From contig CAYMTY010000003.1 in assembly GCA_964393515.1 (NCBI GenBank), forward strand, positions 42,002 to 106,001: DNA of 64,000 bases, in the 5' to 3' direction. The DNA is from an uncultured Verrucomicrobiota bacterium (GTDB lineage Bacteria; Verrucomicrobiota; Kiritimatiellia; CAIQIC01; Lenti-01). A program made the position numbers and the translations under genes. The notes under the pieces were generated by a model. That model saw only the letters and a program-made list of their open reading frames with translations, was not told where the DNA came from and did not search any database. Position 1 is the first letter of the stretch. Every line of letters begins with the position of its first letter. Of this stretch, positions 1 to 64,000 are shown one piece after another.

Positions 1-9958: not shown

Positions 9959-11728
9959 TTATTCGGCCAATTCAAGTATTTCCGGCGTGACGCGGCCGAC
10001 CAGTTCGCGGCAGGCATTCAGCACTTCCGCCCCGGTGGCCATGCCCTGCGCGGCCCGGGCCAGTTCGCACGCCTCGTCAAACCGGATGTGGCGGATGACA
10101 TCCTTGACCAGCGGCACGGCGCCGGGGCTCGCGCTGAGCTCCTCGACGCCGAGCCCCACCAGCAGCGGGGTCAGGACGGGCTGGCCGGCGACTTCCCCGC
10201 ACACCCCGGTCCAGACGCCGTGCCGGCGGCCGGCCTCGACGGTGCGCCGGATCAGCTGCAGCACCGCCGGATGCGTCGGCTCGTAGAGGTGCGCCACCCG
10301 CTCGTTGCCGCGGTCCACCGCCAGCGTGTACTGCACGAGATCGTTGGTGCCGATGCTGAAGAACTTGACCGCGGGGGCGATCAGGTCCGCCGTCAGCGCC
10401 GCGGAGGGGATCTCGATCATCGCGCCCACCTCGACCTGCGGGTTGAAGGTCAGCCCCGCGGCGGCCAGTTCGGTCTTGCATTCTTCCAGCAGGGCGTTGG
10501 CCTGCGTCACTTCGCCGGCGCTGCTCACCATCGGATACATGATCCGCAGCTGCGGATTGTGGGCCGAGGCGCGCAGCAGGGCGCGCAGCTGGGTCTTGAA
10601 CATCGCCGGCCGCGCCAGGCACAGGCGGATCGCGCGCCAGCCCAGGAAGGGGTTGGCCTCGTCCGGCAGCTTGAAGACGGCCGGCAGCTTGTCGCCCCCG
10701 AGGTCCAGCGTGCGGATGATGACCGACTCCGGCAGGATCCGCTTCGCCACCTCGGCGTAGGCCAGATACTGCCGCTCTTCGGACGGCTCGCCGCCGTCGG
10801 CCAGGAACAGGTATTCGCTGCGGAACAGGCCGATTCCGCGCGCGCCGCGCGCCCAGGCCGCCGCAACGTCCGCCGGCATCTCGATGTTCGCCGCGAGCAT
10901 CACGGCATGTCCGTCGAGCGTGGTCGCGGACTCGTCCCGCAACGCCGCGAGGCGCTTCTGGATGACGGCCCGGCTGCGGGCGATGCGGCCGTAGTCCGCC
11001 TCCTGCGCGGGCGACGGATGCGCCACCAGCAGTCCCCGCACGCCGTCGAGAATCACCCGGTCGCCGTCCTGCAGCAGGCGGCACACGTCCCGCAGGCCGA
11101 CGATCGCCGGCAGTTCCATGGCGCGCGCCATGATGGCCGTGTGCGACGTGGGACTGCCCAGTTCCGTCACCACGCCCAGGATCTTGCGGCGGTCGAAGGC
11201 GGCCATTTCAGAGGGGGCGATGTCCCGCGACACCACCACCCGCGGCGCCTCCAGACCCGCCAGGGGGTCGCCCCCCCCGCCCCCCAGGTTCCGCAGGATG
11301 CGCCGGGTCACGTCCCGGATGTCGGTGGCCCGTTCGCGCAGGTAGTCGTCCTCCATCTGCAGCAGGGTCTGGGCATAGCGTTCCGACACCGCCACCAGGA
11401 CCGTCTCGATGTTGACGAGCTTTTCGCGGACTTCGCGGTAGATTTCGTCCACGAAGCTGGGGTCGTCCACCACGTGCAGGTGAGCCTCGAAAATGCCGGC
11501 GCTTTCGCTGCCCATGGCTTCGCCGACCCGCTGCTGGATCTCGTTGAGCTGGCGGCGGGTGGCGATCAGGGCCTCCTCGAAACGGATCAGTTCGCGCGGC
11601 ACGTCCTCCGCGGGCAGGGCGTATTCGCGCACCGGCTGGTCGTCCGCCTTCAGCAGCAGGACCGGCCCCGTCGCGAGGCCCGGCGCGGCCCCGATCCCCC
11701 GGAGTTCGAGTTCCCGCTGGGGTTTCAT
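9959..11728 (-). CDS. ptsI: Phosphoenolpyruvate-protein phosphotransferase (PTS Enzyme I)
   Basis: N-terminal PEP-utilizing domain, central phosphohistidine domain and C-terminal PEP-binding domain (GGxTSHAAI-like motif SPTSHTAIMAR). Start chosen at the internal Met (MKPQRELELRGIGAAPG). Confidence 0.9.
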   Translation of the reverse strand: MKPQRELELRGIGAAPGLATGPVLLLKADDQPVREYALPAEDVPRELIRFEEALIATRRQLNEIQQRVGEAMGSESAGIFEAHLHVVDDPSFVDEIYREVREKLVNIETVLVAVSERYAQTLLQMEDDYLRERATDIRDVTRRILRNLGGGGGDPLAGLEAPRVVVSRDIAPSEMAAFDRRKILGVVTELGSPTSHTAIMARAMELPAIVGLRDVCRLLQDGDRVILDGVRGLLVAHPSPAQEADYGRIARSRAVIQKRLAALRDESATTLDGHAVMLAANIEMPADVAAAWARGARGIGLFRSEYLFLADGGEPSEERQYLAYAEVAKRILPESVIIRTLDLGGDKLPAVFKLPDEANPFLGWRAIRLCLARPAMFKTQLRALLRASAHNPQLRIMYPMVSSAGEVTQANALLEECKTELAAAGLTFNPQVEVGAMIEIPSAALTADLIAPAVKFFSIGTNDLVQYTLAVDRGNERVAHLYEPTHPAVLQLIRRTVEAGRRHGVWTGVCGEVAGQPVLTPLLVGLGVEELSASPGAVPLVKDVIRHIRFDEACELARAAQGMATGAEVLNACRELVGRVTPEILELAE

Positions 11729-11744
11729 GGCCGCGTTTGGTCCG

Positions 11745-12047
11745 TCAGTCCTCGAAGAACTTCTGTGCGAACAGCTCCGCCACGGCAGCCAGGGCTTCCG
11801 CCGCATCCGCCCCCGTGGCGTGGAGCTTCAGCCGGGCCCCGTGGTTGCCCTCCAGGGTCAGCAGGCCCATGATGCTCTTGGCGTTCACCTTGACGCCGTT
11901 CTTTTCAATCAGGATCTCGCTCTGGAAGCGGGCGGCCGCCTTGACCAGCAGGGCGGCGGGGCGCGCATGGATCCCGTAGCGGTTCAAAACCGTCACCTCG
12001 CGCGTCAGCGGCCCACCGGCGTTCGCCCTGGCGGTTTCCGGACTCAT
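11745..12047 (-). CDS. ptsH: Phosphocarrier protein HPr
   Basis: GIHARPA His-15 region; conserved Ser-46 region (KSIMGLL). ATGA overlap with hprK. Confidence 0.85.
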   Translation of the reverse strand: MSPETARANAGGPLTREVTVLNRYGIHARPAALLVKAAARFQSEILIEKNGVKVNAKSIMGLLTLEGNHGARLKLHATGADAAEALAAVAELFAQKFFED

Positions 12048-13003
12048 GCTTCATCCTTCCGGGACAGGGCGACCTTGAGCTTCTCGTCGAGTTCGCGGGC
12101 GGCGTCGTGGCCCATCTGCTTCAGGCGCTGGTTCAGCGCGGCCACCTCGACCACGTGGGTCAGGTCGCGCCCCGCCGCCACCGGCACCCGCAGCAGGGGA
12201 ATCTCGACGCCCAGGACGTTGCGGCTGGCGGCGTCCAGTCCGGTCCGGTCGATGTCGTCCTCGCCGCCCCCGTTCTTGCGCATGCAGATGATCAGGTCCA
12301 GGCGCCGCTCGTTGCGCATCGAGGAGATGCCGAACAGGCGCGGCACATGGATGATGCCCAGGCCGCGGATCTCCATGTGCTCGCGGGTGATTTCGACGGC
12401 GGAGCCCTGGATGGTGCCGGTGCTGTCCAGTTTCAGCACGACGGTGTCATCCGCCACGAGGCTGTGGCCGCGTTCGATGAGGGCCAGGGCGATCTCGCTC
12501 TTGCCAATGCCGGGCTCCCCCTCCAGCAGCACGCCGACCCCGTTGATCTCGACCATGGTGCCCGGCACGCGGATGCGCGGGCTGGTCAGGTTCTGCATCA
12601 GCACGGTGGCCGCGTTCATGAAGTGGCCGGTCACCAGGTGCGTCCGCAGCACCGGCAGGAGCAGTTCCTCGGCCACCCGCCGGATGTAGGCCGGCGCGTG
12701 GCGGCCGCGGGACATCACGTAGCCCGGCACCCGCCCGAGGGCGCGGAAGCGGGCCAGGCGCTCCTCGGGCGGCAGGCTGCCCAGGTAGGTCATCTCGGCG
12801 AGGCCCAGCACCTGGATGCGGCGGTTGGCGAAGTAGCGCAGGAAGCCGGCCAGCGCCAGCCCGGGCCGGTTCAGGGCCACCTCGGTGATTTCGCGCCCGA
12901 CCGCGGCCTCCGGATTGGCCTCCCAGTCCATCTGCAGGGGCCTTTGGGCCGCCGCAAAGAAGTCGGCCACGGTGATCCGGGGGCTTTCGGCTGTTCGCCA
13001 CAT
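12044..13003 (-). CDS. hprK: HPr kinase/phosphorylase
   Basis: Walker A GEPGIGKSE and the conserved HprK C-terminal domain. Confidence 0.9.
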   Translation of the reverse strand: MWRTAESPRITVADFFAAAQRPLQMDWEANPEAAVGREITEVALNRPGLALAGFLRYFANRRIQVLGLAEMTYLGSLPPEERLARFRALGRVPGYVMSRGRHAPAYIRRVAEELLLPVLRTHLVTGHFMNAATVLMQNLTSPRIRVPGTMVEINGVGVLLEGEPGIGKSEIALALIERGHSLVADDTVVLKLDSTGTIQGSAVEITREHMEIRGLGIIHVPRLFGISSMRNERRLDLIICMRKNGGGEDDIDRTGLDAASRNVLGVEIPLLRVPVAAGRDLTHVVEVAALNQRLKQMGHDAARELDEKLKVALSRKDEA

Positions 13004-13038
13004 GGGGTCGGGCTCCGGGGGTGCTGCACCGCGGGCCG

Positions 13039-13377
13039 TCAGGCCTCGGGCGCCGCCTCCACATCCGCCAGCCGCTGGCGCTCGTGGTGCTTTTCGATCA
13101 TCTTCTCGCGGTGCTTGCGCAGTTGCTTGTCCATCTTGTCCGCCGCCGCGTCGATCGCGGCGTACAGGTCGTTCGTGGTCTCCTGCGCCACTTCGCGCAG
13201 CTTGTCGCGGCCCTGCACGACGACCTCCGCCGTGAAGCGGTACTTCTCGTGCGAGAGGATCGCGTGGGCGTTCTCGATCCGCGGATAGCCGGCCAGCACG
13301 GGCCCGAGCCGGCCGTCCACGTAGCTCTTCAAGCCTTCGTTCACCGTCACATTCCGACCGGTAATCTGAATGTCCAT
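13039..13377 (-). CDS. hpf: Ribosome hibernation promoting factor (sigma-54 modulation protein family, short form)
   Basis: MDIQITGRNVTVNEGLKSYV...; typical HPF/RaiA/YfiA fold sequence. Confidence 0.85.
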   Translation of the reverse strand: MDIQITGRNVTVNEGLKSYVDGRLGPVLAGYPRIENAHAILSHEKYRFTAEVVVQGRDKLREVAQETTNDLYAAIDAAADKMDKQLRKHREKMIEKHHERQRLADVEAAPEA

Positions 13378-13423
13378 CGCGGTTTCCTTTCTGTGGTTCG
13401 TGGTTGCGCCGTAAATTCCCGGT

Positions 13424-14143
13424 TCACATGCGGAACGCCTTGCCCAGGTACTTCTCCCGCGCCTGCGGGTCGTTGACGAGGAATTCGCGGGGGCCTTCGG
13501 TGAGCACCTCGCCCGAATAGATCACGTAGGCCCGGTCCACCACCGAGAGCGTCTCGCGCACGCTGTGGTCGGTGATCAGGATGCCGAGCCCGCGCTGCTT
13601 CAGGTCGCGGATGATCTGCTGCACGTCGTAGACCGCCAGCGGATCCACGCCGCTGAACGGCTCGTCCAGCAGGATCAGGGCGGGATCGGTCACCAGCGCG
13701 CGGGTGATCTCGAGCCGCCGGCGCTCGCCGCCGCTGAGGGTGTAGGCCTTCTGCCCGGCCAGGTAGCCGATCTTCAGCTCCTCCAGCAGGAACTCCAGCC
13801 GGCGGCGCCGTTCGCGCGTCCCGATCGGCAGGGTCTCGAGGATGGCCAGCACGTTCTCCTCGACGGTCAGGTTGCGGAAGATGCTCGGCTCCTGCGCCAG
13901 GTAGCCCAGCCCCATCCGCGCCCGGCGGTACATCGGCAGGCGGGTGACGTCTCGCCCCTTGAAATAGACCCGCCCGCGGGTCGGCCGGATCAGCCCCGTA
14001 ATCATGTAGAAGCAGGTCGTCTTGCCCGCCCCGTTGGGCCCCAGCAGCCCCACGATCTCCCCCTCGCGCACGTTCATGTCCACGCCGTTGACCACCCGGC
14101 GCCGACGGTATTCCTTCACCAGCCCGCGCGTTTCGATCAGCAT
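13424..14143 (-). CDS. lptB: LPS export ABC transporter ATP-binding protein
   Basis: Walker A GPNGAGKTT, ABC signature LSGGERRRLEI, Walker B ILLDEP. Start at MLIETRGL. Confidence 0.9.
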   Translation of the reverse strand: MLIETRGLVKEYRRRRVVNGVDMNVREGEIVGLLGPNGAGKTTCFYMITGLIRPTRGRVYFKGRDVTRLPMYRRARMGLGYLAQEPSIFRNLTVEENVLAILETLPIGTRERRRRLEFLLEELKIGYLAGQKAYTLSGGERRRLEITRALVTDPALILLDEPFSGVDPLAVYDVQQIIRDLKQRGLGILITDHSVRETLSVVDRAYVIYSGEVLTEGPREFLVNDPQAREKYLGKAFRM

Positions 14144-14230
14144 GCCTTCTCGAACCGGCTCGGTCACTACCGCTTCCTCATGTCCGTTAGAATACCCCGC
14201 CCGCCCCCGTTTCGGCAAGCCGCTTTTCGC

Positions 14231-14758
14231 CTAGCGCTTGAATAAACTGTCCTCTTCGTCGAAATCCTCGGAGTAGACCACCAGGCGGGCCCGCGGCTTG
14301 CATTCCAGCCGCTGCTCGTCCCGCCAGAAGGTGATGACCTCGCCTTCGAGGATATTCCGGCCCTGCATCACCTGGGGGGGACCGCCCGCCAACACGATCT
14401 TGCCCGTCACCACGTCGTAGGTCGCCACGTCCGAACGGGCCTTCTTGTCGCCCTGGGTCAGCAGCACCTTGCCCTCGGCCTTGATCGTCTGCGCCCCGCC
14501 CTCCTCGGTGAAGATGATCGTCAGCTTGTTCGCGCTCAGTTGCAGGCGGGGGTCGTTCACCACCACGTTGTTCTCGAACAGGGCGAATTTCTGGATATAG
14601 TCGAACGTCAGCTTGTCCGCCGTCACCACCGTGGCGTCAGGCGCGGCTTCCAGCGACCGGCCGTCGTCCTCGAGCGCGGCCCCCGCCGGCCCGCCCGCCA
14701 GCAGCCCGCCGGCCAGCGCCAGCGCCAAAATCCATCTCGACCTCGTGTCCATGTTCAT
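14231..14758 (-). CDS. lptA: LPS transport periplasmic protein LptA (OstA-like)
   Basis: Signal peptide then OstA-like beta-jellyroll sequence; position between lptC and lptB. Confidence 0.7.
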   Translation of the reverse strand: MNMDTRSRWILALALAGGLLAGGPAGAALEDDGRSLEAAPDATVVTADKLTFDYIQKFALFENNVVVNDPRLQLSANKLTIIFTEEGGAQTIKAEGKVLLTQGDKKARSDVATYDVVTGKIVLAGGPPQVMQGRNILEGEVITFWRDEQRLECKPRARLVVYSEDFDEEDSLFKR

Positions 14759-15240
14759 TCCTCTCCTGTTTCCTCGGCCGGGGCCGCTTCCGCCGCCGGC
14801 CCCGGCGCGGCTTCCACCAGGCCCTTGTTCACCTGCGATGACAGGATCACCCGGGCGTTCTGGAAAATCTGGAACTGTTCGTTCTCGCCGTTCCACGCAT
14901 AGCCGTCGCCGGTCAGCACCGCCTTCTCCGTCACGATGCGGATCGGCGCCTTGGAGGCCGCCCGCTTGCGGTTCGGGTCGTAGGCGCACTCCGGCGACAG
15001 CACCCGCGCGGTGATCTCGCCGGCGCGGAAGATTTCGATCTTCAGCCCGGTGAGCTGGATGATGCCGTCCTGCAGAAAGGTGGCGGTTTCGCCGTAAAGC
15101 TGCTGCTTCAGCTTGCCGTCGGCGTCGTATTCCGGCAGGCGGAAGCCCTTGACGGCCTGTCCCGCCAGCTGCTGGCCGAACGCCGCCGCCGCCAGACCCG
15201 CGCCCAGCGCCGCCGCCCCGAGCGCCCTACGCCAGCTCAT
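14755..15240 (-). CDS. lptC: LptC-like LPS transport protein
   Basis: N-terminal anchor and LptC-like beta domain; ATGA overlap with lptA; operon position. Confidence 0.55.
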   Translation of the reverse strand: MSWRRALGAAALGAGLAAAAFGQQLAGQAVKGFRLPEYDADGKLKQQLYGETATFLQDGIIQLTGLKIEIFRAGEITARVLSPECAYDPNRKRAASKAPIRIVTEKAVLTGDGYAWNGENEQFQIFQNARVILSSQVNKGLVEAAPGPAAEAAPAEETGEE

Positions 15241-16069
15241 CGATCCTCCGGCACTGCCGCCACAGCGGCCCGACCGTGGCCAGCGGCAGCGCGTTGTCCT
15301 TGTCCGATTTCGCCTGCGGCGGATTCCGGTGGACTTCCCAGAACAGGGCGTCGCAGCCTGCGGCGGCCGCGGCCCGGGACAGGTACGGCACCCAGCGGCC
15401 GTCGCCGCCGGTGCCCGCGCCCCGCCCGCCGGGCAACTGCACGCTGTGGGTGGCGTCGAACACCACCGGATAGCCGAACTCCCGCAGGATCAGCAGGCTC
15501 CGGAAATCGGCCACCAGGTTGTTGTAGCCGAAGCTCGCGCCCCGTTCCGTCAGCAGGATGCTCTTGTTCCCCGTGCTCTCGACCTTCTCGATCACGTGGC
15601 GCACGTCCCACGGCGCCAGGAACTGGCCCTTCTTGATGTTGACCACCCGCCCGCTCTCGCCCAGCGCCACCACCAGATCCGTCTGCCGGCATAGGAAAGC
15701 CGGCAGCTGCAGGATGTCCGCCACCTCCGCCGCCGGCTTCACTTCCGAGACCTGGTGCACATCCACGAGGATCGGCACGCCGAATTTCTCCTTGATGCCC
15801 GCCAAAATCTCCAGCCCCTGCGCCAGCCCCGGCCCGCGGAACGCGCGGATGCTCGTCCGGTTGGCCTTGTCGTACGACGCCTTGAAGACGAGCGGAATCT
15901 TTTCCTTCTGGGCCAGCGCCGCCAGCCGCGCCGCCAGTTCGCAGGCCATGGCGCGGCTCTCGAGCACGCACGGCCCCGCGATCAGCGCCAGCGGCGCGCC
16001 GCCGCCGAAACGCACGCGCCCCGCCTTCACCGCCTTGACCGGCGCCTTGGGAAACGGATTCTTCGCCAT
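15227..16069 (-). CDS. kdsA: 3-deoxy-8-phosphooctulonate (KDO-8-P) synthase
   Basis: Full-length KdsA similarity (LIAGPCVLES..., VPILVDVHQ...). Confidence 0.9.
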   Translation of the reverse strand: MAKNPFPKAPVKAVKAGRVRFGGGAPLALIAGPCVLESRAMACELAARLAALAQKEKIPLVFKASYDKANRTSIRAFRGPGLAQGLEILAGIKEKFGVPILVDVHQVSEVKPAAEVADILQLPAFLCRQTDLVVALGESGRVVNIKKGQFLAPWDVRHVIEKVESTGNKSILLTERGASFGYNNLVADFRSLLILREFGYPVVFDATHSVQLPGGRGAGTGGDGRWVPYLSRAAAAAGCDALFWEVHRNPPQAKSDKDNALPLATVGPLWRQCRRIDELA

Positions 16070-16079
16070 GCCGCGCTCC

Positions 16080-17051
16080 TCAATTCTTCGCCAGGCAACC
16101 CTGCACGTATTCGCGGACGCCGTCCTCGAGCGGCGTGAACGCCCGTGCGTAGCCCGCGGCCCGGAGCTTGCCCATCTCCGCCTGCGTGAAATACTGGTAC
16201 TTCCCCCGCAGCGCCTCCGGCATCTCGATATACTCGATCCGCGGCGGCAGCCCCAGGGCCGCGAACACCGCCTTGGCCAGGTCGTTCCACGACCGCGCCT
16301 GGCCCGTTCCGCAGTTGAACAGCCCCGAAGCCTTGGGATTCTCCCCGCAGAACAGCGTCACGTCCACGGCGTCCTTCACCCAGACGAAGTCGCGCACCTG
16401 CTCGCCGTCCTTGTATTCCGGCTTGTACGACTTGAACAGTTTCACCGCGCCGGTCGCGCGGATCTGGCCATGGGCCTTGTGGACCACCGAGCGCATGTCG
16501 CCCTTGTGGTCCTCCCCCGGTCCGTACACGTTGAAATACTTCAGCCCGGCGATTTTCTCCAGCAGGCCGTTGCGCAGCGCCCACAGGTCGAACAACTGCT
16601 TCGACATCCCGTACATGTTCAGCGGCACCAGCCCCGGCGTCGCTTCGTCCGCGTCCGAATAGCCCCGCGCGCCATCGCCATAAGTCGCCGCGCTTGAGGC
16701 GTACACGAACCGCGCTCCATGCCCCAAACACCACTCGCACAGCTCGCGGGTGTACTGGTAGTTGTTGTCCAGCAGGTAGTTGGCGTCGGTCTCCGTGGTG
16801 CTGCTGCAAGCCCCCAGGTGATAGACTGTTTGGATCGCCGGCAATTCGTTCGCGCGAAAGGCCTCCCGGAGGCGCGCGCGGGGCCAGACATCTTCAAACT
16901 TCAACCCGCGCAGGTTCTTCCAGCGCTCGTCCGCGCCCAGATCGTCCACCACCAGGATGCGTTCCTCCCCGCGGCGGTTCAATTCCGCCACCACGTTGCA
17001 CCCGATGAACCCGGCCGCTCCGGTCACTATTGTCCAAGACTTTTCGGCCAT
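16080..17051 (-). CDS. hldD: ADP-L-glycero-D-manno-heptose 6-epimerase
   Basis: Rossmann motif TGAAGFIG; SDR/epimerase motifs. Matches HldD/RfaD along the full length. Confidence 0.9.
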   Translation of the reverse strand: MAEKSWTIVTGAAGFIGCNVVAELNRRGEERILVVDDLGADERWKNLRGLKFEDVWPRARLREAFRANELPAIQTVYHLGACSSTTETDANYLLDNNYQYTRELCEWCLGHGARFVYASSAATYGDGARGYSDADEATPGLVPLNMYGMSKQLFDLWALRNGLLEKIAGLKYFNVYGPGEDHKGDMRSVVHKAHGQIRATGAVKLFKSYKPEYKDGEQVRDFVWVKDAVDVTLFCGENPKASGLFNCGTGQARSWNDLAKAVFAALGLPPRIEYIEMPEALRGKYQYFTQAEMGKLRAAGYARAFTPLEDGVREYVQGCLAKN

Positions 17052-17176
17052 CCCAAACTGCCTTTCAAGGTCGCCACCCTATCACCCCCCCGCTGTCACC
17101 GGCAAGCCGCAAACGCACGCGTCCCGGCCGCTTTTCCCTTGCGCGCGCGACGATGGATACCCCATACAAGACAGGC

Positions 17177-17776
17177 ATGAACCTGCTGGCGCACCTGCAC
17201 CTCTCCGACGGCTGGCCGGTGCCCGTTGCGGCCGGCAATCTGCTCGCCGATTACCTGCGCCGGTTCGGCGCCGGGCTCCCGGATGCCGGCATCTCCGACG
17301 CCGGCTTCGCGGAGGGCGTGCGCCTGCACCGCGCCATCGACGCCTTCGCCGAGGCGCATCCGGGGCACCGCGCCGCCCGCGCCGGCCTCTCGCCCGCCCG
17401 CCGCCGCCTGGGCGGCATCATCGTGGACGTCGCCTGCGACTTCTTTCTCTCGCAGGATTGGCCGCGCTATTCTGCGGTCCCCCTGCGGGAGTACGTTGGC
17501 GCCCGGCTCGCAGCCATCCAGGTCTTTCTGCGCGGCCATGCCACGCCTCTGCGCGTCCTCCTCGACCGGGCCATTGCCGAGGAATGGCTGCTCGCCTACG
17601 GCACCCCCGAGGGCCTGCGCCTCACCTTCGAGCGCATCTCCCGCCGCTCCCCCGCCGCCGCCCCCCTCCGCGGCGCCGAGGAGGAGATCCTCCGCCAGCC
17701 CGAGCCCCTCCGCGCCGCCTTCGTCGACTTCTATCCCGCCCTCCGCGCCCGCTTCCCCGCCCCGCCATCCCACTGA
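17177..17776 (+). CDS. acpH: Acyl carrier protein phosphodiesterase (AcpH-like)
   Basis: MNLLAHLHLSDG...NLLADYLR resembles the AcpH N-terminus (MNFLAHLHLA). Alternative start at 17153. Confidence 0.7.
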   Translation: MNLLAHLHLSDGWPVPVAAGNLLADYLRRFGAGLPDAGISDAGFAEGVRLHRAIDAFAEAHPGHRAARAGLSPARRRLGGIIVDVACDFFLSQDWPRYSAVPLREYVGARLAAIQVFLRGHATPLRVLLDRAIAEEWLLAYGTPEGLRLTFERISRRSPAAAPLRGAEEEILRQPEPLRAAFVDFYPALRARFPAPPSH

Positions 17777-18031
17777 TTGCAATCGGCGGATCTCGTTGAC
17801 TTTCCACTACGGTGTAAAACCACAGAGGGGGCCGGATTATTCATGCCTCGTCAACCGCAGGATTCATTTTCCGACAGCTTATGGCGGATGCCTGGCTAAT
17901 GTTTCGATGGTATTCGACCTGTGCGGAGGGGGGATCTGAATCGCGCCCGAATCAAGAATTGACCGGATTAAGAATTATTAATAATCTATCGATAACCAGA
18001 ATCGGAGAAACAGGTTAGAAAGGTTGAATCC

Positions 18032-18640
18032 ATGAAAATCGCACCTGTCGTCACGTGGGTGGCTTGTCTTGTTTTGCCAGCGGCGGCACGGGCAGCATCG
18101 ATGCTGTTCTCCGCAGGATGGTTCATTCCATCCGAATCGGACTGGGACGTTTATACAACCAGCCGGAAGGATGCATTCCAAAACGGTTCGATCTACATCG
18201 CCCTTGGTTTTGAAAATTCTTTATCCGATTACCTGGCCTTGCGAGTTGAAGGTGAAGGCTTGCCCGGCGCCGATATTCTCGGGAAACGTTCATCCGGTGG
18301 TTTGGTCCGGATTGGCACGACGGACATCGGAACCCTCGGTCTCCGCGCAGGATTAACCTGGTATCCATTTCATAAAACCACTGAATCCCAATCCTTTTTC
18401 TTGGGCGCCGGCGCGGCGTACCGCTACGCTAAGGTCCTGGTTTACCAGGAAGGACGGGATGGCTATGCCCGGCATGACACCACTTCCGACTCCGCAATCG
18501 GCCCCTATTTTCTGGCGGGCTTCCGCATCAAATGGTTTTTCTCGGAAGTCAACTACGACATCCTGAGCCTTTCGAAGGCGGGCATGCCGGAATCCATCGG
18601 TGGGCTCACGTTGAAGGCGGGCTGCATCTTCACGATCTAG
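18032..18640 (+). CDS. Outer-membrane beta-barrel protein (porin-like), low-GC gene
   Basis: Signal peptide, alternating amphipathic strands, C-terminal aromatic. GC far below the window average, with an AT-rich upstream region (17780-18030). Confidence 0.6.
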   Translation: MKIAPVVTWVACLVLPAAARAASMLFSAGWFIPSESDWDVYTTSRKDAFQNGSIYIALGFENSLSDYLALRVEGEGLPGADILGKRSSGGLVRIGTTDIGTLGLRAGLTWYPFHKTTESQSFFLGAGAAYRYAKVLVYQEGRDGYARHDTTSDSAIGPYFLAGFRIKWFFSEVNYDILSLSKAGMPESIGGLTLKAGCIFTI

Positions 18641-18735
18641 GCCTTTACTGAGCCACACCATTATTCCGCACCACGGGCTTGCACCGCGGGTTGACAGGGC
18701 CGGCACTCCCCGTTATGTTTCCCCCCGACATGAAT

Positions 18736-18810
18736 GGCGCGGTAGCCAAGTGGTAAGGCGAGGGTCTGCAAAATCCTTATGCATCGGTTCGATCCCGATC
18801 CGCGCCTCCA
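18736..18810 (+). tRNA. tRNA-Cys (anticodon GCA), CCA encoded
   Basis: Cloverleaf folded by eye: 7-bp acceptor GGCGCGG/CCGCGCC, discriminator U, anticodon loop CUGCAAA, T-loop TTCGATC. Confidence 0.8.
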
Positions 18811-18867
18811 GTTTCCATTCCGTCCCCGGCGCCCCTCGGCGCCGGTTTTTCTGACCGGGGCCCCGGC

Positions 18868-21564
18868 ATGATCTCGCCGCATCTCCAGCCGGCCGCGGAG
18901 GTTCTGACAGCCCTGCGCAGCGCCCGCAACGGCCTGTCCGCCGCCGAGGCCGCCGCCCGCCTCGCCGCTCACGGCCCCAACGAGCTGCAGGAAACCATCT
19001 CCCGCCCCGCCTGGAAAATGCTCCTGGCCCAGTTCGGCGAGCCGATGATCCTCATCCTCGTCGCCGCCGCCGCGCTTTCCCTGGCGCTGGGCGACTATGT
19101 CGAGGCGATTGCCATCCTGGCCATCGTGGTTCTCTTCGGCGTGCTGGGCTTCATCCAGGAATACCGCGCCGAAAAGGCCATGGCCGCCCTCAAGCAGCTG
19201 GCCAGTCCGACCGTCCGCGTCCGCCGCGACGGCACCCTGCGTGAAATCCCCGCGCGCGAACTCGTTCCGGGCGACATCGTCCGCCTCGAGGCCGGCAATA
19301 TCGTTCCCGCCGACCTGCGCCTGCTGGAGTGCGCCAATTTGCAAGTCATGGAGGCGGCGCTCACGGGCGAGTCGGAGGCCGTTGCCAAGCAGATTGGAGC
19401 GCTCGCGGACGCGGACCTCCCGCTGGGCGACCGCAAGAACCTCGCCTTCCTCGGCACGGTCGTCGCCCACGGCCGCGGCGAAGGCGTCGTGGTCGCCACC
19501 GGCATGCGCACCGAACTGGGCCGGATCGCCGGGCTGATCCAGCGGATCGATGAAAGCCGCACGCCGCTCCAGCGTAAGCTGGCGCAGGTGGGCAAGCACC
19601 TCTCGCTCGCAGGCCTGGGCGCGGCGTTCGCCATCCTCGCCATCGGCCTCCTGCGCGGGGAGCGGTTCACCGACATGCTCCTGACGGCCGTAAGTCTCCT
19701 GGTGGCCGTTGTCCCCGAAGGCCTGCCGGCCGTCATCACCGCCACGCTGGCCCTGGGCGCGCGGCGCATGCTCAAGCGCCACGCCCTCATCCGCAAGCTG
19801 CCGGCCGTGGAAACCCTCGGCTCCGTCACCGTCATCTGCACCGACAAGACCGGCACCCTCACCGAAAACCGGATGACCGTCACCCGCCTGCACACCCTGC
19901 ACCGGGATGTCTTCCTCGACAGCGAACCGGCCGCGCCGGCCTTTCCCGCCCCCGCAGACGCGCCGGAACTCCTGCCGCTGCTGCTGGCCGCCGCGCTGTG
20001 CAACGACGGCCACCTCGTCTTCGAGGAATCCGGCCGCCCCCTGCGTCGGATCGGCGATCCCACCGAAACCGCCCTGCTGGCCGCCGCCGAACGCTTCGGC
20101 ATCGTTACGCAGTCCCTCCGCGAGGAATTGCCGCGAATCGCGGAATTCCCGTTCGACTCCGACCGCAAGCGCATGGCCACCTTGCACCGCGGCGACACTG
20201 GCGACTACCCCCTGCCCGCGGCCATGGCCGCGGCCGTGCTGGCGGCCGTCAAGGGCTCGCCCGACGGCCTGGCCCGGCTCGCCACCCGCGTCCTCGATGA
20301 AGGCCGCATCGTGCCGCTGACCGATGACATGCGCCGCAAGTTCCAAGCCGACCACGAACGCATGGCCAGCGAGGGCATCCGCGTGCTGGGTGTCGCCTTC
20401 CGCACTTTCGCCGCCCCGCCCCCCGCCCAGGCAAAGGCCGCCGAGATCGAATCCGACCTCGTCTTCTGCGGGCTGGCCGGCATGCTGGATCCCCCGCGCG
20501 CGGCCGTGCGCGCCGCCATCGCCAGCAGCCACGCCGCCGGCATCCGTACGGTCATGATCACCGGCGACCACCCGCTGACTGCCGTCGCCATCGCCCGCAA
20601 CCTGCGCCTGGCGCCCGGCGGAGAAGATCCCGATGTCCTGACCGGGGCCGATCTGGCGGCGCTTTCCGCCGAGAAACTGGCCGCCCGCGCCGGACATGTC
20701 TCCGTCTACGCCCGGGTTTCGCCCGAGGACAAGCTGCGGATCGTCGCGGCCCTCCAGCGGCGCGGACAGATCGTCGCCATGACCGGCGACGGCGTGAACG
20801 ACTCCCCCGCGCTCAAGCGGGCCGAGATCGGTGTGGCCATGGGCATCGCCGGCACCGATGTCGCCAAGGAGGCCTCCAAGATGGTCCTCCTCGACGACAA
20901 TTTCGCGACCATCGTTGCCGCCGTCGAAGAGGGCCGCACGATCTTCGACAACTTGGTGCGCTTCCTCAAGTTCTCCTTCGGCGGCAACCTCGGCAAGGTG
21001 CTGGTGATGATGCTGGCGCCGCTGGCCGGCATCGGCGCCATGGCCCTGCGCCCCCTGCACCTGCTGTGGCTCAACCTGCTGACCGACGGCCTGATGGGCC
21101 TTGGACTCGGCCTGGAGCCGCCCGAACCGGATGTAATGGACCGGCCGCCGCGGCCGCCCGCCGCCCCGGTGTTCGACCGGGCCGCCATTCTGCATGTCAG
21201 TTGGATGGGCGGGTTCATCTGCGCCGCCGCGCTCCTGCTGGCGGGGGTCTGGCACCAGTACGGGTTCGGAAACGGCGAATGGCAGACGGTGCTGTTTTCA
21301 GCCATCGGTTTCGCGCAGGTCGGCCAGGCCTGGGGCCTGCGGGCGCTGACGGAAAAACCCTTCCGATTCGGCCGCAACCGGGCGCTGGCCGGCCTGACGT
21401 TCCTGACCCTGGCCCTGCAGCTGGTCGTGGTCTACGTCCCGGGCCTGGCCCGGGCGTTCCGGCTCTCCCCGCTTTCCCCCGCCGGCCTCGCCGCCACCGC
21501 CGCCCTCGGCGCGCTGGTCTTCGTCCTCGTCCATCTCGAACGCCGCCGCCCCCGTCGGCGCTGA
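18868..21564 (+). CDS. Cation-transporting P-type ATPase (P2-type, Ca2+/Mg2+-like)
   Basis: DKTGTLT phosphorylation motif, TGDGVNDSPALKRAEIGVAMG hinge motif, 10 TM segments. Confidence 0.9.
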   Translation: MISPHLQPAAEVLTALRSARNGLSAAEAAARLAAHGPNELQETISRPAWKMLLAQFGEPMILILVAAAALSLALGDYVEAIAILAIVVLFGVLGFIQEYRAEKAMAALKQLASPTVRVRRDGTLREIPARELVPGDIVRLEAGNIVPADLRLLECANLQVMEAALTGESEAVAKQIGALADADLPLGDRKNLAFLGTVVAHGRGEGVVVATGMRTELGRIAGLIQRIDESRTPLQRKLAQVGKHLSLAGLGAAFAILAIGLLRGERFTDMLLTAVSLLVAVVPEGLPAVITATLALGARRMLKRHALIRKLPAVETLGSVTVICTDKTGTLTENRMTVTRLHTLHRDVFLDSEPAAPAFPAPADAPELLPLLLAAALCNDGHLVFEESGRPLRRIGDPTETALLAAAERFGIVTQSLREELPRIAEFPFDSDRKRMATLHRGDTGDYPLPAAMAAAVLAAVKGSPDGLARLATRVLDEGRIVPLTDDMRRKFQADHERMASEGIRVLGVAFRTFAAPPPAQAKAAEIESDLVFCGLAGMLDPPRAAVRAAIASSHAAGIRTVMITGDHPLTAVAIARNLRLAPGGEDPDVLTGADLAALSAEKLAARAGHVSVYARVSPEDKLRIVAALQRRGQIVAMTGDGVNDSPALKRAEIGVAMGIAGTDVAKEASKMVLLDDNFATIVAAVEEGRTIFDNLVRFLKFSFGGNLGKVLVMMLAPLAGIGAMALRPLHLLWLNLLTDGLMGLGLGLEPPEPDVMDRPPRPPAAPVFDRAAILHVSWMGGFICAAALLLAGVWHQYGFGNGEWQTVLFSAIGFAQVGQAWGLRALTEKPFRFGRNRALAGLTFLTLALQLVVVYVPGLARAFRLSPLSPAGLAATAALGALVFVLVHLERRRPRRR

Positions 21565-21576
21565 TTCCCCCGCGGT

Positions 21577-22659
21577 TCAGGGATCGTCGGCGGGTTCTGC
21601 TCCCGCGGGGCTGCGCTCGAAACGCGGATCGTTCTCGTCGAAACGGAAAACGATCTCCTGTTCCCGGTCCAGGTCGAGCCGGGCGTTGAAGTCGTCGTGG
21701 GTGTCGGCGGTGAACGCGGCCGCAGCCGGATCGGTGACCAGCCGGGAACCGCCATTGACGCGGAACTTGTATTCGTGGCGGCCGGGACCGAGCCGCTGGC
21801 GCGCTTCCCAGATGCCGGCCCCGGTCCGCGCCAGCGGCAAGATCCCCTCCCAGTCGTCCAGGAAGCTGCCCATGAGCTCCACGCGGTTGATCTGGGCCGG
21901 AAGCCGGATGCGCGGCAGGACGCAGCGCATTTCCGGAGGGGTCTTCTCCTCCGGCGTGATTTCGGCCGTCGCATGAACCCGGTCGTAGCCGGGCGCCGCG
22001 ATGCGCACGTCGTAGCGGTTGACCGGCAGTTCGATGGCGAAGCGGCCTTCCGCATCGGTTTGGGCGCGCCAGGTGGCGCGCGCTTCGACCGGTCCCCCGG
22101 CCACGGCCGGGCGGGCCCGGATGCGGATGCCGGCGTGCACGGGCCGGCGGCCGTCCCAGGTTTCCACGACGCCGCCCAGGGTCCGCCGGAGCGCCGCCAG
22201 TTCCCCAACGGCCTGTTGCGCCAGCTGCGGGAAGCGGGCCTGCACGGCGGCGCGCCATTCCGCCGCCGGCCGCGCGGGTTCCGCGCCGGCGGTTTCCTCC
22301 TCGGCCATGCGCAACAGGGCGCGCGCGGCGGCCTCCTGCACCTCCCGCACTTCGGCCGGCGCCTCGGCCGGGGCGGCCAGCAGCTCGAGCTGCCGCGCGG
22401 CGGCCTCGTTCCGGCGGCCCAGCAGTTCCAGGCACAGCCCCGCGCGCCACCGCGCCCGGGCCGCGAGCCCGGCGCCGGCGGCGGGATCGGCCGCGACCTG
22501 TTCGTACGCCGCGCAGGCCGCGGCGGGATCGCCCGCCCCGCGCTCCAGGAACAGGGCGTTTTGATAGGCCTCCGGCGGCGGAACGGCCGCGGCCAGCGCC
22601 GCGCCGGCCGCCAGGATCGCGCCGGCGTTCAGAAGTCCAAATGGAAGGCGGATTTTCAT
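21577..22659 (-). CDS. Secreted protein with TPR-like region, carboxypeptidase-regulatory-like domain and C-terminal CBM48/early-set-like domain
   Basis: Signal peptide MKIRLPFGLLNAGAILAAGAALAAA; DAEGRFAIELPVNRYDVRIAAPGY; VELMGSFLDDWEG...HEYKFRVNG. ATGA overlap with the upstream response regulator. Confidence 0.55.
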   Translation of the reverse strand: MKIRLPFGLLNAGAILAAGAALAAAVPPPEAYQNALFLERGAGDPAAACAAYEQVAADPAAGAGLAARARWRAGLCLELLGRRNEAAARQLELLAAPAEAPAEVREVQEAAARALLRMAEEETAGAEPARPAAEWRAAVQARFPQLAQQAVGELAALRRTLGGVVETWDGRRPVHAGIRIRARPAVAGGPVEARATWRAQTDAEGRFAIELPVNRYDVRIAAPGYDRVHATAEITPEEKTPPEMRCVLPRIRLPAQINRVELMGSFLDDWEGILPLARTGAGIWEARQRLGPGRHEYKFRVNGGSRLVTDPAAAAFTADTHDDFNARLDLDREQEIVFRFDENDPRFERSPAGAEPADDP

Positions 22660-23342
22660 CGCTTGAACTCGTAGCCGTGGGTGCGGACGGTCAACAGGTG
22701 CTCGGGCCGGCGCGGATCGCGCTCGATGCGCTGGCGCAGGGTGGTCACGAAGCGGTCCACGGTGCGGTCGGTCCCCTCGTAGTCGGCTCCCCACACGTGG
22801 TCCAGCAACTCCGCGCGCGTGAACGCCCGGCCCGGATGGAGCACCAGATACTCCAGCAGCGCGTACTCCCGCGGCGTGAGCTCCACGGCCTGCTCCCCGC
22901 GGCGCAGGACCCGCGCCGCCACGTCCAGCACGTGCCGGCCGAAGGCGATCCGCGGCGCCGACCCCCGCAGCGTCGCGCGCAGCAGGAGCGCCTTGATCCG
23001 CGCCACCAGCGTTTCCATCTTGAACGGCTTGCGCACGAAATCGTCCGCGCCGAGCTGGAAGCTGAGCAGCTCGTCCTCGTCGCCGGTCTTGGCCGTCAGC
23101 ACCAGGACCGGCACACCCAGGTTGCGGCGGCGCAGCTCCTGGCAGACCTCGAACCCGCTCCGGCCGGGCAGCATGACGTCCAGCAGGACGAGGTCGGGGC
23201 GCTCGGCCTGCGCCACGCGCAGCGCCTCGTCGCCGTCGCCCGCGGACACGACCGCGTATCCGTAGTCCGGAAGCGCGATTTCCAGGGCGGTGCGCAACGG
23301 CAGGTGGTCTTCCACCACGAGAATTTTCTTGCGAACGTTCAT
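22656..23342 (-). CDS. OmpR-family response regulator
   Basis: Receiver domain (DD, D in LLDVMLP, K in KPF) plus winged-helix C-terminus (LTPREYALLEYL...GYEF). Confidence 0.9.
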   Translation of the reverse strand: MNVRKKILVVEDHLPLRTALEIALPDYGYAVVSAGDGDEALRVAQAERPDLVLLDVMLPGRSGFEVCQELRRRNLGVPVLVLTAKTGDEDELLSFQLGADDFVRKPFKMETLVARIKALLLRATLRGSAPRIAFGRHVLDVAARVLRRGEQAVELTPREYALLEYLVLHPGRAFTRAELLDHVWGADYEGTDRTVDRFVTTLRQRIERDPRRPEHLLTVRTHGYEFKR

Positions 23343-25411
23343 GGCTGGCCTCCGGTTTCCGGAGCCAGCGGCAGCCGGATTTCAAACACGGCCCCCTCGC
23401 CCGGCGCCGAACGGGCCGTGACCTCACCCCCGTGGGCGCGCACCAGTCCCCGCACGATCGCCAATCCGAGCCCCAGGCCCGGCACCCGCGCCGCGAGACG
23501 GCGGTCGGCCCGAAAGTACGGCGTGAACAGGTGGCGCAGCGTGCGCGCATCCATGCCCGGCCCGTCATCGGCCACCTCCAGCACGGCCTCATCCCCGGCG
23601 CGGCGCAGCGCCAGGCGCACGTCCACCGGCCCGGCGCCGTGCTTCACCGCATTCTCGACCAGGTTGCGCACGATCTCCCCGAGCGCCGCGCGGTCGAATT
23701 CGCCGGCATAGGCGCCGGGCGCGAAGGTGAACGCCAGCCGGCCGGCGTCCACGCCGGTTTCGGCCGGCAGCCGGCGGACGATCTCCGCCAGCCAGTCATC
23801 CAGGCGGCCCGGCTCCCGGTCCAGCCGCATCGTTCCCGCGCGCTGCCGCGCGAAATCCAGCAGCCGGTCGCTGAGCCGCACCAGCCGCCGGACCTCGTCG
23901 CGCAGCAGGGTGCGCACCTGCGCGTCCGTGGCCGGCTCCGCCGCCGCGCCGCGCCGCGCCAAGGTGTCGGTCAGCACGGCCAGGGAGGCGATGGGGGTTT
24001 TCAACTCGTGGCTGATGCGGTCCACCACGTCGGCCTGCAACGCGGCGACGCGCAGCGAACGCCGCAGATAGGCGAACGGCAAGAGTAGCCCCAGCAGGGC
24101 CAGGATGACGGCGCCGCCCAGGAGCGCCGCCCGGGTTTTCGATTGCGAAGCCGCCAGCGTGGCCCACAGCGAAGCGGATTCCAGCCGGTATTGGAGCGCC
24201 CAGTCGTCCAACGGCGCCGGCAGCGGCTGGCGCATCGCGGCGGCGTCCCCGGTCCCCGGCCGGGCCGGCGTAATCCATTCGGCGCGGCCTCCCAACCGGG
24301 CCACCAGTTCGCGCCGCGCCGGCTCCAGCAGGCCGGCCCGCAGGGCCGCCGGGTCGCTCTCAAAGGCAAGCCGGGCGCCGCCGGGCAGCGTCGCGCGGGT
24401 ATCCACCAGCAACCGGGTTCCCCCGCTCACGGCCGCGGGCAACGGCACGGCCTCGAAATCGTGCTCCCCCGGGAAAGCGGGAAGCGGAAACGGCCCCGGG
24501 CCCTGTTCGCGGATGAAATTCTCGAGCGCGGCGCGGGCGGCCGCCAGCCGTTCCACCCGCTCCCGGGCCGCGCGCTGCTCCTCCGCCTCCGCTTCCGGCC
24601 AGGCCGGCAGGCGCGCCACCACGGTTTCGAGTTCATCGAGGCCCAGGTCCAGGCCGCGCTCTTCGCTGGCGGCCAGCAAGGCTTGGCCCCAGCGCCGGGC
24701 GCGGTCTTCGTCGCCGGCCTGTTGCGCCAGTTCAACGGCCTGCAGCAAAGGCAGCACCGGCGGCGCCTCGGCGGCCTCGGCAAACGCAGCCAGCATGCGC
24801 TCGTAATGATCCAGCGCCGCGGGCAGGTCTCCGAGTCGCTGCGCGCACCAGGACATTTCCGCCCACAGGGCGGCGCGCACGCCGGCCGGCGTGCGCGGTT
24901 CGGCCACCACCCGCCGGTAAGGCTCCAAGGCGCGCGCGGGATCGTTTTCCACCCACAGCGCGCGCCGGGCCGCCTGCAGGTCCGCCCGGGCCGGGTGCAC
25001 GGTTGACAGGCGCGGCAGGTCGTCCGCCGGCAGCCGGCCGGCCCGCGGCCCGACCAGCCGGCCCGCCGCATCCAGCGCCAGCACCGCCCGGATGCCGTCC
25101 CGTGCCAGTTCCGGCCGCTGCGCCTCGATCCAAAAGGCCGGGACGGACGGCGGCAGCGCGCGCAAGGGCCCCGCCGCCCGCGCCAGCCAGTTGTCCAGCC
25201 GGCGCCGGACCTCCCGGCCGGTGTCTTGCAATTCATGGCGGCAGGCCTCCCGCTGCTGCGCCCGGGCCGCCTCGTGCAGGCTGCGCACGCTCAACCAGGC
25301 CAGGAAGACCAGCAGGATGCACGGCGCCACGACAAAGACGACCAGCGCCGCCATCAGGCGCCGGACTTCGCGGCGGGAATATAGTTGCGCACCCATCGTG
25401 GAACCCAGCAT
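23339..25411 (-). CDS. Sensor histidine kinase with large TPR-like periplasmic domain
   Basis: TM, ~400-aa periplasmic region, H-box ISHELKTPIASL, HATPase_c N/G boxes. Confidence 0.85.
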   Translation of the reverse strand: MLGSTMGAQLYSRREVRRLMAALVVFVVAPCILLVFLAWLSVRSLHEAARAQQREACRHELQDTGREVRRRLDNWLARAAGPLRALPPSVPAFWIEAQRPELARDGIRAVLALDAAGRLVGPRAGRLPADDLPRLSTVHPARADLQAARRALWVENDPARALEPYRRVVAEPRTPAGVRAALWAEMSWCAQRLGDLPAALDHYERMLAAFAEAAEAPPVLPLLQAVELAQQAGDEDRARRWGQALLAASEERGLDLGLDELETVVARLPAWPEAEAEEQRAARERVERLAAARAALENFIREQGPGPFPLPAFPGEHDFEAVPLPAAVSGGTRLLVDTRATLPGGARLAFESDPAALRAGLLEPARRELVARLGGRAEWITPARPGTGDAAAMRQPLPAPLDDWALQYRLESASLWATLAASQSKTRAALLGGAVILALLGLLLPFAYLRRSLRVAALQADVVDRISHELKTPIASLAVLTDTLARRGAAAEPATDAQVRTLLRDEVRRLVRLSDRLLDFARQRAGTMRLDREPGRLDDWLAEIVRRLPAETGVDAGRLAFTFAPGAYAGEFDRAALGEIVRNLVENAVKHGAGPVDVRLALRRAGDEAVLEVADDGPGMDARTLRHLFTPYFRADRRLAARVPGLGLGLAIVRGLVRAHGGEVTARSAPGEGAVFEIRLPLAPETGGQP

Positions 25412-25424
25412 TCCATCCGGATGT

Positions 25425-25480
25425 TACCGGATTGTTACCGGAAATCCGCTCAAAAACATGCAAACGGTAACAATCCGGTA
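25425..25480. promoter_or_regulatory. Perfect 16-bp inverted repeat (TACCGGATTGTTACCG ... CGGTAACAATCCGGTA, 24-bp spacer) in the divergent promoter region
   Basis: Seen directly between the HK start (25411) and the phosphoesterase start (25526). Confidence 0.5.
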
Positions 25481-25525
25481 GCAATGAGATGGCAGGCTGG
25501 CCGCGGAAAACAAGGAGAACGGCCC

Positions 25526-28500
25526 ATGAAATCCATCCGATTCCCGCCGCGAATGCATATCGCCCTGCTGCTGGCCGCGGCGTGCGCCGCGGGTTCCGCC
25601 GAGGCCGCGCTCGTGCGCGGACCCTACCTCCAGATGGGCCATTTCACCAACCGGGCCACCGTGGTCTGGCGCACGGATTCCTCCGCCGACAGCGCGGTGG
25701 ACTACGGCCTCACCCCCGCCTACGGCATGACCGCCACCGGAACCAGCGGCTACCAGCACGAAGTGACGCTCACCGGCCTGGGGCCCGGCACCACCTACTT
25801 CTACCGCGTCCGCAGCGGGGGCGTCCCGCTCGCCACCAACAGCTTCCGCAGCGCCAAGGCCCCCGGCGCCCCCTTCCGCATCGGCGTCTTCAGCGACGCC
25901 CACCAGGGCGGCTCCGCCGCCATCGGCAACCTCCTCGCCCTGGTCGCGCCCGACCTGCTCCTCGCCGCCGGCGATGTCACCGACGACGGCCTCTATTCCG
26001 ACCTGGACAACAACCTGTTCTCGAAGATGGGCGCCGTCCTGGCCGCGGCGCCGCTCTACTGGACCCCCGGCAACCACGACGTCCGCGACGGCTTCGCCGC
26101 CTGCCGGGAGGCGTTCGTCCTGCCCGACAACGAACTGAGCTACTCGTTCGAATACGCCGACGCCCTGATCGTCTCGCTCAACGCCGAGGACCTGCCCGGC
26201 CCCGCCTGGCTCGCCTCCACCCTCGCCACTTCGTCCAAGCCGTGGAAAATCGTCATGTTCCACGAACCCGCCTATTCGCCCGACGGCGGCCACGGCGAGC
26301 ATGAAACCATTCGCGACCAGTACGTGCCGGTGATGGAGCAGCACGGCGTGCAGCTCACCCTCTCCGGCCACAACCACTTCTACTGGCGCAGCGCGCCCAT
26401 CCACGGCATCACCCATCTGATTTCCGGCCCGTCCGGCAACCGCACCCGCGAAACCGGCGGCATCCCCTGCTATTCCCAATGGGCGGTCAACGGCACCGCG
26501 GCCCAGACCTTCATCGTGCTCGACATCGCCGGCACCGTCCTGCGCATCCGCACCTACGACGCCCTCGGCAACTGCCTCGACGAGGCCGCCGTGGACCGCG
26601 CCTGCCCCTTCGCGCTGGACGGGCAGCTCGACGCCGCGGCCGCCCAGGTGACCGCCCGCGGCGGCGGCCAGACCCTCTGGGCCGCGCAATCGAACGGCTA
26701 TCTCTACGTGGCCACCCAGGACGCCGGCGAAGGCCAAGACGCCTTCCTCTTCCTCGCCAGCGCCCCCGACGCCCTCACCAACGCCGCCCCGTGGGGCAAG
26801 GCCGGAACCGCCCCGGCCCATGACGCGTTCCTCGCCGACGAAAACGACAACAACTACAGCCGCGGCTTCGCCGAGGACGGCCTGGCGGCCGATGTCGCCC
26901 TGGTGCGCACCGCCACGCCCTGGTGCAACGGCGGCGTGCTCGAAGGCGTGATCGACCTGAATGCCTATTTCGGCGGCGCCGTGCCGGATTCGGTCTTTCT
27001 GGCGGCCGCCCTCTACGCCAACGGCGCGGGCGGCGCGCTCAGCGCCGCTTCCCAATGCCCCGCCGGCAACGGCGACGCCAACCTCGACGCGGGCGAAATG
27101 TTCGAAATCGAGTTGGCCGACTCCGGCGGCCCAGCCGGGCCCGCCCCCGCCGCCACCTTCGCGCCCGCCGCCCCGGCTGACTGCGGCCAGCTCGCCGTCC
27201 TCTTCAACGCCGCGACCTCCGCCCTCGCCACCGCAACGACCGTCACCGCGTTTTATCATTTCTCCACCAATGACGACGACTGGGCCTCCGCCGCAATGAC
27301 CCGCACCGGCACCAACACCTTCTCCGTCACATTCGCCACCCTCCCCGACAATGCCCCCCAGTGCGAGGTCTGCTTCACCGACGGCGTCAACTGGGAGAAC
27401 AACGGCGGCGCCAACTGGCAGGTCGCCATCCGCGACTGCGAGGCGCCCCAGACCGTCGACGGCGTCACCCTGGTGCCGGGCGTGCCGGTCGCCGGCCACG
27501 CGGTCACCGTCACCTACAATCCCGCCGGCCGCCCCCTGGCCGGCGCCGGCGCCCTCAACCTCCACCGCGGCTACAACCGGACCGAGGGCTGGACCCCCGT
27601 GCCCGGCGTTTCCATGGCGCCGGCCGGCGCGGAGTGGACCCACACCTACACCATTCCCCCGGCCGCCACCGAAATCTCCCTGTGCTTCAACGACGGCACC
27701 ACTTGGGACAACCGCGGCGGCGCCGATTGGATCTTCGCCGTGGTCCCCAGCGACCTCCCGCCCGTGCCGGACGGCGTCGTCATCACGAATCCCGCCGCCG
27801 CCACGGTCCATGTCGCCCACGCCACCGCCCAGTTCGCCTGCCAGGGCACCGCCGGCACCAATCTGGCCGGACCGCTCTCCTGGACCAATCTCGCCACCGG
27901 CGGCGGCGGCACCTTCGCGCGCGAGTCGTATTGGCTGCAGGAGATCCCCCTCGCCCCCGGCGACAATGAAATCCGGATTGCCGGCGTCATCGCCGGCACC
28001 GAGGCCGGCAGCGCCACCGCGGCGGTGGACCAGGCCGCCGCCTATGCCGCCTGGACCAACGGCAGCGCCCAGGGCGCCGGGTGGAGCGACGGCTGGGCCT
28101 GCACCGTTGCCGGCGCGACCGCCGGGCACTTCCTCGATGCCGGTTCCGCGAACTGCTCCGCCGGCAACCCCGCCTTCGGGCTCTGGGCCAACGGCGGCGC
28201 CACCGCCCGCGCCCGGCGCAGCCTCGCCGAACCCCTGCAACCCGGCGACACCTTCTCCTGGCAGTTCGACAACAACTGGATCCAGGACGGCGGCTCCGCC
28301 GGCTTCTCCCTGGAAAACGCCGCCGGCGAACCCCTGCTCATCCTCTACTTCCTCGGCGGCGAACTCGCCTACAAGCTGCAGAACGGCGATCCCGAAATCC
28401 GCGACACCGGCATTTCCTGGACCGGCAGCGGCCTCGCGGTCGCGTTCACTTTAGATTCGGAAACCGGCTACACGCTCGCGCTCAACGGGGCCGCCTTCAC

Positions 28501-28927
28501 CGGCACCCTGGCCGCCGCCGCGTCCGGCACCGCCGTCCGCCAGTTCCAGGTCTGGAACTACAACTGCGGATCCGACATGGAACGCAACATCTACTTCAAC
28601 GACCTCCAACTCGTCCGCCCCGAACCGGGCGGCGGGGAGGCCTACAGCACCGCCACCCTCCACGTCGTCCGCGACGCGGACGGCGAACCGGCGCCCGTCA
28701 TCACCGGCCTCGCGGCGAGCGGCGCGGAAGGCCTGTGCTGCGGCCTTGCGGAAAGCGTCGCCGGCGCCGCCTACGCCATCTATGCCACCGAAACCCTGGC
28801 CCCCACCCAGAACTGGCAGGTGGTCGCCGGCACCGTCCAGATCGGCACGGGCGGCGCGCTGGAACTGCGCCTCACAAACGGCCTCCCGGCGGTCGGCTAC
28901 TACCGCATCGGCTTCACGCCCCCGTGA
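25526..28927 (+). CDS. Large secreted metallophosphoesterase (purple acid phosphatase-like N-terminus) with CBM-like repeats and Ala/Gly-rich C-terminal region
   Basis: Signal peptide MKSIRFPPRMHIALLLAAACAAGSAEA; AGGAG RBS; metallophos motifs (GDxxDxG as GDVTDDG, GNHD, GHNHFY); repeated W-x-N-x-G-G-A-N/D-W modules. Confidence 0.75.
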   Translation: MKSIRFPPRMHIALLLAAACAAGSAEAALVRGPYLQMGHFTNRATVVWRTDSSADSAVDYGLTPAYGMTATGTSGYQHEVTLTGLGPGTTYFYRVRSGGVPLATNSFRSAKAPGAPFRIGVFSDAHQGGSAAIGNLLALVAPDLLLAAGDVTDDGLYSDLDNNLFSKMGAVLAAAPLYWTPGNHDVRDGFAACREAFVLPDNELSYSFEYADALIVSLNAEDLPGPAWLASTLATSSKPWKIVMFHEPAYSPDGGHGEHETIRDQYVPVMEQHGVQLTLSGHNHFYWRSAPIHGITHLISGPSGNRTRETGGIPCYSQWAVNGTAAQTFIVLDIAGTVLRIRTYDALGNCLDEAAVDRACPFALDGQLDAAAAQVTARGGGQTLWAAQSNGYLYVATQDAGEGQDAFLFLASAPDALTNAAPWGKAGTAPAHDAFLADENDNNYSRGFAEDGLAADVALVRTATPWCNGGVLEGVIDLNAYFGGAVPDSVFLAAALYANGAGGALSAASQCPAGNGDANLDAGEMFEIELADSGGPAGPAPAATFAPAAPADCGQLAVLFNAATSALATATTVTAFYHFSTNDDDWASAAMTRTGTNTFSVTFATLPDNAPQCEVCFTDGVNWENNGGANWQVAIRDCEAPQTVDGVTLVPGVPVAGHAVTVTYNPAGRPLAGAGALNLHRGYNRTEGWTPVPGVSMAPAGAEWTHTYTIPPAATEISLCFNDGTTWDNRGGADWIFAVVPSDLPPVPDGVVITNPAAATVHVAHATAQFACQGTAGTNLAGPLSWTNLATGGGGTFARESYWLQEIPLAPGDNEIRIAGVIAGTEAGSATAAVDQAAAYAAWTNGSAQGAGWSDGWACTVAGATAGHFLDAGSANCSAGNPAFGLWANGGATARARRSLAEPLQPGDTFSWQFDNNWIQDGGSAGFSLENAAGEPLLILYFLGGELAYKLQNGDPEIRDTGISWTGSGLAVAFTLDSETGYTLALNGAAFTGTLAAAASGTAVRQFQVWNYNCGSDMERNIYFNDLQLVRPEPGGGEAYSTATLHVVRDADGEPAPVITGLAASGAEGLCCGLAESVAGAAYAIYATETLAPTQNWQVVAGTVQIGTGGALELRLTNGLPAVGYYRIGFTPP

Positions 28928-28940
28928 CGTCTCGCCGCGT

Positions 28941-28981
28941 TTTTCCACACGGTGGAAAAATATTTTCCACGGTGTGGAAAA
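28941..28981. repeat. Two tandem 19-bp palindromes TTTTCCAC-N3-GTGGAAAA (same family as the 51224-51378 array)
   Basis: Seen directly between convergent gene ends; followed by a CTCCGC flank as in the larger array. Confidence 0.55.
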
Positions 28982-28993
28982 CTCCGCCCGCGG

Positions 28994-29806
28994 CTACCAG
29001 AAGCGCCAGAAATGGTGCACGGGGCCGTGGCCCTGGCCCAGGCGGTAGTCCGCCCCCGCGCGGATGGCGCCGGCGATGTACTCCTTGGCATTGCGCACGG
29101 CGACTTCGATGCCGGCCCCCTGTGCCAGGTTCGCGGCGATGGCCGAGGACAGCGTACAGCCCGTGCCGTGGTTGTTGCGGGTCTCCACCCGTACACCCGG
29201 CAGGCGCACGATGCGCTTCTCTTCCCCGAGATACAGGCAGTCGTCGCTGCCGCCGCCCGCAAGATGGCCGCCCTTCACCAGCACGTTTTGGCAGCGGAGC
29301 CGGGCCAGTTCGGTCGCCGCGCCGGGCAGTTCGTCGAGCCGTGAAATCCGGTGGCGCAGCAGCTCTTCAGCCTCTGGAATATTCGGCGTCAGGATCTCCG
29401 CCAGGGGGATCAGGAAACTGACCAGCGCGGCCACGGCGTCGTCTTGCAGCAGCCGGTCGCCGCTCTGTGCGATCATCACGGGATCGAGCACGATGTGCGC
29501 CACTTGGTGATCCCGGAGCTTCCGCGCCACGGTTTCGATCAGCTCCGCCGAGTAGAGCATGCCGATCTTGACCGCATCCGCCCCGATGTCCGCAAGCACC
29601 GCATCAAGCTGCTGCGCCACGAACTTCACCGGCACCGGGTGGATCCCCGCCACGCCCTGCGTGTTCTGCGCGGTCAGCGCGGTGATCACGCTCAGGCCGT
29701 AGCACCCGTTGGCCGCGATGGTCTTCAGGTCGGCCTGGATGCCGGCTCCGCCGCCGCTGTCCGAGCCTGCAATCGTCAGCACCCGCCGATAGGTTTTACT
29801 GCTCAT
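28994..29806 (-). CDS. thiD: Hydroxymethylpyrimidine/phosphomethylpyrimidine kinase
   Basis: ThiD/PdxK ribokinase-like motifs (GSDSGGGAGIQADL, C-terminal GTGCTLSSAIAA). Confidence 0.9.
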   Translation of the reverse strand: MSSKTYRRVLTIAGSDSGGGAGIQADLKTIAANGCYGLSVITALTAQNTQGVAGIHPVPVKFVAQQLDAVLADIGADAVKIGMLYSAELIETVARKLRDHQVAHIVLDPVMIAQSGDRLLQDDAVAALVSFLIPLAEILTPNIPEAEELLRHRISRLDELPGAATELARLRCQNVLVKGGHLAGGGSDDCLYLGEEKRIVRLPGVRVETRNNHGTGCTLSSAIAANLAQGAGIEVAVRNAKEYIAGAIRAGADYRLGQGHGPVHHFWRFW

Positions 29807-29827
29807 GTGCTCCTTCTGGAAAAATCC

Positions 29828-29879
29828 GGATTATGGTATTTATAAATACCATAGTATGCTTTTTATAAATACCATAATC
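29828..29879. promoter_or_regulatory. AT-rich nested palindrome (perfect 20-bp ATGGTATTTATAAATACCAT plus outer GATTATGGTAT/ATACCATAATC arms) between thiE and thiD
   Basis: Seen directly; overlaps the thiE stop and precedes the thiD RBS. Confidence 0.4.
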
Positions 29880-30540
29880 ACCGTCCGTCCATTCCCGGGC
29901 GGCTCTTTTCCCGCGCCGCATCGATTTTCCGCCGCAGTTCCGCCGCCGCCATGCGCGGGTCCTCCGCCGCTACAATCGCCGACACCACGGCCACGCCGTC
30001 CGCCCCCGCCTGCACCACTTCCCGCGCGTTGCCCGCGTGGATGCCGCCGATGGCCACCAGCGGGATCTTCACGGCGGCACGAATCGCCTGCAGCCCCGCC
30101 AGGCCCAGCGGCGCGGCATGGTCCGTCTTCGTCGGCGTGGCGAACACCGGGCTGGCACCGAGGTAGTCCGCGCCCTCCCCCGCTGCGCGGACGGCATCCG
30201 CCACCGATTCCGCCGAGACTCCGATGATCCAGCCCGGCGGTCCCAGCCGGCGGGCGTCCGCTACGGGCAGATCTTGCTGCCCCAGATGCACCCCGTCCGC
30301 TTCCGCCGCCAGCGCAACATCCACGCGGTCGTTGATGATCAACGGCACGCCCAGCTCGCGCGTGGCTGCGCGCAGCGCGCGGGCCTCCGCCAGGAAGTCC
30401 CGCGTACCGCAGGCCTTTTCCCGCAACTGGACGCAGGTGACGCCGCCGGCCACCGCGGCGCGGACGATGTCCGCCAGGGGCCGGCCGCGCGCCAGTGCGC
30501 GGTCGGTCACGAGGTACAGCGTGTAGACGATGCGGGCCAT
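29878..30540 (-). CDS. thiE: Thiamine-phosphate synthase
   Basis: TIM-barrel ThiE sequence (YLVTD..., IGVS..., ADYLGASPVFATPTK, VAIGGI). Confidence 0.9.
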   Translation of the reverse strand: MARIVYTLYLVTDRALARGRPLADIVRAAVAGGVTCVQLREKACGTRDFLAEARALRAATRELGVPLIINDRVDVALAAEADGVHLGQQDLPVADARRLGPPGWIIGVSAESVADAVRAAGEGADYLGASPVFATPTKTDHAAPLGLAGLQAIRAAVKIPLVAIGGIHAGNAREVVQAGADGVAVVSAIVAAEDPRMAAAELRRKIDAAREKSRPGMDGR

Positions 30541-30541
30541 G

Positions 30542-31357
30542 TCATTCCTCCCGGATCCGGCCGCCGTGCCGCAGTTCCTCGGGGGTCAAGGCGTGCAAGG
30601 CATCGAGAAAACGGATCATGAACGAGCCGGGGCCGGCAGCCCCGTCCGCGGCATGTTCGCCGGCCAGGCCGTACAGGGCCAGGGCGGCCGCCGCCGCCTG
30701 GACCGGATCGGCCTCCACGGCCGTGAAGGCGCCGATAAGCGCGGTGGCCCCGCAGCCCATGCCGGTGATCCGCCCCATCAGCGGATGCCCGTTGGCCACG
30801 CGCAGCACGCGCCGGCCGTCCGTGATGAAATCCACCGGCCCGGTGACCGCCACGGGGGCGCCGAGTTCGCGCGCCAGTTCCCGGGCCTGGGCCGCAGCGG
30901 CCTCCACGCCATCGGCCGCATCCACCCCCCGGGTGTGCGCCGCGCCGCCGCCCAGCGCGAGGATTTCCGATGCGTTGCCGCGCACGAGGGTCACCCGGCA
31001 TTCGTTCAGAATGCGCCGGGCGGCTTCGGTCCGCAGTCGCGTCGCCCCGGCCCCCACCGGATCGAGAATCACCGGCACGCCCAGCGCCGCCGCCGTCTTC
31101 CCCGCCTTGAGCATCGCGGCGACCCAGGCGTCGTCCAGCGTCCCGAGGTTCAACACCAGGGCCTGCGCCAGCGCGACCATCTCTTCGACCTCGTTCTCCG
31201 CGTGGGCCATCACCGGCGCCGCGCCCGCCGCCAGCAGCACGTTGGCCGTGAAATTCATCACCACGAAGTTCGTGATGTTGTGCACCAGCGGCCGGACCTC
31301 CCGGACCTGCTTGAGGTTTTCGGCCGCCCGCGCAGCCAGGTTTTTTTCCGGACTCAT
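30542..31357 (-). CDS. thiM: Hydroxyethylthiazole kinase
   Basis: ThiM motifs (LVHNITNFVVMNFTAN, GTGCGATAL). Start at MSPEKNL. Confidence 0.85.
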   Translation of the reverse strand: MSPEKNLAARAAENLKQVREVRPLVHNITNFVVMNFTANVLLAAGAAPVMAHAENEVEEMVALAQALVLNLGTLDDAWVAAMLKAGKTAAALGVPVILDPVGAGATRLRTEAARRILNECRVTLVRGNASEILALGGGAAHTRGVDAADGVEAAAAQARELARELGAPVAVTGPVDFITDGRRVLRVANGHPLMGRITGMGCGATALIGAFTAVEADPVQAAAAALALYGLAGEHAADGAAGPGSFMIRFLDALHALTPEELRHGGRIREE

Positions 31358-32610
31358 GCTTTTTCCCTCCTGCCAAGCGAGATTGCCAAGTACACGGCCG
31401 CCGCCCCCGCGAAGCCCGGAATGGAAGCGCCGCCCGCAAACGCGGTTTGTGCGCAATACTGGTAAAGCCCGAACCCGGCGGCCCAGGCGGCCAGGGCCCG
31501 CCCATTCACGCCGCCGGCGTACCAATAGCGGCCGCGGCGGTACAGGTCCTCCGCCGCGTACGACCCGCGCTTCAGGATGAAGTAGTCCGCCAGCACCACG
31601 CCGAACAGCGGGCAAAACGCGGACCCGATGAACAGCAGGAAGCCTTCGTATCTGGTCGCGTCGAAGACCAGCGCGATCACGGTCCCCGCCAGCCCCCCCA
31701 GCAGCACCAGCGGGCGCAGGCCAAGCTTCGGGAACAGGCTCTGCGCGGAAACGGCGTTGGAATAGATGTCGAGAAAGGTCGTGGTCACGGTGGACAACAG
31801 CACGATCAGCAGCGCGGGGACCAGAAGCCGGTGCGCGCCCATGAGTTCCAGCAGCATCCCCTCCGGCGCGCCGGAGCCGGTGGCGATGGCCGCGACCAGG
31901 CCCACGGCATACATCCAGGAGCTGACGAGGAAATAACCCCACCAGGTGCCGCGGAGTCCCCGGCCGGGCACCGCCGCGAAGCGGGTGTAGTCGGACACCA
32001 GCGGCAGCCAGGAGATCGGCATGGCGATCACCAGGTCCAGCCCGACCATGAAGGGCATGGCCGGCGCGGACTTCGCGGCCAGCAATTCACGCCAGCCGTA
32101 GGTTTTCAGCGCCAGGACCGTCATCGCCACCGAGAGCAGCAGGAGCAGGACGACCCCGGCCTTCTGGAGCACTCGCCAGAACAGGTGGCCGGCCAGTGCC
32201 CACAGCGTGGTCAGCACGCCCAGGCCGACCGTCCAGCCGCGGGCGCCGGCGGCGCCGGCGGCGGGGCCCGCCGCCGCCTGCCCGCCGATCCACAGCATGA
32301 CTGCCGTCCAACCGACCAGTTGCACGATGTTGAGGAGAGCCGGCAGGATCGAACCGCGGTTGCCGAGCGCCCCGCGCGTTCCCACAATCGCCGGCACGCC
32401 GTGGCGGCTGCCGATCAGACCGCCCAGCGCCATGGGCGTGTTGCCGACCAAGTGCCCCGCCAGGACCAGCCCCAGACCCGTAAGCAGACCGAATGAAACC
32501 AGCAGTCCGCCGGCCCAGATCTCCGACAGGGAGATCGCCGCCCCCGCCCACAGCAGGAAGAAATCCCATTCCTTTAAATTCCGCTCGCGCCCTTCCACGG
32601 GCCCGCTCAT
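31354..32610 (-). CDS. cytX: NCS1-family permease, putative hydroxymethylpyrimidine transporter
   Basis: 12-TM cytosine/purine permease family; sits first in the thi operon downstream of a TPP riboswitch. Confidence 0.75.
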   Translation of the reverse strand: MSGPVEGRERNLKEWDFFLLWAGAAISLSEIWAGGLLVSFGLLTGLGLVLAGHLVGNTPMALGGLIGSRHGVPAIVGTRGALGNRGSILPALLNIVQLVGWTAVMLWIGGQAAAGPAAGAAGARGWTVGLGVLTTLWALAGHLFWRVLQKAGVVLLLLLSVAMTVLALKTYGWRELLAAKSAPAMPFMVGLDLVIAMPISWLPLVSDYTRFAAVPGRGLRGTWWGYFLVSSWMYAVGLVAAIATGSGAPEGMLLELMGAHRLLVPALLIVLLSTVTTTFLDIYSNAVSAQSLFPKLGLRPLVLLGGLAGTVIALVFDATRYEGFLLFIGSAFCPLFGVVLADYFILKRGSYAAEDLYRRGRYWYAGGVNGRALAAWAAGFGLYQYCAQTAFAGGASIPGFAGAAAVYLAISLGRREKA

Positions 32611-32707
32611 CGCCACGGCTTGTGCTCCTTCTTTCCGGACGCCGGGGAGCCTGCCGCGGCGGAACAAAAGCCGCGGTTCCATCGGGGAAACCACGGCTTG
32701 TTCACGC

Positions 32708-32806
32708 GATCCGCTGTCCCTGCGCTGGAATGATCCAACAGGTTCCAAGGGTTATCCCGCTGTACGGGAACTCTCAGCCCTCTCGATCGAGGACACCCCT
32801 AGCGAC
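32708..32806 (-). promoter_or_regulatory. TPP (THI-box) riboswitch upstream of cytX-thiM-thiE-thiD
   Basis: Minus-strand sequence CUAGGGGUGUCC...GGCUGAGAGU...ACCCUUGGAACCUGUUGGAUCAUUCCAGCGCAGGGA matches the TPP aptamer consensus (GGGG...CUGAGA...ACCCUUUGAACCUGAUCUGGAUAAUGCCAGCGUAGGGA). Confidence 0.85.
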
Positions 32807-32870
32807 CAGATTCAGTTGTCGCCGCCACCATACCACCCTGCCGACGGACGTCAAGCGGCACCGGGGAAAA

Positions 32871-33443
32871 TCACGGCGCGGCGGCCAACGCCCGATCGAT
32901 CGCGGCCACCAATTCCGGATCGTCCGGCTCGGTGCGGCTGCCGTAGTGTGCCAGGATCCGCCCGTCACGAGCGACCAGGAACTTGTTGAAGTTCCACGTG
33001 ACGGCGCCGCCGGTGTCCGGGTGCAGCGTCTTGTCCGTCAGGAAGGCGTACAACGGATGGATGTTCTTGCCCTTTACGGAGATCTTCGCGAACATCGGAA
33101 ACGTCACCCCGTAGGTCAGCGTACAGAACTGCTTGATTTCCGCCTCGGTTCCGGGTTCCTGGCCCATGAAGTTATTGGCCGGGAACCCCAGCACGACCAG
33201 CCCCCGGTCCGCGTAAGACCGGTAGAGTTTTTCCAGCCCGGCATACTGCCGGGTGAAGCCGCACTTGCTGGCGACATTGACGATCAGCAGCACCTTGTCC
33301 CGGTAATCCGCCAGCCGCACTTCCCGGCCCGCGATGTCCCGCACCGGGATGTCGTAGATCCTGTTCATGGGTTCTGCTCCTGGCGCGGGCGGCCCGTTGC
33401 CGAGCCCGGCCGCCCAGGCGCCGATGACCAGCCAAGTTTTCAT
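32871..33443 (-). CDS. Glutathione peroxidase (periplasmic, BtuE/Gpx family)
   Basis: Signal peptide; catalytic VASKCGFT, FPANNF/FPCNQF-like and WNFNKFLV motifs. Confidence 0.85.
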   Translation of the reverse strand: MKTWLVIGAWAAGLGNGPPAPGAEPMNRIYDIPVRDIAGREVRLADYRDKVLLIVNVASKCGFTRQYAGLEKLYRSYADRGLVVLGFPANNFMGQEPGTEAEIKQFCTLTYGVTFPMFAKISVKGKNIHPLYAFLTDKTLHPDTGGAVTWNFNKFLVARDGRILAHYGSRTEPDDPELVAAIDRALAAAP

Positions 33444-33558
33444 GATATCGCCGCGGTTTGCGTGGTCAATCTACGTCATCCCGGCCGTTTGGCAAACCGC
33501 CCCGGCCGGGACATCCCCTCCGGCGGCAATCCTCCCGGCAAATGCCTTCGCCCTGACA

Positions 33559-33690
33559 ACGATCTATTATAATACATCGTTCCGGCACGAGTCATGGTTT
33601 CATGCGTATTCCAAAGGGATTTCCGGCGCTCGATCTGCGGTTGTTCGGAACCGGCCCAGGCCATCCAACCGATGTATTACAATAGATCGT
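33559..33690. repeat. AT-rich ~21-bp inverted repeat pair (ACGATCTATTATAATACATCG / CGATGTATTACAATAGATCGT) spaced ~90 bp apart
   Basis: Seen directly in the gpx upstream region, 3' of the EPS locus. Each arm contains a TATTATAATA-like palindrome with a TATAAT hexamer. Confidence 0.4.
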
Positions 33691-33729
33691 CGGCGCCGCC
33701 GGCCCGGCCGGGCGGCGGCGGACGGCAGG

Positions 33730-36700
33730 CTAGAAGTTGTACTGGAGGCCGAGCGTGAGATCGTGCTCGGAGTAGTTGCGCAGGAAATTGATGTTGAGGC
33801 CCCCGATGAGGTCGAGGTGCCGCCAGAGCCGCTGGCGGTAGGTCCCGCCGAGGCCGACGAAGGTGTCCCAGTCGGCCGCGGGGCCCGCGCCGGCATACCA
33901 CGTGCCATCGGATTCGGCCCGGGCCTTGAGGTTGCGCCAGGCGTCCATGTCCTCGGGCCGGCCCTTCTCGCTCTGCTGGCCGAGCCGGAGGTCGAACTGG
34001 AAGAAATAGTCCTGGTAGGCGCGGCGGAGGCGGACGACGCCGGCGAACCGGGTGTCCCAATAGGGCGACCAGTAGAGGTCGGATTTCTCGTCCATGGTGT
34101 AGGTGCCGGCCTCGAGGCCGCCCCAGACCCCCTGCTTCTCAAAGAGCTGCCAGAACGAACTGCCGAAGAGCTGGACCATGGCGTTGTCGTCGTCGTAGCT
34201 CAGGTAGCGGGCGTTGGCGGCGACATCCCAGCTGTCGGCAATCTTCCAGCGGGCGTTGAGGCCGAAGCCGTCGTAGACAATTTCAGCCCGGGCGGACGGG
34301 ACCAGGTCGTGGTCGTAGAGCGCGACGAGCTGGAGGGCACGGTACGGCTGCCAGCCCACGGTGAGGGCGCCGACGATTTCGTCCTCCTCCTGTTCGGCCG
34401 GACCGCCGGGATCGAGCCGGAGGATCTTCTGGCCGAGGCTGGCGGTCAGGGTGGCCGTGTCGTTGATGCGCAGGGTGAGCGCGCCGCGCAACTCCTCGAC
34501 TTCGGCGTCGTAGGCGTAGGTCTCGATCCGGTTGGTCTGGACCTTGTTGATGACGGTGGTCTCGGTGGTGGTGGTGGTGGTGGTGGAGCCTCCGTTTGTC
34601 GCCACGGTGGTGGTGGAGCTGCTCGTGGAGGTTTCCGGCTGCTCGATGGTGTACCAGATGTTGGAAGTGACGGTCTGCTCGATGGTGCCGGCGCGATAGG
34701 CCGCCTCGGCGCCCAGGACCGCGGTGAGGTTGAGGCCGGCGCGGGCCTCGCCGGAACGCTGGAGGATGTCCTTGTTGGACTTGTTTTCCCGGTAGGCGCC
34801 GGCCCCGTAGATGTTCGACGGGCGCAGGCGGTGCCGGCTGGTGCCGGCGCGGTCGGCCTCGTCGGCGCCGGCGGGGGCCTGGGGGGCGGGAAGGCGGTTG
34901 CGGGTGTAGGCCTCCAACTCGCGCAGGAGCCGTTCGGGATAGCCGTCGCGGCGCAGCAGTTCGATCTGCTGTTCGGCCAGGAACGGCCGGTCCATGAGGG
35001 TGGCGATCTCGGCGCGCAGGCGGCGGGCCATGAAGACCGGATGGTTGGCCAGCACCTGTTCGAGGACTTCGCCGGCGTCCTCGTCCCAGCCGGGCTCATA
35101 GCGGCGGATCAGGAGGGGGTTCTCGCCGGCGCAGGTGTAGCCGAAGCGGTCCACGATGAAACCGGCCTGGTATTCGCGGTCGGCCTCGTTCAAGAGGGCC
35201 CGGACGGGATTGAGCAGGGGGGCGACGTTGCTCCCCTCCTCCTGGCCGATTTCGCCGTAAGGATAGGCAACGGCCATGGGTTCGTCGGGCGCGAGGCCGA
35301 GATGCCGCTCGATGCGGGCGCGGCTTTCCGAAAACTCGTTGCGGACGCGGCGGCTCCACTCGCGGAGGGTTTCAAGGCGGTGGCGCTCCGGCAGCCAGAT
35401 CCGGTTGGGCAGGTTGAACACCTTCGGGGAGGGTTCCGGGCCAGCCGGCTGGTCGGTGTTGGCATGCATCAGGTGGCTGCCGATCTGCCAGACCCCGGTT
35501 TCCCGGTAGGCGCGGATCTCCTCCCAGGCGGCATACATCGGGGCGTTGAGTTCCTCGAGGCTGGTGATGACGAACATGCCAAAGGGGATGTTCAGTTCCT
35601 GCGCGACCGGCGTGCCGAGGCTGAAGGAGCTGCGCAAGCCGTCGTCGAAGGTGACGACGGCCACCTTGGCCGGGCGGCGGTCCGCGGGCTTGCGGTCGCG
35701 CCGTTTGCCGGTGAAGGCGTAGCGCACGTTATCCACCTGCCGGGCCAGCCACGGCTTGGGGCCCGGGCGGTCGGGAGGCGGGGCGTTCCGGGCGAGATAG
35801 TCGGGCAGGTCCTGCGGGGCGAGGAAGGTGAAGCCCGCCTGGCGCAGCGCGACCAGGTGCTCGCGCAGGCGGCGGGTGGAGGTCAGGGCCATCCATTCGC
35901 TTTCGGTGAGGCCGTGGTAGAGCAAGGTCAGCACGGCGCCGCGGTCGCCGGCCTCTTCGAGCCGGTCGAGCGCCGCCAGCGCCTCCTGGTAGCGGCCGCG
36001 CTGGACTTCCAGGCGGGCCAGTTCCAGAAAGCGGTAGGGGTTGTCGGGCTGAAAGTCGTCGTACAGGGCCTCGAGCGCCTGTTCGGCGGCGGTGAAGTCG
36101 CGTTCGAGCATGGCGATCTCGAAGCGGGTGCGCAGGGCCTGCTGGTTGATGGGGTTGAAGTCCCGCAGGATGCGGTCCACGGCCTGCCGGGCCTTGACGG
36201 GCTGGTGGGCCATGAGGGCGATCTGCGCGTACTGGTTGAGCCAGGGCACGTAGGTGGGGATGACGGCGAGGGCCTCCTCGTACTGGTCCAGGGCGAGGGT
36301 CAGGGGCCAGCGCTTGGGATTCTGCCGGTGCAGGGTCACGAGGCGCGCGCCGAGCCGCACCCGCAGCCGGGCGCGGACTTCGGGATCTTTCGCGTCCTTG
36401 ATCAAGCCCCGCAGCGACCGGACCATTTCGTCGGGGCGCTGGGAAATTTCGGCCAGGTCGGCGCGCAGGTTCATGACTTCCCACAGGGCGGGATCTTCGG
36501 CAAGGACGCGGCGGGCCTGTTCATCGGCCTCGGCGAGGCTGCCGACCAGCATCAGGGCGCGGGCGTATTCGGTGCCGAACGCGCGGTTGTCGGGAATCAC
36601 GGCGATGATGTCGGTCCAGAGGTCGAGGGAGTCCTCGTAGCGCTGGACCAGCGGGTAGAAGCGGGCGAGGTCCACCTTGACGTCATAGCGCTGGTCGTCC

Positions 36701-37344
36701 TCCGCGATCAGCTTTTCGAGGATGGGGATGGCCTCGTCGAGGTGGCCGAGGCGGAACAGGTTCTGGGCATACCAGTAGCGGATGTCGTAGTTCTGGGGAT
36801 CGAGGGCCAGGGAGGCGCGCAGATGCGTGTCGGCGGCGCGCCAGTCGTTGCGCAGCAGGGCCAGCTGGGCCAGCAGGCTATGGGCCTTGGCCGATTCGGG
36901 GCGCAGGACCAGGAACTGCTGCCAGAGGCGGTCGGCCTCGTTGGTCTGGCCGGAGTGGTAGTAGCTCCAGCCCAGGGCCTCCCAAACGGCCTCGACGGTC
37001 GGCAGCTTGTCGAGCACGTCTTCCAGGAGGGGAATGGCGGCGGGGTAGTCCTGCTCCTGCATGAGGACGATGGCCCGTTCGAGGGTGTCGTCGGCCGGCG
37101 GCGCCGCCGGGGTTTCGGGCGGCGCGTACTGGAGTTCGAAGGGCGCGCGCTCCTCGGCGCCGCGGCGCGTGCTGCGGACCAGGCGGTCCACGGCCTGGGC
37201 CGCCGCGCCGGCGGAATCCGTCGCGGCCGGCGGGGCGGGTTCCCGGGCCGGGGTACCGGCCGCCAGCGCCCCGCACGCCGCGAACCAGAACCACGCCGCG
37301 GGCCGGCGCCAGCCGCCGCTTCTGTTTCTGCAACCGGTTTTCAT
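33730..37344 (-). CDS. Fusion protein: signal peptide + long TPR array + polysaccharide deacetylase (CE4/NodB) domain + C-terminal OM beta-barrel (PgaA/PgaB-like export component)
   Basis: Many TPRs. NodB motif VVTFDDGLRSS...; C-terminal beta-strands ending ...LGLQYNF (aromatic C-terminus). ATGA overlap with the upstream SGNH gene. Confidence 0.7.
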   Translation of the reverse strand: MKTGCRNRSGGWRRPAAWFWFAACGALAAGTPAREPAPPAATDSAGAAAQAVDRLVRSTRRGAEERAPFELQYAPPETPAAPPADDTLERAIVLMQEQDYPAAIPLLEDVLDKLPTVEAVWEALGWSYYHSGQTNEADRLWQQFLVLRPESAKAHSLLAQLALLRNDWRAADTHLRASLALDPQNYDIRYWYAQNLFRLGHLDEAIPILEKLIAEDDQRYDVKVDLARFYPLVQRYEDSLDLWTDIIAVIPDNRAFGTEYARALMLVGSLAEADEQARRVLAEDPALWEVMNLRADLAEISQRPDEMVRSLRGLIKDAKDPEVRARLRVRLGARLVTLHRQNPKRWPLTLALDQYEEALAVIPTYVPWLNQYAQIALMAHQPVKARQAVDRILRDFNPINQQALRTRFEIAMLERDFTAAEQALEALYDDFQPDNPYRFLELARLEVQRGRYQEALAALDRLEEAGDRGAVLTLLYHGLTESEWMALTSTRRLREHLVALRQAGFTFLAPQDLPDYLARNAPPPDRPGPKPWLARQVDNVRYAFTGKRRDRKPADRRPAKVAVVTFDDGLRSSFSLGTPVAQELNIPFGMFVITSLEELNAPMYAAWEEIRAYRETGVWQIGSHLMHANTDQPAGPEPSPKVFNLPNRIWLPERHRLETLREWSRRVRNEFSESRARIERHLGLAPDEPMAVAYPYGEIGQEEGSNVAPLLNPVRALLNEADREYQAGFIVDRFGYTCAGENPLLIRRYEPGWDEDAGEVLEQVLANHPVFMARRLRAEIATLMDRPFLAEQQIELLRRDGYPERLLRELEAYTRNRLPAPQAPAGADEADRAGTSRHRLRPSNIYGAGAYRENKSNKDILQRSGEARAGLNLTAVLGAEAAYRAGTIEQTVTSNIWYTIEQPETSTSSSTTTVATNGGSTTTTTTTETTVINKVQTNRIETYAYDAEVEELRGALTLRINDTATLTASLGQKILRLDPGGPAEQEEDEIVGALTVGWQPYRALQLVALYDHDLVPSARAEIVYDGFGLNARWKIADSWDVAANARYLSYDDDNAMVQLFGSSFWQLFEKQGVWGGLEAGTYTMDEKSDLYWSPYWDTRFAGVVRLRRAYQDYFFQFDLRLGQQSEKGRPEDMDAWRNLKARAESDGTWYAGAGPAADWDTFVGLGGTYRQRLWRHLDLIGGLNINFLRNYSEHDLTLGLQYNF

Positions 37345-38084
37345 TTCCAGTACTCCTCGATCAGGGCCAGGGCCAGGATGCGGGCGCCATCCGGCGTGAG
37401 GTGGATGCCGTCGACATCCCGCACGCGGATGGCGGCGGCGGTCTGGGGATCCATCAGGCGTTCGGCGTAGCCGCCGGTGCGGCGGTCCGCCACCAGCCGG
37501 CTGAAATCGTGGGCGATGACCTGTGGCCGGCCGGCCGCCTGGGCCGTGACAAGCCCGTTCAAGTGCCGCGCGAAGCCGTCCATGGTGGCATCGCGCATGG
37601 GCGGCAGCAGCAGCCAGATGACATGCTCGCAGCCGCCGGCCCGCAGGCGGTCCAGCGCCTGGCCGGCGCGGCGGGAATATTCCGCGTCCCATTCGGGCGT
37701 GCCCGGTTCGAGCGGGGCCCCGCCCCCGGCCAGTTGCATCGGCTGGCGGTCGTTGGCGCCCAGCGCCACCACGGCCACCTTGGGCCGGTGGGCCGCGCAC
37801 AGTTCGTCGATTTTGGCCAGCCAGTCGAAGGCATCGAGCCGCGCCAGCCCCGTGCCAATCCCGGAAAAGGAGGCGGTTTGGATCCCCGGGAGGCGCGCCA
37901 GTTCCCGTTCCATGGCGAAGCCCGGCAGCTTCATCATCGAATCGCCGATCATCAGGACGGGCGATGTCGCCCCGGGCAGCGCCGCCAGCGCGCCCGTCGT
38001 CCACAGGGCCGCGGCCAGCGCCCCGCCCCACCCCGTCCGGTGCCGGCCGGGGCCGGTTCTCTGTTTCGATGTTGCGGTGTTCAT
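37341..38084 (-). CDS. SGNH/GDSL-family hydrolase/acyltransferase (AlgJ/AlgX/PatB-like)
   Basis: Signal peptide; GDSMM block I; GANDRQ block III. Confidence 0.6.
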   Translation of the reverse strand: MNTATSKQRTGPGRHRTGWGGALAAALWTTGALAALPGATSPVLMIGDSMMKLPGFAMERELARLPGIQTASFSGIGTGLARLDAFDWLAKIDELCAAHRPKVAVVALGANDRQPMQLAGGGAPLEPGTPEWDAEYSRRAGQALDRLRAGGCEHVIWLLLPPMRDATMDGFARHLNGLVTAQAAGRPQVIAHDFSRLVADRRTGGYAERLMDPQTAAAIRVRDVDGIHLTPDGARILALALIEEYWK

Positions 38085-38121
38085 AGAATGAAATCTTAGC
38101 GGAATCAGGGGGGGACAACAA

Positions 38122-38397
38122 TTAAAATGGCGGGCGTTCGGCGTTCACAGTTTTTCCGAGAGTGCGGGCGAGGAAGGCGCGGGGCTGGTCGAGGCCGAGG
38201 GCCGCACAGGCGCGGGCGACGGGTGCGCTAGCGGCGACCCAGAAGGACCGCACGGGACCGTAGGGCAGGATTTCGTTGTTCCGGTGCAGGGACGCGGCGT
38301 TCAGCGCCAGCGCCAGCGTGTAAAAGACGAGCAGGCCCGTCCAGACCCGGCCCAGCGGAATTTCGGCGCGAGGCGGGGATTCCAGGATTGGTTTCAT
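38122..38397 (-). CDS. Small single-TM protein between the MBOAT and SGNH genes
   Basis: ORF track; hydrophobic segment GLLVFYTLALALNAA; position within the acyltransferase module. Confidence 0.35.
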   Translation of the reverse strand: MKPILESPPRAEIPLGRVWTGLLVFYTLALALNAASLHRNNEILPYGPVRSFWVAASAPVARACAALGLDQPRAFLARTLGKTVNAERPPF

Positions 38398-38407
38398 GCT
38401 GAGCTCC

Positions 38408-39898
38408 TCAAAACTGAAAATAGATGAACGGGGCCACGCCTTCCGGGCCCAGGGCCAGGATTACGGTGAGCGCAACGGCCGCGGCCGCGCCCAGGGCCCA
38501 CGCCGGCCAGGCGGACAGCCGCCGCCACACCCGCCACAGGCGGTCGCCGTCGAAAAACTGCGTCAGGAAGCCCGCCGCCACCATGGCCAGCGCCAGCCCG
38601 CTCCACAGGGTCGCGGCCGGCACGGCCGACCGCCATTGCACGAGGCCCCGCAGCAGGGCCGCCGCGGTTTCGAGATTGCCGCCGCGGAACAGGATCCAGG
38701 AGAAGCACACCACGTGGAAGATCCAGATCCGCCCAAGCCAGGCGACGGCGGGATGGGCCGGCGGCGCGTTCCGCCGGGAGAGGCCCAGCCACTCGCGCGC
38801 CTTGCGTTCGCCGGCCAGATAGACCCCGTGGAATGCGCCCCACAGCAGGAAGGTCCAGGCCGCGCCATGCCACAGCCCGCCCAGCAGGAAGGTCAGGAAC
38901 AGGTTGAGATAGGTGCGCCCCGCCCCCCGCCGCGAGCCGCCCAGGGGGATGTAGAGGTAGTCGCGCAGCCAGGAGGACAGCGAGATGTGCCAGCGCCGCC
39001 AGAAGTCCTGCAGGGTCGTCGCGAAATACGGCGCGTTGAAGTTGCCGGGAAAGCGGAAACCCAGCAGCAGGGCCGTGCCGATGGCGATGTCGGAATAGGC
39101 CGAGAAATCGCAGTAGATCTGGACCGCGTAGGCGTAGACCGCCAGCAGCAGGTCGGGGCCGGCGTAGCGTTCCGGCCAGGCGAACACGGGGTCCGCCAGC
39201 CGCGTGGCCAGCCAGTTGGCCACGACGATCTTCTTGAACAGGCCGCTCAGAATGAGGAACAGGGCCCGGCCGGCCTCGAGCGGCGCGGCGCGGCCCGGCA
39301 TGGCCTCCATCTGCGGCACGAGCGCGGCGGCGCGCACGATGGGCCCCGCTACGAGCTGCGGGAAAAAGGCCAGGTAGTTCGCGAAATCGAGCCACGAGCG
39401 CGCCGGGGCGGCCTGGCGGCGGTGGACATCGAGCACGTAGCTCAGCGCCTGGAAGGTGAAAAACGAAATGCCCACCGGCAGGACAATCTGCGACAGCCAG
39501 GGATAGACGGTCTCCTGCACTGCCACCAGCCCGCCCACCGCCGCCGGCCCCAGCGCCCGGCACAAGGGCCGCAGCAGCGGAAACAGCGTGTCGGCGACAA
39601 GGAAGCCGGTGTATTTGAAGAACGCCAGCAGCCCCAGGTTGAAGCCGACGGTCGCCGCCAGCAGGCCGCGGCGCGGCTGGCCGGCCACCGCCCGCCGGTC
39701 GAGTTCCCGGGCGGCGGCATGGTTTAGCAGGGCCGAGCCCAGCAGCAGCAGCGCGAACTTCCAGCTCCAGAAGCCATAGAAGAACAGGCTGGCGCTGAGG
39801 AGAAACGCCTTGCGCACCCGCGGCCGCCCCGCCAGCGCCCAGTGCACCTGGAACACCAGGAAGAAAAAGACGGCGAAGGCGGTGGTCGGAAAAAGCAT
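38408..39898 (-). CDS. Membrane-bound O-acyltransferase (MBOAT; AlgI/DltB/PatA-like)
   Basis: Multi-TM protein with the conserved MBOAT His region (...WRRWHISLSSWLRDYLYIPLGG...). Confidence 0.85.
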   Translation of the reverse strand: MLFPTTAFAVFFFLVFQVHWALAGRPRVRKAFLLSASLFFYGFWSWKFALLLLGSALLNHAAARELDRRAVAGQPRRGLLAATVGFNLGLLAFFKYTGFLVADTLFPLLRPLCRALGPAAVGGLVAVQETVYPWLSQIVLPVGISFFTFQALSYVLDVHRRQAAPARSWLDFANYLAFFPQLVAGPIVRAAALVPQMEAMPGRAAPLEAGRALFLILSGLFKKIVVANWLATRLADPVFAWPERYAGPDLLLAVYAYAVQIYCDFSAYSDIAIGTALLLGFRFPGNFNAPYFATTLQDFWRRWHISLSSWLRDYLYIPLGGSRRGAGRTYLNLFLTFLLGGLWHGAAWTFLLWGAFHGVYLAGERKAREWLGLSRRNAPPAHPAVAWLGRIWIFHVVCFSWILFRGGNLETAAALLRGLVQWRSAVPAATLWSGLALAMVAAGFLTQFFDGDRLWRVWRRLSAWPAWALGAAAAVALTVILALGPEGVAPFIYFQF

Positions 39899-39924
39899 GG
39901 CGGCTCCGGTTCCGGTTTCTCTCG

Positions 39925-42900
39925 TCAGGGCGGCGGCGGCAGCGCGAGCCGCCCGTCGGGGCCCAGCAGGTAGAGGCGGGGCGCAGTCCGGTCATGGTCC
40001 GCCGGCGCCGGCGGGGCGTCCGGAGCCTGCAGGGCCACCGCCCAGTCCGCCCGGCTTGGCGGAATCAGCACGCTGCCGAACGGGAGCTCGCGGAGCCGGA
40101 TTTTCTCGCCCGGCTTGGGCAGCAGGCCGTCGTTGGCCTCCGGCCGGGCCACCTGTTCGCCGCGGGATTCCTCGCCCGCGCGCGGCGTGTTCCACAGCGC
40201 GGCCTCGGTCTGCAGCACGAGGACGTTGGCCGGGTGCTCCTCGAGGGCGGCCGCCAGGGCAGCGAGCCACGGGGCGGGCGCGGGCGAGCGCCGCTTGAGC
40301 ACGGCGCCGGCCAGGCGGTTCGTCCGGATGAACTCCACCACCCGGGCCGGATCGATGTCGCCGTCGTAGGACAGATCAATGGCCGGCAGCAGGCGGATCT
40401 GGTGGAAGGCCGAGAACATCCGCAGCACTTCCGTCCCGGCCGGCAGGCCGGCCGGCAGGCTGCCGTCGGGATTCTGGAATACCCAGGCCGGCACGAGGGC
40501 GGAGAAGCCGCCCACGAACGGCCGCAGGCTGGCGACCTGCGCATTCGGATCGCCGGGCGGGACCAGCACCAGCGCCGGCGGCTGCGGTTCGCAGTCCATG
40601 CGCAGGATGCGCGCGCGCGCCACGCCCAGGTCGAACGCGAACGGCGCGATGCCCCACCAGCCGTAGGCGACCTCCGGGGGAATCCCCAGCGGGGCGTCGA
40701 ATATTTCGCTGCCGTTGACGAACCCGCGGACGCCGTCGCCGCGCACCTCGAGCCGCATCTTCAGGCCGCCGGGCGGGCGCACCCACGGGCGCACCTGGTG
40801 GGCCAGCATTTCGCCCGCGGCCCAGGCCTGCAGGTGGATGAACCCGTCCTCGTCGAAACCGAAGCGGATCATCGCGCGCGAACTGCGCCGGGCGTAGAGC
40901 CAGAAGAAGCCCTGCGATTCGTCCACCAGCACTTCCAGAAAGCCGTCGCGCAGGAGTTCCGAGCGCCGCAGGCGCAGGTAGGTCTCGGCCTGGTTGACGG
41001 CGGCGCGCAGCTCGTAGCGGCCGCGGTCCACCAGGCGGATCCCGGAAGAGGCGATCCAGCCGTCGGAGAGCTGGCCGGACTGGAAATCGTCGGACACGGG
41101 CTGCTCCAGCGGCAGGAAGTTCCCGTAGATTTCCCGCTGGCGGTCGTTGCGGCCGCGGGCCTGCGTGCGGATGAAATCGAAGAAGACGCCGGATTCGGGG
41201 TAGGTCAGCAGCTCCATTTCCAGCAGGGCGTGTCCGAACGGGATCCGGGCGTCGGGGGCGCGGGCCAGTTCCAGCAGGCCGTGCAGGGTCTGGTAGCGTT
41301 CCGCGGGGGTGTCCTGCAGGTTGAGGAGAGCGACCCGGGCCGGCAGATTCTGCGGCGCCTCGCGCACGAGGGTGGCGACCATGTCGCGAGCTTCGGTGCG
41401 GCGGCGGTGGCGGTCGAGCCACTGGGCCTGGGCGATCAGGATGTCGGGGTTTTCGGGAAAGATCCGGGCATAGAGGTTGAGTTGCTCGCGCGCCTCGTCG
41501 TCGCGGGCCATTTTCTCGAGGAGTTCCGCGCGGCGGACCACGAGCTGGATCTGGCCGGGGCTGGCTTCCAGGCTGCGGGTGAAGAATTCGAGGGCCCGCG
41601 GCAGGTCTCCCCGCTGAGAATGGGCCTTGCCGATCAGCGACAGCGCCTCCGCGCTCTGCGGATCCTCCTGCAGCCAGCGCTCCCAGCTGGCGATGGCCCG
41701 GCCGTAGTCGCCGTCCTGGTAGGCCAGGTAGCCTTCGCGGCGGAGGGCGTCCTGGCGGGCCTTGGGCGAGAGCTCCGCCAGCGGCAGCTGGCGCGTCGCC
41801 AGCTGGTAGTAGAGGTTCAGGTGCATGTCGGCCGCCGGCGGGGCCGGCACTTCCTCGGTCACCAGCACTTCCAGCCCGGCGTTTTCCAGCGCCGGGGCCA
41901 GCGCGGGGGTGTCGACGGCGATCACCGCGCCGGGGAACAGGGCGGCGATGGACGCGAACGAGGCCAGCCGCGCCACCGCGGCCGGGAATTGAATGGCCAG
42001 TTTCATGTTCCGTTCCTTTGTCTGTTGATGAACGCCTTGCAGCCAGGGGACGAGGGTGGCGATGTCCGCCGCAGCCACTTCCCGGCAGTCCAGATGGATG
42101 CCGTCCACGGCCATTGCGGCGGCCTCCTGGACCGGCAGTTCCGGCGGGATCTGTACGGCCAGGGCCGCGGACCGCAGGATGATGCGCGGCAGGATCCGGA
42201 TGCTGTGGATCCGGGCGTAGGTCCGGAGCGTGGGCTCGTCCCATTTCGGCAGCACCAGCGGGATGGCCTTGACCACGTCCATCCAGGGCGGGCTCACCGC
42301 CCCCAGCCGGTGGGCCTGCCGGCCGAGTTCCCCCATCAGGTAGAGCGGCGCGAAGGCCGGATCGGCTGGCCACTGCTTGAGCACGTGGTGCGGCCGGGGA
42401 AACTCCAGCGAGAGCACCTGCGCCGCGGCGGCGCCCGGTGCAGGGTCCCACACCTCCAGGCCGAACAGGCCGGGCTGGACGTCGCCCAGCAGGTCCAGCG
42501 GCTCCTTCAGCAGCATTTCGCCGTCGAGCAGCGCGAACAGGTTGCGGCCATGAATCGAGAGCTCGAGTTCGCGGATCTTGCCCGGCGCCGCGCCGGCGTC
42601 GCGAACGACCGCCTGCGTGAACTCCGCGGCGCCATACACCTTCTGGTTGACCCAGCAGTGGCCTTCCGTATCGAAAATGATGCGGACTCCGGCCTCGCCG
42701 CCGGGCAGCGCGTGCAGCCGGAGGCCGAACTGGCCGGCGACCACGCGGAATTTCATGCGCAGGGTGAAATCGTCGAACAGGTCGCTGGCGATCATCCAGG
42801 CCAGGGCCCCCGTGGTGGGCGGGAACGGGGTGTCCCGGGCCGCTTCGGGACTGACGGCTTTCAGCCACAGGGTCCCGTCGGGATATTCGGTCAGGCCCCA

Positions 42901-44055
42901 GTCCGTCAGCCAGCGGGCCGGGGCCAGCGGCTGCGTCAGGTTCCAGGGCAGGACAGCCCAGCCGGATTCCACGGTGTCCAAAAACTGCTCGAGGGACCAG
43001 TCCGGCCGCACCCGCAGGCGGTTGAGTATCCGCGGGTCGGTGTGGCGCGTGTTCAGCAGGAAGGGGCCCTGGGTAAAGCCCAGGCCGTAGAACCGGCCCA
43101 CTTCGCCCAGGTTCAGCACCCGCGTCGGCACGCCGCGGGGGTCGTACTGTCCGTAGTCGCCGTAGGGGAACGCAAAGGCCAGCGGCGACTGGTCCATGCC
43201 GGTCTTGAATTCGGCGGTCATTTGTTCGTGGTCGGCGCGGATCCGGGCGAGGAACTCCTCCGGCCGCTCCAGGCGCTTCTCGGCGGGGAACCACCGGGGC
43301 GTGGAGAAGAAGTTGCCGGTTTCGCCGGCGGGGCCGGCCGGGATGCGCTGGAAGCCCGCAAAGGATTCCGCGCCGATGTCCCAGGTTTCGGACCGCGCCA
43401 TGTCGCGCAGGATGGGCCACCGCAGCGCGCCCGGCTCCCGGTTGCGGATCGCGTCGGCGCGCACGAACATGACGGCCTTCCAGCGGTGGGCCCGGAGGAT
43501 GTCGCGGGTCTCCAGGTAGGAGCTGCGCTTGGCCTGGCCCAGGGTGACGAGGACGGCCTTGCGCGGCAGACGCCGGCCCGTCTCGTAGAACGCCTTCACG
43601 TCCGCCAGGCCGATGGGATTGTAGCCCCGCTCGCGCAGGGCCTGGATGTGCTGGCGGAACTGTTCGCGGCTGACCTCCTCGGGACCCTGCACCTTGCCGG
43701 CGCTGACGCCGCCGTAGGCCAGCGCGAGAAAGCTGTCCGCATCGCGCGGGCCGGTGGTTGCGGGCTTGAAGCGCAGCCGCTGGTAGATCGTCCGCGCCGG
43801 CACCCACAGCGCCACCAGCACGCAGATGCCCGCCAGCAGGTAGAGCCAGGCGCGCAGGTTGCGGTCGGCCCGCACCGGCTGCGGCCGCGCCCAGCCCGGC
43901 GGCGGGGCCGGCGGCGGCGCGGGGGGCGGCAGCGGATCCGGACCGGCCGCGGGGCTGGCCGGGACGACGGGCGGCGGCGGCGCGGGAGCGGCGGCCGGGG
44001 CGGAAAAATCTTCCGGGGCGCCGGCGGGGGGGATTGGGCGGAGCGGCCGGTTCAT
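39925..44055 (-). CDS. Large membrane-anchored multidomain protein: Pro-rich N-terminus + TM + polysaccharide deacetylase (CE4) + TIM-barrel glycoside-hydrolase-like region + TPR repeats (PgaB/PelA-like)
   Basis: TM LRAWLYLLAGICVLVALWVP; NodB-like region (VLVTLGQAKRSS...AVMFVRAD...); TPRs (YLAYQDGDYGRAIASWERWLQEDPQSAEAL...). ATGA overlap with the GT2 gene. Confidence 0.65.
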   Translation of the reverse strand: MNRPLRPIPPAGAPEDFSAPAAAPAPPPPVVPASPAAGPDPLPPPAPPPAPPPGWARPQPVRADRNLRAWLYLLAGICVLVALWVPARTIYQRLRFKPATTGPRDADSFLALAYGGVSAGKVQGPEEVSREQFRQHIQALRERGYNPIGLADVKAFYETGRRLPRKAVLVTLGQAKRSSYLETRDILRAHRWKAVMFVRADAIRNREPGALRWPILRDMARSETWDIGAESFAGFQRIPAGPAGETGNFFSTPRWFPAEKRLERPEEFLARIRADHEQMTAEFKTGMDQSPLAFAFPYGDYGQYDPRGVPTRVLNLGEVGRFYGLGFTQGPFLLNTRHTDPRILNRLRVRPDWSLEQFLDTVESGWAVLPWNLTQPLAPARWLTDWGLTEYPDGTLWLKAVSPEAARDTPFPPTTGALAWMIASDLFDDFTLRMKFRVVAGQFGLRLHALPGGEAGVRIIFDTEGHCWVNQKVYGAAEFTQAVVRDAGAAPGKIRELELSIHGRNLFALLDGEMLLKEPLDLLGDVQPGLFGLEVWDPAPGAAAAQVLSLEFPRPHHVLKQWPADPAFAPLYLMGELGRQAHRLGAVSPPWMDVVKAIPLVLPKWDEPTLRTYARIHSIRILPRIILRSAALAVQIPPELPVQEAAAMAVDGIHLDCREVAAADIATLVPWLQGVHQQTKERNMKLAIQFPAAVARLASFASIAALFPGAVIAVDTPALAPALENAGLEVLVTEEVPAPPAADMHLNLYYQLATRQLPLAELSPKARQDALRREGYLAYQDGDYGRAIASWERWLQEDPQSAEALSLIGKAHSQRGDLPRALEFFTRSLEASPGQIQLVVRRAELLEKMARDDEAREQLNLYARIFPENPDILIAQAQWLDRHRRRTEARDMVATLVREAPQNLPARVALLNLQDTPAERYQTLHGLLELARAPDARIPFGHALLEMELLTYPESGVFFDFIRTQARGRNDRQREIYGNFLPLEQPVSDDFQSGQLSDGWIASSGIRLVDRGRYELRAAVNQAETYLRLRRSELLRDGFLEVLVDESQGFFWLYARRSSRAMIRFGFDEDGFIHLQAWAAGEMLAHQVRPWVRPPGGLKMRLEVRGDGVRGFVNGSEIFDAPLGIPPEVAYGWWGIAPFAFDLGVARARILRMDCEPQPPALVLVPPGDPNAQVASLRPFVGGFSALVPAWVFQNPDGSLPAGLPAGTEVLRMFSAFHQIRLLPAIDLSYDGDIDPARVVEFIRTNRLAGAVLKRRSPAPAPWLAALAAALEEHPANVLVLQTEAALWNTPRAGEESRGEQVARPEANDGLLPKPGEKIRLRELPFGSVLIPPSRADWAVALQAPDAPPAPADHDRTAPRLYLLGPDGRLALPPPP

Positions 44056-45575
44056 CCGCGGGTCCCCCAGTGCTTACCGCGCACGGTGGCCATGGCCCAG
44101 TAGATCTGCCAGCTGAAGAACGCCATGTAGCTGAGCGTGTAGAGGAAGCCCGCCCACCAGTGGCGGCGGCCGGTCCGCTCCCAGTAGTGGAGCGTCCACA
44201 CCGCGGTGATGGCGCCGACCCCCAGCAGGTAGGACCAGGCCAGGTTGGCCCCGCCCGCCAGATAGGCCATCACCGGCGCCACCACGAGTGCGGAGATCAT
44301 GACCACGGGCTCGATGATCGGCATCCACATCATCGCGTACCAGGACAGGGCCGGCACCGGATGCTTGCGCCACATCCAGCGGCCCACCTTCACGATCTCG
44401 CGCAGGTAGGAGCGCGCCCAGCGCGCCTGCTGCCGCGTGTACTGCTGCCAGCCGTCCGGCGCGATCGTCGTCGCCAGCGCCTGGTCGTGGTAGACGACCT
44501 TGTAGTCGCGCAGGATCAGGTTCGTCAGGCTCCGGTCGTCGCCGAAATTGCCGTATTCACCCATCACCTTCGCATTCAGCCACTCGTCCAACACGTGCAG
44601 CACGCACACCCGCCGGTAGGCCGAGAAGCAGCCCGGCAGGCAGCTGACGCAGCCGCTCACGCTCTCCGCTGCCTTCATCACCTTGTAGGAAAAGAAGTAC
44701 CGGACGTCCTGCATGCGGGTCAGGAGGTTGGCCTGCGCGTTTTCCACGTCGCAATGCCCGCTGACGCCGCCGACGGCCGGATCGGTGAAGCCCTGCATCA
44801 GCTTCTGGATCGAGCCCGGGAAGATGAAGGTGTCCGAATCCACGCACACCATGTATTCGCCGCGCCCCAGCAGCACGCCCACCGCCCAGGCGTGGCTGAG
44901 CCCGCGGTTGGCGGCGAAATCCACCACCACCAGCTGCGGATGCCGCGTCTGCGCCGCCAGCATTTCCGCCAGCGTGCGGTCCGTCGAACCGTCGTTGACG
45001 ACCACGGCCTCGAGCTTGTCTGCCGGATAGCGGGCCGCGAAGATGCGTTCGATCGTCTGCCGGATCACCCGCTCCTCGTTCATGCAGGGCACCAGCACCG
45101 TCACGGTCGGTTCGTATTTCTGGTCCGGCGGCGGCACGTACATCGCGGCGATCAGGAAGCGCGACACGACGAACAGGCCCGCCACCAGCGAGTAGATGCT
45201 CACCAGCGGCTGGTAGAAGTAGTTCCCCGCGCTGCGCAGCTGCATGAACACCGCCGTCGCCAGCATCAGGATCGCCACCAGCAGGATCAGGGCCGCCAGC
45301 CACTTCGGCGGCCGGCGATACAGCTTCGCCATCCGGGCCCGCGCCACTTCCAGCGAGGGATAAGCGGCCGGCGGCGCCAGCGGCACCTCCGCCACGCTGC
45401 GCGCCAACGGCTTCCGGCAGTAGGGGCAGGTCACCGGCGCCGGCGTGCCATGCACATGCACCGTCACGCCGCAGGCAACGCACTGGCAACGCGTGATCCG
45501 CGCCGTCTGGACCTCTGGTCCGCCCTGTTCTGGCTTGTGCTCTGCTTCCATCGCGTTTATGAAATGATTGAACAT
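44052..45575 (-). CDS. Processive family-2 glycosyltransferase (PgaC/IcaA/NodC-like polysaccharide synthase) with N-terminal zinc-ribbon
   Basis: D, DxD (VDSD), and Q(QA)RW (QQARWARS) motifs; multiple TM helices; CxxC...CxxC N-terminus. Confidence 0.85.
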   Translation of the reverse strand: MFNHFINAMEAEHKPEQGGPEVQTARITRCQCVACGVTVHVHGTPAPVTCPYCRKPLARSVAEVPLAPPAAYPSLEVARARMAKLYRRPPKWLAALILLVAILMLATAVFMQLRSAGNYFYQPLVSIYSLVAGLFVVSRFLIAAMYVPPPDQKYEPTVTVLVPCMNEERVIRQTIERIFAARYPADKLEAVVVNDGSTDRTLAEMLAAQTRHPQLVVVDFAANRGLSHAWAVGVLLGRGEYMVCVDSDTFIFPGSIQKLMQGFTDPAVGGVSGHCDVENAQANLLTRMQDVRYFFSYKVMKAAESVSGCVSCLPGCFSAYRRVCVLHVLDEWLNAKVMGEYGNFGDDRSLTNLILRDYKVVYHDQALATTIAPDGWQQYTRQQARWARSYLREIVKVGRWMWRKHPVPALSWYAMMWMPIIEPVVMISALVVAPVMAYLAGGANLAWSYLLGVGAITAVWTLHYWERTGRRHWWAGFLYTLSYMAFFSWQIYWAMATVRGKHWGTRG

Positions 45576-45772
45576 TATACATTATCTTGGTCTGCTAAAG
45601 TAGAAAATAATAGGAAATTAGTAGAGTAAATCAAAAATCGGCTTTACCCCCTTTCTGGATTCAGGTTGCGTCCGCGGTTCGGCCGGTGGAAACCCGGCGG
45701 GCTCCCCGGGGCTCCGTTGACAGAGCCGGTCTGTGCGGATAAGCTGGGGTACTTCGAACGGAGGAAACAAAC

Positions 45773-46153
45773 ATGGCGAACATTCTGATCATTGACGACG
45801 ACAAGGCAGTCCGGGATTACCTCGCCACGCTGGTTTCCCGCTTGAACCATCAGGCTTTCCTCGCGGCCACTTGCGCCGAAGGCCTCGCCCAGATGGCCGA
45901 TCCGGCCATCGAAATCATCATCGCCGACATCTACCTGCCGGACACCCCGCCGCTCGATGAATGGATCGACCAGCTGAAGGCCCAGGCCGCCGGCCGCCCA
46001 CTCATCCTGATCACCGGTGAACCTTCGGAGGCGCTCAACGCCAAAGCCCAGAGCGGCGAAATCATGGCCTTTCTCACCAAGCCCTTCGAACTGGCCTTCA
46101 TCAAGGGCCTGCTGGCCCAGGCCCTGAAAATCCTGGCCCACCGGGAGAAGTAG
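45773..46153 (+). CDS. Stand-alone CheY-like response-regulator receiver domain
   Basis: DD pair (IIDDDK), phospho-acceptor D (IIIADIYLPD), T/S and K (TKPF) all present. Confidence 0.8.
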   Translation: MANILIIDDDKAVRDYLATLVSRLNHQAFLAATCAEGLAQMADPAIEIIIADIYLPDTPPLDEWIDQLKAQAAGRPLILITGEPSEALNAKAQSGEIMAFLTKPFELAFIKGLLAQALKILAHREK

Positions 46154-46167
46154 CGCGGGAACGGCCC

Positions 46168-46911
46168 ATGATCGACAAGACCCGACTCGGCATCCCCTTC
46201 CTGGACGACCACTTCGGGGGCATCTACCGCAAACGTCCCGCCTTGTGCGTCGGACGCCTGGGCAGCGGCAAGACCATCGCCGCGCTCCATGCTCTGCTGC
46301 AGAGCGTGCAAGAGGGCGAACGGGGCCTGATGCTCTCCGCCTGGCGGGCCCAGGACCTTGTCAGCGTCGCCGCCAATCTGGGCCTGCCCCTGGCCGCGGC
46401 CGTCGCCCAGGGCCGCGTCATCCTGCTCGAATACACCAACATCATGCCCTCCCCGGAGTTCGAGCAGAACCTCACCCTGCCGCCGGGCAGCTTCATGGAG
46501 TTCCAGAACATCATTGAAGCCAACGGCATCAGCCGCGTGGTCATCGATACCATCCTGCCGTGGGTCGCCATCCCGCAGGAGGACAAGCTCGCCCAGCATG
46601 TCTATTCCTTCGTCCACGCCATGGAGCGGATGGGCGTCACCAGCGTGTTCACCCTGCCCCGGCCCGCCTCGGCCCTGGCCTTCACCCTCCGAAACCTGGT
46701 CGAAGACCTCGTGCCCGTCGCCGTCACCCTGGATGTGGACGCCGGCGGCCGCCATACCCTTCTGGTGAACAAGTTCCTCGGCAGCGAAACCCTGCCTCCG
46801 CCCGTTTCCTTCTCCATCGTCCACGGCATGGGCATCGTTCCGGCCGCCGAACAGCCGCCCACCCCCGCCCCGCGCGCGCCGATCCGGTTCGCCGCCGCCT
46901 TCCCCCCCTGA
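46168..46911 (+). CDS. KaiC/RecA-superfamily single-domain ATPase
   Basis: GIPFLDDHFGGI... followed by Walker A GRLGSGKT and Walker B VVIDTI; KaiC-like layout. Confidence 0.6.
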   Translation: MIDKTRLGIPFLDDHFGGIYRKRPALCVGRLGSGKTIAALHALLQSVQEGERGLMLSAWRAQDLVSVAANLGLPLAAAVAQGRVILLEYTNIMPSPEFEQNLTLPPGSFMEFQNIIEANGISRVVIDTILPWVAIPQEDKLAQHVYSFVHAMERMGVTSVFTLPRPASALAFTLRNLVEDLVPVAVTLDVDAGGRHTLLVNKFLGSETLPPPVSFSIVHGMGIVPAAEQPPTPAPRAPIRFAAAFPP

Positions 46912-46937
46912 CGTGCGAGGATCGCGACAAGGACGCC

Positions 46938-47801
46938 ATGTACGCCGACTATTGGAATCTGAAGGGCAATCCGTTCCTCAATGTCATCGATCCGCGCTTC
47001 TGGTTTTCCAGCGAGCCGCACGAGGAAGCCATCGCCCGCTTCTGCTTCCTGGCCGAAAACGGCCGGCTGGCCGGCGTACTGACCGGCCCCTACGGCGTCG
47101 GCAAATCCGCCGTCCTCAAAACCGTCGCCGCCCGCCTCGAAGCCGGCCGCCGGCCGGTCCTCCGCCTGGATGCCATTCCCGGCGGCCAACTGCCCATGGC
47201 CCGCCAGATCCTCGCCAGCCTGCGGCTGGATTGCGCCGCCACGAACCTGCCGGAAGCCCTGATGAGCTTCTGGCAGGCCACCCAATACCGCGCCGACAGC
47301 CTGGTCCGCACCGTGCTGTGCTTGGACGAAGCCCACCAGCTCGCCGCCGACAACGGCCTCGCCCTCGTCCACTTCCTGACCAACCTCCGCCTCGTCAACC
47401 GCAAGACCCAGGTCGAGGAGCCGTTCTTCACCATCCTGCTCGCCGGGGCGCCCGAGCTCCTGCCCGCCTTGCAAACCCTGCCCTCCCTCCGGGAACGCAT
47501 CCAGATCGTCTACGAGCTGCCGCCGCTCACCGCCCCCCTCACTTCCGCCTACATCCAACACCATATGCGTGCCGTCGGCGGCGATATCTGGAGCTTCGCC
47601 GAAGACGCACTCGCCGCCATCTTCCGCCTTTCCGGAGGCCTGCCCCGGCGCATCAACCTCTTGTGCGACACCGCCCTCCTGCTGGGCTTCGCCGCCAAAG
47701 CCCCCCAAGTCACGCCAGCCATTGTGGCCCAGGCCGCCGCCGATGTCGGCCTCACCTCCCTCCCGCCCCCCGAACCCGTCCAACCCCGGAGCTGCCCATG
47801 A
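46938..47801 (+). CDS. ExeA/GspA/MshM-like AAA ATPase (PEP-CTERM-locus secretion ATPase type)
   Basis: N-terminal MYADYWNLKGNPF (ExeA-like FGL..PF motif); Walker A GPYGVGKS; Walker B LCLDEAHQL. Confidence 0.7.
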   Translation: MYADYWNLKGNPFLNVIDPRFWFSSEPHEEAIARFCFLAENGRLAGVLTGPYGVGKSAVLKTVAARLEAGRRPVLRLDAIPGGQLPMARQILASLRLDCAATNLPEALMSFWQATQYRADSLVRTVLCLDEAHQLAADNGLALVHFLTNLRLVNRKTQVEEPFFTILLAGAPELLPALQTLPSLRERIQIVYELPPLTAPLTSAYIQHHMRAVGGDIWSFAEDALAAIFRLSGGLPRRINLLCDTALLLGFAAKAPQVTPAIVAQAAADVGLTSLPPPEPVQPRSCP

Positions 47802-48121
47802 CGGAATGGAGCGAACTGTTTCTCAATCCCGTGACGGTCATTGCCATCCTGCTGGCGCTTTTCTTCGTAGCCATGACCTACTTCCGCCATCTCGGCGTGA
47901 AACACGCCCGCCAGGAACAGAACCGCGGCGGACACAAGCCCTACCAGGTCACGAATCCCTATGCCCCGCCGGCGCCTGTTTCCGCCGCCCCGCTCGACGC
48001 TCCCGCCGCCCCGCAACGGCTGGATCAAGCCCCGCCCCGAAAGGTGTTCCGCCAGATCGGCCGGGATCCGGCCGTCACCGGCGCCCGGGCAGGCGACTCC
48101 TCGGGCTACGTTTGGGAGTAG
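47798..48121 (+). CDS. Small single-TM proline-rich protein (ATGA-coupled to the ExeA-like gene)
   Basis: ORF track frame; TM VTVIAILLALFFVAMTYF. Confidence 0.4.
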   Translation: MTEWSELFLNPVTVIAILLALFFVAMTYFRHLGVKHARQEQNRGGHKPYQVTNPYAPPAPVSAAPLDAPAAPQRLDQAPPRKVFRQIGRDPAVTGARAGDSSGYVWE

Positions 48122-48128
48122 GCCCGCC

Positions 48129-50303
48129 GTGCGCCGGCATTGGCCAACGGCCCTGTGCTTCGCCGGCCTGCTTCTGCATGCCGCCGCCGGCCCCGCCGAT
48201 TTCGCCGCCATGGATAACCCGGCCGCGATCGTCCCCGGTGCGTCCGCGCCGCCGGCCCGCGCCGCCCCCGCCGGCGGTGTCGAATTCGTCCTGCCCTTCG
48301 CCGCCGGCCCCGATCGCGTCTACTGGGACATTCCCCTCGGCTCCTTCCCCGGCGCCGCCACCGTCATCGTGCTGGATTTCACCTGTCCCGATCCCGCCGC
48401 CACCCGCGCTCTCACCCTCCACCTGCGCATCGGCCATGAGTGGCTCTCCGCCCAGAAATCCATCGAAACCGCCGGCCGCCAGACGCTCGTCTTCCGGCGC
48501 GCCGATTTCGCCGGCGAAGGCGCCGGCGGCAACCCCGACTGGCGCCAGGCCGAAACCCTCCGGTTCTCCCTGTGGCGGGGCGCGGCCCGCGATGCCGTGC
48601 TGAGCCTGCACGCCATCCGGGCCGAAGCCGCCTCCGTCGCGGTCGTCGCCGGCACGGGGCCGTTCACCGCCCCCGGCGAAGGCGGCCTCGCCCGCCAATG
48701 CGCCGACCGCGCCCTGCGCCTGCTGGACCGCGCCGGCCTGCCGGCCGATCTGGTTTCGGACGAACTCGAGCGCCTCGACCTCCGTCCCTACCGCCTCCTG
48801 GTCCTGCCCTACAATCCCGCCCTGTCCCCGCGGCAGGCCGCGGTTCTCGCGCGCTTCGTCAAACGCCGCCAGGGACGCCTCGCCGTCTTCTACCTTTCCC
48901 ACGACCGGCTGGCCGCCGCCCTCGGTTTCAAATGCCTTCCCTACGCCACCCAGGCCGAAACCTGGCACACGGTTTCTTTCGACGCCCCGTCCGTTCCGGG
49001 CCTGCCGGCGTCCATGTCCCATTTCACCCAGCACCTGCTGCCCGTCCGCGCCGCCACTCCCGGCGCCCGCAACGTCGGCCGCTGGCTCGATGCCGACCAC
49101 AACCCCGACCGCTCGCTGCCCGCCTCCGCGGTTTCGCCGCGCGGCGTCTGGTTCTCGCACATCCCGCCGCGGGCCTCCCCCGCCGCCGTCCAATGGTTCC
49201 TCAGCGCCCTCACCGCCGCCGACCCTGCCTACGCCCCCGCCCGCGACCGGTTCCACGCGGCGGCGGAAGCCCGCGCGGCGCAGGTGCCCGGCGTCCTCGC
49301 CGCCGTCCCGGCGCCGGCGGATGAAATCCGCGCCGTCTGGAGCCGCCCCCTTTCCCCGCGCACGCGCGACGAAATCCTCGCCGCGCTCGCCGCCGGCGGC
49401 ATCAACACCCTTTTCGAACAGCTCGGCACCGGCGGCTATGCCCTTTACCAGGCCGGGGGCACCGTGCCCGAAGCCGCCCCCGGCAAACCGCGCGCCCGCG
49501 CCCCTTTCGACCGCATGCTCCTCTCCGCCCGCACCAACCATATGGAACTCCACGCCTGGGTCGTCTGCTGGAACCTCGACGGCCTGCCCGCCGAACGCCT
49601 CGCCGAACTGCGCGCGGAAGGCCGCCTCATGCAGGCCGCCGGCGGCCAGGAACTCCCCTGGCTCTGCCCCCTGCATCCGGAAAACCGGGCCGCCCTCCGG
49701 GCGCTGTTCTCCGACCTCGTCCGCCGCGGCGTCGCCGGCATCCACCTCGACTACATCCGCTACCCCGCCCGCGCCGGCTGCTACTGCCCCCGCCACCGCG
49801 CCGCCTTCGAAACGCACCTCGGCCGAAGCGTCGCCGCCTGGCCCGCCGACGTCCTCCCCGGCGGGCTCCACGCTGCCGCCTTCGAGCAGGTCCGCACCGC
49901 CGACCTGACCGCGTTCGTCGCCGCAGCCGCCCGGGAACTGCGCGCGCTCAATCCGGCCCTGCGCCTGTCCGCCGCGGTCTATCCCACACCCGCCGCCGCC
50001 GCCGAAAACGGGCAGGACTGGCCCGCCTGGCTCCGCGCCGGCGCCCTCGATTTCGCCTGCCCCATGCTGTACACGGCCGACCCCGCCCGCTTCGCCGACT
50101 GGCTCGACCTCTGCCTCGCTGCCGCCGCGCCCGGAATGATCCTCCCCGGAATCGGCACCGGCGCCGACGAGGCCCAGCTCGACGCCCTCGGCGCCGCGGA
50201 ACAGATCGCCGCCGCCCGCGCCCGCCGCTGCCCCGGCTTCGTCTTCTTCCCCCTCGACTCGGACCTCTCCGACCTGATCCTCCCCGCCCTCGTCCGGCCC
50301 TGA
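48129..50303 (+). CDS. Secreted GH-like TIM-barrel protein (GHL10/YngK-like C-terminal domain) with N-terminal beta-sandwich and GH42-trimerisation-like domains
   Basis: Putative GTG start giving signal peptide MRRHWPTALCFAGLLLHAAAGPA. C-terminal GINTLF...HAWVVCWN...GIHLDYIRYP typical of the GHL10 family. Confidence 0.55.
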   Translation: MRRHWPTALCFAGLLLHAAAGPADFAAMDNPAAIVPGASAPPARAAPAGGVEFVLPFAAGPDRVYWDIPLGSFPGAATVIVLDFTCPDPAATRALTLHLRIGHEWLSAQKSIETAGRQTLVFRRADFAGEGAGGNPDWRQAETLRFSLWRGAARDAVLSLHAIRAEAASVAVVAGTGPFTAPGEGGLARQCADRALRLLDRAGLPADLVSDELERLDLRPYRLLVLPYNPALSPRQAAVLARFVKRRQGRLAVFYLSHDRLAAALGFKCLPYATQAETWHTVSFDAPSVPGLPASMSHFTQHLLPVRAATPGARNVGRWLDADHNPDRSLPASAVSPRGVWFSHIPPRASPAAVQWFLSALTAADPAYAPARDRFHAAAEARAAQVPGVLAAVPAPADEIRAVWSRPLSPRTRDEILAALAAGGINTLFEQLGTGGYALYQAGGTVPEAAPGKPRARAPFDRMLLSARTNHMELHAWVVCWNLDGLPAERLAELRAEGRLMQAAGGQELPWLCPLHPENRAALRALFSDLVRRGVAGIHLDYIRYPARAGCYCPRHRAAFETHLGRSVAAWPADVLPGGLHAAAFEQVRTADLTAFVAAAARELRALNPALRLSAAVYPTPAAAAENGQDWPAWLRAGALDFACPMLYTADPARFADWLDLCLAAAAPGMILPGIGTGADEAQLDALGAAEQIAAARARRCPGFVFFPLDSDLSDLILPALVRP

Positions 50304-50352
50304 TTTTGGTTTTTTGTTTCTCCCGCCTGCCGCCGTCCGCTACACTGACTGC

Positions 50353-51204
50353 ATGAACCCGAACGCCCTTGCGCCCTACCTCGACCGCACCCTCTGGGCC
50401 GGCTCCTCGTTCAGCCTGACCCTGGGCGACGCCCTACTGGCCGCCCTGCTGGCCGCCGGCGGCTGGGCTGTCAGCCGTCTGGCCGCGGCATTCGTGGCCA
50501 AGCGGCTCGCCGTCCGCCTGCTGCATTCCCCCCGCGCGCGGGATCTCGCGCCGCGCTGGACCTTCTTCTTCCTGTGGGCGCTCTTCATCCTCGCCGCCCT
50601 GCGCGTCCTCGGCGTGCCGCTCACCCTGTTCCAGTTCCTCGGCGGCGCCATCGCCCTGGGCTTCGGCTTCGGCGCGCAGAATCTCTGCAGCAACCTCATC
50701 AGCGGCGTCATCATCCTCGTTGCCCGCCCCTACCGCGCCGGCGACATCGTCGAGGTCGACAACCAGGCCGGCACCGTCCTCTCGATCGGCCTGCGCGCCA
50801 CCGAAGTCCGCACCTTCGACGGCATCAACCTCGTCGTTCCCAACTCCAATTTCCTCTCGAACACCATTGTCAACCGCACCAACTACGAGCGCGCCCTGCG
50901 CGGCCTCGTCACCCTCACCGCCGCCTACGGGTCCGACTCGCGGCTCGTCGCCGAAACCCTTGCCGCCGTCGCCGCCGCCCACCCCGCCGTCCTCACCGCC
51001 CCCGGCCGGGCCCCCTGGGTCATCTTCGACGACTTCGGCGCCCACGGCCTCGTGTTCAAGCTCTTCTTCTGGGTCGACACCACCCGCGCCAGCGTCGCCG
51101 CCACCGCCAGCGACATCCGCCACGCCGTCCTCGAAGCTTTCCGCGAAAAAGGCCTCGCCATCCCCCTCCCCCAGCTCGACGTCCACCTCCCCAAGGCCCC
51201 GTGA
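50353..51204 (+). CDS. mscS: Small-conductance mechanosensitive channel (MscS family)
   Basis: 3 TM helices then the MscS beta-domain (GDIVEVDNQAGTVLSIGLRATEVRTFDGINLVVPNS). Confidence 0.85.
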   Translation: MNPNALAPYLDRTLWAGSSFSLTLGDALLAALLAAGGWAVSRLAAAFVAKRLAVRLLHSPRARDLAPRWTFFFLWALFILAALRVLGVPLTLFQFLGGAIALGFGFGAQNLCSNLISGVIILVARPYRAGDIVEVDNQAGTVLSIGLRATEVRTFDGINLVVPNSNFLSNTIVNRTNYERALRGLVTLTAAYGSDSRLVAETLAAVAAAHPAVLTAPGRAPWVIFDDFGAHGLVFKLFFWVDTTRASVAATASDIRHAVLEAFREKGLAIPLPQLDVHLPKAP

Positions 51205-51223
51205 GCCCTTCCCACCACCAGAG

Positions 51224-51378
51224 TTTTCCATGCTGTGGAAAAAAGTTTTCCATGGCGTGGAAAAATCCCGGAAAAGTTTTCCATGGCGCGGAAAAAACAG
51301 CCCTGTTTTTCCACACTGTGGAAAATATTTTTCCATGGCGTGGAAAAACCGCAAAAAAGTTTTCCATACTGTGGAAAA
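51224..51378. repeat. Array of six 19-bp imperfect palindromes TTTTCCAY-N3-GYGGAAAA with irregular 3-12 nt spacers (not CRISPR)
   Basis: Seen directly: units at ~51224, 51246, 51277, 51307, 51329, 51360. Each unit is two inverted TTTTCCACA-like 9-mers; the array is followed by CTCCGC. Confidence 0.6.
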
Positions 51379-51665
51379 CTCCGCTTTCCCGCCCGCCGTC
51401 CGCAGGACGTGGATGCCGGGGGTTTCTTTTGGATATTGACGGCGTCCCGCGTAAAAATAACCTGCGGATTTTTCGGAGATGCCGCTTCGCGGACGACCCG
51501 AGCAGGACTCCCGTCCGCGAGCGGTCGGCCTCAAAGCGGCAGAACGAAAAAGACGCGGGTTGGTTTTTACGCCCGACAAAATCCGAAAGAAATCCCCGCC
51601 CCTTCCCCCTCCGCTCCACCCCGCACTCCAGCCAACGCCGCCACCCCGCCGCCGCCTGACCCGCC

Positions 51666-53420
51666 ATGCTCCACCTCCTCCCAGCCCCCGCGTCCCTGCA
51701 GCTGCGCGACGGAACCCTGACTCTCCCGGCGCCGCCGACGGCCTGCGTCCCCGACCACCTCGACCCGCGCGTGGGCAAGGTCCTGCACGAGCTCTTCCCC
51801 GGGCTCCACCACATCGCCTGTCGCCAGCAGCGCGCCGCCCTCCGCCTCGAAACCGCGCCCGGCGCCCCCGAGGCCTACCGGCTGCGCATCACGCCGGTAT
51901 GCCTGGAAATCACCGCTGCCGGTGCCGCGGGCTTCTTCTACGCCCTGCAAACCCTCCGCCAGATCCTTCCGCAGAGCGGAGGCGCCTTGCCCTGCCTGGA
52001 GATCGAAGACGCCCCGGTCTTCCCCCTGCGCGGCTATTCCCTCGACGTCAGCCGCGGGCGCGTCCCGCGCCCGGAAATGCTCCAGCGCCGCATCCGCCTG
52101 CTGGCCAGCCTCAAAATCAACCACCTCCAGCTCTATTTCGAGCACCCCTTCCGCTTCCGCTTCGATCCGGACATCGCCGGCGCGGACGACGCCTACGACG
52201 CCGACGACCTGCAGGCGCTGGACACCTTTTGCCGCGAGCATTTCATCGAACTCGTCCCTTCCTTCACCTGCTTCGGCCACCTCGGCCGCATTCTTTCGCT
52301 TCCCCAGTACCGCGAGCTGGCCGAGGTCGAATTCCCGGCGCCTTCGTGGGCGGCCGCCACCTGGCGCCAGCGCCTGCACGGCGCGACCCTCAACTCCCGC
52401 GACCCCGACGCCCAGGAACTCCTGCGCCGGATCCTCGCCGAATTCCTCCCCTGTTTCTCCTCTTCCCGCTTCAACCTGTGCGGCGACGAAACCTACGACC
52501 TGGGCCGGCGCATGCCCAACGCCGCGCCCGCCGACCGCGCCCGCCAGTACACCGACCACATCCGCTTCCTGCAGAAGGAAGCCGCGCGCCACGGCAAGTC
52601 CCTCATGCTCTGGGGCGACATGCTCCTCCACCACCCCGACGCAATCTCCGCCCTGCCCGAAGGCTGCGAAATCCTCGACTGGGCCTACTTCCCTTCCAAC
52701 AAATTCGAAAAATGCGGCGAGTTCATCACGCGCGGCCTGGCCACCATCGTCTGTCCCTCCGTCCGCGGCTTCGGCCGGGTTTTCCCGGCGGTCGAAGAGG
52801 CCCGCACCGTCATCGCCGCCTACGCCCGCACCGGCCGGCGCCTCGGCGCGCGCGGCCTGCTGAACACTGACTGGGGCGACTACGGCCACTTCAACCTGCC
52901 CCCCGGCGCGCTCCACGGCCTCGCCCTCGGTGCACACCTCGCCTGGAATCCCGCCCACGACGAAACGGAAGCCTTCGACGCCGCCTTCTCGAAAATCCTT
53001 TTCGGCGCGGAGGACTTCCGCCCGGCCGGCCTCTTCCTGCGCGCCGGCTCCGTCCCGGAAAACCTCGCCGCCTGGCCCTTCCCGCCGCTCAAGGACCTCC
53101 CGCTGCCCGCCGACCCCGGCCCCGCACGCCATGTCGCCGAACAGGCCCCGCTCTGGGCCGAGGGCTTTGCCAACCTCAAACCCACCGCCTGGGCCGACGA
53201 AACCGATCTCGCCCAGCTCGCCCTCGCCTGCCGCTTCCTCCAGTTCAACGCCCTGGTCGCTTCCGGCGCCCCCGCCGGAAAAACCCGCCCGTTGCTCGAC
53301 GACCTCGAAAAGGCCTATACCCCGCTCTGGTTCGCCGAAAGCCTCCCCCGCGGCCTGCTGGACATCCATTCCCGCGGCTTCGAACCCATGCGGGCACTTT
53401 TGGATAAAGGCGTCACTTAA
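51666..53420 (+). CDS. GH20 beta-N-acetylhexosaminidase (cytoplasmic; no signal peptide). Its last codons are supplied by the inserted islet
   Basis: LEIEDAPVFPLRGYSLDVSRG (GH20 catalytic-domain start); catalytic region NLCGDETY (HxGGDE-like). Confidence 0.75.
   Translation: MLHLLPAPASLQLRDGTLTLPAPPTACVPDHLDPRVGKVLHELFPGLHHIACRQQRAALRLETAPGAPEAYRLRITPVCLEITAAGAAGFFYALQTLRQILPQSGGALPCLEIEDAPVFPLRGYSLDVSRGRVPRPEMLQRRIRLLASLKINHLQLYFEHPFRFRFDPDIAGADDAYDADDLQALDTFCREHFIELVPSFTCFGHLGRILSLPQYRELAEVEFPAPSWAAATWRQRLHGATLNSRDPDAQELLRRILAEFLPCFSSSRFNLCGDETYDLGRRMPNAAPADRARQYTDHIRFLQKEAARHGKSLMLWGDMLLHHPDAISALPEGCEILDWAYFPSNKFEKCGEFITRGLATIVCPSVRGFGRVFPAVEEARTVIAAYARTGRRLGARGLLNTDWGDYGHFNLPPGALHGLALGAHLAWNPAHDETEAFDAAFSKILFGAEDFRPAGLFLRAGSVPENLAAWPFPPLKDLPLPADPGPARHVAEQAPLWAEGFANLKPTAWADETDLAQLALACRFLQFNALVASGAPAGKTRPLLDDLEKAYTPLWFAESLPRGLLDIHSRGFEPMRALLDKGVT
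53281..53392. repeat. 112-bp direct repeat, left copy (3' end of the GH20 gene); identical copy at 56675-56786
   Basis: Exact 112-bp identity seen directly (AAACCCGCCCGTTGCTCGACGACCTCGAAAAGGCCTATACCCC...CGAACCCATGCG). Confidence 0.85.
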
Positions 53421-53558
53421 ATCCCCCCCCCCGCTATCCGGCCCGCACGGAGGCGGGCCCTCCATAAACCTGTTTTCGCATTTCACACTCTGGAGGGATG
53501 ACCTCCGTGTCGTCCGTCCCGGCCGGGCTCCTGCTGGCGCGGCAGACAGCCTTCGCCA

Positions 53559-55124
53559 TCACGGCCCGACACGGACGCGGTAATGCCCCATGGCGTTCGT
53601 GTCCGGAGGAAGCGCCAGAAATGCCGGTTTCGCCGTGGGCGGCAGGTTGGTGAATACCACTTCCCAGCTCGTGCCCGTGGCCGTCAAATCCACGCACCGT
53701 TCCAGATATTGCGTGGCCCGGCTGCCTCCCATCCAATTCACCCGGAATTGGTCGTTGGAAGCATCCACCCCCAGCATCGCCAGCCGCGAATCGGACTGCG
53801 TTGGATCGGTATCCGCCCGGACTTCCGCGCCGTCCGGCATGCCGTCCCCGTCGGAATCCGCCGCTGGATTCAGATATTCATAGGCACCCATGTCCATGAT
53901 GGCCACGCCATCGGCATTGCCGTCCAGCGGTCTCGGCACTCCGGCCAAATCGGCGCCCGGCGCCAGATCGGCATTGCTCCCCGCATCGATGCACGGGGAG
54001 TTCGACTGCAACCGGTAATCCCCAGCCACAAAATTGGTTCCGGACCAGTTGCCGGGATCGATGAATACCGGATCGTTCGTAATATTGCCCGCCCCATTCG
54101 TCGGCATCGGCACGGTACAGCAATTTATGAATATTCCATTGGAATAGTTATTTCCCCAATTCATGTAGACGATGCTGTTTAGCTGCGTACTGCAGGATGT
54201 GCCTCCGGCTCCCCACCGACCACTCTGGTTTCCAACAACCGTACAGTTGTTTAAAATGCATCTGTCCGCCCCTAATTGGTTGTTTACAACAATGCAATTG
54301 TTCAGTGTCGCTACACATCCCCCACTTCCCCAATTATTTACCAGTATGCAATTGTTTAGCTCAGATTGAGCCCCGCCAGCACAAAACACACCCCCACGGC
54401 CGTGGTTGTATGAGAATACACAGTTATTAATTACGGAATGTATAACAGTCCCAGAACCCAGATTTGTGTTGAAAAGAAAAAAGCAGTTGAAACACATACC
54501 CGATCGGACGGCACTACCAGTATAGCCAATATTATTCGTAAAAGTACAATCGATCATGGTCCCTCCGAAAGCAGCACCACCACGCCATGCTGCATTGCAT
54601 GAGAAGATGCAATTGGATACGATTACATTTGTGCCCTGACACCAGATTCCGCCACCATTCTCTTCTGTACCATTATTATCATTAACGGACGTTGAACCCT
54701 GGGCCAGCGTGAATCCAACAAGTGAAGCCCCATTTGTCAACCATACGCATCTCACTGAGTTGGGCCCCAAATTAAATACATATACTGTTGGATAATTTGT
54801 ACCCATAATCATGGTCGAATCCGGCCCATTCACCGACCGCAACGTAAGCGGCTTGTCGATCACGACCCGATTCGTAAGTGTGAAAACACCACCCGCCGGA
54901 CGTCCGCCCTTATCATAAATGCCGTTGGTGACCCAAACGGTATCGCCGGCGGCGGCGGCATCGATGGCGGCTTGGATGGTCTGCTTGGCGTTGGCCCACG
55001 AAGTGCCCGCGCCGGCATCGCTGCCCGAAGGCGAAACAAAGAACTCCGCCGCCCAAAGGTCAACCGCCGCCGCCAGCATGATTATCCAACCGATGGCATA
55101 ATAATGATTTCGGTTCCGGCTCAT
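53559..55124 (-). CDS. Secreted right-handed parallel beta-helix repeat protein (adhesin/lyase-like fold)
   Basis: Signal peptide; FVSPSGSDAGAGTSW...AAAGDTVWV N-terminal motif; many NN[CV] beta-helix rungs; Asp-rich calcium-binding-like segment; lower GC. Confidence 0.55.
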   Translation of the reverse strand: MSRNRNHYYAIGWIIMLAAAVDLWAAEFFVSPSGSDAGAGTSWANAKQTIQAAIDAAAAGDTVWVTNGIYDKGGRPAGGVFTLTNRVVIDKPLTLRSVNGPDSTMIMGTNYPTVYVFNLGPNSVRCVWLTNGASLVGFTLAQGSTSVNDNNGTEENGGGIWCQGTNVIVSNCIFSCNAAWRGGAAFGGTMIDCTFTNNIGYTGSAVRSGMCFNCFFLFNTNLGSGTVIHSVINNCVFSYNHGRGGVFCAGGAQSELNNCILVNNWGSGGCVATLNNCIVVNNQLGADRCILNNCTVVGNQSGRWGAGGTSCSTQLNSIVYMNWGNNYSNGIFINCCTVPMPTNGAGNITNDPVFIDPGNWSGTNFVAGDYRLQSNSPCIDAGSNADLAPGADLAGVPRPLDGNADGVAIMDMGAYEYLNPAADSDGDGMPDGAEVRADTDPTQSDSRLAMLGVDASNDQFRVNWMGGSRATQYLERCVDLTATGTSWEVVFTNLPPTAKPAFLALPPDTNAMGHYRVRVGP

Positions 55125-55158
55125 GCGCTTCCTCCAAAGAAATGCCCCACCAGTCTAT

Positions 55159-55992
55159 TCATTCGGCCATAAGAATTCCAACGAAAGTTGCCGAGATCGC
55201 GCGGCAAACCTCGGCAAACTCGATATCCTTGGCATAATCGAAATCCCGGCGATAGGTCTTCCAGCGCCCGGCCATGACCGCGCTGGCTTCGATTGCCCGC
55301 ATGATTTCCTTGTGCTGTTTCAGCAACTGAAACGTGCCGCGGCGCCTGGCGGTCGCCGGCAACGCCTTCCGCAGGACTTCCCAATCGATTTTCCAGGCAT
55401 ACAAGCGCCGCAACAAATGAACGTCGTAGAAGTCCCGCATCCGCGTGTTCAGATCGCCCCGCGCCAAGATGGTTTCCAGTTTCTCCGCCAGGATGGTTTC
55501 CAGGTTGTAGGCCAACACCCGGATGGCGCGCGATCCGGGCCGGACCGGATAATCGAACGGCATTTCGCGCGGCGTGATCTTGTCGCCCGTCGTGAGGTCT
55601 ACCTTCAAGGGCACCGCCATGGGCGGGCATTTCGCCTCCAGCGACAGCCGCAGACCGCCGTATTCGTCGCCTTGCCGGATCTCTTCGAGGCCCTTCACGG
55701 CGAACGAGACTCCGTCGTCGATCCGCACGGCGCAGATATCCCGGAACATCCGCCGAACGCCGGCGGCGGTGACCGGCATCCGCCGGATGGTTCCGTCCAT
55801 GTCCATCGTGGTCCGCGTGTCGAGTCCCGCCAGGGCGGAAATCAGCAATCCGCCCTTGAGAACGAAGTTCCGCCGATAGTTGGACAGCGAGATGCGCTCC
55901 AGCAACCGCTCCAACATGTGGTTTTGGAGGGCCAGCTGCGCGGAAATACCCTTTTTGCGCGCCACCATTTTCATCCGGGCCTTCAACTGCAT
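55159..55992 (-). CDS. AbiEii/AbiGii-family nucleotidyltransferase toxin (type IV TA / abortive infection)
   Basis: DUF1814-like sequence (VLKGGLLISAL...DMDGT...) with an NTase-fold GS...D.D motif; immediately downstream of the AbiEi-like gene. Confidence 0.7.
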   Translation of the reverse strand: MQLKARMKMVARKKGISAQLALQNHMLERLLERISLSNYRRNFVLKGGLLISALAGLDTRTTMDMDGTIRRMPVTAAGVRRMFRDICAVRIDDGVSFAVKGLEEIRQGDEYGGLRLSLEAKCPPMAVPLKVDLTTGDKITPREMPFDYPVRPGSRAIRVLAYNLETILAEKLETILARGDLNTRMRDFYDVHLLRRLYAWKIDWEVLRKALPATARRRGTFQLLKQHKEIMRAIEASAVMAGRWKTYRRDFDYAKDIEFAEVCRAISATFVGILMAE

Positions 55993-56000
55993 CGCCGGCT

Positions 56001-56594
56001 TCACAGCAACGTCTCCAGATAGGCTCGGACCCTGCTTTCCACGTGCAGCAGTTTCGCATAACTCGAAATTCGGGGAATGTTTTTGTCGCGCCGCCGGATA
56101 TATCGCTTGAAGGCTTCGGAAACGATCTGCGCATCGGTTCCACTGCGGCCCTTCAGGATGTCGCACAACGTCCGTTCCGCGTTGTAGGCCCGCACCGCAT
56201 GGCCGGCCGGCGTTTGTACCGCCACGACACCCAAGCCGTGCAGTTCCATTTTTACCCGATTGGTTCGGACATGCTCTTTCCGCAAGGCTCCGGTGTTATA
56301 ACCCGCGGGAAAAGTCATGCGGAACCGGTCGGGCGTACGATCGGTAAGCCCATGCAGAAACAACGCGGTCTCCAACGAAAAAACGCCCCGCTTGAACCGG
56401 CTTTGGATCGTCAAGAATTCGTCTTCCAGCGCTTTCGGCAGCATATAGACTCCGCGGTTCACCCGCTCCAGACGGCCGCTCGCCGCCAGCGCAGTTAGAT
56501 TTCCGCGCAGGATACCGGCCGCCGTCACTTGAGCCGCCGTCACGGTTCCGCCATGCCGGCGTGCGATTTCCAGGATTTTTCCGCTCCGTGTCAT
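56001..56594 (-). CDS. AbiEi-family antitoxin/transcriptional regulator
   Basis: N-terminal wHTH (ILEIARRHGGTVTAAQV...GRLERVNRGVYML) typical of AbiEi; operon with AbiEii. Confidence 0.65.
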   Translation of the reverse strand: MTRSGKILEIARRHGGTVTAAQVTAAGILRGNLTALAASGRLERVNRGVYMLPKALEDEFLTIQSRFKRGVFSLETALFLHGLTDRTPDRFRMTFPAGYNTGALRKEHVRTNRVKMELHGLGVVAVQTPAGHAVRAYNAERTLCDILKGRSGTDAQIVSEAFKRYIRRRDKNIPRISSYAKLLHVESRVRAYLETLL

Positions 56595-56674
56595 TGTCCC
56601 GAGATTGACTTTCATGCATGGATAATAGATATAAGCGTGCATGAATGTCAATTCGACTTTTGCCTCCGCCGCGC

Positions 56675-56786
56675 AAACCCGCCCGTTGCTCGACGACCTC
56701 GAAAAGGCCTATACCCCGCTCTGGTTCGCCGAAAGCCTCCCCCGCGGCCTGCTGGACATCCATTCCCGCGGCTTCGAACCCATGCG
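56675..56786. repeat. 112-bp direct repeat, right copy (displaced original 3' end of the GH20 gene)
   Basis: Identical to 53281-53392. Confidence 0.85.
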
Positions 56787-56910
56787 CCAACGGCTTGCCT
56801 AAGCCGGCGTTCGGCGAATTTGCCCGCGGGCCCGCGATTGCGCTTGCAAACGCGCCGTATTGTTATACTTTTGTTAAGGCGGAATGCCGTTGGAGCCATC
56901 GGAATAATCT

Positions 56911-57960
56911 ATGAGTCGTGCATCCAACAATCCCCTGCCAGGCAAGGCCGGCGGGACCCGCCGCGAAAAAATCTGTCGTTTGTGCACGCCGGTCCTGCTG
57001 CCCCTGTGCATCCTGCTCTACATCCTGGCCGTGGCCGGCTACGCCGTCTGGTCCTACCGCGAGCACAAGACCCGGCTGCTGGCGGAAATCGATTCCGGCC
57101 TGCTCCAGGCCGCCCGCAGCCTGAAATATCTGCTCGCGCCCGACTTCCACGACCGCGCGCTCGCGCCCGATTCCATCGGCCGGGACGAAGAGCTCCGCAA
57201 TCGGAAGCTGGTGACGGATTTCGGCGTCGAATCCGGCTTCAAGTGGGTCCAAACCATCGTCGAAAAGGACGGCGCGTTTTTCTTCTCCGCCCCGTCCGTT
57301 TCGGAGGAGGAAGCCCGCGAACGGGAATCGTGGTACTTCTATCCCTACGAAGACATCCCCGCGGAATTCGTCCAGGGCTTCCAGGACAACCAACCCGTCT
57401 TTCTCGAGTTCACCGACCAGTGGGGCACGTACCGTTCCATCGCCCTGCCGCAGCATGCGCCGGGCGGGCGCCGCTACCTGGCCAGCGCCGACCGGGACAT
57501 CAGCGACATCCGCCGCCTGCTCCGCCAAAACCTGCTGCAATCCACCGCCGTCGCCGCCTATTTTCTGCTGGCCAGCCTGCCCTTCCTGCTGCTCCTGGCG
57601 CACATCTACCGCGTGCATACGGTCGACCTGAAGCGCCTCAACGCCGAACTGCAGGATCACAAGGACACGTTGGAAATCCAGATCCGCGAGCGCACCGCCG
57701 CCCTCCAGCAGGAAACCAAACGCCTGCAGACCGCCCTCGCCAATGTCCGCACCCTGAGCGGCTTGCTGCCCATCTGCGCTTCGTGCAAGAAAATCCGCGA
57801 CGACAAGGGCTACTGGAACCAGTTGGAACTCTACATCCAACAGAACTCCGACGCCCAGTTCTCGCATGGCCTGTGCCCCGAATGCTTGGCCAAACTGTAT
57901 CCCGACCTCACCCTCGAGAAGCCTTTTCCCGGCGCCGAGGATCCGCCCGCTGCTCCTTGA
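56911..57960 (+). CDS. Membrane sensor protein: TM - periplasmic Cache-like domain - TM - coiled coil - C-terminal Cys4 motif (PICASCKKIRDDKGYW...HGLCPEC)
   Basis: ORF track; two hydrophobic segments flanking a ~160-aa extracytoplasmic region; conserved cysteine-rich C-terminal tail of unknown function. Confidence 0.55.
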   Translation: MSRASNNPLPGKAGGTRREKICRLCTPVLLPLCILLYILAVAGYAVWSYREHKTRLLAEIDSGLLQAARSLKYLLAPDFHDRALAPDSIGRDEELRNRKLVTDFGVESGFKWVQTIVEKDGAFFFSAPSVSEEEARERESWYFYPYEDIPAEFVQGFQDNQPVFLEFTDQWGTYRSIALPQHAPGGRRYLASADRDISDIRRLLRQNLLQSTAVAAYFLLASLPFLLLLAHIYRVHTVDLKRLNAELQDHKDTLEIQIRERTAALQQETKRLQTALANVRTLSGLLPICASCKKIRDDKGYWNQLELYIQQNSDAQFSHGLCPECLAKLYPDLTLEKPFPGAEDPPAAP

Positions 57961-58031
57961 CCCCCCCCGCCCGGCCGCCTTGCGCGCCGGCGGCGGATCC
58001 TCTATTCTGGACCCGTTTGCCGGACCTTGCC

Positions 58032-58376
58032 ATGGAAAACCCCGTGCCAGCCGCCGCCCCGCCGCCCACCCGGGCCGAACGCCTCAACCGCGCCTTCGGA
58101 CCCGTCGTCGCCGGGCTCATCATCGACTTCGTGGATCTGGCGACCTTCGGCCCCATCGGCCTTTACCTCGGCCTGCCCATCGGCGCCTTCGCCGGCTACT
58201 GGATGGGCCGCGCCCTCGCTCTCCCGAAGAAAACCTCCCTGCTCTGCGCGCTGGCCGCCGGCATCTACTGCATGATCCCCGGCACGGAAATGCTCCCGCT
58301 CGCCACCCTCGTCGGCGCCTGCGCCCGCTATTCCGAATCCGCCCCCAAGCCGCCCGCCCCCGCCCCCAAGCCATGA
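58032..58376 (+). CDS. Small 2-TM membrane protein, proline-rich tail
   Basis: C-terminal part of a longer track ORF; start at MENPVP; hydrophobic segments VVAGLIIDFVDLATFGPIGLYLGLPIGAFAGYW and LLCALAAGIYCMIPG. Confidence 0.4.
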   Translation: MENPVPAAAPPPTRAERLNRAFGPVVAGLIIDFVDLATFGPIGLYLGLPIGAFAGYWMGRALALPKKTSLLCALAAGIYCMIPGTEMLPLATLVGACARYSESAPKPPAPAPKP

Positions 58377-60127
58377 GCCGTCCCGGCCGCCTCTTCTTCG
58401 CCGCCGTCGTGCTCGCGATCCACACCGCCGCGGCCGGCCCCGTCCGCGTCTCCTTCCTCGACACCGACGCCGCCCGCGAAGACACCCTCCGCGCCTTCGC
58501 CCGCGCCGGCTGCGACACGAACCACCTCGCCGCGCTCCGGAAAGCCATCCTCCACTACTATCGCACCCCGCTCGCCCTCGACACCTCCGCCTTCCCGCCC
58601 GCCACGGATGGCTTCCGCGAGTTCGCCTCCATCTCCGGTTTCGTCGCCGCCCTCGGCACCAACCAGCTCTCCTTCCTGGACCACGACTTCGAGTTGAACT
58701 GCTACGACACGGCCGTGCTCCTGGCCGGGCCGGAGATGGATGCGGCCGTCGATCTGGAAACGCCGGGCGCCCCCTGGCTGGCCATCCAGGTCACCACCAA
58801 CTTCACCGAATGGCTGGAACCCGTGGTCTCGCTCGGCGATGTGGCCGCCATCGCCCATCCGGCCTGGTACACGGACTTCGTGCGGGACATCGCGCAGTAC
58901 GAATTCCCGGAAAAACACCGGATCCTCAACTCCGTCTTGTACCAGTACCAGACCTTGCCGCGGGACACCTCGGCGGAAACCGTCGCGGCGGAAACGCAGG
59001 CGGCCCTGCGGAGGCATTGGCAGCGCGGCGGCGTCCGGTTCCCGGAGAAGGTCTCCCTCATCCTGCTCCACCGCGCCCGCACCGAATACCACCTGGTGGT
59101 CACCGACCACGCCGGCGTGCTGCTCCAACAGGAAAACGGCTGGCTCTACCTTGAAAAGACTGGCGGCAAGGGCCCCTTCCTCCGGATCGATGTGAAAGAC
59201 CCCGCCGACCTCGCCGCCTACTTCGCCACCATGACCTGGCCGGACTATCCCTTCAATTACCTGTCGATCAACGATGATCTTTTCCTCGACGTTCCCCTCC
59301 GGCCGCGCGCCCTGCCGCAGTTCCTGCCCGTCGCCGAACGCGCCAAGCGGGCCATCCGCCGCCGCTGCGCCGAAATCTCCCCCGCCCCGCTCGACGCCCG
59401 CGGCTATGCTGCAACCGCCGAACTCAACCTCGTCCCCGGCGTCCGGCTGGAAGACATCCGCGCCGACTACGCCCAGGGCAGCGGCAACGAACTGGAAGGC
59501 AAGTTCCGCGCCGCCCACTCCTCCTCGGCGCTCGCCGCCAACACCTTCGGCCCCTGGCGCACCAATCCGCCGGCGCTGTGTCTGCATGGCTGTCCCGGCT
59601 ACACCGCCATGCAATTCGAGAAGAAATGCCCGACCGGCCTCGGCGGCATCCCGCCCCATCTCGACCTTCTGGTGGAAAATTCCAACGTCGTCATCGGCGT
59701 CGAATCCAAGTTCCTCGAAATCCTCACCCCCAAGCAGCCGAAATTCACGAAGAGCTACCGGCTCGAGAACCTGCCCCGGATGGAGCCGTGCTGGGCCGAG
59801 CTGCTGGAATCGCTCAAAACCGGTCCGAAGCAGTACCTCGACGCCGCCCAGCTCGTCCGCCACTACCTCGGCCTCCGCAACCGGCCGGAATGCCAAGGCA
59901 AGCGCGTCATCCTCCTCTACCTCTTTTGGGAGCCCGAAAACTGGGCGGACTTCCCCGAATACCGTCAGCACCGCGCTGAAATCTCCGCATTCTACGACCG
60001 CGTCAAGGACTCGGCCGTCGAATTCACCTGGCTCCCCTACGCCGATCTCTGGCGCATGTGGGATGCCCTCGGCTTCGCCTCTGACCACGTGCGGGAACTC
60101 CGCCGACGTTACGGCCTGGCCATTTGA
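58373..60127 (+). CDS. Secreted hypothetical protein with N-terminal transglutaminase-like Cys/His region and C-terminal PD-(D/E)xK-like motif
   Basis: Signal peptide MSRPGRLFFAAVVLAIHTAAAG; ELNCYDTAVLLAG and VVTDHAGV (possible Cys/His dyad); HLDLLVENSNVVIGVESKFLE (D...ExK). ATGA overlap with the preceding gene. Confidence 0.4.
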   Translation: MSRPGRLFFAAVVLAIHTAAAGPVRVSFLDTDAAREDTLRAFARAGCDTNHLAALRKAILHYYRTPLALDTSAFPPATDGFREFASISGFVAALGTNQLSFLDHDFELNCYDTAVLLAGPEMDAAVDLETPGAPWLAIQVTTNFTEWLEPVVSLGDVAAIAHPAWYTDFVRDIAQYEFPEKHRILNSVLYQYQTLPRDTSAETVAAETQAALRRHWQRGGVRFPEKVSLILLHRARTEYHLVVTDHAGVLLQQENGWLYLEKTGGKGPFLRIDVKDPADLAAYFATMTWPDYPFNYLSINDDLFLDVPLRPRALPQFLPVAERAKRAIRRRCAEISPAPLDARGYAATAELNLVPGVRLEDIRADYAQGSGNELEGKFRAAHSSSALAANTFGPWRTNPPALCLHGCPGYTAMQFEKKCPTGLGGIPPHLDLLVENSNVVIGVESKFLEILTPKQPKFTKSYRLENLPRMEPCWAELLESLKTGPKQYLDAAQLVRHYLGLRNRPECQGKRVILLYLFWEPENWADFPEYRQHRAEISAFYDRVKDSAVEFTWLPYADLWRMWDALGFASDHVRELRRRYGLAI

Positions 60128-60601
60128 CTACGATTGTTCCGCCGGACCGTCGTCTGGAAGGTTCTCAAGGTCATCCAGATCTTTATGTCGGCCGGATGCG
60201 CGCTTGTTGCGCAACAGATGCTCGCGGGAAATCAACTGGACAGGCAGGCCGTCGATGTCCGCCGTGACCCGGGCGGCATAACATTCCGCAAAATCCACCC
60301 CATCAATCTCGGTCAGCACCTCGATCCGCATCGGCGGCAAGCCCATGCGAATGATCTTGCCCCGCTCCTGGAACAAGGCCGGCTTCAGTTGGTCGTCCTG
60401 CATGCCAAACCGGTGGAAAACATCAACCAGTTTGGCGGCATTGTCCGGCGAGATGGCCACCCAAATGTCCATGTCAGCCGTGGCGCGCGGATAGCCGTGA
60501 TACCCAACGGCATAGCCGCCGATCAACAGATACTGAACGTCAGCGTCGTTCAGCAATTTCAAGAATTCTTTGAAGTCTTCGGGCAGTGTCTGCGCGGCCA
60601 T
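60128..60601 (-). CDS. Minimal nucleotidyltransferase-fold protein (MNT-like)
   Basis: LLIGGYAVGYHGYPRATADMDIWV fits the NTase hG[GS]x9-13Dh[DE]h motif. Start at MAAQTLPEDF; the track ORF has a longer N-terminus. Confidence 0.5.
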   Translation of the reverse strand: MAAQTLPEDFKEFLKLLNDADVQYLLIGGYAVGYHGYPRATADMDIWVAISPDNAAKLVDVFHRFGMQDDQLKPALFQERGKIIRMGLPPMRIEVLTEIDGVDFAECYAARVTADIDGLPVQLISREHLLRNKRASGRHKDLDDLENLPDDGPAEQS

Positions 60602-60787
60602 AGGCCACCTGTCGGTCCATTTGCACTGCGCGTAAACGCGCGCTCGTCGGCTGCCGTCGCCAGTACCCTTTGTCCGGGGTTTTGGCATGCAGATCGACAA
60701 CCGATAGTCTGATGCGATCCACTTTCACGGCTTTTATTCTACCCGTTGGCCACAGGAACAACAACCCGCAATTTGAATTCCCTTCGC

Positions 60788-62764
60788 CTACCAGCCGCGC
60801 CAGTGCGGCGACGGCGCAAAGCCGCCGGCCTGGTCCACCTGCAGCAGGTCGGGGTCGATCTCGTCGATGAACCGCGACGGCAGGCAGATCTGGAGCCCGC
60901 CGTCGCGCGACTTGCGCATCCGCGGCACGCACAGCCATAAATAGTCCTTCGCGCGCGTCACGGCGACGTAGAACAGGCGGCGCTCCTCGGCCGCGTCGGC
61001 CGCCTCCTCCAGCGAACGCGCCGCCGGAAACATCCCGTCCGCCAGCCACAGCACGAACACGGCCTGCCACTCGAGCCCCTTGGCCTGGTGCACCGTTGTC
61101 AGCCGGATCGCCTGGCCCGGCTGCCCTTTGGCGCGGTTCTGCTCGGCCTCGAGGTTCGTCAGCAGGGCCATCTCGCTCAGGAATTCGGCCGTGCCCTTGT
61201 ACTTGGCCGAAAACGCCATCAGTTCCTCGATGTCCTCCAGCCGCGACCGGGCGTTGTCGAACGTCTCCTCGGCGTACTCCCCGTAAAACGCCTCCGTGAA
61301 GCGGAAGATCAGCTCGTCGGGGCGGTCGAGCACGCGCCCGTCCTCCTCGCCCGCCGGGAACAGCTTCTGCGCGATGGCCGCCCACAACGGGCGGGCCTCC
61401 GCGGGCAGGCCCTCCGCCAGTTTGGCGCGCTTGGCGGCGTCGCGCAGGTTCCAATGCGCGCCGAGCGCGTGCCAGAGCGCCTGCGCCTTCTTCGGGCCCA
61501 CCTGCGGGAACAGCTCCGCCAGCCGCGCGAACGCCAGGGCGTCGGCGGGATTCGCCACCAGCCGCGGCAGCGTGCACACGTCCTTGATGTGCGCCTGTTC
61601 GAAGAAGCGCACGCCGCTCATCAGCACGTAGTCCAGCCGCGCCCGCGCGAGCTCCAGCTGCAGCTCCATCGAATGGTAGTGCGAGCGGTAGAGCACCGCG
61701 ATCTGCCCCGGCGGCACCGCGCCCGACTCGAGCAGCTGCCGGACCTTGGCCACCACGTAGCGCGCCTGGTGGCCGCCGTCCGTCATCTTCGCCAGCACCG
61801 GCTTCACCTCCGCCGCGCGCGTGGCCCGCAGCACCTTCTGGTACTGCTCGGGGTTGCCCGCGATGACCTGGTTGGCCACCGCCAGGATGCCGGGCGTGCT
61901 GCGGTAGTTCTCCTCCAGTTTGAAGACCTGCGCGCCCGGATAGCGCTGCTCGAACGACAGGATGTGCTGCACCTCCGCCCCGCGCCACGAGTAGATGCTC
62001 TGGAAGTCGTCCCCGACGGCCAGCAGGTTGCGGTGCCGCGCCGCCAGCAGGTCCACGAAGTCCGCCTGCAGCCGGTTCGTGTCCTGGTACTCGTCCACCA
62101 GCACGTGCTGCATCCGCTCCTGGTAGCGCGCCCGGACGTCCGGCTGCTCCTGCAGCAGCTTCAGACCGTTCACCAGCAGGTCGTCGAAATCCATCGCGTT
62201 CTGGGCGCGCTTGCGCTTCTCGTAGAGCGCCTGGACCTTGAGGACGCCGTCCAGATCCACGGTGTGCCCCTCGAAATGCTCCTGCACGGTCTCCTCCACG
62301 GGCGCGCCGCGGTTCGCCGCCAGCCCGAACACCGCTGCCAGCACGCCCGGCTTCGGGAATTTCTTGTCCTTGAGGCCCAGCTCCGCCACGCAGGCCTTCA
62401 GCAGGCGCTGGGTGTCGTCCTCGTCGAGGATCGTGTAGTCCGCGCCGTAGCCGAGCAGGGCGGCATGCCGCCGCAGCATCCGGTTGGCCGCGTGGTGGAA
62501 GGTGCCGCCCCACAGCCCGCCGACGTCGCCGCCGACCAGCTGCGCCGCGCGCGCGAGCATCTCGCCGGCGGCGCGGTTCGTGAAGGTCAGCAGCAGGATC
62601 CGCCGGGGGTCCACCCCGCGCTCCAGCACCAGCCACGCCACGCGATGCGTCAGCGTGCGCGTCTTGCCCGTCCCCGCCGCGGCGATCACCAGCACCGGGC
62701 CGTCCGGCGCCGTCACGGCGCGCAGCTGCGCCGCATTGAGGTGCTGGGCGGGATCGAACGCCAT
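60788..62764 (-). CDS. uvrD: UvrD/PcrA/Rep-family ATP-dependent DNA helicase
   Basis: Walker A AAAGTGKTRTL; helicase motifs II (VLVDEYQDTN) through VI (VAVTRAK). Confidence 0.9.
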   Translation of the reverse strand: MAFDPAQHLNAAQLRAVTAPDGPVLVIAAAGTGKTRTLTHRVAWLVLERGVDPRRILLLTFTNRAAGEMLARAAQLVGGDVGGLWGGTFHHAANRMLRRHAALLGYGADYTILDEDDTQRLLKACVAELGLKDKKFPKPGVLAAVFGLAANRGAPVEETVQEHFEGHTVDLDGVLKVQALYEKRKRAQNAMDFDDLLVNGLKLLQEQPDVRARYQERMQHVLVDEYQDTNRLQADFVDLLAARHRNLLAVGDDFQSIYSWRGAEVQHILSFEQRYPGAQVFKLEENYRSTPGILAVANQVIAGNPEQYQKVLRATRAAEVKPVLAKMTDGGHQARYVVAKVRQLLESGAVPPGQIAVLYRSHYHSMELQLELARARLDYVLMSGVRFFEQAHIKDVCTLPRLVANPADALAFARLAELFPQVGPKKAQALWHALGAHWNLRDAAKRAKLAEGLPAEARPLWAAIAQKLFPAGEEDGRVLDRPDELIFRFTEAFYGEYAEETFDNARSRLEDIEELMAFSAKYKGTAEFLSEMALLTNLEAEQNRAKGQPGQAIRLTTVHQAKGLEWQAVFVLWLADGMFPAARSLEEAADAAEERRLFYVAVTRAKDYLWLCVPRMRKSRDGGLQICLPSRFIDEIDPDLLQVDQAGGFAPSPHWRGW

Positions 62765-62769
62765 GGCGG

Positions 62770-64000
62770 TTACGCCGACCGGCCGGCCGCCGCCGCCACC
62801 ATGTCCGCCAGCGTCTGGTCCCCGAATCCCGCGCCGAGCCCCGACTCCAGCTTGGCCAAGGCTTCCTTGAGCGGGAGGTCCACCGTGAGCGCGCGCTCCA
62901 GTTCGGCGTGGCCGCCCCCCTCCCGCAGCAGCTCCGCCACCACGTCCTGGAGGCGGACCGTGTCCGGCGCGCGCATCAGCACGTAGCCGCCGTCGCGCCC
63001 GGCGACGGGCGCGAGATAGCCCTTGCGCGCCAGCAGCGCCACCAGCGTATTGACCAGGCGAATCGGCGCCCGGCTCCGGCGCGCGAAGTCCGCGGCGGTG
63101 AACAGCGGCTGCCCGCCGGCCATCGCCCGCCCCGCCTGGCGCAGGATCATCAGCGCCACGAGGATGCGCGCCCGCGCGCTGGCCGAGTCCGCCGCGCTCT
63201 CCAGCTGAAAGGTGTCCGAGTTCTGCAGCGCGAACGTGAACTCCGCCCCCAGCAGCAGGATCACCCAGGTCACGTACATCCACAGCATGAACACCGGCAC
63301 CGCCGCGAAGGCCCCGTAGATCTTGTTGTAGTTCGTCACCCCCGCCTGCATCACCGTGAACATCAGCATCCAGCCCAGGAACACGATGGTCGTCAGCAGG
63401 CTGCTGGTCAGGGCCGGGCGCAGCCGCACCCGCGTGTTGGGCACAAAGATGTACAGGAACCCGATCGCCAGCCACATGATCCCGAACGCCGCCAGGTTCT
63501 GCGCCCAGACGTTGATGTCGATGTCGAAATACGGGATCCGGCTGATCGCGATCTGGGCCTTCAGGGCGCCGGCCAGGCCGATCAGCACCGGCACCAGCAC
63601 CAGTACGCTCGTGTAGTTCGTGATCTGGCGCAGCAGGCTCCGGTTCTTGTCCACGCCCCAGACCCGGTTGAAGCTCTTCTCGATGTTCGCCAGCAGCAGC
63701 ACCGCCGTCAGCACGAAGAACGCCAGGCCGATCCCGCCCAGCGCCGCGAAGTTCGTCGTGTCCACGATGTCCAGCACCTTCAGGACAAAGGCCTGCCACT
63801 GCTCCGGCATCTCCAGGAACCAGTCCATCTGCGAAACCGCGGCCAGCTGGTCCTGCCCCAGCCCGAAGCCCTTGATCAGCGCGAAGCCCACCGCCAGGAT
63901 CGGCACCAGCGAGGCCAGCGTCACGAACGTCAGCGAAGAGGCGTGGATCGTCAGGTCGTCGTCCACGTAGCCGCGGATGAGCAGATGCCCCACCCGGATA
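62770..64000 (-). CDS. yihY: YihY/BrkB-family inner-membrane protein; N-terminus probably runs off the window end
   Basis: 6 TM helices with the YihY signature; the N-terminal region is shorter than typical, so the start likely lies beyond 64000. Confidence 0.75.
   Translation of the reverse strand, partial: IRVGHLLIRGYVDDDLTIHASSLTFVTLASLVPILAVGFALIKGFGLGQDQLAAVSQMDWFLEMPEQWQAFVLKVLDIVDTTNFAALGGIGLAFFVLTAVLLLANIEKSFNRVWGVDKNRSLLRQITNYTSVLVLVPVLIGLAGALKAQIAISRIPYFDIDINVWAQNLAAFGIMWLAIGFLYIFVPNTRVRLRPALTSSLLTTIVFLGWMLMFTVMQAGVTNYNKIYGAFAAVPVFMLWMYVTWVILLLGAEFTFALQNSDTFQLESAADSASARARILVALMILRQAGRAMAGGQPLFTAADFARRSRAPIRLVNTLVALLARKGYLAPVAGRDGGYVLMRAPDTVRLQDVVAELLREGGGHAELERALTVDLPLKEALAKLESGLGAGFGDQTLADMVAAAAGRSA

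Follow-up and report, generated by a model that had tools for sequence, protein, structure and literature searches.

An AbiE-carrying islet without a recombinase, flanked by a 112-bp direct repeat, at a recurrently occupied GH20 gene end in Kiritimatiellia

The conjugative element SLP1 of Streptomyces coelicolor (17 kb) carries its own integrase and excisionase, and its attP and attB sites are said to share ~112 bp overlapping a tRNA-Tyr gene. A different kind of event, 'insertion with long target duplication', goes back to Nobusato et al. (2000, Gene 259:99), as cited in Furuta, Abe and Kobayashi (2010, NAR; PMC2853133), and the tables of the latter article list direct repeats of 45-420 bp. 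Cis-mobilizable elements (CIMEs) are by definition elements that have lost their integration genes and kept attL and attR (PMC5704250). For the core defence hotspots (cDHSs) of Pseudomonas aeruginosa, which conserved genes flank, transfer through homologous recombination in the flanks has been proposed (PMC10250203). AbiE is a type IV toxin-antitoxin and abortive-infection system (Dy et al. 2014; PMC3985639), with inverted repeats at its promoter (PMC7319586).

The stretch of DNA analysed here (64 kb, hereafter the window) stems from an uncultured member of the Kiritimatiellia and harbours a GH20 glycoside hydrolase gene, whose product matches Glyco_hydro_20b (E=3.6e-16) and Glyco_hydro_20 (E=3.3e-10) in Pfam and whose orthologues in Kiritimatiellia MAGs show 72-82% amino-acid identity. 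A repeat search of the window yielded a 125-nt direct repeat (53268-53392 and 56662-56786, 97% identity, spacing 3,394 nt). Pairwise alignment delimited an exact core of 112 nt, the 13-nt left extension being interrupted by mismatches at 56665 and 56672-56674 only. As the window has no other long near-exact direct repeat besides the RHS-repeat and REP-like families, chance is ruled out as the cause. GH20 reads in frame through the left copy into a replacement C-terminus, and the right copy reads ...FEPMRQRLA with a stop at 56802; in the empty-site allele described below, GH20 encodes 580 residues and has the C-terminus QRLA. The accessory islet spans positions 53393-56674 (3,282 bp; 3,394 bp when one copy of the repeat is counted in); it is real and was recently gained or lost. 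Its features are collected in Table 1.

Table 1. Features of the GH20 locus and its islet (window coordinates).
Feature	Position	Strand	Remarks
GH20 glycoside hydrolase gene, occupied allele	51666..53420	+	584 aa; ends ...FEPMRALLDKGVT, then stop
Resident (B) arm, adjoins repeat on its left	53268..53280	+	encodes ...AGK; same in empty-site L054; AEK in L077
Left copy, exact 112-nt direct repeat	53281..53392	+	GH20 codons TRPLLDD...FEPMR; reads on to ...FEPMRALLDKGVT
Islet-borne replacement GH20 C-terminal tail	53393..53420	+	ALLDKGVT + stop codon; missing from empty sites L054 and L077
Imperfect inverted repeat between convergent GH20 and beta-helix genes	53439..53516	.	arms 53439-53464 / 53491-53516, 26 nt, 73% complementary
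Beta-helix/TSP3 protein	53559..55124	-	521 aa; 'choice-of-anchor Q' type, bacterial TSP3 repeat (Pfam)
AbiEii nucleotidyltransferase toxin	55159..56004	-	281 aa; GTG start overlaps abiEi stop by 4 nt
AbiEi antitoxin and transcriptional regulator	56001..56594	-	197 aa; Pfam, PADLOC
Predicted abiE promoter in 15-nt inverted repeat	56604..56652	-	-35 TTGACA, 18-nt spacer, -10 TATTAT
P arm, left edge of GH20 3' fragment	56656..56674	+	foreign GH20 allele ...AAQ; alignment of both copies with relatives' GH20 ends
Right copy, exact 112-nt direct repeat	56675..56786	+	independent contigs L089 and L090 read across
Displaced native GH20 tail	56787..56802	+	QRLA + stop codon; same as GH20 end in empty sites L054 and L077
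Conserved downstream gene 'down349'	56911..57960	+	no Pfam family; directly after GH20 in empty site

Pfam and PADLOC analyses identified three genes in the islet, namely a compact abiEi-abiEii operon and a compositionally foreign beta-helix gene (GC 0.54 and GC3 0.59, versus GC3 of 0.88-0.96 in core genes). The latter codes for a protein that matches TSP3_bac (E=4e-6) and Beta_helix (E=2e-4, below the curated cut-off) and is probably secreted, judging by eye from an N-terminal hydrophobic segment; its closest non-identical relatives, some of them named choice-of-anchor Q, are 660-910 residues long and 38-44% identical to it. The inverted repeat that separates this gene from GH20 is possibly a bidirectional terminator. 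AbiEii was detected both by Pfam (PF08843, E=8e-36) and by PADLOC (E=7e-94), and the limits of its gene are identical in the gene call of the Logan contig L051. AbiEi, which is likewise 197 residues long in relatives, corresponds to AbiEi_4 (Pfam, E=8e-13) and AbiEi (PADLOC, E=1.3e-67). The predicted abiE promoter has a scan score of 11/12, and the inverted repeat around it (arms 56604-56618 and 56638-56652, 93% complementary) is likely the AbiEi operator. Homology with the AbiE loci of three relatives (L058, L059 and L060) stops at 56651-56652, the point at which the conserved AbiE cassette ends on the right. By analogy with its family, this type IV toxin-antitoxin/abortive-infection module would serve in defence and addiction here.

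The first-pass annotation, made from the letters of the window, had predicted that relatives without the islet would have a GH20 gene ending in QRLA, directly followed by the sequence from 56787 onwards. Such an empty site is present in the public contig L054, in which window positions 51309-53392 are joined to 56675-64000, with 2,084 nt of upstream and 7.2 kb of downstream sequence 100% identical; the repeat occurs once, the arm is AGK, and GH20 ends in QRLA with the downstream gene straight after. The sister lineage L077 (~88% nucleotide identity) shows the same empty arrangement and the same tail. Neither of these relatives carries both copies, the finding that would have pointed to a segmental duplication, and their empty sites indicate instead a real, recent insertion/deletion polymorphism. 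Thus, strains identical in the flanks exist with and without the islet. The islet contig L052 and the empty L054 come from the same sample, i.e. from a mixed population. Two findings argue for a recent event: the repeat copies match each other at 112/112 positions, whereas L077 differs from the window at 6/112 positions of the same stretch, and the islet contigs of several samples agree with the window at 100% identity. Taken alone, the difference between L054 and the window is compatible with insertion and with repeat-mediated deletion alike.

The junctions were reproduced in independent assemblies. The Logan unitig L051, found in 5 samples, equals window positions 53363-56704 and so comprises the islet and, at either end, exactly 30 nt (k-1) of the adjoining repeat copy. 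The contigs L089 (Logan) and L090 (ENA, SPAdes) extend from abiEi across the right repeat to the downstream gene with 100% identity. Much of the first-pass annotation was borne out: the exact 112-bp repeat, by repeat search and pairwise alignment; the junctions; the left copy continuous with GH20 into a new C-terminus; an insertion into the GH20 3' end without disruption of the gene, whose native end, as found in L054 and L077, is borne by the right copy; and the low-GC beta-helix protein and AbiEi/AbiEii pair, on which Pfam, PADLOC and GC3 agree.

The GH20 3' end is a clade-wide insertion hotspot in this Kiritimatiellia lineage. It has received at least four unrelated cargoes, each followed by a leftover GH20 3' fragment whose length differs: AbiE (followed in L059 by a decayed remnant), a DUF4300 gene (remnants of 50 nt in L004/L070, 23 nt in L006 and 17 nt in L001), a five-gene lipid cluster (95 nt at 87% identity in L078, 13 contigs) and a CoA-transferase-like gene (~150 nt in L088). 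The duplicated length varies by event (about 23, 50, 95, 125-135 and 150 nt), and the left boundaries differ. The right boundary is common to all, just past the Arg codon of FEPMR, and it coincides with the point at which the GH20 tails of all orthologues naturally diverge, so that a fixed crossover site is not needed. In addition, the remnants do not match the neighbouring GH20. In the window, the remnant has AAQ, the allele of most relatives, versus AGK in the resident gene, and the mismatches at 56672-56674 are exactly this allelic alternative (GCG CAA vs GGA AAA); in L059, the remnant has AGQ..IHS and the resident GH20 AAQ..IHA. These mismatches indicate that the fragment arrived with the cargo. 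Tails similar to ALLDKGVT occur naturally in the GH20 of other lineages (RLLDG, NLLDSE and KLLET, each followed by a stop), and we rejected accidental read-through as the origin of ALLDKGVT on that account. The nucleotide identity of abiEii is 90% with L058, 85% with L059 and 77% with L060, while core genes are uniformly at ~81-82%; AbiE thus moves between lineages and yet keeps to the GH20-end locus.

As the first-pass annotation had noted, the islet encodes no integrase, nor does it encode any other recombinase. Neither the islet, nor the window ORFs tested, nor the same interval of ~30 related loci yielded a tyrosine or serine recombinase or a transposase. Genome coverage in this search was the 64-kb window; its ORFs scanned with Pfam are housekeeping, RHS and regulatory genes only, and five window ORFs have no family assignment. 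Inspection of the junction alignments revealed no conserved inverted-repeat core or arm-type motif, and no related element was found in viral contigs.

Our best reading, held with moderate confidence, is that homologous recombination of the Campbell type brings the islet in and that a crossover between the repeats removes it. It would travel embedded in GH20 3'-end homology, with a GH20-type tail on one side and, on the other, a GH20 fragment that opens with a foreign allele, the feature that argues for cargo moving together with GH20 homology. Entry would occur by RecA-type recombination with the resident GH20 end, either through a single, Campbell-type crossover of a fragment that had become circular, or through a double crossover in the flanking core genes with DNA from a conspecific donor already harbouring the repeat-flanked islet. 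Recombination between the two 112-nt repeats would then regenerate exactly the observed empty site. The 112/112 identity beside a foreign-allele arm requires a conspecific donor or gene conversion. Homologous recombination alone does not account for the founding duplication, which may go back to an 'insertion with long target duplication' in some donor lineage.

The first-pass annotation had instead proposed a site-specifically integrated element. In such a scenario, the islet would be a decayed or non-autonomous, CIME-like element with the repeats as attL and attR. The integrase inserting and excising it at the GH20 3' end would come from another part of the genome or from a visiting element, and the islet would bring the 3' end that restores the gene. 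The direct repeats at a gene 3' end, the restored reading frame, the clean empty site and the repeated use of the same gene end all fit, as do element-side arms unlike the host-side arms, expected of attP-derived sequence, and the missing integration genes that define CIMEs. We nevertheless consider it unlikely, because no integrase was found in the occupied loci examined (four cargo types) or the window ORFs tested, because duplicated lengths range from ~23 to ~150 nt with differing left boundaries, and in view of the negative results for junction motifs and viral contigs. A dedicated recombinase acting in trans, with its site within the conserved ...GGCTTCGARCCSATGMG stretch, could also explain the at least five events at one gene end. 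Nor is a repeat of 112 bp unusually long, as had been suggested, since it falls within the range reported for recombinase-less long target duplications (PMC2853133).

It is quite improbable that a fresh 'insertion with long target duplication' in this very lineage gave rise to the islet; in such an event, a selfish gene unit without mobile-element genes would have duplicated tens to hundreds of bp of its target, possibly via double-strand-break repair. As in the definition of Furuta et al., the insert is shorter than 20 kb and devoid of mobility genes, and the direct repeat exceeds 30 bp and is single-copy in the empty-site genome (PMC2853133); the cargo, an addictive toxin-antitoxin module, can be likened to restriction-modification units, and the lengths of the duplication differ among events. 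However, the left edge of the right copy (56656-56674) is foreign, with AAQ versus AGK in L054 and AEK in L077, and the new tail is also GH20-type, which indicates that the duplicated DNA is not simply the local target. Moreover, the AbiE-fragment junction and its counterpart in L059 seem to have a common origin, which would place the founding event elsewhere and earlier. Finally, an assembly artefact, in which a 3.4-kb circular or strain-variant sequence with 112 nt in common with GH20 was threaded into the chromosome contig, is very hard to credit: a repeat-sharing circle and an integrated islet would give the same de Bruijn graph unitigs (L051 ends 30 nt inside each copy) and one sample has both empty and islet sequences, but the islet has no replication gene, L089 and L090 independently join abiEi, repeat, native tail and downstream gene, in L059, GH20, AbiE and a remnant follow one another on a single contig whose repeat copies have diverged too far to be confused in assembly, and this architecture recurs with other cargo in L078 and L004.

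Like SLP1, the islet displays a long identity (~112 bp) at the 3' end of its target gene; SLP1, however, carries an integrase and excisionase, whereas the islet has no recombinase. CIMEs and decayed integrative elements at gene 3' ends similarly lack integration and transfer genes and restore the gene 3' end (PMC5704250), but no integrase-bearing relative was found at the GH20 site in any lineage examined, repeat lengths vary by event with no evident att core, and the islet, at 3.3 kb, is far below typical ICE or IME remnants. The hotspot shares with the P. aeruginosa cDHSs a variable content between conserved core genes, here GH20 and down349/UvrD, and many occupied sites without a mobility gene (PMC10250203). 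The contents of this interval across relatives include AbiE, REase-ARP/DUF4300, HNH and an AAA-DUF4143 ATPase. In contrast with cDHSs, the scar is a duplicated GH20 3' fragment, not expected from simple flank-to-flank replacement, and non-defence cargo is accepted too, such as the lipid cluster of L078. The AbiE pair does not differ at the sequence level from described ones, as it is a two-gene operon with overlapping genes and promoter inverted repeats (PMC3985639, PMC7319586) and comprises a winged-helix AbiEi and a DUF1814 nucleotidyltransferase, AbiEii (PMC3985639). Of the systems compared, the islet comes closest to 'insertion with long target duplication', which likewise involves a small selfish or addictive gene unit without integrase or transposase, long direct repeats of variable length that are single-copy in a same-species empty-site genome, some targets that overlap gene 3' ends, and inserts whose GC content is unlike that of the host (PMC2853133). 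The islet differs from it by carrying an AbiE pair and a beta-helix gene rather than a restriction-modification system, by the reuse of one gene end by at least four unrelated cargoes, and by one repeat edge and a new tail that stem from a foreign allele of the target gene, which suggests that the unit was imported with target homology rather than that the local target was duplicated. We thus regard it as a further case of a known, recombinase-less kind of insertion and not as a new kind of mobile element.

A repeat search of the window returned a 125-nt direct repeat at 97% identity (53268-53392 and 56662-56786, 3394 nt apart) and, apart from RHS-repeat and REP-like families, no other long near-exact direct repeat. 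In pairwise alignment, the rightmost 112 positions are identical between the two copies (112/112), and the 13-nt left extension carries four mismatches, at 56665 and 56672-56674. These results confirm the first-pass annotation, which had reported an exact 112-bp repeat at the 3' end of a GH20 gene with an islet between its copies. The left copy forms the final conserved codons of the gene and continues into ...FEPMRALLDKGVT and a stop codon; the right copy translates as ...FEPMRQRLA followed by a stop codon. The displaced GH20 end is recorded as a 'hypothetical protein', P0248. Like the corresponding remnants that are recorded as proteins for other lineages, P0249 (49 aa) and P0247 (66 aa), it is a pseudogene fragment of the GH20 end and not a gene, which serves as a lesson for annotation. 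The other repeat families of the window stem from very large RHS-repeat protein genes (Table).

Features of the window and of related loci
Feature	Locus	Position	Strand	Remarks
GH20 hydrolase gene	window	51666-53420		Pfam Glyco_hydro_20b and Glyco_hydro_20
Repeat, left copy	window	53281-53392
Beta-helix/TSP3 protein	window	53559-55124	-	521 aa
AbiEii	window	55159-56004	-	PF08843 E=8e-36, profile positions 1-229 of 238; PADLOC AbiEii E=7e-94
AbiEi	window	56001-56594	-	PF13338 E=8e-13; PF09407 E=5.5e-4, just under the curated cut-off; full-length PADLOC AbiEi model E=1.3e-67
Displaced GH20 end (P0248)	window	56641-56802		53 aa
Repeat, right copy	window	56675-56786
DUF4300-like/REase-ARP fusion	window	58373-60127		584 aa
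157-aa protein	window	60128-60601	-	Aminoglyc_resit E=3e-4
RHS-repeat protein genes	window	1837-8624	-	RHS_repeat E=9e-132
REP-like clusters	window	51224-51378; 28941-28981
tRNA-Cys	window	18736
Y1 transposase-like ORF	L002	11877-12809	-	310 aa; partial IS200-like domain, E=9e-6
Lipid-type cluster	L078	1924-5774		CDP-alcohol phosphatidyltransferase, CTP transferase, acyltransferase, amidohydrolase, one unknown gene
GH20 remnant	L004/L070			50 nt at 94%; reads ...PRGLLDIHTRGFEPMRILLAG, stop
GH20 remnant	L006			23 nt
GH20 remnant	L001			~17 nt
GH20 remnant	L059			AGQTRPLLD/IHSRGFEPIRTLL, stop; internal deletion of ~75 nt
GH20 remnant	L078			95 nt at 87%, 44-nt exact block; IEKAYAPLW...FEPMRQRLR, stop
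GH20 remnant	L088			about Q..ALVASGAPAAQ to ...FEPMRNLL, stop; adjoins CoA-transferase-like gene (identified by eye)

Three minus-strand genes lie between the repeat copies. Two of them show the two-gene operon layout of AbiE, with the antitoxin gene first on the same strand and a 4-nt overlap. According to Pfam and PADLOC, AbiEi harbours an N-terminal winged-helix domain and the AbiEi C-terminal domain, and AbiEii is a DUF1814 nucleotidyltransferase, in whose translation a GG...RTTMDMD motif was seen by eye. The operon is preceded by a near-consensus promoter (TTGACA, 18-nt spacer, TATTAT), the -35 box of which is overlapped by a 15-nt inverted repeat. The latter is consistent with autoregulation by AbiEi, as known for AbiE systems (PMC7319586). 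AbiE is a type IV toxin-antitoxin and abortive-infection module (PMC3985639), and the predicted activity would favour retention of the islet. The GC content of the islet is 57%, compared with 68% for the window, and GC3 values are 0.59 for the beta-helix gene, 0.81 for AbiEii and 0.68 for AbiEi, against 0.88-0.96 for the neighbouring core genes. For the beta-helix protein, a donor search yielded only 100%-identical islet copies, and otherwise relatives at no more than 44% identity. It is far shorter than these relatives (660-910 aa), and its gene is split in composition (GC3 of 0.53 over the first 375 codons and 0.73 over the last 147); the protein may be chimeric or truncated. At this gene, the NCBI annotation apparently calls only a 182-aa product (P0251).

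Using exact-protein look-ups, we retrieved public contigs of the same strain. One of them, L054 (Logan, SRR34875127, 10.6 kb), matches window positions 51309-53392 at 100%, contains a single repeat copy and continues at 100% with positions 56787-64000. Its GH20 protein (580 aa) has the AGK motif of the resident gene just before the repeat and ends in QRLA, and the conserved gene for a 349-aa protein (down349) follows directly. Both repeat copies of the window are identical to this single copy at 112 of 112 positions. A sister lineage (L077, ~88% nucleotide identity in GH20) is also empty, with an AEK motif at the same place and an identical QRLA tail; its repeat region differs from that of the window at 6 of 112 positions. 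These two contigs show that the empty QRLA state is native to this lineage, and they provide the site foreseen in the first-pass annotation, in which GH20 ending in QRLA runs straight into the sequence from 56787 onwards. The proposed insertion into the GH20 end thus stands, as a clean two-allele polymorphism with a single repeat copy in the empty sites. Segmental duplication is excluded by those same single copies. Given the 6 differences in L077 and the identity of the window copies, the latter must have arisen, or been homogenised, after the split from that lineage.

The occupied allele was also recovered independently. Since L054 and an islet-bearing contig, L052, come from one sample, the population is mixed for the islet. 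Both alleles occur in the samples SRR34875121, SRR34875123, SRR34875127, SRR11845629, SRR8925744, SRR8925725 and ERZ4240422. Another contig, found in five samples (L051), corresponds to positions 53363-56704, the islet with k-1 = 30 nt of either repeat copy attached, which is the exact length expected of a k=31 unitig that stops at a repeat. Two further contigs, L089 (Logan) and L090 (an ENA SPAdes contig), are 100% identical to the window across AbiEi, the repeat, the QRLA tail and the downstream gene. In L090, which carries the islet and comes from another sample (ERZ4240422), 66 nt are missing from the intergenic region that precedes down349 (window 56816-56885); the deletion is bounded by two GAAT microrepeats, and the contig is otherwise 100% identical to the window.

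The sequences that border the repeat bear on the origin of the duplicated fragment. On its left edge (56656-56674), the right copy reads ...GCC GCG CAA (AAQ), the common allele of other lineages, as opposed to GCC GGA AAA (AGK) in the resident GH20 gene and L054. This edge and the new tail of the resident gene (53393-53420) are both GH20-like and foreign to this lineage. Similarly, the remnant of L059, a related AbiE-bearing locus, differs from the adjacent GH20 gene (AGQ...IHS and AAQ...IHA, respectively). From these alleles, the GH20 fragment appears to travel with the cargo. This foreign edge led us to reject, for the window, homology-facilitated illegitimate recombination, which would duplicate recipient sequence. 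No GH20 allele ending in ALLDKGVT, the putative donor, came up in a search, which did return P0247 and P0249 as further remnant ORFs. The right end of the AbiE cassette is conserved and sharp, falling at 56652 (...GTGCATGAATGTCAAT), the outer arm of the 15-nt inverted repeat. Both in the window and in L059, the GH20 fragment begins 4-26 nt past this end, and the GH20 codon at which it starts is almost the same, a pattern that suggests a single founding junction between AbiE and the fragment, which may have spread later. Such spread between lineages would fit the nucleotide identities to the window, namely 90% (L058) and 85% (L059) for AbiEii and 74-75% for AbiEi, compared with a uniform ~81-82% for core genes. 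On these values, we reject strictly vertical descent of AbiE at this locus. Compared with L058, L059 and L060, the operon is a mosaic: relative to L058, AbiEii is at 90%, AbiEi at 75% and the core at ~82%, which suggests recombination within it between lineages.

We searched related loci for partial GH20 ends with a motif, a peptide and a nucleotide-level profile built on the 3' end of GH20. Second, partial ends were found past the cargo in five settings besides the window (remnants in the Table). The left boundaries of the remnants vary from event to event, and the right boundary is always 0-2 nt past the Arg codon of FEPMR. This Arg is also the point after which the C-terminal tails of all GH20 orthologues diverge (QRLG, KLLG, RLLDG, NLLDSE, KKLQE and others); any two alleles therefore lose similarity there, and the common boundary does not call for a fixed crossover site. 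Crossover points within identical repeats are invisible to sequence comparison. In the window, L078, L059 and L004, both tails look like natural GH20 tails. We saw by eye no motif common to the cargo-remnant junctions of the five events, and a metagenome scan with the GH20 C-terminus gave seven loci, none of them nearer to the window than those already known.

The GH20 orthologues at 72-82% amino acid identity all belong to Kiritimatiellia/Verrucomicrobiota MAGs, mostly from bioreactors and digesters as judged from record titles. These relatives keep GH20 and the downstream p114, down349 and UvrD genes, and the interval after GH20 varies. It is empty in L005. AbiE operons convergent with GH20 occur in L060/L011, L059 and L058 (AbiEii at 75-89% amino acid identity); their stop codons overlap with those of GH20 in L060, and an HNH gene intervenes in L058. 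A DUF4300-like gene is present in L001, L003, L004/L070 and L006, accompanied in L001 by an AAA/DUF4143 ATPase. In L078 (13 contigs), a five-gene lipid-type cluster (GC 56-61% versus 69% for GH20) precedes the GH20 remnant, so the hotspot is not limited to defence genes. The interval between GH20 and down349/UvrD thus has the conserved flanks and variable, defence-enriched content of a core-gene-flanked defence hotspot. DUF4300-like and REase-ARP are fused into one gene in the window, L010 and L013, and elsewhere are separate genes in either order or occur singly (L058, L078, L001, L004 and L007 compared). The gene for the small membrane protein p114 shifts position relative to down349, the entire GH20-UvrD interval being rearranged between lineages. 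Between the REase-ARP gene and UvrD, the window encodes a 157-aa protein with weak nucleotidyltransferase similarity, a 42-aa fragment of which adjoins the GH20 remnant in L059.

The rest of the window is housekeeping DNA (SAM synthetase, DAHP synthase, HPr kinase, thiamine genes, RHS proteins, response regulators). None of the window ORFs tested matched an integrase, resolvase or transposase family, five of them having no family assignment, and no integrase or recombinase was found in the islet or in the GH20-downstream intervals of related loci. The view of the islet as a site-specifically integrated element is accordingly not supported. There is no tRNA near the site, the single tRNA of the window being a distant tRNA-Cys, and no Rfam match between 50 and 61 kb. 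Scans of IMG/VR found no match to AbiEii, nor to a degenerate pattern representing the repeat/new-tail junction. The islet is neither a prophage nor an ICE remnant. A REP-like 19-nt palindromic element (TTTTCCAYNNYRTGGAAAA) is clustered upstream of GH20 (six copies) and in another intergenic region (two copies), with 16 strand-matches versus 0 expected, and its motif recurs in translated intergenic ORFs of L004, L005 and L015. The interval after GH20 in L002 contains an ORF with a partial Y1 transposase domain, which could be a REP-associated tyrosine transposase linked to these palindromes.

We consider it probable that the islet is bracketed by GH20 homology, exchanged by homologous recombination and lost through the 112-nt repeats. 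It might enter by a Campbell-type single crossover of a circle P-R-P', with R the repeat, P the foreign AAQ arm and P' the ALLDKGVT side, a circle that would arise through recombination between the flanking repeats. Alternatively, a conspecific donor already carrying the repeat-flanked islet could provide it by a double crossover within core genes of the flanks. If the repeats recombined with each other, the islet would be lost and exactly the L054 arrangement restored. The identity of the two copies points to a conspecific immediate donor, or to gene conversion. An integrase acting in trans, as for CIMEs (PMC5704250), would account for direct repeats at both islet ends that are single-copy in L054 and L077, but no integrase was found in related elements at the intervals examined, making this a rather unlikely possibility. 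For the window, a fresh local event of 'insertion with long target duplication' (PMC2853133) is improbable, as the foreign-allele edges speak against it; as a founding event elsewhere, such an insertion is plausible. An assembly artefact is hardly credible, being contradicted by L089, L090, L059, L078 and L004 and by the lack of a replication gene in the islet.

Beyond homologous exchange of this islet, a broader and doubtful proposal is that, in Kiritimatiellia, a family of 'homology-handle' cassettes lacking a recombinase uses the GH20 3' end as its dedicated landing pad. Unrelated cargoes with a short GH20 3' fragment would circularise between flanking repeats and re-insert into the GH20 gene of new hosts, even across ~18% species divergence. 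If true, this would represent a general mode of gene mobility dependent on RecA or on an unknown trans-acting factor, and it could account for the long-unexplained 'insertion with long target duplication'.

To specialists, a single islet of this sort is nothing unusual. Recurrent duplication of the GH20 end with several cargoes, together with the two-allele natural population, makes the mechanism directly testable. At least four unrelated cargoes have each left a duplicated fragment of one gene end, with no recombinase nearby. The polymorphism is a clean natural example of a defence/addiction module gained or lost between strains otherwise identical over >9 kb, in an uncultured phylum without genetics and with both alleles in the same samples. 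The locus thus lends itself well to testing how selfish gene units insert with long target duplications, a question that has stood since 2000.

The islet belongs to a kind already known, that of accessory islets which lack a recombinase, have long repeats of the target gene and occupy a hotspot. The length of its repeat has a precedent in SLP1, an integrase system with a 112-bp att identity. The locus resembles core defence hotspots (PMC10250203), but GH20-end insertions leave a scar. The nearest described case is the 'insertion with long target duplication' of Kobayashi (Nobusato et al. 2000, as cited in PMC2853133), in which restriction-modification units lacking mobility genes sit between direct repeats of 45-420 bp, the repeat being present once in genomes with an empty site. 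As in those cases, the islet is smaller than 20 kb (3,282 bp), is devoid of mobility genes and has an exact repeat longer than 30 bp (112 nt). Unlike them, it carries an AbiE toxin-antitoxin pair and a beta-helix protein rather than restriction-modification genes, one gene end is reused by several cargoes, and the edges of the repeat are foreign, the duplicated sequence not coming from the local target.

Follow-up and report, generated by a model that had tools for sequence, protein, structure and literature searches.

Four adjacent genes in the window (the whole 64,000-nt stretch of DNA that was analysed) are probably functionally separate, and lie together where, in one Kiritimatiellia clade, the interval from a GH20 gene to uvrD is prone to rearrangement and insertion. 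The most interesting part of the locus is the cysteine-rich tail of its sensor, a very common, apparently unnamed output domain of bacterial one- and two-component signalling proteins. An ORF check of the window showed that the four genes are real and lie exactly where an initial annotation had placed them, and the same four were called independently on four public contigs (L001-L004) of near-identical sequence.

Table 1. Coordinates of the four genes, their domains and upstream features in the window.
Feature	Position	Strand	Details
GH20 beta-N-acetylhexosaminidase gene, cytoplasmic	51666..53420	+	tblastn 99.7% to L001 GH20
Inserted island (beta-helix/TSP3 protein, AbiEii, AbiEi)	53393..56661		between GH20 and sensor; outside four-gene cluster
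Sensor gene	56911-57960	+	349 aa; ORF, same gene call on L001-L004
Sensor TM1	56977..57057	+	about residues 23-49; hydropathy; within continuous helix 25-73 of AF2 model
Periplasmic single Cache/PDC-fold domain	57058..57525	+	about residues 50-205; Foldseek, AF2, invariant columns
Sensor TM2	57541..57615	+	about residues 211-235; hydropathy; inside helix 198-282 of AF2 model
Cytoplasmic coiled-coil / signalling helix	57616..57756	+	about residues 236-282; continuous helix in AF2 model
C-terminal CCHCC tail domain	57757..57915	+	residues 283-335; P-I-C-x2-C-K-K-I-R-D-D-x-G-x-W-x16-H-x2-C-P-x-C
Small membrane protein gene	58032-58376	+	114 aa; ORF, ATGA overlap to next gene
584-aa exported (predicted) fusion protein gene	58373-60127	+	ORF; ATG overlaps upstream TGA as ATGA
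Signal peptide	58373..58435	+	predicted; residues 1-21, ...TAAA/GP; protein's only hydrophobic stretch
DUF4300-family domain	58436..59302	+	residues 22-310; invariant C110, D245-H246, E261
REase-ARP PD-(D/E)xK nuclease domain	59390..60124	+	residues 340-584; E373, D431, E444-x-K446, Q493
Nucleotidyltransferase (NTase) gene	60128-60601	-	157 aa; stop codon abuts stop of 584-aa gene, convergent

The sensor and its cysteine-rich tail

The first gene had been described as a Cache sensor that lacks a recognisable kinase or cyclase output and ends in a Cys-rich tail not assignable to a known output domain, and these points hold. From its N-terminus, the protein consists of TM1, a periplasmic single-Cache/PDC fold, TM2, a heptad-periodic coiled coil and a CCHCC tail. 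Basic residues precede TM1, and the topology is therefore predicted to be N-in. The AF2 model has a mean pLDDT of 81.5, rising to 90-98 over residues 50-205, where AF2, Foldseek and hydropathy together give the PAS-like alpha/beta fold of a Cache/PDC domain, with its long N-terminal helix, between two TM helices. In the PDB, Foldseek matched this domain to WalK (4ywz), an sCache formate chemoreceptor (8py0), CitA (8biy) and DctB (3e4p), with prob 1.00, E 1e-5 to 5e-4 and TM (target) 0.6-0.74. As the Pfam Cache models (sCache/dCache) do not match the sensor, nor does any Pfam family at E<=0.1, the 'Cache' label is based on fold and not on sequence. Homologues number 4769 at E<=1e-3 among 8000 scored candidates, are known in Desulfobacterota, Spirochaetota, Planctomycetota and others, and carry no Pfam domain; DFHDRA, WYxxPY and DxWGxxRS are invariant within the Cache-like domain.

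The sensor shares with WalK, CitA, DctB and the sCache chemoreceptors the succession of a TM helix, a periplasmic PAS-like domain with a long N-terminal helix, a second TM helix and a signalling helix. Unlike them, it has no HisKA/HATPase_c, MCP, GGDEF or other known transmitter, and the 50-aa CCHCC tail is the sole cytoplasmic module past the helix. Pfam also found neither EAL nor HTH in it, and NCBIfam returned chance-level matches only, over the coiled coil. Over the coiled-coil region, profile searches match the coiled coil of myosin and the linker of DctB, and the spacing between Cache motif and tail takes values in a 7-residue series (111/118/125/139) in 110 of 116 homologues.

The tail had been called 'Cys4' from the motif PICASCKKIRDDKGYW...FSHGLCPEC. 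That motif is present and the four cysteines stand, but the pattern also includes an invariant His and reads C-x2-C-x26-H-x2-C-x2-C, over about 50 aa. At E<=1e-3 it has matches in 21,992 representatives of 50%-identity clusters. The spacing is fixed at 36 residues in 230/230 instances, the first C, C, H and C are invariant, and the final Cys is present in 229/230. The tail is C-terminal in every tail protein examined, behind PAS (36/79) or REC (13/79) domains and also Reg_prop, HAMP, Cache and GAF (Pfam), and the 25 commonest Pfam families of these proteins include no kinase, cyclase or DNA-binding domain. Searches of Pfam, NCBIfam, the PDB and the literature gave no match to the tail: the Pfam zinc-ribbon models all score below threshold (at best 13-19 bits vs cut-offs of 23-34) and cover a single knuckle, and no sequence relative was found in the PDB, where the top match has E 0.02 across 26 residues. 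AF2 confidence is low here (pLDDT 50-67).

We take the ligand spacing to be reminiscent of the zinc sites in zinc-ribbon, treble-clef and ZAS domains. Paired C-x2-C knuckles, an invariant His, invariant aromatic core residues and a size of about 45 residues are common to these domains and the tail, whereas the ZAS pattern is H-x3-C-x2-C and the tail has H-x2-C. We favor a zinc-stabilised output module with putative metal binding. The sensor as a whole is probably an orphan membrane signal transducer whose periplasmic Cache/PDC domain would bind a conserved ligand. The signal would pass through TM2 and the coiled coil, the length of which varies only in heptad steps, to the C-terminal CCHCC module, and the pairing or orientation of this module in the sensor dimer could control whether a cytoplasmic partner, itself highly conserved, is bound.

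The DUF4300 domain and its neighbors

The 584-aa protein (AF2 mean pLDDT 89.9) has homologues in 39 clusters, comprising 18 fusions, 17 stand-alone N-halves and 4 stand-alone REase-ARP proteins. The n-h-c pattern and A-x-A site of its signal peptide are kept in homologues, pointing to Sec export. The following domain belongs to DUF4300 (PF14133), with a profile score above gathering and the fold of a solved member; the nearest solved relative is Clostridioides difficile CD630_07380 (PDB 9ow2). Identity of the window protein to CD630_07380 and to another member, the Streptococcus pneumoniae lipoprotein SPD_0792, is about 15%. Those hosts are Firmicutes, whereas ours is a diderm PVC bacterium, in which the DUF4300 gene is coupled to a GH20 gene and, in the window, fused to a nuclease domain. 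The candidate Cys/His dyad of the initial annotation (NCYDTAVLL / TDHAG) is present, and C110 and D245-H246 are conserved in 35/35 homologues. For the 'transglutaminase-like' call of the initial annotation, the only support is from low-probability Foldseek matches to arylamine N-acetyltransferases and SseI.

The 114-aa protein encoded just upstream had been read as a 2-TM protein. It is ATGA-coupled and has two long hydrophobic regions by hydropathy (residues 21-58 and 68-97), but these could make two to four spans. Its homologues form 175 clusters (58-91% identity), a wider family than the 39 of the 584-aa protein, with no Pfam domain; the few named ones are Kiritimatiellia. It is the only constant small neighbor of the 584-aa gene, also accompanies a nuclease-less DUF4300 (L088), and is probably a clade-specific resident gene.

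GH20, which has no signal peptide, lies upstream of the DUF4300 or fusion gene at every assessable locus that carries one, with overlapping stop and start codons in L088, L094 and L107. In L107/L108 this overlapping pair is followed by LpxB/LpxI, with no sensor. The other genes are reordered: GH20-sensor-TM-fusion in the window and in its closest relative (L092; sensor 92% identical), GH20-fusion-TM-sensor in L094, sensor-fusion-TM in L093 and GH20-DUF4300-TM-sensor in L088, the latter two with an AAA_14 gene before the TM gene, and fusion-TM with no sensor nearby in L095. Only the GH20-DUF4300 pair is constant, and the same set of partners does not recur across lineages beyond inherited synteny. 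Near sensor homologues of other phyla (L005-L010, L096-L101) we found no small TM protein, DUF4300 or NTase gene, and neighbors there vary (Lon, TetR/RecQ, CorA/GGDEF). In this small sample of about a dozen lineages, mostly metagenomic contigs, the partners are thus largely not conserved together, and the DUF4300 gene is tied to GH20 and not to the sensor. The 584-aa protein is probably a Sec-exported member of DUF4300, related to the WalR- and lysozyme-induced CD630_07380, with a conserved Cys-His-Glu/Asp set. It is probably tied in function to GH20, and this tie suggests a role in the metabolism of the envelope or of amino-sugar glycans.

The sensor, small TM protein and DUF4300/REase protein may nevertheless have a lineage-specific functional link inside the Kiritimatiellia clade, because, although gene order changes, 8 of 11 assessable loci have the sensor within 8 kb of the DUF4300/REase gene, and the small TM gene directly adjoins that gene in four lineages (window-type, L092, L094 and L095). 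A broader version, in which these three and GH20 cooperate in the envelope of this clade, the sensor for example monitoring a periplasmic DUF4300/GH20 product from amino-sugar glycans or peptidoglycan, seems unlikely. It would account for the three genes staying within a few kb through at least five gene orders and for the coupling or direct adjacency of the small TM gene to the DUF4300/fusion gene; in addition, CD630_07380 is exported and is WalR- and lysozyme-induced (PMC9210968), and the extracellular domain of WalK is one of the structures that the sensor domain matches best. However, Cache folds in general give a WalK-like match, and the clade shares synteny over the whole region (MscS, GH20, UvrD, BrkB/Rrf2, MnmA), so gene proximity may be inherited rather than selected. 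Moreover, L087, L095 and L107 keep DUF4300 with no nearby sensor, and the sensor is >47% identical across phyla without DUF4300, implying that neither its ligand nor its role depends on DUF4300.

The nuclease domain, the NTase and inserted cargo

The C-terminal half of the 584-aa protein belongs to REase-ARP (PF22558) by profile match, restriction-endonuclease core fold and (E)...D...E-x-K residues. The D, E and K of the D-x13-E-x-K motif reported earlier are present, with a true spacing of x12 (D431-x12-E444-x-K446); together with E373 and Q493 they are conserved in 21/22 sequences. The E...D-x12-E-x-K...Q motif and core fold are common to restriction enzymes, NucS, McrC, Can2, Shedu and CdiA-CT/Tox-REase toxins. 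In contrast to these known PD-(D/E)xK nucleases, the domain here sits behind a signal peptide and an exported domain, and is therefore predicted to act outside the cytoplasm. We found no immunity, methylase or ATPase partner next to the gene in the window. A CdiA-CT/Tox-REase polymorphic toxin was considered and rejected: nothing but a signal peptide and DUF4300 precedes the nuclease, and no cognate immunity gene is adjacent, the one constant small neighbor, the 114-aa TM protein, being far more widespread and present beside a nuclease-less DUF4300 as well. Stand-alone REase-ARP genes occur in plasmid or prophage-edge, defence-like contexts. In some lineages, DUF4300 has probably captured such a mobile domain as a C-terminal fusion, which would yield a periplasmic or extracellular nuclease.

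The last gene had been annotated as a minimal nucleotidyltransferase convergent with the 584-aa gene, and both points hold: the stop codons abut (60127/60128), and G28-G29...D43-x-D45 fits the minimal-NTase pattern hG[GS]...DxD. PF10706 scores 21.3 bits against a cut-off of 21; all other family scores, including weak DUF6036 and DUF2204 matches, are at or below curated cut-offs. The best PDB evidence is 8an4, an AbiEii/AbiGii-family toxin (E 7e-4, over the active-site motif). The hGG...DxD motif and homologues in mobile contexts, here on plasmids, are common to this protein and the AbiEii/MenT/DUF6036 toxin-antitoxin NTases, from which it differs in being only 157 aa. We predict a minimal AbiEii/DUF6036-like enzyme. 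Its neighbors in the window are the 584-aa gene and uvrD, and no AbiEi, HEPN or other cognate partner adjoins it at the locus. An MNT-HEPN/AbiE pairing with the upstream AbiEi/AbiEii was rejected, as those are a separate complete system 4 kb upstream in an inserted island. The gene occurs at window-type loci and in L085, with a remnant in L109, and in L092 an EF-hand-like gene takes its place; it is probably a mobile accessory gene of the AbiEii/DUF6036 type with a sporadic distribution.

The NTase and the REase-bearing gene are direct neighbors in the window, where they converge, and in L085, where they diverge, and in L109 a 42-aa NTase remnant lies just upstream of the REase-bearing gene, which hints at a shared origin or function. 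It is doubtful, though, that the two entered the hotspot downstream of GH20 jointly, as a mobile conflict cassette of two genes, after which the REase fused in frame to a resident DUF4300 and the NTase was lost from most lineages. The NTase is never seen at DUF4300-alone loci, both families lie in mobile or defence-type contexts elsewhere, and in L109 the REase comes with a signal peptide but DUF4300 is missing. Against this, five fusion loci are without the NTase, plasmid and prophage-edge stand-alone REase-ARP genes have no NTase neighbor, and the support comes to three observations only. We regard it as very unlikely that the fused REase-ARP is inactive, left over from an accidental gene fusion, and that the protein works via DUF4300 alone. 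It is unusual for a restriction-type nuclease to follow a Sec signal peptide, and many relatives manage with DUF4300 alone, but the motif residues of the REase domain are almost completely conserved. Identity of this domain is 70-93% among the fusions; compared with L092 it reaches 90-100% along most of the domain, whereas the N-domain has fallen to 47-70%. In addition, L109 keeps the signal peptide and REase after losing DUF4300.

The single signalling or defence module of the initial annotation would have the Cache sensor perceive a cue and, jointly with the NTase, control or arm the secreted nuclease. It fits the tight packing of the genes with their ATGA overlap and abutting stops, the presence of nuclease and NTase folds whose catalytic motifs are intact, and the AbiE system next door, but it is scarcely credible given that the NTase is missing in L092 and most fusion-bearing loci, that the sensor family occurs in many phyla without these partners, that DUF4300 accompanies GH20 without the sensor in L107 and L087, that none of the four proteins matches PHROGs or a PADLOC-DB defence-system model (best E 0.038 and 0.093, chance level), and that AbiE is an insertion.

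Four separate genes in an unstable interval is the reading we prefer. The island that carries AbiE (PADLOC: AbiEii 7e-94, AbiEi 1e-67) is flanked by 125-nt direct repeats (53268-53392 and 56662-56786, 97% identical), has GC down to 0.55, and is absent from a near-identical strain (L001) with 99.9-100% identical flanks. AbiE is also present in L109. Further cargo downstream of GH20 comprises the L085 NTase and the L109 remnant, AAA_14/DUF4143 ATPases in L088 and L093, and KatG/Fur in L095. Between GH20 and UvrD, one Kiritimatiellia clade thus has a shuffled stretch, prone to insertion, that holds AbiE, NTase, REase-ARP and AAA_14 ATPase genes.

Gene content of the locus and its relatives

The initial annotation had described four ORFs here and read them as a single signalling or defence module. 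All four are present at the positions it described (table), with identical gene calls on four public contigs nearly identical to the window, and every motif that it quoted is found in the proteins. Searches of PADLOC, PHROGs and NCBIfam gave no match for any of the four proteins, and a promoter and terminator scan of the locus returned nothing informative.

Features of the locus, in window coordinates
Feature	Position	Strand	Remarks
3.4-kb island with repeats	53268-56786		beta-helix/TSP3 protein + AbiEii + AbiEi
Beta-helix/TSP3 protein	53559-55124	-
AbiEii	55159-56166	-
AbiEi	56001-56651	-
125-nt direct repeats	53268-53392 and 56662-56786		97% identical; copies of the GH20 3' end
Sensor gene, 349 aa	56911-57960	+	ORF
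Small membrane (TM) protein, 114 aa	58032-58376	+	ORF
584-aa protein	58373-60127	+	ORF; ATG overlaps TGA of the small membrane protein gene
NTase, 157 aa	60128-60601	-	ORF; stop codon adjoins stop of the 584-aa gene

Judged by the names on homologues, the organism belongs to Kiritimatiellia. We compared the locus across about a dozen lineages of its clade. A gene for GH20, a beta-N-acetylhexosaminidase without a signal peptide, lies upstream of the DUF4300 or DUF4300-REase-ARP fusion gene at every assessable locus. Its stop overlaps the DUF4300/fusion start in several relatives (L088:7983-7986, L094:7001-7004 and L107:7001-7004), and thus the constant pair is GH20-DUF4300. The arrangement in the window, with the sensor and TM genes placed between these two, looks derived. 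Of 11 loci, 8 have the sensor gene no more than 8 kb away, arranged in five or more gene orders, and 6 carry the small TM gene. At L107 and L108, GH20-DUF4300 is followed by lpxB/lpxI and there is no sensor. At L109 (relevant part 3897-6848) the order is GH20, AbiE pair, NTase remnant, signal peptide-REase-ARP, sensor. Within the clade, the NTase is confined to the window type, L085 and that remnant, which is 42 aa long; in L085 it has GH20 on one side and, in divergent orientation to it, the fusion gene on the other. In L092, the closest relative (sensor 92% and UvrD 98% identical), an EF-hand-like gene takes the window's NTase position.

Outside the clade, the other three genes are absent around full-length sensor homologues at six genomic and six metagenomic loci, and the neighbours are unrelated (Lon; SerRS-TetR-RecQ; CorA/GGDEF). 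The profile scan of genome contigs returned mostly tail-only matches and at least six full-length sensor loci, with no Kiritimatiellia among the matches listed; the metagenome scan with alignment A3 gave 7 loci. The partners are therefore not kept together in relatives inside or outside the clade: the four genes are not one unit, and the supposed module is not real. A clade-specific link of sensor, TM protein and DUF4300, for which the nearness of the sensor at 8 loci would speak, is in our judgement unlikely. The earlier interpretation is thus partly supported, at the level of domains, and unsupported at the level of the module.

The interval MscS-GH20 ... UvrD-BrkB/Rrf2-MnmA is syntenic; accessory genes, some of them of defence type, collect in it, and its order is shuffled locally. 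We rejected AbiE as a cluster member, since it lies on a direct-repeat-bounded island that is missing from a near-identical strain (L001, flanks 99.9-100% identical); GC drops to 0.55 in the island. L109 carries an AbiE pair 74-78% identical to that of the window, in the same position downstream of GH20. Other insertions are a gene for a 394-aa AAA_14/DUF4143 ATPase, which in two lineages (L088:9056-10240 and L093:8954-10138) separates the DUF4300/fusion gene from the small TM gene, and KatG/Fur in L095. In L107 the DUF4300 gene has at its end (7942-8001) 60 nt that repeat the 3' end of GH20 (20 aa, 85% identical); together with the 125-nt repeats of the window, they suggest that the GH20 3' end is a recurrent recombination or integration site. 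As a module the cluster is ordinary: some of its genes are resident, others accessory, and the chromosomal spot is variable. Recognising this mix removes a speculative defence-system candidate.

The 584-aa fusion protein and its neighbours

The 584-aa protein joins an N-terminal part of the known DUF4300 surface-protein kind to a C-terminal part of the known PD-(D/E)xK nuclease kind. Its sole hydrophobic stretch (residues 5-24, ending A-A-A↓G) is N-terminal, and the pattern is kept in all homologues, which argues for a predicted Sec signal peptide. The DUF4300 domain spans residues 22-310 (Pfam, 32.4 bits against a cut-off of 27). CD630_07380, a DUF4300 protein of C. difficile, is exported, and both WalR and lysozyme induce it; the authors of that work saw no phenotype but suspect that it takes part in peptidoglycan metabolism (PMC9210968). 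In the structural model, C110 lies at the N-terminus of a helix, and strands carry D245-H246 and E261. All are invariant, and the arrangement resembles a Cys-His-acid triad. Foldseek comparison with arylamine N-acetyltransferase or SseI papain-like folds gave low-probability matches only.

The PD-(D/E)xK-like assignment of the C-terminal part was borne out by a REase-ARP domain at residues 340-584 (Pfam, 67 bits), in which the catalytic-type residues E373, D431, E444, K446 and Q493 are kept in 21 of 22 sequences. The nuclease motif reported earlier is present, with a spacing of D-x12-E-x-K in place of x13. A literature search for 'REase-ARP', covering few subscription journals, found nothing relevant. 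The family comprises 39 clusters (18 fusions, 17 stand-alone DUF4300 and 4 stand-alone REase-ARP). A frameshift artefact was ruled out as the source of the fusion, which is seen in 18 clusters at 63-77% identity. In L109, a 328-aa protein keeps the signal peptide and REase-ARP and has lost the whole DUF4300 domain; elsewhere, stand-alone REase-ARP genes neighbour HEPN/DUF3883 genes on a plasmid and at the edge of a prophage.

A restriction-fold nuclease behind a signal peptide is a new variant. Beside the observed folds, motif conservation and GH20 linkage, we infer that the protein would be exported, would serve through DUF4300 as an enzyme or binding protein tied to GH20-linked amino-sugar/envelope metabolism, and would carry a captured, apparently functional nuclease. 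The signal-peptide-DUF4300-REase fusion thereby poses a smaller, testable question, that of restriction-fold nuclease action in the PVC periplasm.

Compared with L092, identity falls to 47-77% in the central DUF4300 part of the protein (residues 121-330, window 58733-59362), against 90-100% over most of the nuclease domain and 90-98% for the neighbouring genes. This suggests local diversification of the exported domain or replacement of its allele.

The small TM protein was considered as an immunity protein for the nuclease and rejected, as it also occurs where the nuclease is lacking and has a wider distribution.

The last gene had been called a minimal nucleotidyltransferase, and its product is of the known AbiEii-like NTase kind. 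It has the active-site motif G28-G29...D43-x-D45, weak Pfam matches (PF10706 at 21.3 against 21, plus DUF6036 and DUF2204) and, as its best solved relative, the AbiEii/AbiGii-family toxin 8an4 (E 7e-4). No partner gene adjoins it in the window, and plasmid homologues lie between IS6 copies or beside an AbiE pair. The NTase is probably a mobile accessory gene. A common origin with REase-ARP, which would fit their adjacency in the window, seems improbable.

The sensor and its C-terminal CCHCC tail

The sensor is of the known Cache-sensor kind, as had been proposed. Hydropathy shows two TM segments (residues ~23-49 and ~211-235), and the AF2 model (mean pLDDT 81.5; 90-98 over residues 50-205) has an alpha/beta domain between them, which Foldseek matches to extracytoplasmic Cache/PDC sensors (WalK 4ywz, formate chemoreceptor 8py0, CitA and DctB; E 1e-5 to 5e-4, probability 1.00). 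Pfam Cache models gave no match. The family has at least 4769 matches at E<=1e-3 (8000 candidates scored), is 47-92% identical among named Kiritimatiellia, Opitutae, Thermodesulfobacteriota and Spirochaetota, and shares the invariant periplasmic motifs DFHDRA, WYxxPY and DxWGxxRS. One long helix follows TM2 in the model. Of 116 homologues, 110 have 111, 118, 125 or 139 residues between the conserved Cache motif and the tail, values that differ by multiples of seven; this spacing fits a coiled coil obliged to hold its phase with the tail.

Bacterial signal-transduction censuses sort proteins by output domain. As the initial annotation had stated, the sensor lacks a recognisable one: Pfam and NCBIfam detected no kinase, cyclase, MCP or DNA-binding domain. 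What it carries is the tail, earlier described as a Cys4 motif; the four cysteines are there, and an invariant histidine belongs to the motif as well. The spacing C-x2-C-x3-R-x3-G-x-W-x16-H-x2-C-x2-C is constant in 230/230 instances, the last Cys is kept in 229/230, and the tail lies within 30 residues of the C-terminus in 206/230, with identity between phyla of about 50-80%. With its last 66 residues as query, whole-library phmmer found 21,992 50%-identity cluster representatives at E<=1e-3 and 16,405 at the stricter E<=1e-10, and a genome scan confirmed at least 597 stretches as relatives. Among the matches listed are Desulfobacterota, Spirochaetota, Acidobacteriota, Nitrospirota, Planctomycetota, Verrucomicrobiota, Bacteroidota, Ignavibacteriota, Calditrichota, Chloroflexota, Gemmatimonadota and others. 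The carriers in that scan include the cultivable Geothrix oryzisoli and Desulfacinum infernum.

In 79 tail proteins drawn from the genome-scan loci, the preceding domain is PAS (36), REC (13), Reg_prop/Y_Y_Y (8) or HAMP (6), with Cache, GAF and SBP_bac_3 in fewer. The 25 commonest Pfam families of these proteins include no conventional output domain, and the tail thus occupies the output position. The source names are generic. Neither Pfam nor NCBIfam has a model for the tail; its profile, run at E<=10 on PDB sequences and on Pfam, gave chance or knuckle-level matches only, and AF2 confidence is low (pLDDT 50-67). Clustering the neighbours of 77 tail-bearing loci gave only PAS-domain paralogues as recurrent partner genes. 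We found no paper quoting the motif and nothing relevant on zinc-finger output domains in searches covering few subscription journals, which for the motif is weak evidence of undescribed status.

A signal transducer with an unnamed, very abundant Cys/His domain as its sole output is a new variant. The tail may bind zinc and recruit a partner. Ligand at the conserved Cache pocket would act through the coiled coil on a dimer of CCHCC tails, altering their interaction with a conserved target, presumably cytoplasmic. Tentatively, and as somewhat short of probable, we propose that the tail is an undescribed major signal-output class (~22,000 50%-identity clusters in Desulfobacterota, Spirochaetota, Acidobacteriota, Nitrospirota, PVC phyla, Bacteroidota/Ignavibacteriota and others), fed by REC, PAS, HAMP, Cache and GAF via a phase-preserving coiled coil and working differently from kinase, cyclase or helix-turn-helix outputs, through metal-dependent contact with a universally conserved target in the cell. 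A secondary part of the proposal is that some Kiritimatiellia would export a restriction-type nuclease to the periplasm by fusion to a DUF4300 envelope protein. A nameless tail that ends tens of thousands of PAS/REC/Cache proteins, with no structure or partner, is a real gap. Its target, once identified, would give function to many proteins now annotated 'PAS domain S-box' or 'response regulator', a good number of which come from anaerobic lineages.

Lineages differ in sensor coiled-coil length by 7, 14 or 21 residues (alignment A1, columns 279-299), the main classes having 118 and 139 residues from Cache motif to tail. In the Thermodesulfobacteriota locus L096 (1177-2706, 9927-12356), a sensor homologue lies among the T6SS genes VipA/VipB and VgrG and adjoins an AAA_15/DUF4276 pair and Lon, a setting unlike the other loci. 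Many top tail matches (P0280-P0322) hold two tails (in proteins of ~530 aa, for example, near residues 200-260 and 460-520) and appear to be tandem sensor-tail/sensor-tail fusions.
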